A stretch of 24,633 nucleotides of DNA, from positions 1 through 24,633 of the IMG/VR virus record IMGVR_UViG_3300046467_001725; one strand, 5' to 3'. Positions 1 to 24,633 of the stretch are shown here, in pieces. This DNA is from a virus (Duplodnaviria; Caudoviricetes). The translations under genes were made by a program, and so were the position numbers. How positions within the stretch are numbered: position 1 is the first letter of the stretch; each line of letters starts with the position of its first letter. Below the pieces are notes generated by a model, which worked only from the letters and a program-made list of their open reading frames with translations, did no database searches and had not been told where the DNA came from.

Positions 1-1
1 T

Positions 2-253
2 CAATTCCGTGGCTATGACGGCAATAACGAACTTGACCACAGACGGGTTGTACGTTATCTGGTGAATGATCTGGATCGCTTCGAATCGATGAAAGATGTC
101 GCTACTTTGAACTCGCACTGCCCAGTAGTCGAAATGTACGCGCGGATGTATGAAGTGTTTGAACCGATACGAGCTCAACTCATAAACCGTCTGATGGGGC
201 CGGATGAAATTGTTGCCGTATTACAGGCTGCAGTTCATCCAAGTAACCGCTGA
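2..253 (+). CDS. YfbU-family protein, 3' part (5' end outside the window)
   Basis: The frame is open from base 2: QFRGYDGNNELDHRRVVRYLVNDLDRF...LNSHCPVVEMYARMYEVF. This matches the F-x-G-(F/Y)-D-G-N-x-E ... NSHxP ... Y-x-R-M pattern of YfbU proteins. Confidence 0.75.
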   Translation, partial: QFRGYDGNNELDHRRVVRYLVNDLDRFESMKDVATLNSHCPVVEMYARMYEVFEPIRAQLINRLMGPDEIVAVLQAAVHPSNR

Positions 254-266
254 AATCGAAAAGCGT

Positions 267-290
267 CATGCCCACCTTTAAGTGGGCATG
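267..290. terminator. Hairpin between the convergent YfbU-like gene and int; likely terminator
   Basis: CATGCCCAC-CTTTAA-GTGGGCATG is a 9-bp perfect stem, followed by ACGCTTTT on the minus strand. Confidence 0.6.
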
Positions 291-293
291 TCG

Positions 294-1511
294 TTAGTTC
301 TCACGAAATCCAAGCATCTTTGACACTATGCCAGCCATGCTCTTGGTGTCCTTCGGTATCCATCTCCCGTAATGTTTTCGCACCATGGTTGTATCGGCGT
401 GCCCCAGTTGCCTGGCCACCCATTCGACCGGAACGTAACTCGACAGCATCTGGCTTGCAAACGTGTGGCGGCATTGGTTGGCGCCTCGGTGGCGGACCTC
501 TGCTTTTTTCAGATGGGCGGTGAACCAGTTACTCAATGTCTTGCCGTTCCAGAGCAAACCGCTGGTCGAGCTGCGGAAGAGGAACCTGACTCTCATCTTC
601 TTGGACGTGATGTTGTCGCGTTGTATAACGGTGATCTCTTCGGCTACTGCTTCCTTCGCGTCGGCAACTATCTCTCGCATCAGTTCGAGGGCTGGGTCTA
701 TGAGTTCGATGGCTCGGACCCTGGAGCGCTCTTTGGGGACTTTGAATTCTCCGACGACCAATGCGCGGCGGATGTGTACTAGGCCGGCTTCAAGATCTAC
801 ATCTTCAACGGCGAGCCCGATGAGTTCGGAAAGGGACAATCCGGCCCAGCAGTTGAACTCAATCATTCGGGTATCAGGTCGCCGGTCGGGATCTGCTTTG
901 CCAATCGACTCAATCTCGTTGCGACTGAAGGGGTCGGCATGCTCCAGGTCGACGTCCGATCCGACGTTTCTGATCCTATCGAGCGGATTGGCTTTCAGGA
1001 TGCCGTCACCAAACGCGTCAGCCCAGACACCGCGCACGACGGTGAAGATGTCATTTACCGTCTTTGGAGCCAGCCCTTGCTTGAGCAACTGCGCCTGGAA
1101 CAGCTCGATGTCGCTTTTGCTGATGTCGACGATTCGGCGTTTGCCGAACTTGTTCTCAACGTGCACGGCCTTGCTCACGTAGTTGACCACCGTGCTTGAT
1201 GCTTTGAGGGCGCGCTGAACCTCCAGCCACCGGTCAATGCCTTCCTTCACTGTGCGCTTGAGTGACGGGCCGCCTGTGCCCGTGAACATGGCTGCCCTGG
1301 GCGAGTTCGGAAAGTGGGCCGCATAATCGAAGCGGCCCTCCTTGATTTCCGCGAGAATGGTACGTCGTTTGTTGTCGGCGTAGGCGATCGCGGCCTTGTT
1401 TACCTTCGAGATCCCTTCCAGGGGTTCCCGGCACCGTTGACCGTTGAAGATGAACCAGATGCGGAGTTGCTTGCCGTTCATCTCCACGCCAGTTGGCATC
1501 TTGTCGATCAT
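294..1511 (-). CDS. int: Tyrosine recombinase/integrase with N-terminal arm-binding (DUF3596-like) domain
   Basis: N-terminus PTGVE...LRIWFIFNGQRCRE; catalytic-region motifs PKERS, NQCRHTFAS, RQLGH, KHYGRW; ATGA overlap with xis. Confidence 0.95.
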   Translation of the reverse strand: MIDKMPTGVEMNGKQLRIWFIFNGQRCREPLEGISKVNKAAIAYADNKRRTILAEIKEGRFDYAAHFPNSPRAAMFTGTGGPSLKRTVKEGIDRWLEVQRALKASSTVVNYVSKAVHVENKFGKRRIVDISKSDIELFQAQLLKQGLAPKTVNDIFTVVRGVWADAFGDGILKANPLDRIRNVGSDVDLEHADPFSRNEIESIGKADPDRRPDTRMIEFNCWAGLSLSELIGLAVEDVDLEAGLVHIRRALVVGEFKVPKERSRVRAIELIDPALELMREIVADAKEAVAEEITVIQRDNITSKKMRVRFLFRSSTSGLLWNGKTLSNWFTAHLKKAEVRHRGANQCRHTFASQMLSSYVPVEWVARQLGHADTTMVRKHYGRWIPKDTKSMAGIVSKMLGFREN

Positions 1512-1723
1512 GGCTTTCCTTCCATCCAGCGCTCAATGGCCTCGCGGTTGTAGACGATCACGTTAGCTGGGTCGTAACGCCAGTGCTTGCCCTCAAGCCA
1601 CAGACCGCGGGAACGGTACTTGCGAACCGCTTCGGTGCTTAGGCCGAAGACTGGGTACAGCAGATCCTGGCGAAACCAGGCGCCGGGGGTGATGTTGAAG
1701 TCGAGTTTTTCTGCTGCGCTCAT
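1508..1723 (-). CDS. xis: Excisionase (DUF1233-like)
   Basis: 71-aa protein with GLS..AVRKYR...WLEGKHW...YNREAIERW, directly upstream of int. Confidence 0.85.
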   Translation of the reverse strand: MSAAEKLDFNITPGAWFRQDLLYPVFGLSTEAVRKYRSRGLWLEGKHWRYDPANVIVYNREAIERWMEGKP

Positions 1724-1764
1724 GCTGCCTCCCGTGTTTTCACGGTTTCTTTCTGAGTATTCAT
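1720..1764 (-). CDS. 14-aa mini-ORF MNTQKETVKTREAA coupled to xis
   Basis: Strong SD (GAGGAGAGG) before ATG 1764; its TGA overlaps the xis ATG (ATGA). Too short for the ORF track. Confidence 0.55.
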   Translation of the reverse strand: MNTQKETVKTREAA

Positions 1765-1780
1765 TGATGCACCTCTCCTC

Positions 1781-2032
1781 TTACATCCGAAACGAATGAT
1801 GAGCGCGCGACGGCAGTAGCTTCTGCTCTGCGGGTTGTGCACCGTCGGATTGGGTCTCACACACGAATCTGTGTCGTTTCCGGTTGGGCGCAGTCAGCGC
1901 CTTGGTCAGATCAGGCAAAGCGTCAATGCATTGCTCGTAGGCGTGAGGTCCCTTCCAGCTATCAGCCTTCACCACCTGGCAATCTGTACGGGTTGCGTCC
2001 GTGCACAGGTACAGCAGAAGGAAAACGGTCAT
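1781..2032 (-). CDS. Hypothetical protein (83 aa, Cys-containing, hydrophobic N-terminus)
   Basis: ATG 2032 overlaps the methyltransferase stop (ATGA) and is preceded by GGAGG; MTVFLLLYLCTDATRTDC... Confidence 0.75.
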   Translation of the reverse strand: MTVFLLLYLCTDATRTDCQVVKADSWKGPHAYEQCIDALPDLTKALTAPNRKRHRFVCETQSDGAQPAEQKLLPSRAHHSFRM

Positions 2033-4020
2033 ACGCCAACCTCCTGCTGGGCCACACTCAGCGCAATCGCCACCGGCTGCACCCAAACCGAAATGTTGCT
2101 GAGCATGAACGTCTCTCCTGCCTCGGAAAGCAGCAGCGTCGTGCCGAACACATCCGCCATTGCCCGTGCCGCTGCGCGTGGTACGGCGTTGCCAATCCGC
2201 TCCCGGTGCTGGCCGTCGTTGATTCCGTCCAGACGGAAGACTCCCGCCTGTTCAATCTTGCGAACGCGCTGCATGCGCTCGATCTCATGAGCGGTCTGTG
2301 GATCTGCTGACCAGTGATCTTCTGGGTCGAACAGTGATTGCAGCGCGGCCAACTCCAGCGTGGTGAACGGCCGGTGCCAGGTCCCGTCGAGGCTGGTGAT
2401 CATGCAGGTCAGCCGATCGTTGTGCGCCGGCATGCGCTGATCGGCAACTGACCAGCGGCCGTTATCGTGGCAAGCACTGGCAGATACGGCGCCGGCCGGT
2501 GCGCTGTATTCGACCACGCCGTAATGCCCGCCAGTCAGGTACGCATCGCCCTTGCTGTGCGACATTCCTGGGCGAGGATCTGCGATCGATAACGCGCCGC
2601 TGGCCACCTGTTGCGAGCCAGTCACGGTCTTGGCGCTCTCGCACCAGGGCGTGATCCGCAACTTTTGCGTGCTGGCATTCGGGTGCCATGTTTTATAGGC
2701 GGGATCTGCCACGGCGAAAGCGCCTTGCCCGGTGGTGCTGCCGGCGATGACGGTGCCGGCCGGCTTGCTGTAGTCGGTGACCAGGTACTTGCCGAAACCC
2801 TTGGACGGTTGCCGAGGGTCGGCCACGGCCTGCCCGCCAGAGCTCTGCCCGTGTCCTGCAGTGACAGTGCCGGCGGTTTGGTCATTGCGTACCACGCGGA
2901 ACACATTATTGTGGCGCTCGCCGGTCATGCGCGGGTCAGCAACGCTGAACGTCCCTTGCCCCGGGCTGCGCTGACCGGTTACGACACCGCAGTGGCGGTC
3001 ATAGGGCAGTACGCCGAATTGGGTGTACTCGAATTTGTTGGTGGGTCGCGGATCTGCCACGGAAAACTTGCCGTTCATTGGGCGGCTCGCACCTGCAACA
3101 ACCCCGGCTGCATCGTCCCAATCGACAACCCCGAGTACGCCGTTGTGGTAGTCAGGCACGATCACAAAGTCGCGCAGGTGCCCGTCCTCGATCGCAAACC
3201 GGCTCAGGCTGCGCCAATCCTTCCCGGCCTCGACCAAGGCCAGGCGTACCCATGTTTTCCACTGCAACGCCGGCACGCGGTGCATCGGCCCAGCCTGATC
3301 TATATCGCCTGCCAGGGGCATGCGGCTCAGCACGTCACCGACGGCACGCAGGCTGCGTTTCTCTGGTTCGTACAGGAACGCCGGCACCTTCTCGACGTGC
3401 CTGGCCACCAGCAAGAAGCGCTTACGGCTCTGGGCCAACCCGCCAATTTCGCCACAGTCGTGGGTGGTTTCAGCCACCGCGTAGCCGTAGTGCCTTAGTA
3501 GCTTGGTGATCTGGTCCAGCAAGTACCGGCCACGAGTGGCCAAGCGCGGTACGTTTTCGAACACGATCAGCGACACCGGGTTGTGCTTCCAGGCTTCGCA
3601 CATCAGCCATACGCAACGCAACGTCAGCTCATTGAGCGCCCGGTATTTGGGCGTCTGGCTCATGGTCTCGGACAAAAGGCCCGAGGCACCCTTGCAGGGA
3701 CTGCTGATGAACACTGCATCCGGATCTTCGTTGCCGGCAGCGCGGCGCAGATCCTCGGCGGTGGCTTCCTTCCAACCGGCGGGAGGCTGCTGGCCGTGGA
3801 ACGCCGTGAATTGCTCGCGTGTGAACAGGTCCATCAGCGTGCCAGGTACGCCGGTCATCATTTGGAAATCGCGTAACCCGGCGGGGTCGACGTCGACGCC
3901 ACCCAGGCAGCGCCATTCAGCTTGCACAGGTCCCAGGACCGGTTTGGAGTCGCTGAAACCAGCAGCGCCGCTGCCGAGGCCGCAGCAAAGATGGAAGTGG
4001 GTGAGGGTGCGCTTAAGCAT
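2029..4020 (-). CDS. Orphan C5-cytosine DNA methyltransferase, 663 aa, with an expanded repetitive variable region
   Basis: Motif I HLCCGLGSG, motif IV SSPCKG, motif VI FENV, motif VIII QSRKR, motif X RIGNAVP. Start reassigned to ATG 4020 (SD GGGAGG, overlap with the upstream stop). No cognate nuclease in the window. Confidence 0.92.
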   Translation of the reverse strand: MLKRTLTHFHLCCGLGSGAAGFSDSKPVLGPVQAEWRCLGGVDVDPAGLRDFQMMTGVPGTLMDLFTREQFTAFHGQQPPAGWKEATAEDLRRAAGNEDPDAVFISSPCKGASGLLSETMSQTPKYRALNELTLRCVWLMCEAWKHNPVSLIVFENVPRLATRGRYLLDQITKLLRHYGYAVAETTHDCGEIGGLAQSRKRFLLVARHVEKVPAFLYEPEKRSLRAVGDVLSRMPLAGDIDQAGPMHRVPALQWKTWVRLALVEAGKDWRSLSRFAIEDGHLRDFVIVPDYHNGVLGVVDWDDAAGVVAGASRPMNGKFSVADPRPTNKFEYTQFGVLPYDRHCGVVTGQRSPGQGTFSVADPRMTGERHNNVFRVVRNDQTAGTVTAGHGQSSGGQAVADPRQPSKGFGKYLVTDYSKPAGTVIAGSTTGQGAFAVADPAYKTWHPNASTQKLRITPWCESAKTVTGSQQVASGALSIADPRPGMSHSKGDAYLTGGHYGVVEYSAPAGAVSASACHDNGRWSVADQRMPAHNDRLTCMITSLDGTWHRPFTTLELAALQSLFDPEDHWSADPQTAHEIERMQRVRKIEQAGVFRLDGINDGQHRERIGNAVPRAAARAMADVFGTTLLLSEAGETFMLSNISVWVQPVAIALSVAQQEVGV
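2431..3140 (-). repeat. Six tandem ~40-aa protein repeats ending in (S/A)(V/I)AD(P/Q)x inside the methyltransferase
   Basis: LGVVDWDDAAGVVAG..FSVADPR / FGVLPYDRHCGVVTG..FSVADPR / FRVVRNDQTAGTVTA..QAVADPR / YLVTDYSKPAGTVIA..FAVADPA / LRITPWCESAKTVTG..LSIADPR / YGVVEYSAPAGAVSA..WSVADQR. Confidence 0.9.
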
Positions 4021-4297
4021 GGGATGCCTCCCGCGCGGCAAAGCAGCAATTCCCCGAAACGTGCATATACCCCACGACAGGCTGCGCAGTCGGGCGTCCC
4101 GAAGCGGTAAGCGTTGCATCATTGACCGCTGCCCCGCGCAGCTTTTCGTGGGGTATACGTGCCTCGGCAGTGGCGCTTGAAGGAGCAATAATGCCTGCTG
4201 CTGCGCAGCAGAGACTGTTTGTTTCTGGCGTGTCGACACCACTGGTGCTGCGGAGCAAAGCGGGCAGGGCGCTGGTGTTTTCCTGTTGGTTCTTCAT
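4013..4297 (-). CDS. Hypothetical protein (94 aa)
   Basis: ATGA overlap with the HD gene, SD GAGGA, stop overlaps the methyltransferase start. Low-complexity sequence. Confidence 0.6.
   Translation of the reverse strand: MKNQQENTSALPALLRSTSGVDTPETNSLCCAAAGIIAPSSATAEARIPHEKLRGAAVNDATLTASGRPTAQPVVGYMHVSGNCCFAAREASHA
4066..4157. repeat. 22-bp imperfect inverted repeat enclosing two inner hairpins
   Basis: TATACCCCACGACAGGCTGCGC (4066-4087) and GCGCAGCTTTTCGTGGGGTATA (4136-4157) give 20/22 Watson-Crick pairs. Inner TCGGG-CGT-CCCGA and AGCGGT..ACCGCT. Confidence 0.85.
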
Positions 4298-4836
4298 GCC
4301 GCTTTCCTCCTATGTTCGACAGCGAGTTGGTCCATCAGGCGCTGGTGGTAGGTGAGTCGGGCTTCTGCGGCAGGCCATGGACGGATGATTTCGGCCATAG
4401 GTTGTATGCCGACCAAACAATCCCAGATAGCCGGGTCGGTTGGCATGAGGTCGCGGCGTTCGGTGGCCAGCGCAATCAAGTCGGCCTGGTGAACGCATGC
4501 AGGAAGTTCTGCAGCAATGTCGAAGCGCTGGCACACGCGTTGCCATACCCAGTCTTCAAAGTCCTGGTATGCATGTATCCACTGTTTAAGTGGCTTGGTC
4601 ATGTCGCCCAGGTACGCCTCTGGCGCGTCGTGGAGTAAGGCCGCGAGCTTGTGTTCTTCTGGCACCAGCTCGGCGACGATGCAGCTGTGTTGCGCCACGC
4701 TGTAGAACTCGCGGGTGTGACCGTTGAAGCGGCAGAGGTGTGCCAGTGAGTGGGAAATATCCCGTGGGTCGATCATGTCGGCGTCAGGTTCGAACAGGTC
4801 AAAACGTTTGCCGGTGTGGGTGAGGATCCAGTTCAT
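4294..4836 (-). CDS. HD-domain phosphohydrolase (YfdR/YfbR-like 5'-deoxynucleotidase)
   Basis: DISHSLAHLCRFNGH...YSVAQHS...ALLHDAPEAYLGD...AD..ALATERRDL. Confidence 0.9.
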   Translation of the reverse strand: MNWILTHTGKRFDLFEPDADMIDPRDISHSLAHLCRFNGHTREFYSVAQHSCIVAELVPEEHKLAALLHDAPEAYLGDMTKPLKQWIHAYQDFEDWVWQRVCQRFDIAAELPACVHQADLIALATERRDLMPTDPAIWDCLVGIQPMAEIIRPWPAAEARLTYHQRLMDQLAVEHRRKAA

Positions 4837-5054
4837 GCGGCCTCCTTCACGAGATCAGCCAGCAGCAGGGCGTTGTCAGCTGCCTTATGCAATTCGCGGA
4901 GAGCGTCGTAACCGATCAGCGCTTTCAGTTGCCGGTCGAACTCTTTGTTATGGCGAGTCATTGCGTTCAGTTCCTTCATAGCCTTGGAGTACTGCTGTTG
5001 CAGTGTTCCAGCAGCCTGGGGCGTCAGACGCAGCATTGGGATAGCGCGACTCAT
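4833..5054 (-). CDS. Hypothetical protein (73 aa, helical)
   Basis: ATG 5054 is in ATGA overlap with the upstream gene, SD GGAGG; MSRAIPMLRLTPQAAG...KEAA. Confidence 0.75.
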   Translation of the reverse strand: MSRAIPMLRLTPQAAGTLQQQYSKAMKELNAMTRHNKEFDRQLKALIGYDALRELHKAADNALLLADLVKEAA

Positions 5055-5449
5055 GCTGCATCCTCCTGATAGAAGGAATCCAACTCGGCGGCCATGCTCA
5101 AAGCGTGGTCGCGCAGAATGAGTGCTTGAGTTGCGTGGCCTTCCGATTTGATCGCTTGAAAGAAGTCGGCGGCGAGTTTGAGTTTTCCCGCGATGGCCGT
5201 CAGGATCTGACGGTCCTGGGGTTCCCTGATCAAAATCAGTTCGAGGCGTTCGCATCGGCGCGTGGCCTTTTCAAGAGCGGTAGCACTCGACGACTCGCCC
5301 TCCTCAATGCCCTCGATGTAGCCATTAGTGTGGCCATCGTCATAACCGTCAGCCCAGCCATCCTTCAAGCCGCCCCGATACCCGACCCAATACAAAATGG
5401 CGAGTGCGATTACGAAGGTGACCAGTGCGAAAACTTCAAAAAATGTCAT
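5051..5449 (-). CDS. Hypothetical membrane-anchored protein with GxxxG repeats
   Basis: N-terminal TM helix, then GYRGGLKDGWADGYDDGHTNGYIEGIEEG; SD AGGAG. Confidence 0.8.
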   Translation of the reverse strand: MTFFEVFALVTFVIALAILYWVGYRGGLKDGWADGYDDGHTNGYIEGIEEGESSSATALEKATRRCERLELILIREPQDRQILTAIAGKLKLAADFFQAIKSEGHATQALILRDHALSMAAELDSFYQEDAA

Positions 5450-5505
5450 GTGGTGTGCTCCTGTGGTGTCACTTAAGCTGGTGGTGGCAGCAGTGTTGAA
5501 ACGGG

Positions 5506-5703
5506 TTATTCGTGATCAGGATCTGGTGGATCGGCCAGGCCACACATCAGCTTGGCTTGGTACGGCATGTAGCCTTCCTCGCGCAGATCGTCGTATAGGC
5601 GGTAGTCGGCGGCGAGATGGCTGCAGTGCCCGCAAAGTCGGTCGGGTGTTCTGTTCGCCGATAACTGTGCCCGGCAGTGTCGGCAATAGTCTTGAAGTGA
5701 CAT
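5506..5703 (-). CDS. Small CxxC...CxxC zinc-finger protein (65 aa)
   Basis: MSLQDYCRHC...LCGHCS; SD GGAG upstream of ATG 5703. Confidence 0.7.
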   Translation of the reverse strand: MSLQDYCRHCRAQLSANRTPDRLCGHCSHLAADYRLYDDLREEGYMPYQAKLMCGLADPPDPDHE

Positions 5704-5704
5704 G

Positions 5705-6028
5705 TCAGTTTTCCTCCGAATCGCTATGAGGTCTCGGCATGGCCTGGTCCGCCTGGTAAGCACGAATATCGATCAGCGCCGCGACATGCCTGATGTGTGC
5801 ATAACGCAGAGCTTTACCGCTGAGATCCAAGGTGGTCACCGGCAACTGAATCCGTCCGCTGTTGATTGCCTCGGTAAACGTCTTCTCGTTGATGTTTTTG
5901 AAGTAGTGCGCGTGCACCTTTTCCATGGGAATAAGCACATCGCCGAAGATGCGGTGCAGCATCTCGATGGTGGACGGATCTGGTGCGGGCAGCAGCCGGA
6001 TTGGTTGCTGGCCGACGTTGGCGGTCAT
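5705..6028 (-). CDS. Pyocin activator PrtN-family protein
   Basis: T.EMLHRIFGDVLIP.EKV...YF.N.N..TF...I.SGRI.LPV..LD.S.KA..Y.HIRH.AA.ID.RA pattern. Confidence 0.85.
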   Translation of the reverse strand: MTANVGQQPIRLLPAPDPSTIEMLHRIFGDVLIPMEKVHAHYFKNINEKTFTEAINSGRIQLPVTTLDLSGKALRYAHIRHVAALIDIRAYQADQAMPRPHSDSEEN

Positions 6029-6459
6029 TTGGCCTCCAGGCTGGAGAGGTCATAGGCGTGGGCCCCCAGCTTGCAAAGGTCATAGGCGTTGTCTCGGAGA
6101 GAGCGCAGCACTTCCGCTGGGGAGTTGCCGTACCCCGAAAGAATGGTCTTGCCGTTGTCAAACCCATGAGGGTTGTGGATATAGACTGCAATTTTTGGGA
6201 CTGCGCGATTAGACAGGCGGAACTCCGTGGTAACGGTGCTATTTGGATTCAGGGACACAACGTCCAACTGGTTTGCGAGTAGCAGTACAGCTGCATGCAG
6301 TTCTGGCAGGCTGGACAGCGTTGATGGGGGCGCATCAGCCGTTACCCCGGCAGCACTGCAAACCAAATGAGCGAAACCTTGGATCTGCTCTGGGGTTCGC
6401 TCGACGGCCTTTGTAGAAAGCAACTGGTTCAGCGCTTGATCAATCAGTTTGTGGTCCAT
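6025..6459 (-). CDS. Hypothetical protein (144 aa)
   Basis: ATG 6459 with a purine-rich SD; stop overlaps the PrtN-like start (ATGA). Confidence 0.7.
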   Translation of the reverse strand: MDHKLIDQALNQLLSTKAVERTPEQIQGFAHLVCSAAGVTADAPPSTLSSLPELHAAVLLLANQLDVVSLNPNSTVTTEFRLSNRAVPKIAVYIHNPHGFDNGKTILSGYGNSPAEVLRSLRDNAYDLCKLGAHAYDLSSLEAK

Positions 6460-6625
6460 GGCTTCTCTTCCTCTTGGGATGATTCCAGGCAATAAGGCAG
6501 TGTTTTTTCGTCAGATCGCGCAGGTGTTCCGGTACTTCGAGGAGCGCAGCATTGCGCTCCTCGCGTGTGCGCATGGCAACGATCTGGCGGGCGTACTCGC
6601 GCGGCCATGCTTCTGGCTGTCTCAT
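6440..6625 (-). CDS. Hypothetical protein (61 aa)
   Basis: TAATG overlap with the upstream gene; WPREYARQI...ERNAALLEVPEHLR. Confidence 0.75.
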   Translation of the reverse strand: MRQPEAWPREYARQIVAMRTREERNAALLEVPEHLRDLTKKHCLIAWNHPKRKRSHGPQTD

Positions 6626-6915
6626 TACGCGACTTCTCGCGGGTCAGGCACGGCGGGTGGGGCTGGGCGCTCAATACCGATCTGCCTGGCCAGCCAGGAA
6701 ATGCCAATGTCCGTCACGCGCGTGGTGCGCTTGTATTGCATGCCATACTTCTCGTGAAACCAGCGACTCTCACGGGTGACCAAAAAGTCTTTGGTAGCGG
6801 CAGGGTTGGTTGGCAGGTTGTGTTGATCCAGCAGGCCTTTGTCGCGCATGCGTTTCATCAGCTCGCGGTGACCCAAACCAAGGCGTTCGGCTACGCGTTT
6901 GAGGGATAAGCTCAC
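6625..6915 (-). CDS. Phage antirepressor KilAC(ANT)-domain protein
   Basis: LKRVAERLGLGHRELMKRMRDKGLL...NLP...TTRVTDIGISWLA; GTG start with GAGG SD. Confidence 0.75.
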   Translation of the reverse strand: MSLSLKRVAERLGLGHRELMKRMRDKGLLDQHNLPTNPAATKDFLVTRESRWFHEKYGMQYKRTTRVTDIGISWLARQIGIERPAPPAVPDPREVA

Positions 6916-6924
6916 GGCGGCACC

Positions 6925-7488
6925 TCATGCGGCGGCTGCGAGGCTATTGCGGTAGCCCTGCAGGAATTGATTGAGGTTTTCAGCCAACATTGCGTAGGCG
7001 CGCTGGTTGTCGGCGGGCAGGGTGAGTAGGCAGCCGGCGTCGTCGTCGATTTCGAGCTTGGCGATATAGCCGCCGCGTGGGTTGCGCTGGATCTGGAGCG
7101 AGGGCTCCAGTTCGTCAGCGATCAGATGGTAAATGCCGCGCCCACGTCGGATAGCCAGACGTAGGGTGGCCTCTATATCGCTGACAGCTTCATGCTCATC
7201 TACGTCGGGCACCCCGGTAGGGCTGCGGCCGTTGGCGATACCTTCGATAAAGCTCGCAACGCGCGTGGCGTTGTTTTTGCGGTTCTTATCGAGGGTGACT
7301 GACGTATTGAGCGTCCCGCAGATGCGCACCATCACCGTGATGCCGGCGGTGCACTGTTCAATCTCGACCTGAGCCGCTACGGATTGGCAGCCATCACACG
7401 AATGCAGGGTGTGATTGAACGTGCCGCTAAGGTTTACCTGGGCCTGGAGGCGAATATAGGCGGCGGCGTTGAGAGATAGTCTGCTCAT
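6925..7488 (-). CDS. Hypothetical protein (187 aa)
   Basis: Start reassigned to ATG 7488 (SD GGAGG, ATGA overlap with the 56-aa ORF). Confidence 0.75.
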   Translation of the reverse strand: MSRLSLNAAAYIRLQAQVNLSGTFNHTLHSCDGCQSVAAQVEIEQCTAGITVMVRICGTLNTSVTLDKNRKNNATRVASFIEGIANGRSPTGVPDVDEHEAVSDIEATLRLAIRRGRGIYHLIADELEPSLQIQRNPRGGYIAKLEIDDDAGCLLTLPADNQRAYAMLAENLNQFLQGYRNSLAAAA

Positions 7489-7655
7489 GCGGCACGCCCT
7501 CCATCGTCTGGATTGAAGGGGGGAGGGGTAGGGCTGGTGGTTGATTTGCGTTTGGTGGGAGCGAAGGCGCAGCCGTGGATTATGGCTAGGCGGCGCACCT
7601 CGAAAACGCGGCTTTCTGGGCACGTTGGGAGTACGTGCAAGGTTGCTGCTTGCAT
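7485..7655 (-). CDS. 56-aa first gene of the leftward operon (absent from the ORF track)
   Basis: MQAATLHVLPTCPESRVFEVRRLAIIHGCAFAPTKRKSTTSPTPPPFNPDDGGRAA; SD GAGG; ATGA overlap with the next gene. Confidence 0.75.
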   Translation of the reverse strand: MQAATLHVLPTCPESRVFEVRRLAIIHGCAFAPTKRKSTTSPTPPPFNPDDGGRAA

Positions 7656-7663
7656 GGGAATTG

Positions 7664-7689
7664 CCTCACTCTGTGGTGGAAGAGTGAGG
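7664..7689 (-). promoter_or_regulatory. PL leader hairpin with TCCACCAC loop overlapping the SD of the first early gene
   Basis: Minus strand CCTCACTCT-TCCACCAC-AGAGTGAGG, perfect 9-bp stem. Confidence 0.75.
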
Positions 7690-7691
7690 AG

Positions 7692-7733
7692 AAAATAACT
7701 TAGGTTTTAATTTGGCGCAATAACCTAGCGATT
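7692..7733 (-). promoter_or_regulatory. Putative PL promoter with two OL operators
   Basis: Minus strand -35 TTGCGC (7720-7715), 17 bp, -10 TATTTT (7697-7692). Operators ATAACTTAGGTTTT (7695-7708) and ATAACCTAGCGATT (7720-7733) resemble the OR sites. Confidence 0.65.
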
Positions 7734-8517
7734 AATTTTTGGCGAGGAGTGAAGAATTTATAAGATTCAGGGTGGACCACCAAAAAATTCTACCGATTAT
7801 TTGAATGCGCTGTTCCATCACCTCCTCGAACGAATAATCTTCGTCGGCGTATTCTTCGCGGTTGAAGCTTCTTAGGCGAATGCCACCGGGGATACGGTAG
7901 AGAAATTTGACCCTCAATAGACCGTCATGATCGAGCGCATAAATTTGCCCGTCGATGATCTTGGTCGTTCCCTTGTCAACGCCAAGCGTCGCGCGGTCAA
8001 GGATTAGTGGATGGTTAGAATTACCCGTATTCGTGGCGCACGCTGCGTTAGAGGGATCCACACCTGCTTTGCGCAATGTGTAGCTGGAAAACCAAACCTT
8101 GCGCCCTTCGTCAATCTGGACCGTTGATTTTCCAAGCCCTGAAGCTATCTCGACTTCCTTGTAAAGTGGCAAGGCGATCTCCCCTGCTTCCATTGGGGTT
8201 AAATCGTCCCATAGCGAAAGCTCCCCGAGAACAAAAGGGGAGCCGTCGTGTGGACGAAGCTTGTGGGTGGCTTCGTTGGTCGATTGCGAGCCAGGGGCGA
8301 TACCCAGCTCAAGCCAATCCACGTCGACCTGAAGTGCTCGTGCTATTGCAGGTAGGAACCGACTTTTTTGGGACTTACCAGAGCTTATCTTCTGAATGCT
8401 TGCTTGTGTGCACCCAGCAGCTGTAGCTAAAGCCTCTTGGCTGAGGCTGCGCTGAGACATCGCATGATTTAGGCGATCTGCGAGGGTGGGTAGCTGAGTT
8501 TTATCTAAATAGTTCAT
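7732..8517 (-). CDS. cI: CI-like repressor (XRE HTH + S24 peptidase; PrtR-like)
   Basis: TLADRL...LSQEALA.AAG.TQASIQKI..G HTH; S24 region GNS.HP and RVKFLY; divergent from cro. Confidence 0.93.
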   Translation of the reverse strand: MNYLDKTQLPTLADRLNHAMSQRSLSQEALATAAGCTQASIQKISSGKSQKSRFLPAIARALQVDVDWLELGIAPGSQSTNEATHKLRPHDGSPFVLGELSLWDDLTPMEAGEIALPLYKEVEIASGLGKSTVQIDEGRKVWFSSYTLRKAGVDPSNAACATNTGNSNHPLILDRATLGVDKGTTKIIDGQIYALDHDGLLRVKFLYRIPGGIRLRSFNREEYADEDYSFEEVMEQRIQIIGRIFWWSTLNLINSSLLAKN

Positions 8518-8526
8518 GAATGCAGG

Positions 8527-8594
8527 TTATAACTCTGGTTATAAAAAGTCCAACAGCTAAAGTTGTTGACCGATTAATCTCAAGGTTATAATCT
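8527..8594 (+). promoter_or_regulatory. OR operator cluster and PR promoter
   Basis: Palindrome TTATAAC-TCTG-GTTATAA (8527-8544), ACAGCTAAAGTTGT (8553-8566) and AATCTCAAGGTTAT (8576-8589), spaced 23-24 bp. -35 TTGACC (8566), 17 bp, -10 TAATCT (8589). Confidence 0.7.
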
Positions 8595-8624
8595 CTGCAT
8601 CGTTTACTCATTTGAGGTCTTCTC

Positions 8625-8912
8625 ATGACTACAAATTGCCTTGAACAAACTGGCCCGGTTGCCGGAACCGTTTCCGAAGGCCATGCCGCGCTTATGCGAG
8701 TTCTAGAGGTCTGTGGTAACAACCAATCTGAATTGGCTCGTCGCTGCAATGTTAAGCAGCCGCACGTTTGGAAGTGGCTTAAGACGGGGCGGGTGCCTAC
8801 AGAGCGTGTTCATTCGGTTGCTCGGGCCTCGGAAGGCAAGGTTCAACCTCACGAGCTGCGCCCGGATCTACCAGACCTTTTCCCGGTACCTATTTTTCAA
8901 GCTGCTGCATAA
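8625..8912 (+). CDS. cro: Cro-like repressor (YdaS/Cro family)
   Basis: NQSELARRCNVKQPHVWKWL...VP.ER...V.PHELRPDL; divergent from cI. Confidence 0.9.
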   Translation: MTTNCLEQTGPVAGTVSEGHAALMRVLEVCGNNQSELARRCNVKQPHVWKWLKTGRVPTERVHSVARASEGKVQPHELRPDLPDLFPVPIFQAAA

Positions 8913-8919
8913 GGCTTAG

Positions 8920-8943
8920 AAAAAAGGCGACCGAAAGGCCGCC
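8920..8943 (-). terminator. Intrinsic terminator oriented for a leftward (antisense) transcript
   Basis: Minus strand GGCGGCC-TTTC-GGTCGCC-TTTTTT; the central G-U pair and the U-tract exist only on the minus strand. Confidence 0.6.
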
Positions 8944-8951
8944 CAGTTCCT

Positions 8952-9246
8952 CCCGGCAGACACCACCACAGTGCTGTCGGGTCGCGATAAAAGTCGGCGG
9001 GCACACCACATGCTAAACCGCCTCCTTTTACCGCGCTGCCAAGGCACGGATGCCTTGGGTTGCTGCCTCCTCCACCACAGATCAGGCAGCTGTTGCGCCA
9101 GAGGTGAGTGACGGATCGTTCGCCTCGGCACGGTGCCGGTTTTGATCTTGAGGATCTGACCGGCGTTTGGGCCCTTTCAAGCCACGCGGCAAATGTATCA
9201 CTACTGCACGCCGCGCGGCACTGGCAACTTATAAGGATTAATGCCA
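8952..9246 (+). ncRNA. Putative structured cis-regulatory leader RNA between cro and cII (hairpin array)
   Basis: Eight consecutive stem-loops: three CACCACA loops (8964, 9004, 9073), one TCACTAC loop (9198), two A-CGGA-T loops (9047, 9112), one TTGAG loop (9148) and one stem enclosing the cII SD. G-U pairs mostly favour the plus strand. Confidence 0.7.
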
Positions 9247-9764
9247 TGAGCCGAATCGCTCTGAGTTGCGTTGATCGAGCAACGCGGGAAATCCTGCCCC
9301 TCGATTTGGCGCTCTACCATGCCGCTCGGGATTATCCCGGTGGCGCAGCAGCAATAGCCGCCACCACTGGCCGCAATCCCACCACCCTTCAGCACAAGCT
9401 TTCTCCAACGCACCCCAGCCACTCCGTGAATATTCAGGAGTTCGGCGAAATTCTCGAACTGACTAAAGACCGCCGCATTCTTGATGCGGTGCATGCCTTA
9501 GTGGGTGACACAACCTGGCAAGAGCTGGCTGAGGCATACACCAACGACATGCCGGAAACCCTAACCACGGGAATTGCGGAGTATTTCAGGCGGGTAGCTG
9601 ATCTGGCGGATACCTGGGCCAAAAGCATTGGCGACGGGGTTGTTAGTGACCACGAACTGGCCGAGATACACCTGCAGGTGTTCCGAGGTATTCAAGCGTT
9701 GTTAGGGATGTTGAACCGCGCCGCTTATGTTAACGAATCGACTCGAGGTGCGAGCCATGGGTGA
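9246..9764 (+). CDS. cII: Phage regulatory protein CII (CP76-like family)
   Basis: ALYHAARDYPGG..AIA...G.N.TTLQHKLSP; start reassigned to ATG 9246 (SD AAGGA). Confidence 0.85.
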   Translation: MSRIALSCVDRATREILPLDLALYHAARDYPGGAAAIAATTGRNPTTLQHKLSPTHPSHSVNIQEFGEILELTKDRRILDAVHALVGDTTWQELAEAYTNDMPETLTTGIAEYFRRVADLADTWAKSIGDGVVSDHELAEIHLQVFRGIQALLGMLNRAAYVNESTRGASHG

Positions 9765-9984
9765 CATTGCGGACTTTGCCAATGACCTAGTGCAAGAGAG
9801 TCTGGATCAAGCGCTCGCCGCCCGAAACGCAGCGAAATCGCCATTTGTGAACCACTCATTTTTGCTCTGTGAAGCCTGTGATGACCCTATTCCTGAAGCT
9901 CGGCGCATAGCCCAGCAGGGTTGCACTCTCTGTATTGATTGCAAAAATTTAGATGATCTACGGCGCGCTCGCTATGCTCGATGA
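9757..9984 (+). CDS. TraR/DksA C4 zinc-finger protein
   Basis: MGDIADFAND...CEACDDPIPEARR...GCTLCIDC; SD GAGG. Confidence 0.9.
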   Translation: MGDIADFANDLVQESLDQALAARNAAKSPFVNHSFLLCEACDDPIPEARRIAQQGCTLCIDCKNLDDLRRARYAR

Positions 9985-12193
9985 AGTCCTCGGTCAGTTT
10001 GCAGACTACGGCCTGGATCCCAAGCTACCTTTGGAGTTTGGCAAAATCACCCGTTGCAAGGCCGCACAGGACAAGGGCAAGGAGAAGAATGGGTGGTATG
10101 TCATTCATGAGTATAAAACCCAGAAAAATGAGACGTTAATCTTCGGTGCGTTTGGCGACTGGCGTTCCGGCGAAACCCAGAAAATTAAGGTCAAAGCCGG
10201 ACGCATGAGCTCCGAGGAACGCGAGGTCATGCGCGCTCGTCAGGAGGAAGCCAAACTTCGAGCGGCGGAGATCGCGGCCAGTTCGGCGCGGCGCGCTGCC
10301 AGCCGTGCTGCGGGTCTGTTTAAACGTATGCCCGAGAAGGGCAAGAGTGCCTATCTGGACCGAAAGCAGATCGTCGGTTTCAAAGTTCGTTATGCACCGC
10401 GTACTGGCGCATTTTTAGTGCCTATGTGCAATGTGCGGGATCAGATCGTCGGCTTGCAAGTGATCTTCCCGGAAAAGCAAGAAGATACCGGGCGTGATAA
10501 AGCGTACTGGCCCTACGGCATGTCGAAAGAGGGCGCCTTCCACTTGATTGGCCCCCATCCTGAACCAGGGGAGCCTGTATTGGTGTGTGAGGGCTACGCC
10601 ACGGGCGCTAGCCTGCATATGGCGACGTCGCTCACCGTCGCGATTGCCTTTGACGCAGGTAATTTGCTGCCAGTTTCCAAAGCAATGCGTGAGCGTTTTC
10701 CCGGTTGTCCCCTGATCGTTTGTCGCGATGATGACTGGAAGACCAAGCGACCCAATGGTGACCCCTGGAACCCAGGTGAAGAAAAGGCCAGTAACGCCGC
10801 TTTAATCGTTGGTGGCCAGGTAGTAGCGCCTGTCTTCTCCGTTGAACGTGAAATCAAATGGACCGACTTCAACGACCTGCATGTTGCCGAGGGATTGGAG
10901 GCCGTTCGCCGCCAGGTGTTGGCGGTGGTCAAACCACCTGCAGCAGGAGGATGGAAGGATCGATTGGCCCGTACTGAAAACGGCTCGCTCATCGCGCACA
11001 TGCAAAATGTCGAACTCATTCTGGGCAATGACGAACGCTGGGCCGGAGTTATCGGTTACAGCGTATTCAGTTCCAAAATTGTCAAACTCCGATCCCCACC
11101 CTTTGGCGGCGGAGTCGGTGACTGGGCCGACATAGATGACATGCGAGTGATGAAGTGGCTCGCGCAGCAATACAACCTGAGAGTCAAGGCAACCCACGTG
11201 ATCGAGGCCGTGAGCGTGGTCGCCCACGACCATTCTTTTCATCCGGTATGTGAATACTTGGAAAAGCTGGAGTGGGACCGCGTCCCTCGACTGGGGAGCT
11301 GGCTGACGGATGTGATGGGTGTTCTGCCAACTGAGTATTCGAGCAAGGTCGGCAAGCGCTGGCTCATCTCTGCGGTAGCACGGGTAATGCGGCCAGGCTG
11401 CAAAGCAGACTCTGTTTTGATCCTCGAGGGCGGTCAGGGCGAGGGCAAATCCACCGCCATCGGCATCCTCGGTGGTGAGTGGTTCATGGATACGCCATTC
11501 GCCCTGGGCGACAAAGACAGCTTTCAGGCTATTCGAGGTAAATGGTTAGTCGAGTTGGGGGAGTTAGACAGTTTCAATAAGGCCGAGAGTACCAAGGCCA
11601 AGCAATTTTTTTCAGCATCGACCGACACCTATCGCGAGAGTTATGGCCGAAGAACAAACGACGTGCCACGCCAGTGTGTGTTCGTGGGCACCACCAACCA
11701 AGAGGAATATCTCAAGGATGCTACAGGCAACCGCCGCTATTGGCCGGTGTTCTGCAATAAGGTCGACTTAGACACGCTGCGCGAGATCCGTGATCAATTG
11801 TGGGCCGAGGCGTTGGTTTGCTTTGAGGCCGGTGATATTTGGTGGGTAACGAGAGACGAGTCATGGATGTTTGCCGAGGCCCAGGACGAACGCTTTGTGG
11901 TGGATGAATGGGAGGGGCTGATTCTGACTTGGTTGGAAGAGTCGCAGATCGGCGAGACCGCCACCGGCAATGAGATTTTGAGCCAGGCCCTGAAGCTGGA
12001 CTATGGCCACTGGGGCAAGCCCGAACAGATGCGAGTAGGGGCGATCATGCATCGTCTGGGGTGGCGGAAAAAGCGCATGCCGGCATTGGCGAAGAGCGGC
12101 GTGCGGCCATGGGCCTATCAGAAACCGGAAGGGTGGGGGCGCGCTTCAACGCTGCAGCAGACCTCGGTAGAGGAGCCATGCTTCGATGATTAA
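9974..12193 (+). CDS. Toprim primase fused to VapE/VirE-family helicase
   Basis: Toprim CEGYATG...AFDAGNL...DDD...TDFNDL; Walker A GGQGEGKST; ELGELD; GTTN...D.TGNRRYWP. Confidence 0.92.
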   Translation: MLDEVLGQFADYGLDPKLPLEFGKITRCKAAQDKGKEKNGWYVIHEYKTQKNETLIFGAFGDWRSGETQKIKVKAGRMSSEEREVMRARQEEAKLRAAEIAASSARRAASRAAGLFKRMPEKGKSAYLDRKQIVGFKVRYAPRTGAFLVPMCNVRDQIVGLQVIFPEKQEDTGRDKAYWPYGMSKEGAFHLIGPHPEPGEPVLVCEGYATGASLHMATSLTVAIAFDAGNLLPVSKAMRERFPGCPLIVCRDDDWKTKRPNGDPWNPGEEKASNAALIVGGQVVAPVFSVEREIKWTDFNDLHVAEGLEAVRRQVLAVVKPPAAGGWKDRLARTENGSLIAHMQNVELILGNDERWAGVIGYSVFSSKIVKLRSPPFGGGVGDWADIDDMRVMKWLAQQYNLRVKATHVIEAVSVVAHDHSFHPVCEYLEKLEWDRVPRLGSWLTDVMGVLPTEYSSKVGKRWLISAVARVMRPGCKADSVLILEGGQGEGKSTAIGILGGEWFMDTPFALGDKDSFQAIRGKWLVELGELDSFNKAESTKAKQFFSASTDTYRESYGRRTNDVPRQCVFVGTTNQEEYLKDATGNRRYWPVFCNKVDLDTLREIRDQLWAEALVCFEAGDIWWVTRDESWMFAEAQDERFVVDEWEGLILTWLEESQIGETATGNEILSQALKLDYGHWGKPEQMRVGAIMHRLGWRKKRMPALAKSGVRPWAYQKPEGWGRASTLQQTSVEEPCFDD

Positions 12194-12551
12194 GCGAATC
12201 GATGAAATGCTCAAGATCTGGGCGCAGGATCTGCATCAACTTTCGACTGTTAGTGACCGTGGCTCGACCGGAGGCAACATAATTGCCACCTTGATGGCGT
12301 GTAAGGGTGAGTTGATACGTGGAACGCGAGGCAGTCGGGTGCTACTAGATGAGTCGGCTGATATAGAGCTAATTGTTCATAAGCACCTGCCACCTCGACT
12401 TGCGCTAGTGGTGCTGGAGCACTACTGCAACGATGAGAGCTTCCTTTCTCAAAAGCTAAAGCACTGTGCCTGTAGCTCACGGACTTATTACATGCGGTTG
12501 CATGAGGCTCACGAATTCATTCAGGGCATGCTGATGGGGAAGGCTGCATGA
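12186..12551 (+). CDS. PA0613-like protein; putative Q-type late regulator
   Basis: MI..IDE.L..WA N-terminus and C-terminal HTH (SSRTYYMRLHEAH); sits between the replication genes and the holin. Confidence 0.6.
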   Translation: MIKRIDEMLKIWAQDLHQLSTVSDRGSTGGNIIATLMACKGELIRGTRGSRVLLDESADIELIVHKHLPPRLALVVLEHYCNDESFLSQKLKHCACSSRTYYMRLHEAHEFIQGMLMGKAA

Positions 12552-12576
12552 ACCATGGCATTACTCCGCATGGCTT

Positions 12577-12854
12577 TGTCCTACTGTCCGGCCTTGTCCA
12601 ACTGCCATTTAGCGCAGTCGGACAGGCGCACGCCGCGAGATTGCTGGGCTGTCCTACTGTCCAGCCTTTGCCCATCACATGTGCATATATGCGTAGCGTG
12701 CACGTAGTCGCGCCCATGGCGCGTACGCGTGTTTGAATTTTCTCTCTCTATACACGAGAGAAAAGTAAATAAAGTTGGACAGTAGGGCAGAGCCCCGAAT
12801 TTAGGCGCTTGTAGCTGTCCTACTTAAGTGATGAATAGTAGGACAGGTAGGACA
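12577..12854. repeat. Iteron-like octamer array (consensus TGTCCTAC); putative replication origin
   Basis: 11 copies or variants in both orientations at 12577, 12585, 12595, 12617r, 12650, 12658, 12774r, 12782r, 12816, 12838r, 12847r, around a palindromic/AT-rich core. Confidence 0.75.
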
Positions 12855-12884
12855 GCGTATTAGAAGCGATAGCCGAATTGATGC

Positions 12885-12939
12885 ATTCACCCTGAGTTGT
12901 ACCTGCGTTACACCCGCGTCTCACCCATATTGATCCATG
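12885..12939 (+). repeat. Five degenerate direct repeats with 11-bp period upstream of the late promoter
   Basis: ATTCACCCTGA GTTGTACCTGC GTTACACCCGC GTCTCACCCAT ATTGATCCATG. Confidence 0.6.
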
Positions 12940-12953
12940 GCGTTAAATATCCC

Positions 12954-12982
12954 TTGCTGCCAGTAAAATCCACCTGTAAAAA
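12954..12982 (+). promoter_or_regulatory. Putative late promoter (PR'-like)
   Basis: TTGCTG-17 bp-TAAAAA ahead of the terminator and holin; weak -10 match. Confidence 0.4.
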
Positions 12983-13033
12983 GTAGTCATCTTCGATAGG
13001 TGCGGCTGCAAAGAGCGGTACACACCACCACAC

Positions 13034-13059
13034 AAAACCCGGCCCTGGCGCCGGGTTTT
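13034..13059 (+). terminator. tR'-like intrinsic terminator before the holin
   Basis: AAAACCCGGC-CCTGGC-GCCGGGTTTT. Confidence 0.7.
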
Positions 13060-13079
13060 CGCGTTTATGAGGCCGGGAA

Positions 13080-13424
13080 ATGACCAACGAACAGCAAGCG
13101 CTGGCAGAAATGCCGATCTGGTTAGTGATCGTCCTGGCCCTGGTGGGGGGGGTGTCGGGCGAGATGTGGCGAGCGGACAAGGAGGGTGCCCGGGGTTGGG
13201 CATTGATACGGCGGCTGGCCCTTCGGTCGGGCGCCTGCGTGGTGTGCGGGGTATCGGCGATCATGCTGCTGTACGCGGCGGGCATGTCGATCTGGACATC
13301 CGGCGCACTGGGATGCCTCACCGCAATGGCAGGGGCAGACGTTGCCATCGGGCTGTACGAGCGCTGGACTGCCAAGCGCCTGGGCCTCCAGGAGGCTGAA
13401 GCCAAGGGGGAGGCCGGACCTTAA
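13080..13424 (+). CDS. Phage holin (LydA/pyocin-holin-like)
   Basis: Three hydrophobic segments; MTNEQQAL.EMPIW..I.LAL.GGVSGEMWRADK.G. Confidence 0.88.
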   Translation: MTNEQQALAEMPIWLVIVLALVGGVSGEMWRADKEGARGWALIRRLALRSGACVVCGVSAIMLLYAAGMSIWTSGALGCLTAMAGADVAIGLYERWTAKRLGLQEAEAKGEAGP

Positions 13425-13443
13425 TCATCCAGGGGCAATGACC

Positions 13444-14175
13444 ATGATGCGACTTGAGATGCGTGACAACATCGACAAGATCGTCAGGGAGATGCGTGGG
13501 CTCAGCAAGTCGAAGGTGCCAATAGCCGCTGCCAAAGCGCTGACCTTCACCGCCGAACGCGTCCAGGCAGCTGAGAAGGCCGAGATTGAGCGAGTGTTCG
13601 ATAGGCCCACACGGTGGACGCTCAACTCGGTCTTCAAGCGCAGTGCCACGACCAGCCGCCTGTTTGCCCGTGTGTGGATCAAGGACGAAGCCAGCTCAGG
13701 CGTGCCCGCCTCCAAGTACCTGCCGGTCCACATTGACGGTGGCAACCGACCACACAAGCGATTTGAGAAAGCGCTGATCCACTACGGCTTGATGCCAGCG
13801 GACATGTACGCCGTCCCTGGTCGGCGCGCCAGGATGGATGGCAACGGCAATATCAGTCGCGGCCAGATCGTGCAGATCTTGTCCGCACTCGGAGCAGCTG
13901 AGCGGGTGTCGGGCTTCATGGCCAACCGCACTCAGCGCAGCCGGCGCCGTAACCGCAACGCACCGGACTATTTCGTGGGTCGACCTGGCAATGGCACCGG
14001 CCCTTTGGGTATCTGGCAGCGGATCGGCAGCGGGGCACGGCCCATCCTGATCTTCGTCAAGCGCCCGACGTATCGGCGGCGCTTTGACTTCTACGGGGTA
14101 GCCAATCGCGTCGCCGAGGCCGAGTTCGAGCCGCTGTTCCGGCGTGCCCTGGCACGGGAGATGGAGCGAGGCTGA
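13444..14175 (+). CDS. Conserved phage protein, possibly neck/tail-completion (lambda gpZ-like)
   Basis: Basic protein with P.A.AKALT.TA and VFDRPTRWTLNS. SD AGGGG; the start could be 13438, 13444 or 13447. Confidence 0.7.
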   Translation: MMRLEMRDNIDKIVREMRGLSKSKVPIAAAKALTFTAERVQAAEKAEIERVFDRPTRWTLNSVFKRSATTSRLFARVWIKDEASSGVPASKYLPVHIDGGNRPHKRFEKALIHYGLMPADMYAVPGRRARMDGNGNISRGQIVQILSALGAAERVSGFMANRTQRSRRRNRNAPDYFVGRPGNGTGPLGIWQRIGSGARPILIFVKRPTYRRRFDFYGVANRVAEAEFEPLFRRALAREMERG

Positions 14176-14275
14176 CCTCTCGTCGGCTTCGTGCATTTAT
14201 CCTCAAAAAATGGCGATTTTTCAATGATTTGTCGGGGTTTTGGCTTGACAGGTCGACCTTCGACCCAAAATCAAT

Positions 14276-14320
14276 GGGTCCTTCCAGGCAGCGGGGCCAT
14301 CGGGGTAATTCGAACCCCGA
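14276..14320 (+). other. Putative cos site (cosQ + cosN-like dyad)
   Basis: GGGTCCT (identical to lambda cosQ) at 14276-14282, then 17 bp later the dyad TCGGGGT-AATTCGA-ACCCCGA, just upstream of the small terminase. Confidence 0.65.
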
Positions 14321-14384
14321 CTTTTTTGCAGATTCAACCCGACATAGGGGGTTCCGCTTCCCCTTGAGTAACAGGACCAGACCA

Positions 14385-14879
14385 ATGCCGACCCAACTTG
14401 AAATCGCCGAGCACCTGGATATGAGTGAGCGGGCGGCGCGTGATGTGCTCAAGCGGTTGAACCTGGATTGGCAAGCCGTAAGCCTTGCCGATATTCGTAC
14501 CGCCTATATCCGTGATTTGCGCGAAAAAGCCGCTGGGCGCGGGGGCAGCCAACTTGAACGGCTCAACAAGGCGCGCATTGATGACCTGGAAATGAAGGCG
14601 GCAAATGGGCGGCTGGTGTATCACGAAAAGTTGCGCACATTGATCCCGGCAGATGATGCTGAACAGGTGCTGGCCGATTGGGCCAGTTACGCCAATCTTG
14701 AATATCTGGGCTGTATTGAGCGACTCATACAGGACATCGACAACGTGCTGAAAGTCACGGTAGATCGAGCAGGGGTAAACAAAATTGTTGGACCTACACT
14801 CGAGCGAATTGCAGGCTATGCGCAAAACCTTGGCACGCAGCTTGTTGGCAGCAGCGACGAGGTTCAGCCCGCCGCGTGA
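14385..14879 (+). CDS. Terminase small subunit (Nu1-like)
   Basis: N-terminal wHTH TQLEIAEHLDMSERA, AYIRDLREKAAGR, coiled coil; SD AGGA. Confidence 0.85.
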   Translation: MPTQLEIAEHLDMSERAARDVLKRLNLDWQAVSLADIRTAYIRDLREKAAGRGGSQLERLNKARIDDLEMKAANGRLVYHEKLRTLIPADDAEQVLADWASYANLEYLGCIERLIQDIDNVLKVTVDRAGVNKIVGPTLERIAGYAQNLGTQLVGSSDEVQPAA

Positions 14880-16914
14880 CATCCCGACGGCGCAGTATCT
14901 GAGCACCGAATTTCACTTGCCTGCTGAGGGGGCAGTGTTGCGCGGCCTATATGATTTCCAATACACACCTTACTTTCTTGGCGTTGCCGCTGCTCTGGAC
15001 GATCCAAAAGTCCGTGAAGTGGATCTGATGAAAGCCGCACAGATCGGCTGGACCTGGTTCCTGATAGGCTTTCTTTTCAAAGTGATTCAGCACCTGCCGC
15101 GTCCGATCTTGGTCCTGTTTCCCAGGGAAAAAGATGGCAAAAACTTTCACGATGAAAAGATCTTCTTCGGCGTCAACGTCAACAAAAAAGTAGCGAAGTT
15201 GATGCCGGTCAATACCAGTAAAACCGCTGGCAACCGCTGGGACCACAAGAATTTTCCCGGCGGGTTTCTTAAATTGGTGGCATCGAACTCTCCCGGTAAC
15301 GTCAAATCCACGTCATCGGTGGGTTTGTCAGTGGTGGAAGAACCGGACGACACCAGCGACGACGTTAAGGGGCAGGGGGATGCGGTCGCCCTGCTGGAGG
15401 AGCGCGGTAAGCGTTATCCCGGTTCAAAAATGTTGGTGGGTGGGACGCCTGCTATCAAGGGCGCGAGCAAGACCGAGGCGCGGTTGGCGCTTACCGACTG
15501 CCGGGTACTGCCGATCATCTGCCATGCCTGCGGCCAGGCTCACGTATTGGACTTTGCCCACATTCGGTGGCTCGATATTCCAGAGGAGGCACAGCCCCAC
15601 GAGATTTACGGGCGTGCGGATCCGGAAACGGCTGGCTACGCCTGCCCGCACTGTGGCGATATTTGGGACGATTACCAGCGAAAAGAAAACATCCGCAACA
15701 CGGTGTTCAATGCAATTGACGCGGGCGATCCTTATTGCGGTTGGGTGCCGACCAAACCTTTTTTCGGGCGCGCTGGATTCATTGAACTCAACGAACTCTA
15801 CGCATGTTTGCCCGGTACCCACCTGGCCGAAATTGTTCGCGAGAAACTCAATGCTGAACATCGCGCATCTCTGGGCGATCTATCGGTATTGATCAAGTTC
15901 GTCAACCAGAAACAGGGCCGTGCCTACGAGTACAAATCCGATCTGCCTGAGGCAGATAAACTGGCTGAGCGAGCGGAGGATTACCCGGAGATGTTTGTGC
16001 CCACGGGCGGCTTGGTGATCACCGCCGGTGTTGACGTGCAGCACGATCGCCTGGCGGTGGTGATGCGGGCCTGGGGCCGAGGCGAGGAGTCCTGGCTGAT
16101 CTACTGGGGCGAGATTTACGGCGAGGTGGTACTGCCTAACCAGGGCGTCTGGCTGGATCTGGAAAAGTTGCTGTTTGCGCCGATTCCACATGCCTGCGGT
16201 GCCAAACTGAGGGTGATGGCTACTTCGCTGGATACCTCGGACGGCACCATCACCCAAGACGCGGCGTATGCGTTCTGTCGTAAGCATCAGCGCAACGGTG
16301 TGATGGCGATCAAGGGCGCGAGCGAGCGTGGCGATACCCGTGCCGATGAACGAATGGAGATCTTCAGTGCGCCTCGGCAAGGTGTGGATACGGACAAAGA
16401 GCAAAAGGCCTCGAAGTACGGTCTGCGCCCTTACATTGTCGGTACCTCGCGGGCCAAGGATCTGTGGATTGAGGGCCGGCTGCCATTGACCGGTGACGGC
16501 CCTGGTCGGATGCACTTTTACAAAACGGTGCGCCCGGATTATTTCCGGCAAATCACCGCCGAAGTGAAGGCGCCCAGCCGGCGTCACCACTACCGCAAGG
16601 TCTGGCAGAAAAAGGCCGGCCAACCGAACGAAGGTACCGACTGCGAGACGTATGCGTTGCACGCGGCCCGCTCCCTGAAAACGCACTTGATGCGCGAGCA
16701 TGACTGGGCTGGGCTCGATGCACAGATCCGGCAAGGTGCGTTGTTTGACCCGCCCGAGCCGGATCAATCCGAGCCAGATCCCGATTCCGAAACGGACGGG
16801 ACCAGTCCGGCCCCCGCACCACCAGTCGAACCACCCGATCTCCCGCCCTCTGGCGGGAGAGTTGTTTCTGGGCGCCGTAGTGCAATGCGCGTGCTCTCCC
16901 AACGCAGGAATTAA
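14818..16914 (+). CDS. Terminase large subunit, lambda GpA family
   Basis: YTPY, MKAAQIGWT, VVEEPD, GGTP, two CxxC, AGVDVQ.DR, AIKG, NE..DC..YA. Start uncertain. Confidence 0.95.
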   Translation: MRKTLARSLLAAATRFSPPRDIPTAQYLSTEFHLPAEGAVLRGLYDFQYTPYFLGVAAALDDPKVREVDLMKAAQIGWTWFLIGFLFKVIQHLPRPILVLFPREKDGKNFHDEKIFFGVNVNKKVAKLMPVNTSKTAGNRWDHKNFPGGFLKLVASNSPGNVKSTSSVGLSVVEEPDDTSDDVKGQGDAVALLEERGKRYPGSKMLVGGTPAIKGASKTEARLALTDCRVLPIICHACGQAHVLDFAHIRWLDIPEEAQPHEIYGRADPETAGYACPHCGDIWDDYQRKENIRNTVFNAIDAGDPYCGWVPTKPFFGRAGFIELNELYACLPGTHLAEIVREKLNAEHRASLGDLSVLIKFVNQKQGRAYEYKSDLPEADKLAERAEDYPEMFVPTGGLVITAGVDVQHDRLAVVMRAWGRGEESWLIYWGEIYGEVVLPNQGVWLDLEKLLFAPIPHACGAKLRVMATSLDTSDGTITQDAAYAFCRKHQRNGVMAIKGASERGDTRADERMEIFSAPRQGVDTDKEQKASKYGLRPYIVGTSRAKDLWIEGRLPLTGDGPGRMHFYKTVRPDYFRQITAEVKAPSRRHHYRKVWQKKAGQPNEGTDCETYALHAARSLKTHLMREHDWAGLDAQIRQGALFDPPEPDQSEPDPDSETDGTSPAPAPPVEPPDLPPSGGRVVSGRRSAMRVLSQRRN

Positions 16915-16917
16915 TTC

Positions 16918-17139
16918 ATGGCTATCACCCTGGAACAAGCGCAGGGCCAGCTGCAAGCCTGGCTCGATGCGAGCATGAAGGTCAGCCAAAAGCAGAGCTA
17001 TCGCATCGGCACCCGGCAATTGGAATACGCCGACCTTGCCGAAATCACCAAGACGATCGACTACTGGCAACAGCAAGTTGATCGCCTGGAGAGCGGTCGC
17101 ACTCGGGGGATCGTCCTGCGTGGGATTACGCCGCGATGA
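16918..17139 (+). CDS. gpW-like head-completion protein (DUF6148-like)
   Basis: QSYRIGTRQL..ADL.EI...I.YW; between terminase and portal. Confidence 0.8.
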   Translation: MAITLEQAQGQLQAWLDASMKVSQKQSYRIGTRQLEYADLAEITKTIDYWQQQVDRLESGRTRGIVLRGITPR

Positions 17140-18746
17140 GCCGCGCGCCGAAAGTGCCAGAGCCGACGCTGCTGGATAAGGCCATCACCTGGCTCAGCCC
17201 CGAGCGCGGCGCCAAGCGCATGCACGCCCGGTTGACCATGACTGCCTTGGGCGGTTACAGCGGCGCGTCGAAGTCCAAGCGCACGTTGAGCGCCTGGACC
17301 CCGACGGCAGGCAGTGCGGCAGCAGATCTGCTGCCCGACTTGCCCACGCTTCGCGAACGCTGCCGAGACCTTGAACGCAACAACCCCATCGGTGGTGGTG
17401 CGATCAATACGGTGACGACGAAAACGGTCGGCACCGGCCTGGCGCTTAAGTCAGTGGTCAATCGCTCGATTTTGGGCTGGGACGAAGACCAAGCCAGGGA
17501 GTGGCAGCGCAAAACCGAATCGCTGTTCAAGTCCTGGGCGGAAACCACCAGCTGCGACATCACCCGCGAGCAGAATTTCTATGGTCTGCAGGATCTGACC
17601 TGGCGATCTGTGCTGAGCAGCGGTGACGTCTTTACGTTGCTCACGCACAAAGAACAACCGGGTCAGCACTACTCGGCGTGCATCCAACTGATTGAGGCCG
17701 ACCGGGTTTGTAACCCTAGCAATAAGGCGGACACGGAAGCCCTCACGGCCGGCATTGAGCGTGACGCCGATGGTGCACCGATCAAGGCTCACATTTTGCG
17801 CAGTCACCCGGGGGCACTCGGCGTCAAAGAGCGCGTCTGGGATGACCGCCCGTTCTTCAACGAGCGCGGCGGTCGGGTGCTGCTGCATGTGTACCGGCGT
17901 CGTCGGGTGGGCCAGCCACGCGGTGTGCCGTATTTGGCGCCGGTGATCGAGAAGCTCAAGCAGTTGGACCGTTACACCGATGCCGAGCTGGAAGCGGCGG
18001 TGGTGTCTGCGTTCTTCGCCGTGTTCATCAAGCCAGGGCAGAGCGGCAATCTGAGCCCTTTGGCATCGGCCGTTACTGGCAACACACCGGTAGGTGGCGA
18101 TAAACCCGCCGGGCGCGACCAGGGCGGTTGGGATGGCTCACTCAGTGGCGGCATTGTCGCCGAGCTGGACGACGGTGCGTCGATCGATACCGCATCACCC
18201 GGTCGCCCGAACATGGCATTCGATCCGTTCGTACTCGCCATGCTTCGACAGATCGGCATGGCCCTGGAGCTGCCTTACGAGGTGCTGATTAAGCACTTTA
18301 CCGCCAGTTACACCGCCGCACGTGCTGCGGTGATGGAGGCTTGGCAGTTCGTTCGCGGTTGCCGTGATTTCCTGGGCCAACATTTCTGCCAGCCCGTGTA
18401 CGAGCATTGGCTTGAAGAGGCTGTGGCGCAGGGGGACATTGAGGCTCCCGGGTTTTTCGACCACCCGTTGCTGCGCTATGCGTACAGCGGGTCGCTATGG
18501 GTGGGTGATGGTCCTGGCACCGTTGATCCGCTCAAAGACATCAATGCCGCCGAAAAGCGCATCGATATTGGCGTCAGCACGCTCGCCAAGGAATCCATGC
18601 TTTACGACGGCAGCGACTGGGAAGAGAACCACGAACAGCGTGCGCTTGAAGTGAAGCGTAGGCGCGATGACGGCCTATCTGTCTCACCAATGGCTCGCCC
18701 CGAGGATGAGCCTGCGGCCAATCCTGATCTTCCTGAACGGACCTGA
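17136..18746 (+). CDS. Portal protein, lambda family
   Basis: LRER.RDL.RNNP, QLIEADR, GQ.RG.P.LAPV, SY.AARAA, DPLKD. Confidence 0.95.
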   Translation: MSRAPKVPEPTLLDKAITWLSPERGAKRMHARLTMTALGGYSGASKSKRTLSAWTPTAGSAAADLLPDLPTLRERCRDLERNNPIGGGAINTVTTKTVGTGLALKSVVNRSILGWDEDQAREWQRKTESLFKSWAETTSCDITREQNFYGLQDLTWRSVLSSGDVFTLLTHKEQPGQHYSACIQLIEADRVCNPSNKADTEALTAGIERDADGAPIKAHILRSHPGALGVKERVWDDRPFFNERGGRVLLHVYRRRRVGQPRGVPYLAPVIEKLKQLDRYTDAELEAAVVSAFFAVFIKPGQSGNLSPLASAVTGNTPVGGDKPAGRDQGGWDGSLSGGIVAELDDGASIDTASPGRPNMAFDPFVLAMLRQIGMALELPYEVLIKHFTASYTAARAAVMEAWQFVRGCRDFLGQHFCQPVYEHWLEEAVAQGDIEAPGFFDHPLLRYAYSGSLWVGDGPGTVDPLKDINAAEKRIDIGVSTLAKESMLYDGSDWEENHEQRALEVKRRRDDGLSVSPMARPEDEPAANPDLPERT

Positions 18747-18748
18747 CT

Positions 18749-20113
18749 ATGAGCGACAACCCAATCGATGCACCTCCCGTGCACCGGGTGACGGCGTTCG
18801 ACCTGGTATCACGCGAGCCCTGGGCCATCACCCCGGACATGCTGCAGACCATCACCGCCATCGCCCGCCGGGAGCATGAAGGCCCGGAAGCCTTGGAGGC
18901 CAGGCAGGGCAAACCCTTGCAGAACAGCCGCGCGGTGACTCAACGCGGCAATGTGGCGTTGCTGCCCGTCACCGGCCCGGTGTTCCGCTACGCCAACTTG
19001 TTTACGGCGCTGTCCGGTGCGACGTCGCTGGATGTGCTGGCCAAGGAGTTCACCACCGCCGTCGACGATCCGCGCACCGACACCATCATCCTGGTGATGG
19101 ACACGCCGGGTGGGATTGCCAGCGGCATCGCTGAATTTGGCCAGATGATCCGCGCCTCGCCCAAGCGGGTGGTTGCGTATGTGTCCGGTAACGCGGCCAG
19201 CGCTGGCTACTGGATAGCTGCAGCAGCCCACGAAATCGTCATGAGCCGCACCGGCGCCGTGGGCTCCATCGGCACGGTGCTGACGGTGCGCAAAAGCGAC
19301 GACGACGGCAGTTTCGAGATCGTCAGCAGCCAGAGCCCGAAAAAGCGCCCTGACTTCGGTACCGAGTCAGGGCGGGCAGTGGCCCAGGCGCATGTCGACC
19401 GGCTGACTGACATCTTTGTCGAGGACGTCGCCAATTACCGTGGCCTCAGTGTTGAAACCGTTTTGGCCGACTTCGGCCAGGGCGATATGCGGATTGGCTC
19501 CGATGCCGTGGCATTGGGCATGGCCGACCGTGAATCCACCCTTGAACAACTCATTGCCGAGTTCAACAGCAGTTCTTTTGGAGAAAAACCTATGTCCACC
19601 ACCACCAGCAGTAACGCCCCCGCGCCGACTGCAGACAAACCCGTTATCAACCGCGAATACCTGGCCGCGAATCATGCCGAGCTGCTGGCCAGCCTGGAAC
19701 ATGACGCGCATGCCGCTGGTGCAGCTGCCGGCGCCCGCGCTGAGTGCGAACGCATCCAGGCGGTGGAAGCGGCCGCGCTGCCCGGGCATGAAGAGTTGAT
19801 CGCCACGCTCAAGTTCGACGGCAAAACCAGCGGTGCCGAAGCGGCGGCGCAGGTCATCGGCGCCGAAAAAACCAAACGCGCCGGTGCGCTGGCCGACATT
19901 CGTGCCCAGGCGCCTGCGCCGGTGCCCAACGCGCTGACGCCACCGGCAGCCCCTGAGGCTGTGAAGGAGGATCCCGAGGCGCCGCTGGAGGAACGCGCCA
20001 AGGCGACCTGGGACGGCGACAAAGAGCTGCGGGCCGAGTTTGGCACCTTCGAGGCTTATCACGGCTACCGCAAGGCCACCGAGCGGGGCCTGGTCAAGGT
20101 CCTGAAAAAGTAA
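18749..20113 (+). CDS. S49-family prohead protease with C-terminal scaffold domain (lambda gpC-like)
   Basis: DTPGG, AASAGYWIA, VGSIG; Ala-rich helical C-terminus. Confidence 0.92.
   Translation: MSDNPIDAPPVHRVTAFDLVSREPWAITPDMLQTITAIARREHEGPEALEARQGKPLQNSRAVTQRGNVALLPVTGPVFRYANLFTALSGATSLDVLAKEFTTAVDDPRTDTIILVMDTPGGIASGIAEFGQMIRASPKRVVAYVSGNAASAGYWIAAAAHEIVMSRTGAVGSIGTVLTVRKSDDDGSFEIVSSQSPKKRPDFGTESGRAVAQAHVDRLTDIFVEDVANYRGLSVETVLADFGQGDMRIGSDAVALGMADRESTLEQLIAEFNSSSFGEKPMSTTTSSNAPAPTADKPVINREYLAANHAELLASLEHDAHAAGAAAGARAECERIQAVEAAALPGHEELIATLKFDGKTSGAEAAAQVIGAEKTKRAGALADIRAQAPAPVPNALTPPAAPEAVKEDPEAPLEERAKATWDGDKELRAEFGTFEAYHGYRKATERGLVKVLKK
19592..20113 (+). CDS. Nested in-frame scaffold protein (Nu3-like), 173 aa
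   Basis: Internal SD GGAGA (19580-19584) before in-frame ATG 19592, in an AT-rich patch. Confidence 0.65.
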   Translation: MSTTTSSNAPAPTADKPVINREYLAANHAELLASLEHDAHAAGAAAGARAECERIQAVEAAALPGHEELIATLKFDGKTSGAEAAAQVIGAEKTKRAGALADIRAQAPAPVPNALTPPAAPEAVKEDPEAPLEERAKATWDGDKELRAEFGTFEAYHGYRKATERGLVKVLKK

Positions 20114-20155
20114 GTACCGGGTAACCCCTTTCCACCCATGGCTCTGGAGAATCCT

Positions 20156-20572
20156 ATGCCTCTTACACTCGACACCCCCCGCGCTTATGAAATCGGGGAC
20201 ATCAACGATTTGTCGGTCGCGGCCGGTGTGCAGATTTTCGAAGGCTCGGCGGTTGGCATTGTCGCGGCCAACGGCCTTGCGCGACCTCTGGCGGCAGGCG
20301 ACCTGTTCGTGGGCTTCGCCGATCGCGGCGTCGATAATCGAATCGGTGCCGCTGCAGCAGCGCGCGTGCGTCTTCGCGAAGTGGGCAAAGTTGAACTGCC
20401 CGTCACTGCGCTGGCGATCACCGACATCGGTAAGCCGGTGTATGCCAGCGACAGCGGCACGTTTCTGCTCACCGCCGCCGGGAACAGCCTGATCGGGCAT
20501 GTTCACCGATTCGTGCGCACCGGCGTCGGCATCGTCAAGTTCACCGCCCAGGCCATCCCCATAGCGGCCTAA
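20156..20572 (+). CDS. Head decoration/cement protein (DUF2190-like)
   Basis: SD GGAGA; small Gly/Ala-rich beta protein between protease and capsid; DIGKPVYASD. Confidence 0.7.
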   Translation: MPLTLDTPRAYEIGDINDLSVAAGVQIFEGSAVGIVAANGLARPLAAGDLFVGFADRGVDNRIGAAAAARVRLREVGKVELPVTALAITDIGKPVYASDSGTFLLTAAGNSLIGHVHRFVRTGVGIVKFTAQAIPIAA

Positions 20573-20637
20573 CGCAACACTCAACCCGTTTTTCAGACTG
20601 TTTTTTCTGACCGTATCCTTCTTAAGGAGAATCACCC

Positions 20638-21585
20638 ATGGGTGCTGAAGTACTTTCCAGCCGTGCCATCATCGGCATGTTTTACGAACTGCTCGAGCAG
20701 AATGTGGGGTCGAACTGGATCGACGCCGTGTCCAACCTGTTCGACTCCGACCAGGCCAAAGAAACCTATCCGTGGATCGGCATGGTGCCGACCTTGCGTG
20801 AGTGGATTGGTGGTCGCCACGCCAAGGGCTTTATCAGCGCTGATCTCGAAATCGAAAACCTGCATTTTGAGGCCACCCTCGAAGTGCTGGTCACCGAGCT
20901 GCGCCGCGACAAAACTGGACAGTTGCGCATCCGCCTGGGCGAGCTGGCCGACCGCACTAACGCGCACTGGGCACGACTGCTGTCGGTGCTGCTGCTCAAC
21001 GGCGAAAGCCAGACCTGCTACGACGGCCAGTATTTTTTTGATACTGACCATGAAGAAGGTCAGAGCGGGATGCAGTCCAACAAGATCACCACCAAGATCT
21101 CCGAACTGCCGGCAAAGCTTCATGGTTCCCCCACTCACCCTAGCGTCGAGGAGTTTCAGCAGGCAGTTGCTCGGTCGGTCACCCAGTTGACCAGCCTGAA
21201 GGATGACCAAGGCGAACCTATCAACGAGCTCGCCCGCGAGTTTCTGGTGATGGTGCCGTTCAATCTGCTGAGCGTCGCGCAGGCGGCGCTCAGTGTCCCG
21301 CGCGGTACTGACATCAGCGAAATAGTGATGCCGGACAACGTGGTGGTTCGCGTGGTGGGCAACGTGCGCCTCAACGCCTGGCAGGACAAGTTCGTGACCT
21401 TCCGCACGGACGGTCGTTTGAAAGCGTTCATCCGCCAACAGGAAACCGACGTGGCCATGAAAGCCAAGGCCGAGGGCTCGGAGTACGAGTTCGACAACGA
21501 TGCTCATCAGTATGGCGTCGACACCTGGCGCAACGTGGGTTTTGGGCGCTGGCAGTATGCCGTTCTTAACCAACTGGTGGCGTAA
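20638..21585 (+). CDS. Major capsid protein, Mu gpT-like
   Basis: S....ETY.WIG..P.LREWIG.R, FE.T..V...E...D..G, CYDGQYFFDTDH, YGVD..RNVGFG.WQ.A; SD AAGGAG. Confidence 0.9.
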   Translation: MGAEVLSSRAIIGMFYELLEQNVGSNWIDAVSNLFDSDQAKETYPWIGMVPTLREWIGGRHAKGFISADLEIENLHFEATLEVLVTELRRDKTGQLRIRLGELADRTNAHWARLLSVLLLNGESQTCYDGQYFFDTDHEEGQSGMQSNKITTKISELPAKLHGSPTHPSVEEFQQAVARSVTQLTSLKDDQGEPINELAREFLVMVPFNLLSVAQAALSVPRGTDISEIVMPDNVVVRVVGNVRLNAWQDKFVTFRTDGRLKAFIRQQETDVAMKAKAEGSEYEFDNDAHQYGVDTWRNVGFGRWQYAVLNQLVA

Positions 21586-21620
21586 GCCTTTCGGCCTGAC
21601 ACCTCACTGAGGGCATTGAT

Positions 21621-21869
21621 ATGCCGAAATACCGCGTGGAACAGACGATCACCCTTTATGGGGGGGAACTGATCCTGAATGCGGCCCAGGCCAGTGCGCG
21701 TGCGCACAACCTGGAGCCGGTCGAAAACAAGAAGGGTCGCTACATCATTGTGTCGCCTGTTCAGTTCAAAGCGGGGGAGGTGATTGTGATTCCCGGCGAA
21801 CCGGACAAGGCATTGGGGCAGCGGTTATCGAAACTGGACAAGGTCGTAGGAGAGCGTAATGCCGAATAA
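21621..21869 (+). CDS. Hypothetical head-associated protein
   Basis: SD GAGG; in operon after the capsid gene. Confidence 0.75.
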   Translation: MPKYRVEQTITLYGGELILNAAQASARAHNLEPVENKKGRYIIVSPVQFKAGEVIVIPGEPDKALGQRLSKLDKVVGERNAE

Positions 21870-22068
21870 ATCCTACACCGTGCTATCCGGCTCCTTTCGC
21901 GGGCCAGATGACAAACTGACCGGTCCGGGGGGCATGATCGAGTTGCCTGACGACGTGGCCGAGCGTTTTCGTCACCAGCTGGACGTGTTGGTGGCCGAGC
22001 CGCCACCGGCATCTCCCGCTGCGGGCGAGGGCGGACGCAAGCCCGTCAAGGTGAGCCCTGATGCTTGA
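21859..22068 (+). CDS. Hypothetical protein
   Basis: SD AGGAG; overlaps both neighbours. Confidence 0.7.
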   Translation: MPNKSYTVLSGSFRGPDDKLTGPGGMIELPDDVAERFRHQLDVLVAEPPPASPAAGEGGRKPVKVSPDA

Positions 22069-22348
22069 CGAAGATCTCAGGGGCTTCCTTGAGGACTTCG
22101 ACGTTGGCGGGATGGTAGATGGTCAGCCGTTTCTGGCCGCGCGGGATATGCCGGACGAAATCCACGGCATGGGCGGCACCAACAGCCAGTCGACCGGCTA
22201 CGAGATCCTGGTCATCACCGCCGAGGCCGAGCGCCTGGGCATCGACAATCCCAAACTGATCACCGTCGACGGCGTGAATTTTCGCGTTCGTGACCGCCGG
22301 ATGATGGATGACGGCGCCTTTAGCCTGGCCTCCCTCACCAAGGTTTAA
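22061..22348 (+). CDS. Head-tail joining protein (gpFII-like)
   Basis: M.DEDL..FL.DF...ITVDG..F.VR....DDG.F....L pattern and position. Confidence 0.7.
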   Translation: MLDEDLRGFLEDFDVGGMVDGQPFLAARDMPDEIHGMGGTNSQSTGYEILVITAEAERLGIDNPKLITVDGVNFRVRDRRMMDDGAFSLASLTKV

Positions 22349-22353
22349 CCCTC

Positions 22354-22806
22354 ATGCCCTCGATTCAAGAACGCATCGTCGCAAAGGCGCAGGCGCTGAT
22401 TCTGGCCGCCGGTACGTTGGCGGCAGACCGGGTATATCGGAGTCGCACTGAGGCGATCAAACGGGACATGACGCCGGCGATCGTGCTGCGCCCTGACCTT
22501 GAAACGTGTGAGCGCGAAAGCGCGGTCGTGGATCGCAACCAGTTCGAGCTGACGGTGGAAATCATCGCCCGGGAGGACACGATCACAGGTGCTGCCTGGG
22601 ATCAGGTGGCTGACTTGGTCAAGGTGGCCGTGCATGCGGTCCTGATGGCAGAGGACGCCTTTGAAGAAGCGGATCGGGTGCAGCGCTTCTATATCGACTG
22701 GATCGAGGACGAAGGCGACAACACTGCCGGCAACTGCATGGTGCGTTACCGATTCACCTACCTGTGCAACACCGGCGACCTGACGGCCGGACCTAACTTT
22801 TACTGA
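22354..22806 (+). CDS. Tail terminator protein (gpU-like)
   Basis: Acidic 150 aa; RVYRSR..A......PAI; immediately before the tail tube gene. Confidence 0.7.
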   Translation: MPSIQERIVAKAQALILAAGTLAADRVYRSRTEAIKRDMTPAIVLRPDLETCERESAVVDRNQFELTVEIIAREDTITGAAWDQVADLVKVAVHAVLMAEDAFEEADRVQRFYIDWIEDEGDNTAGNCMVRYRFTYLCNTGDLTAGPNFY

Positions 22807-22816
22807 GGAACACATT

Positions 22817-23572
22817 ATGCAAATCGCATTCGGCAGCGGGTTGTTTTACGCCACTCCGCTGATGGACGCCTATGGCAACGCCATTTCCGCGCCGACCCCC
22901 ATCCTGCTGGGCATCATGCAAGAAGCATCGGTGGACCTGTCGTTTGATTCCAAGGAACTGTTCGGCAGCGAGCAGTTTGCGGTCGACGCGGCGCGGGGCC
23001 AGGGCAAGCTGACTGGCAAGGCCAAGTCCGCACAGATCAGCCTGCTGCAGTGGAATCAGCTGGTATTCGGGCAGACCCTGACCAGCGGCCAGGTGTTAGT
23101 TCATCACTCCAAGGAGCCCACAGTGGTGCCGGGAGGGGGCACGATCACCGTGGAGCCTCCAGCGGGCGGGACGCTCTCTGGTGATCTTGGGGTACGGGGC
23201 GCCGGTGCGATCCCTTACGTAAGGGTACTGAGCGCGCCGACAGTTGGGCAGTACACCTTTGATGCCGCCACGCGGGAGTATGCATTTGCCGCTGCAGACG
23301 TGGCCAAGTCGGTGTTCATTGATTACCGCTACACCGTTACGACGGGTAAAAGCCTGTCGGTGAAAAACCTGCCCATGGGTGACATGCCTGTATTCCAGGG
23401 CGAGCTGGTCCTGAAATACAAGGGCAAGACTGTGTACGTGCGCGTGCCGAACTTTGTCAGCAACAAGCTGGGGATCGCCACCAAACAGGACGACTACACC
23501 ATCCCGGACTTTGAATTCACCGGCTACGCGGATGAGTTCGGCGAGGTGTGCTATTGGAGTGCCAACGAATGA
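22817..23572 (+). CDS. Major tail tube protein
   Basis: FGSG, G..QE.SVD.S...KELFG..QF, K.DDYTIPDFEF; SD GAGGA; position. Confidence 0.78.
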   Translation: MQIAFGSGLFYATPLMDAYGNAISAPTPILLGIMQEASVDLSFDSKELFGSEQFAVDAARGQGKLTGKAKSAQISLLQWNQLVFGQTLTSGQVLVHHSKEPTVVPGGGTITVEPPAGGTLSGDLGVRGAGAIPYVRVLSAPTVGQYTFDAATREYAFAAADVAKSVFIDYRYTVTTGKSLSVKNLPMGDMPVFQGELVLKYKGKTVYVRVPNFVSNKLGIATKQDDYTIPDFEFTGYADEFGEVCYWSANE

Positions 23573-23916
23573 CGGTCGTGAATGTCCCCGGCGTTTCGTT
23601 CCCGTTTCCAGGGAAAACGCTAGTCATCCCACCCCTGGCGCTGGGGGATCTGGAGCAACTGCTGGAGCGGATCAACGCGGTGATGGCCGGCAACATGGAC
23701 CGGGACAGTATCGCGACGGTGATCGATGCCACCCATGCAGCACTGCGTCGGAACTATCCCGACATCGAGCGTGCAGAAGTGGCAGCGCTGCTGGACCTTC
23801 GCAATATGCGGGAGGCGTTGGATGCCGTCATGAGCGCCTCTGGCCTTGAAGTCACGGAGCCGGCACCGGGGGAAGGCCAGGCCCCTTCGACTGGGGCCAA
23901 CTCTACGCTCACCTGA
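23569..23916 (+). CDS. Tail assembly chaperone (gpG-like)
   Basis: ATGA overlap with the tail tube gene; IPPL.LG.LEQL...AL.RNYP; ends shortly after a slippery site. Confidence 0.8.
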   Translation: MTVVNVPGVSFPFPGKTLVIPPLALGDLEQLLERINAVMAGNMDRDSIATVIDATHAALRRNYPDIERAEVAALLDLRNMREALDAVMSASGLEVTEPAPGEGQAPSTGANSTLT

Positions 23917-24173
23917 TCGCCAGTACCGGGCAAAGCCCGGTCACGCTCCGGCGTGACTGGGACATGATCATGGTGGGCCATATGACGAACTACTGGCGCA
24001 ATCATCCGCCGGTCCATGTCCTTGTAGCTGGCTACATGAATTTCAAACCAGCCGAGGAAGTCACGTGCACAAATGACCTTTATAGCAATTTGGCTGCAAT
24101 AGCTGCGGACGTGCGAGATGAATTGCCAGAGCATTTAAGAAATGCACTGGATACTTTCTCCTTAGCTCAGTAG
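23868..24173 (+). CDS. -1 frameshift extension of the chaperone (gpGT-like; fusion about 201 aa)
   Basis: G GGG GAA at 23868-23874; the -1 frame is open to TAG 24173 (PFDWGQLYAHLIASTG...YWRNHPPVHVLVAGY). Confidence 0.75.
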   Translation, partial: GGRPGPFDWGQLYAHLIASTGQSPVTLRRDWDMIMVGHMTNYWRNHPPVHVLVAGYMNFKPAEEVTCTNDLYSNLAAIAADVRDELPEHLRNALDTFSLAQ

Positions 24174-24190
24174 TTATGGCTCTACCTTGT

Positions 24191-24633
24191 TTAAATTGGT
24201 TGTATTTTTTTCGATTCTTGTACTACTTGTTTTGATGATGGATAGATTCTCGCAATAATACCGTTTATCCATGATTGCATTCGGACTTCGAGTAGCCATC
24301 CCAAGAGCAGTGCGCTAGGTAGAGCTAAAAGAAAAGAGATGAATGGCGAACTATTGCCGATCATTTTCTGTGCGATGTTAAGCAATGGTTGGTGTGTGAG
24401 ATATATCGCGTAAGATATGGGGGCCAATATAATAAAGGGGCGCATAAGCCAACTGGGAATCTGTAGCTTTCTCTGTGAAATGGTTATCCCGAGGACTACG
24501 AATATTAGAGCTGCTAAATGATGGCGGAACTGCAAAATCGGATCTGTACCTAATTGCATTTCAATGTGTTTAGCTAGCTGTATCACTACCGGCAAGGACC
24601 AGAGCCCAGTCATTAGCGCAAGTCCTAATAGCA
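24191..24633 (-). CDS. Acyltransferase-3 (OafA/Oac-like) membrane protein, 3' part; moron
   Basis: Frame open to the window edge; ISYAIYLTHQP and LGWLLE motifs, several TM helices; AT-rich and opposite to the tail genes. Confidence 0.75.
   Translation of the reverse strand, partial: LLGLALMTGLWSLPVVIQLAKHIEMQLGTDPILQFRHHLAALIFVVLGITISQRKLQIPSWLMRPFIILAPISYAIYLTHQPLLNIAQKMIGNSSPFISFLLALPSALLLGWLLEVRMQSWINGIIARIYPSSKQVVQESKKIQPI

Follow-up and report, generated by a model that had tools for sequence, protein, structure and literature searches.

What reads the heptamer CACCACA, which recurs in the leaders of the left, right and late transcription units of this phage genome? The initial annotation of the DNA analysed here (24,633 nucleotides, hereafter the window) had listed seven exact intergenic copies and proposed that a protein or a trans-acting RNA recognizes them in a nut-like control system. 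All seven lie at the positions and on the strands that it gave. With our gene calls, intergenic DNA of defined sense strand amounts to ~1.4 kb, in which 0.14 copies are expected per strand; it holds seven sense copies and no antisense copy, in line with the strand bias described earlier. CACCACA is also the most frequent 7-mer of the intergenic DNA, and no 7-mer exceeded five copies in 500 Markov resamples. An eighth copy lies inside the primase gene on the non-transcribed strand (11896-11902, minus), and the whole-window total of eight is only marginally high (shuffle mean 3.97; eight reached by 5 of 100 shuffles). It is the placement of the copies, not their number in the whole window, that exceeds chance. 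Folding predictions reproduced the hairpins reported to be capped by four exact copies (7672, 8964, 9004 and 9073) and two variants (5481 and 9198); the copies at 5449, 5462 and 13026 cap no predicted hairpin. The variant at 9198 has a second cause for conservation, since it overlaps a predicted minus-strand extended -10 box. An Rfam scan of the window gave no match at E ≤ 1. Feature coordinates are collected in Table 1.

Table 1. Window coordinates of the genes, predicted RNA elements and sites discussed in the text.
Feature	Position	Strand	Remarks
132-aa gene, phrog_28176	5051..5449	minus	heads chain of overlapping genes
Target between Shine-Dalgarno and AUG of 132-aa gene	5447..5458	minus	includes the 5449-5455 copy
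Second copy (5462-5468) and CCACCAC-capped hairpin (5477-5491)	5462..5491	minus	in 56-nt gap before 132-aa gene
KilAC-domain antirepressor-like gene	6625..6915	minus	PF03374, E 4e-9; two genes downstream of PL target
56-aa gene, phrog_35204	7485..7655	minus	first of left operon; stop overlaps next start
First hairpin of leftward early (PL) transcript	7664..7689	minus	loop CCACCAC; 3' arm holds Shine-Dalgarno of 56-aa gene
cI repressor	7732..8517	minus	HTH and peptidase S24
cro	8625..8912	plus	
Predicted antisense RNA with three UGUGGUG-containing loops	8920..9185	minus	~266 nt, flanked by predicted promoter and terminator
Intrinsic terminator-like hairpin	8920..8944	minus	U6 tail; directly after cro
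Loop A	8964..8970	minus	CACCACA on plus, UGUGGUG on minus
Loop B guide	9001..9012	minus	12-nt complement of 5447-5458 start site
Hairpin with ACGGAU loop	9039..9058	plus	RsmA/RsmE-type ANGGAX
Loop D guide	9069..9081	minus	13-nt complement (one G.U) of first PL hairpin
Second ACGGAU-loop hairpin	9097..9129	plus	wobble favours plus: 96 G.T vs 5 A.C cells
Predicted extended -10 box of leftward promoter	9192..9200	minus	TG-n-TACATT; overlaps 9198 variant
TGGCA-N15-TGCCA inverted repeat, likely CII operator	9222..9246	.	over cII start
cII	9246..9764	plus	PF06892 Phage regulatory protein CII, E 7e-22
Second inverted repeat, over likely late promoter -35	12938..12962	.	one mismatch here; exact in most relatives listed
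Late-leader copy	13022..13059	plus	directly before terminator-like hairpin; uncertain target

The CACCACA sites are conserved in Pseudomonas and Halomonas prophages. Among distinct upstream regions, sense CACCAC was found in 56 of 56 for the 56-aa gene, 50 of 51 for the 132-aa gene and 32 of 48 for the holin gene, with no antisense occurrence in any of the three sets, and this conservation is position-specific across genera at about 36-43% CII identity. The expectation that the loops themselves would be invariant was not borne out: the sites persist, but their sequence changes in matched alleles. An altered loop at 9004 (loop B) is accompanied by an altered ribosome-binding site at 5447-5458; with AACCA(A/C) in loop B, the 132-aa start site also reads AACCA(A/C) in 11 of 11 loci (9 identical), against 1 of 139 otherwise. 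On a CII tree these loci occupy one deep clade and three places in the main clade, representing at least two lineages, and the remaining sites keep CACCAC while loop B and one start site change as a pair. One Halomonas locus (L130) has CACCAAT in the module and in three start regions; AACCAAT stands instead of CACCAAT at two start regions of L083 and at three each of L131 and L133. L210, L215 and L216 carry TACCACAGAGC in loop and PL site alike. Such paired alleles suggest that the start site base-pairs with the minus strand of the gap between cro and cII; in six 14-kb loci checked for other complementary copies of the variant words, that strand was the only place where they occurred. Of 37 representatives, 12 gave the strictly highest score to their own module, where about 1 would be expected, and in 30 the start regions exceeded random windows (p ≤ 0.05).

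Several observations count against an antisense reading. Independent covariation events are few; seven changes are one-sided (6 in the start site only, 1 in the loop only); L264 and L267 have an altered loop and an unaltered PL site; and P. indica L203 and Halomonas L131 and L133 have no match of at least 10 nt at the PL loop. Putida-type loci, in which the cro-cII module is duplicated, had seemed a counter-example with loops lacking a promoter, and were dropped as such once the upstream duplicate was found. In the cro-side copy of the module the terminator A-run is retained in all 9 loci listed and the -10 box in 8 of them; the PL site of L140 fits loop D of this copy and not that of the other one. 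Beyond these prophages, an isolated-phage collection yielded six CII relatives only; its DNA matches comprised stretches of about 40 nt in two P. aeruginosa phages and, for the remainder, a chance terminator match. The leader of Ralstonia phage Dina (35% CII identity) lacks CACCAC, and a search of a plasmid collection gave no match.

The RNA that we predict from the minus strand of the gap is 249-273 nt long in 156 relatives. Two-sided changes affect 25 of its 60 pairs, a number reached by 0 of 500 shuffles, with the structure derived from the same alignment. The inverted repeat over the cII start has 523 exact copies of the 15-nt spacer form in 283 loci, and at most 20 for any other spacer of 10-20. 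Its half-sites lie at about -39 and -59 from the predicted leftward start, and TAnnnT is found 22-24 nt to its left in 226 of 244 distinct leaders. Because a terminator precedes cro, the leftward transcript is predicted to end after about 266 nt. The terminator pair 8930-8939 is A.C on the plus strand (G.U on the minus) in 42 of 69 leaders; by pattern search, the A-run was found in 0 of 27 P. aeruginosa-type leaders, and it was missing from 7 of the 12 Halomonas leaders and from 7 of the 10 of indica type, which counts against the prediction.

We then asked where the loops of this RNA would pair. Among 371 sites, ranked in a manner that requires no start list, the best two were the PL loop and the 132-aa start, both above all 419 opposite-strand controls. 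Loop D at the PL hairpin ranked first (predicted -15.8 kcal/mol), and its target was also first of 36 start regions in an equilibrium cofold, a set with four start coordinates off and one window holding no start, which left the ranking of the two targets unaffected. Loop B at the 132-aa start is predicted at -14.7 kcal/mol, but at only -0.9 kcal/mol in the equilibrium cofold, a further point against antisense pairing. The PL target precedes the first gene of the early-left operon and the 132-aa target follows its largest gap, these being the operon's two main untranslated entry points; the adjoining region at 5462-5491 is a possible second contact. Of 209 loci, 195 show a promoter-YACCAY-start pattern, which the opposite strand shows in 12. 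In each of 58 relatives the PL start region contains a perfect 10-11 nt complement of the window RNA, and only 7 of these relatives match the window CI. Judged by complementarity, the predicted loops match the ribosome-binding region of an operon that carries an antirepressor-like gene. Atlas searches with both target proteins returned hypothetical clusters only.

The 56-aa gene looks like a target of the sites and not their reader, the role that had been suggested for its product. At least two sequence types of the protein exist (39-41% identity to that of the window), and the sites do not change with them. As an N-like reader it was rejected: what the family conserves is H-P and G motifs and not a stretch rich in arginine, and its variation is independent of that in the sites. 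The structural model is strand-helix-strand (pLDDT 75, pTM 0.43); against the PDB it gave no match at E ≤ 0.001, and weak similarity to eL30, at E about 0.8, was set aside.

RNA libraries and base pairs bear on the strand. Three metatranscriptome runs each contain an unstranded contig at 8971/72-9171/75, without cro or cII, which is the one piece of 20 kb that they share and has the highest depth in each. The runs may represent one campaign or a contaminant, cro and cII may be expressed despite their missing cover, and a structured sense-transcript remnant would give a contig of the same appearance. In another run (X1) all 30 bins are covered, and it is probably DNA. Wobble pairs in helices C-G mostly favour the plus strand, against the antisense reading, and a minus-strand wobble signal at hairpin A proved to be a register artefact that was gone after correction. 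The consensus energy (-88.7 for minus, -68.9 for plus) was not used as strand evidence, since the G/U-rich strand is favoured anyway. Our inference is a minus-strand RNA from this gap.

On the basis of the conservation, the matched changes, the conserved structure, the spacing of operator and -10 box, and the RNA-library contig over the gap, we favour, with fair confidence, the view that the early-left CACCACA sites are targets of an antisense RNA from the cro-cII gap that blocks early-left translation. A transcript of ~266 nt would be made leftward from a promoter that is probably activated by CII. Loop D would open the PL hairpin and loop B would cover the ribosome site of the 132-aa gene; the block would likely fall on translation and, through coupling or polarity, extend to the overlapping genes, the KilAC gene among them. 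Being fully complementary to the cII leader, the RNA would also damp the right operon, with the net effect of pushing towards, or supporting, lysogeny. Counted against this model, the terminator before cro would keep a pE-type transcript from cI. Moreover, pE of phage 186 is nearly silent without CII in the passages of PMC6593788 that treat it; by analogy, expression in a lysogen would fit poorly, unless the extended -10 box gives basal activity. Of the earlier proposal, a conserved RNA-level signal joining the left and right, and perhaps late, units survives, as does the trans-acting RNA among its candidate readers.

That a phage or host protein reads sense CACCAC loops appears unlikely to us, whether it acts in antitermination like N at nut or, like CsrA, on translation with the cro-cII leader serving as a multi-site sponge, although several observations favour it. 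Every site is on the sense strand, the sense leader is structured and has plus-strand wobble pairs, the promoterless duplicate in putida-type loci retains CACCAC loops, and in lambdoid phages, too, nutL and nutR vary together. Lambda nut and HK022 put sites lie just after PL and between cro and cII, the same two positions as here. In contrast to those systems, the sites here include extra ones in ribosome-binding regions and covary in pairs, one loop and one distant site changing jointly while the others remain CACCAC, which speaks against any protein reader; nor does the type of the 56-aa protein follow the alleles. As the initial annotation had noticed, boxA and boxB are missing: the general boxA consensus has no match in the three leaders and one 2-mismatch match in the cro-cII gap, no boxB-type loop occurs at the sites, and the only GNRA-capped hairpin is the terminator stem, so that no sense-strand boxA with boxB was found. 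The KH-domain proposal, which named a host protein, was examined from the phage side: the 27 window proteins scanned showed no KH domain, the AACCAA allele lacks YCAY, and no known RNA-binding fold emerged from the structure and atlas searches.

An RNA acting mainly in cis on the cII leader, as an OOP-like duplex leading to RNase III decay or by transcriptional interference, with the distant matches secondary, would draw on complete complementarity to that leader, a late site not above control and a convergent promoter geometry like that of 186 in the parts of PMC6593788 that describe it. Cis pairing would leave loop sequence unconstrained, yet the loops covary with sites at a distance of 1.3-3.5 kb, across repressor regions that have been swapped, and we regard this account as improbable. 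The functional RNA might instead be a processed sense fragment (about 8972-9172) bound by RsmA-type proteins, with the CACCAC loops as cleavage or spacer elements. ANGGA hairpin loops occur on the plus strand in 49 of 50 Pseudomonas representatives and on the minus strand in 2, and the RNA contig begins 1-2 nt past loop A; this leaves the matched changes at distant start sites unexplained, and six of six Halomonas representatives keep the CACCAC system without ANGGA loops. It is very improbable as the whole explanation, and can coexist with an antisense RNA. Finally, C/A-rich unstructured spacers near start codons combined with common ancestry could produce such sites as a by-product, as the marginal whole-window count and the late copy in a variable C/A-rich linker might suggest. 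Position-specific conservation across genera, the matched alleles and the two-sided stem changes largely refute this for the PL, 132-aa and cro-cII sites, a verdict that does not extend to 13026, and we give it hardly any credence overall.

The late copy itself is present in 119 of 198 distinct late leaders, and in 0 of 17 of P. aeruginosa type. It is the top partner of loop A, but at -9.8 kcal/mol it is weaker than the best control (-12.1 kcal/mol), and we rejected it as a firm target.

The antisense RNA proposed here resembles several known regulators. P4 CI and N15 CA RNAs are grouped with the P1/P7 c4 antisense RNA, which is cut from the same strand as, and upstream of, its target operon. 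The passages on c4 in PMC12197685 describe a structured phage RNA that prevents translation of an antirepressor transcript by loop pairing close to its ribosome-binding site, as a second layer of immunity. Similarly, the loops here are complementary to regions near ribosome-binding sites, in an operon with a KilAC-domain gene. In contrast to c4, the predicted RNA would start at a convergent promoter of its own within the cro-cII switch and act on the opposite operon; it uses three near-identical loops and, in the six loci, has its complementary words on the minus strand of the gap only, not upstream on the target's strand. The Rfam C4 model (RF01695) has no cmscan match in the window; in relatives, Rfam scans gave four sub-threshold, unrelated hits, each in a different relative and all of them outside the module. 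By this analogy, the RNA would work like P1 c4 RNA and is not a member of the C4 family. Lambda OOP and aQ and P22 sar are further antisense RNAs from the switch or its vicinity: OOP runs antisense to cII, and the promoter of aQ acts alongside pRE and pI, according to excerpts of PMC12197685; lambda CII acts at paQ and pI according to the Introduction of PMC7708051. These RNAs pair with the overlapping transcript, whereas here short loops co-vary with distant sites. For the promoter, 186 pE is the closest parallel. The Pfam family name (PF06892) is shared, and in geometry the half-sites are alike, two turns (20 bp) apart, at about -39/-59 here and at the -38 and -58 reported for 186 CII binding in passages of PMC6593788. 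186 pE transcribes cI, whereas here, in most fluorescens-type phages, the transcript is predicted to end at a terminator before cro. The two sense-strand ACGGAU-capped hairpins appear to fit the ANGGAX consensus of RsmA/RsmE, in its high-affinity form of a hexaloop on a stem, as given in sections of PMC4005645. They differ from RsmA/RsmE sites and the TwoAYGGAY motif in lying between CACCAC hairpins of a phage cII leader and in having no Rfam match.

Textbook accounts of the lambda-type switch describe a circuit of proteins, with repressor made from the CII-activated promoter. In these prophages, a promoter at the same position appears to yield a guide RNA directed at the other early operon. 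A bolder reading, which we hold as doubtful, is that Pseudomonas and Halomonas prophages of one widespread group turned the CII-activated establishment promoter into a multi-loop guide-RNA gene that silences early operons in trans. As the guide is common to relatives while repressors are swapped, it would confer repressor-independent cross-immunity against heteroimmune relatives, and host RsmA on the opposite strand would tie cII expression to the Gac/Rsm state; the RsmA-type loops suggest such host input into the decision. The prophage group with this arrangement spans many Pseudomonas species, and its natural matched alleles are ready-made compensatory tests. If the guide RNA is real, an RNA arm is added to the lysis-lysogeny decision, immunity may cross repressor groups, and the module would be a compact natural multi-target silencer.

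A single 24.6-kb contig makes up the window and carries most of a Pseudomonas prophage, including an integrase and an excisionase, a left early operon, cI, cro, cII, a TraR zinc finger, primase-helicase, holin and head genes; the named relatives of its CII are from Pseudomonas. All seven intergenic CACCACA copies reported in the initial annotation were located as claimed, and four of them, together with the variants CCACCAC and TCACTAC, indeed cap predicted hairpins. An eighth copy falls within the primase gene, on its non-transcribed strand. For the window as a whole the total is marginal, 8 copies being reached in 5 of 100 shuffles. The placement is beyond chance: about 1.4 kb of intergenic DNA has 7 copies where 0.14 are expected, and in 500 resamples no 7-mer was seen more than 5 times. 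All 7 are sense and 0 antisense, which answers the strand-frequency check that had been proposed. A search of the window against Rfam gave no match at E<=1.

For comparison, we fetched 282 related loci. In a first set of 85 sequences, sense CACCAC precedes the 56-aa gene that opens the leftward early (PL) transcript in 56 of 56 distinct regions; the counts are 50 of 51 for the 132-aa gene and 32 of 48 for the holin, and there are 0 antisense occurrences at each. The pattern is present in P. aeruginosa phages Haddon and U5 and Halomonas phage H4907; no CACCAC was found in the leader of Ralstonia phage Dina. We conclude that the CACCACA signal is real and conserved. Of the invariant loops and covarying stems proposed as a check, the stems are supported, with two-sided changes at 25 of 60 helix pairs among 36 representatives (0 of 500 shuffles reach that), in a test whose structure was derived from the same alignment and whose result relatedness inflates. 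The loops are not invariant, since the motif varies and includes AACCA(A/C) alleles. A 46-codon ORF lies over the hairpins (8971-9111, plus) and resembles one annotated in Haddon; indels of single bases among the aligned sequences suggest that it is non-coding.

The signal probably represents an antisense guide RNA and its targets. The RNA, predicted to be transcribed from the minus strand of the cro-cII gap, would be 266 nt long in the window and 249-273 nt in 156 relatives. An inverted repeat, TGGCA-N15-TGCCA, occurs 523 times in 283 loci (at most 20 times with any other spacer), mostly at the start of cII or at the late promoter, and a minus-strand TAnnnT hexamer lies 22-24 nt further left in 226 of 244 distinct leaders. 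In the window this hexamer is TACATT, which puts the half-sites near -39 and -59 of the predicted leftward start; the inverted repeat that phage 186 CII is reported to bind at pE lies at -38 and -58 (PMC6593788). The predicted promoter has the same position as pE, whereas the transcript here is predicted to end before cI. A wobble pair in the terminator-like hairpin favours the minus strand; the terminator pattern was found in 0 of 27 P. aeruginosa-type, 5 of 12 Halomonas and 3 of 10 indica-type leaders. The repeat, a likely CII operator, recurs over the late promoter -35 (12938-12962) and upstream of the integrase in two Halomonas loci (L083:2058-2082, L128:2018-2042), a likeness to lambda CII (paQ, pI), reportedly active at three promoters (PMC7708051).

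Seventeen putida-type loci have an intact operator at the cro side, and 9 displayed putida-type loci carry a tandem duplication of the whole hairpin module in the cro-cII gap. The cro-side copy keeps the A-run in 9 of 9 and the -10 box in 8 of 9; the cII-side copy lacks the -10 box and terminator run and retains CACCAC and ANGGA loops. In L140, one of the nine, the PL site has an 11-nt match to the cro-side loop D and matches the other copy in the core only.

Coordinates of features of the control region
Feature	Position	Strand	Remark
cI	7732-8517	minus
cro	8625-8912
cII	9246-9764		family PF06892
121-aa gene			Q position
56-aa gene	7485-7655	minus
PL site	7664-7689	minus	first hairpin of leftward early transcript
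132-aa start site	5447-5458	minus
Predicted antisense RNA	8920-9185	minus
Predicted -10	9197-9192	minus	TACATT with extended TG
Terminator-like hairpin	8944-8920	minus	U6 tail
Loop A	8964-8970	minus
Loop B	9001-9012	minus
Loop D	9069-9081	minus
Likely CII operator	9222-9246
ACGGAU-capped hairpins of cII leader	9039-9058, 9097-9129	plus
Duplicated module			L140, L142, L144, L147, L151, L153, L211, L244, L253

We scanned the predicted RNA against all transcribed strands with correction for accessibility (371 sites, 419 opposite-strand controls). The two top ranks go to the PL hairpin loop (loop D, -15.8 kcal/mol) and the start of the 132-aa gene (loop B, -14.7 kcal/mol); the best control reaches -12.1 kcal/mol. 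The late site (-9.8 kcal/mol, loop A) is not above control; it was found in 119 of 198 late leaders and 0 of 17 P. aeruginosa-type ones. Equilibrium cofolding paired loop D with both targets (-10.0 and -9.6, median -0.8); loop B (-0.9) was unsupported, because such cofolding cannot model loop-loop contacts. Of the 15 gene junctions in the left operon, 13 are overlaps or gaps of less than 10 nt; one target precedes the first gene, the other follows the largest gap (56 nt), and a gene with a KilAC antirepressor domain is found two genes downstream of the PL target. A block on the operon would spread from the targets by coupling or polarity. The operon also holds a PrtN-family gene (5705-6028).

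The initial annotation left open whether a protein or a trans-acting RNA reads the loops. Both sites were scorable in 150 of 205 loci examined. Loop B is AACCA(A/C) in 11 of these, and the 132-aa start site, where the motif lies between Shine-Dalgarno and AUG, is AACCA(A/C) in all 11 (9 identical), compared with 1 of the 139 loci with another loop B. On the CII tree one deep clade and three separate positions within the main clade account for the 11 loci, indicating at least two origins of the change. One-sided changes among scored loci affect the start site in 6 and the loop in 1. In Halomonas, the module and three start regions of L130 read CACCAAT, and L083, L131 and L133 carry AACCAAT there. 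TACCACAGAGC is common to a loop and the PL site in L210, L215 and L216; in L264 and L267 the loop has changed and the PL site has not. Start regions score better than random windows (p<=0.05) in 30 of 37 representatives, and the own module is strictly the best scorer in 12 of 37, many others carrying the common allele. In six variant loci checked, the sole complementary copy is the minus strand of the cro-cII gap. Judged from sequence comparison, such pairwise change is explained by base pairing and not by a single protein reader, so that of the two options proposed the trans RNA is supported and the protein is not. The 56-aa protein, one suggested reader, belongs to a conserved family of at least two types that does not track site alleles, and its model had no PDB match; for the other, a host KH-domain protein, the scan covered 27 proteins of the window, none of which has a KH domain. 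The reported lack of boxA agrees with our finding no good boxA in four leaders.

The sense strand may be read separately. The wobble pairs of helices C to G fit the plus strand better, and two of these hairpins are the ones with ACGGAU caps, an instance of the ANGGAX hexaloop. Of 50 Pseudomonas representatives, 49 carry such loops on plus and 2 on minus; in Halomonas 0 of 6 have them. The ANGGAX hexaloop is reported as a high-affinity RsmE site (PMC4005645). The cII leader may thus also come under the control of host RsmA, a separate possibility alongside the predicted antisense RNA.

Three seawater metatranscriptome runs each contain one contig identical to 8971/72-9171/75. In a search spanning 8600-9800, where cro and cII were equally eligible, both were uncovered; a cI piece appears at lower depth in one run. 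This is the sole piece common to the three runs over 20 kb and the deepest in each, other pieces being 151-244 nt at depth 2-5. The read-1 adapter directly precedes 8972 in two contigs; were the libraries of dUTP type, this position would imply minus-strand RNA. The contigs are strandless and the runs may represent one campaign or a contaminant, and they lend weak to moderate support to a discrete RNA from the gap. X1, a run that covers all 30 bins and is probably DNA, gave one contig with a loose end and a long T run before 9090, possibly a chimera.

Elsewhere in the window, the TraR finger, Q-position gene and holin (9757-13424) resemble the pyocin regulatory locus. The stretch at 12577-12855, between Q-position gene and late promoter, carries eleven TGTCC(T/A)(A/G)C-type 8-mers (<=1 mismatch) in both orientations, which look like origin iterons for the primase-helicase. 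An acyltransferase-domain gene opposite the tail genes (24191-24613, minus; O-antigen acetylase-like in PHROG) is a probable moron.

P1 c4 RNA is reported to use its loops for pairing close to the ribosome-binding site of the antirepressor (PMC12197685). The predicted RNA would work alike, but it does not match the c4 family model and its layout differs. The literature accessible to us, in which subscription papers are poorly covered, contained no description of such an RNA; the comparison with the motifs of PMC2864571 covered those that have an Rfam entry. Across loci L002-L080 the distance from cII to the 56-aa gene is 1.4-4.5 kb, and the window's CI is matched in only 7 of 58, indicating that the region of the repressor is exchanged and acquires insertions, with the RNA module and its targets left in place. 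In 58 of 58 close relatives the PL start region includes a perfect complement, 10-11 nt long, of the window's RNA. On our boldest reading of this, set against the 7 of 58 for CI, the guide RNA might confer cross-immunity.
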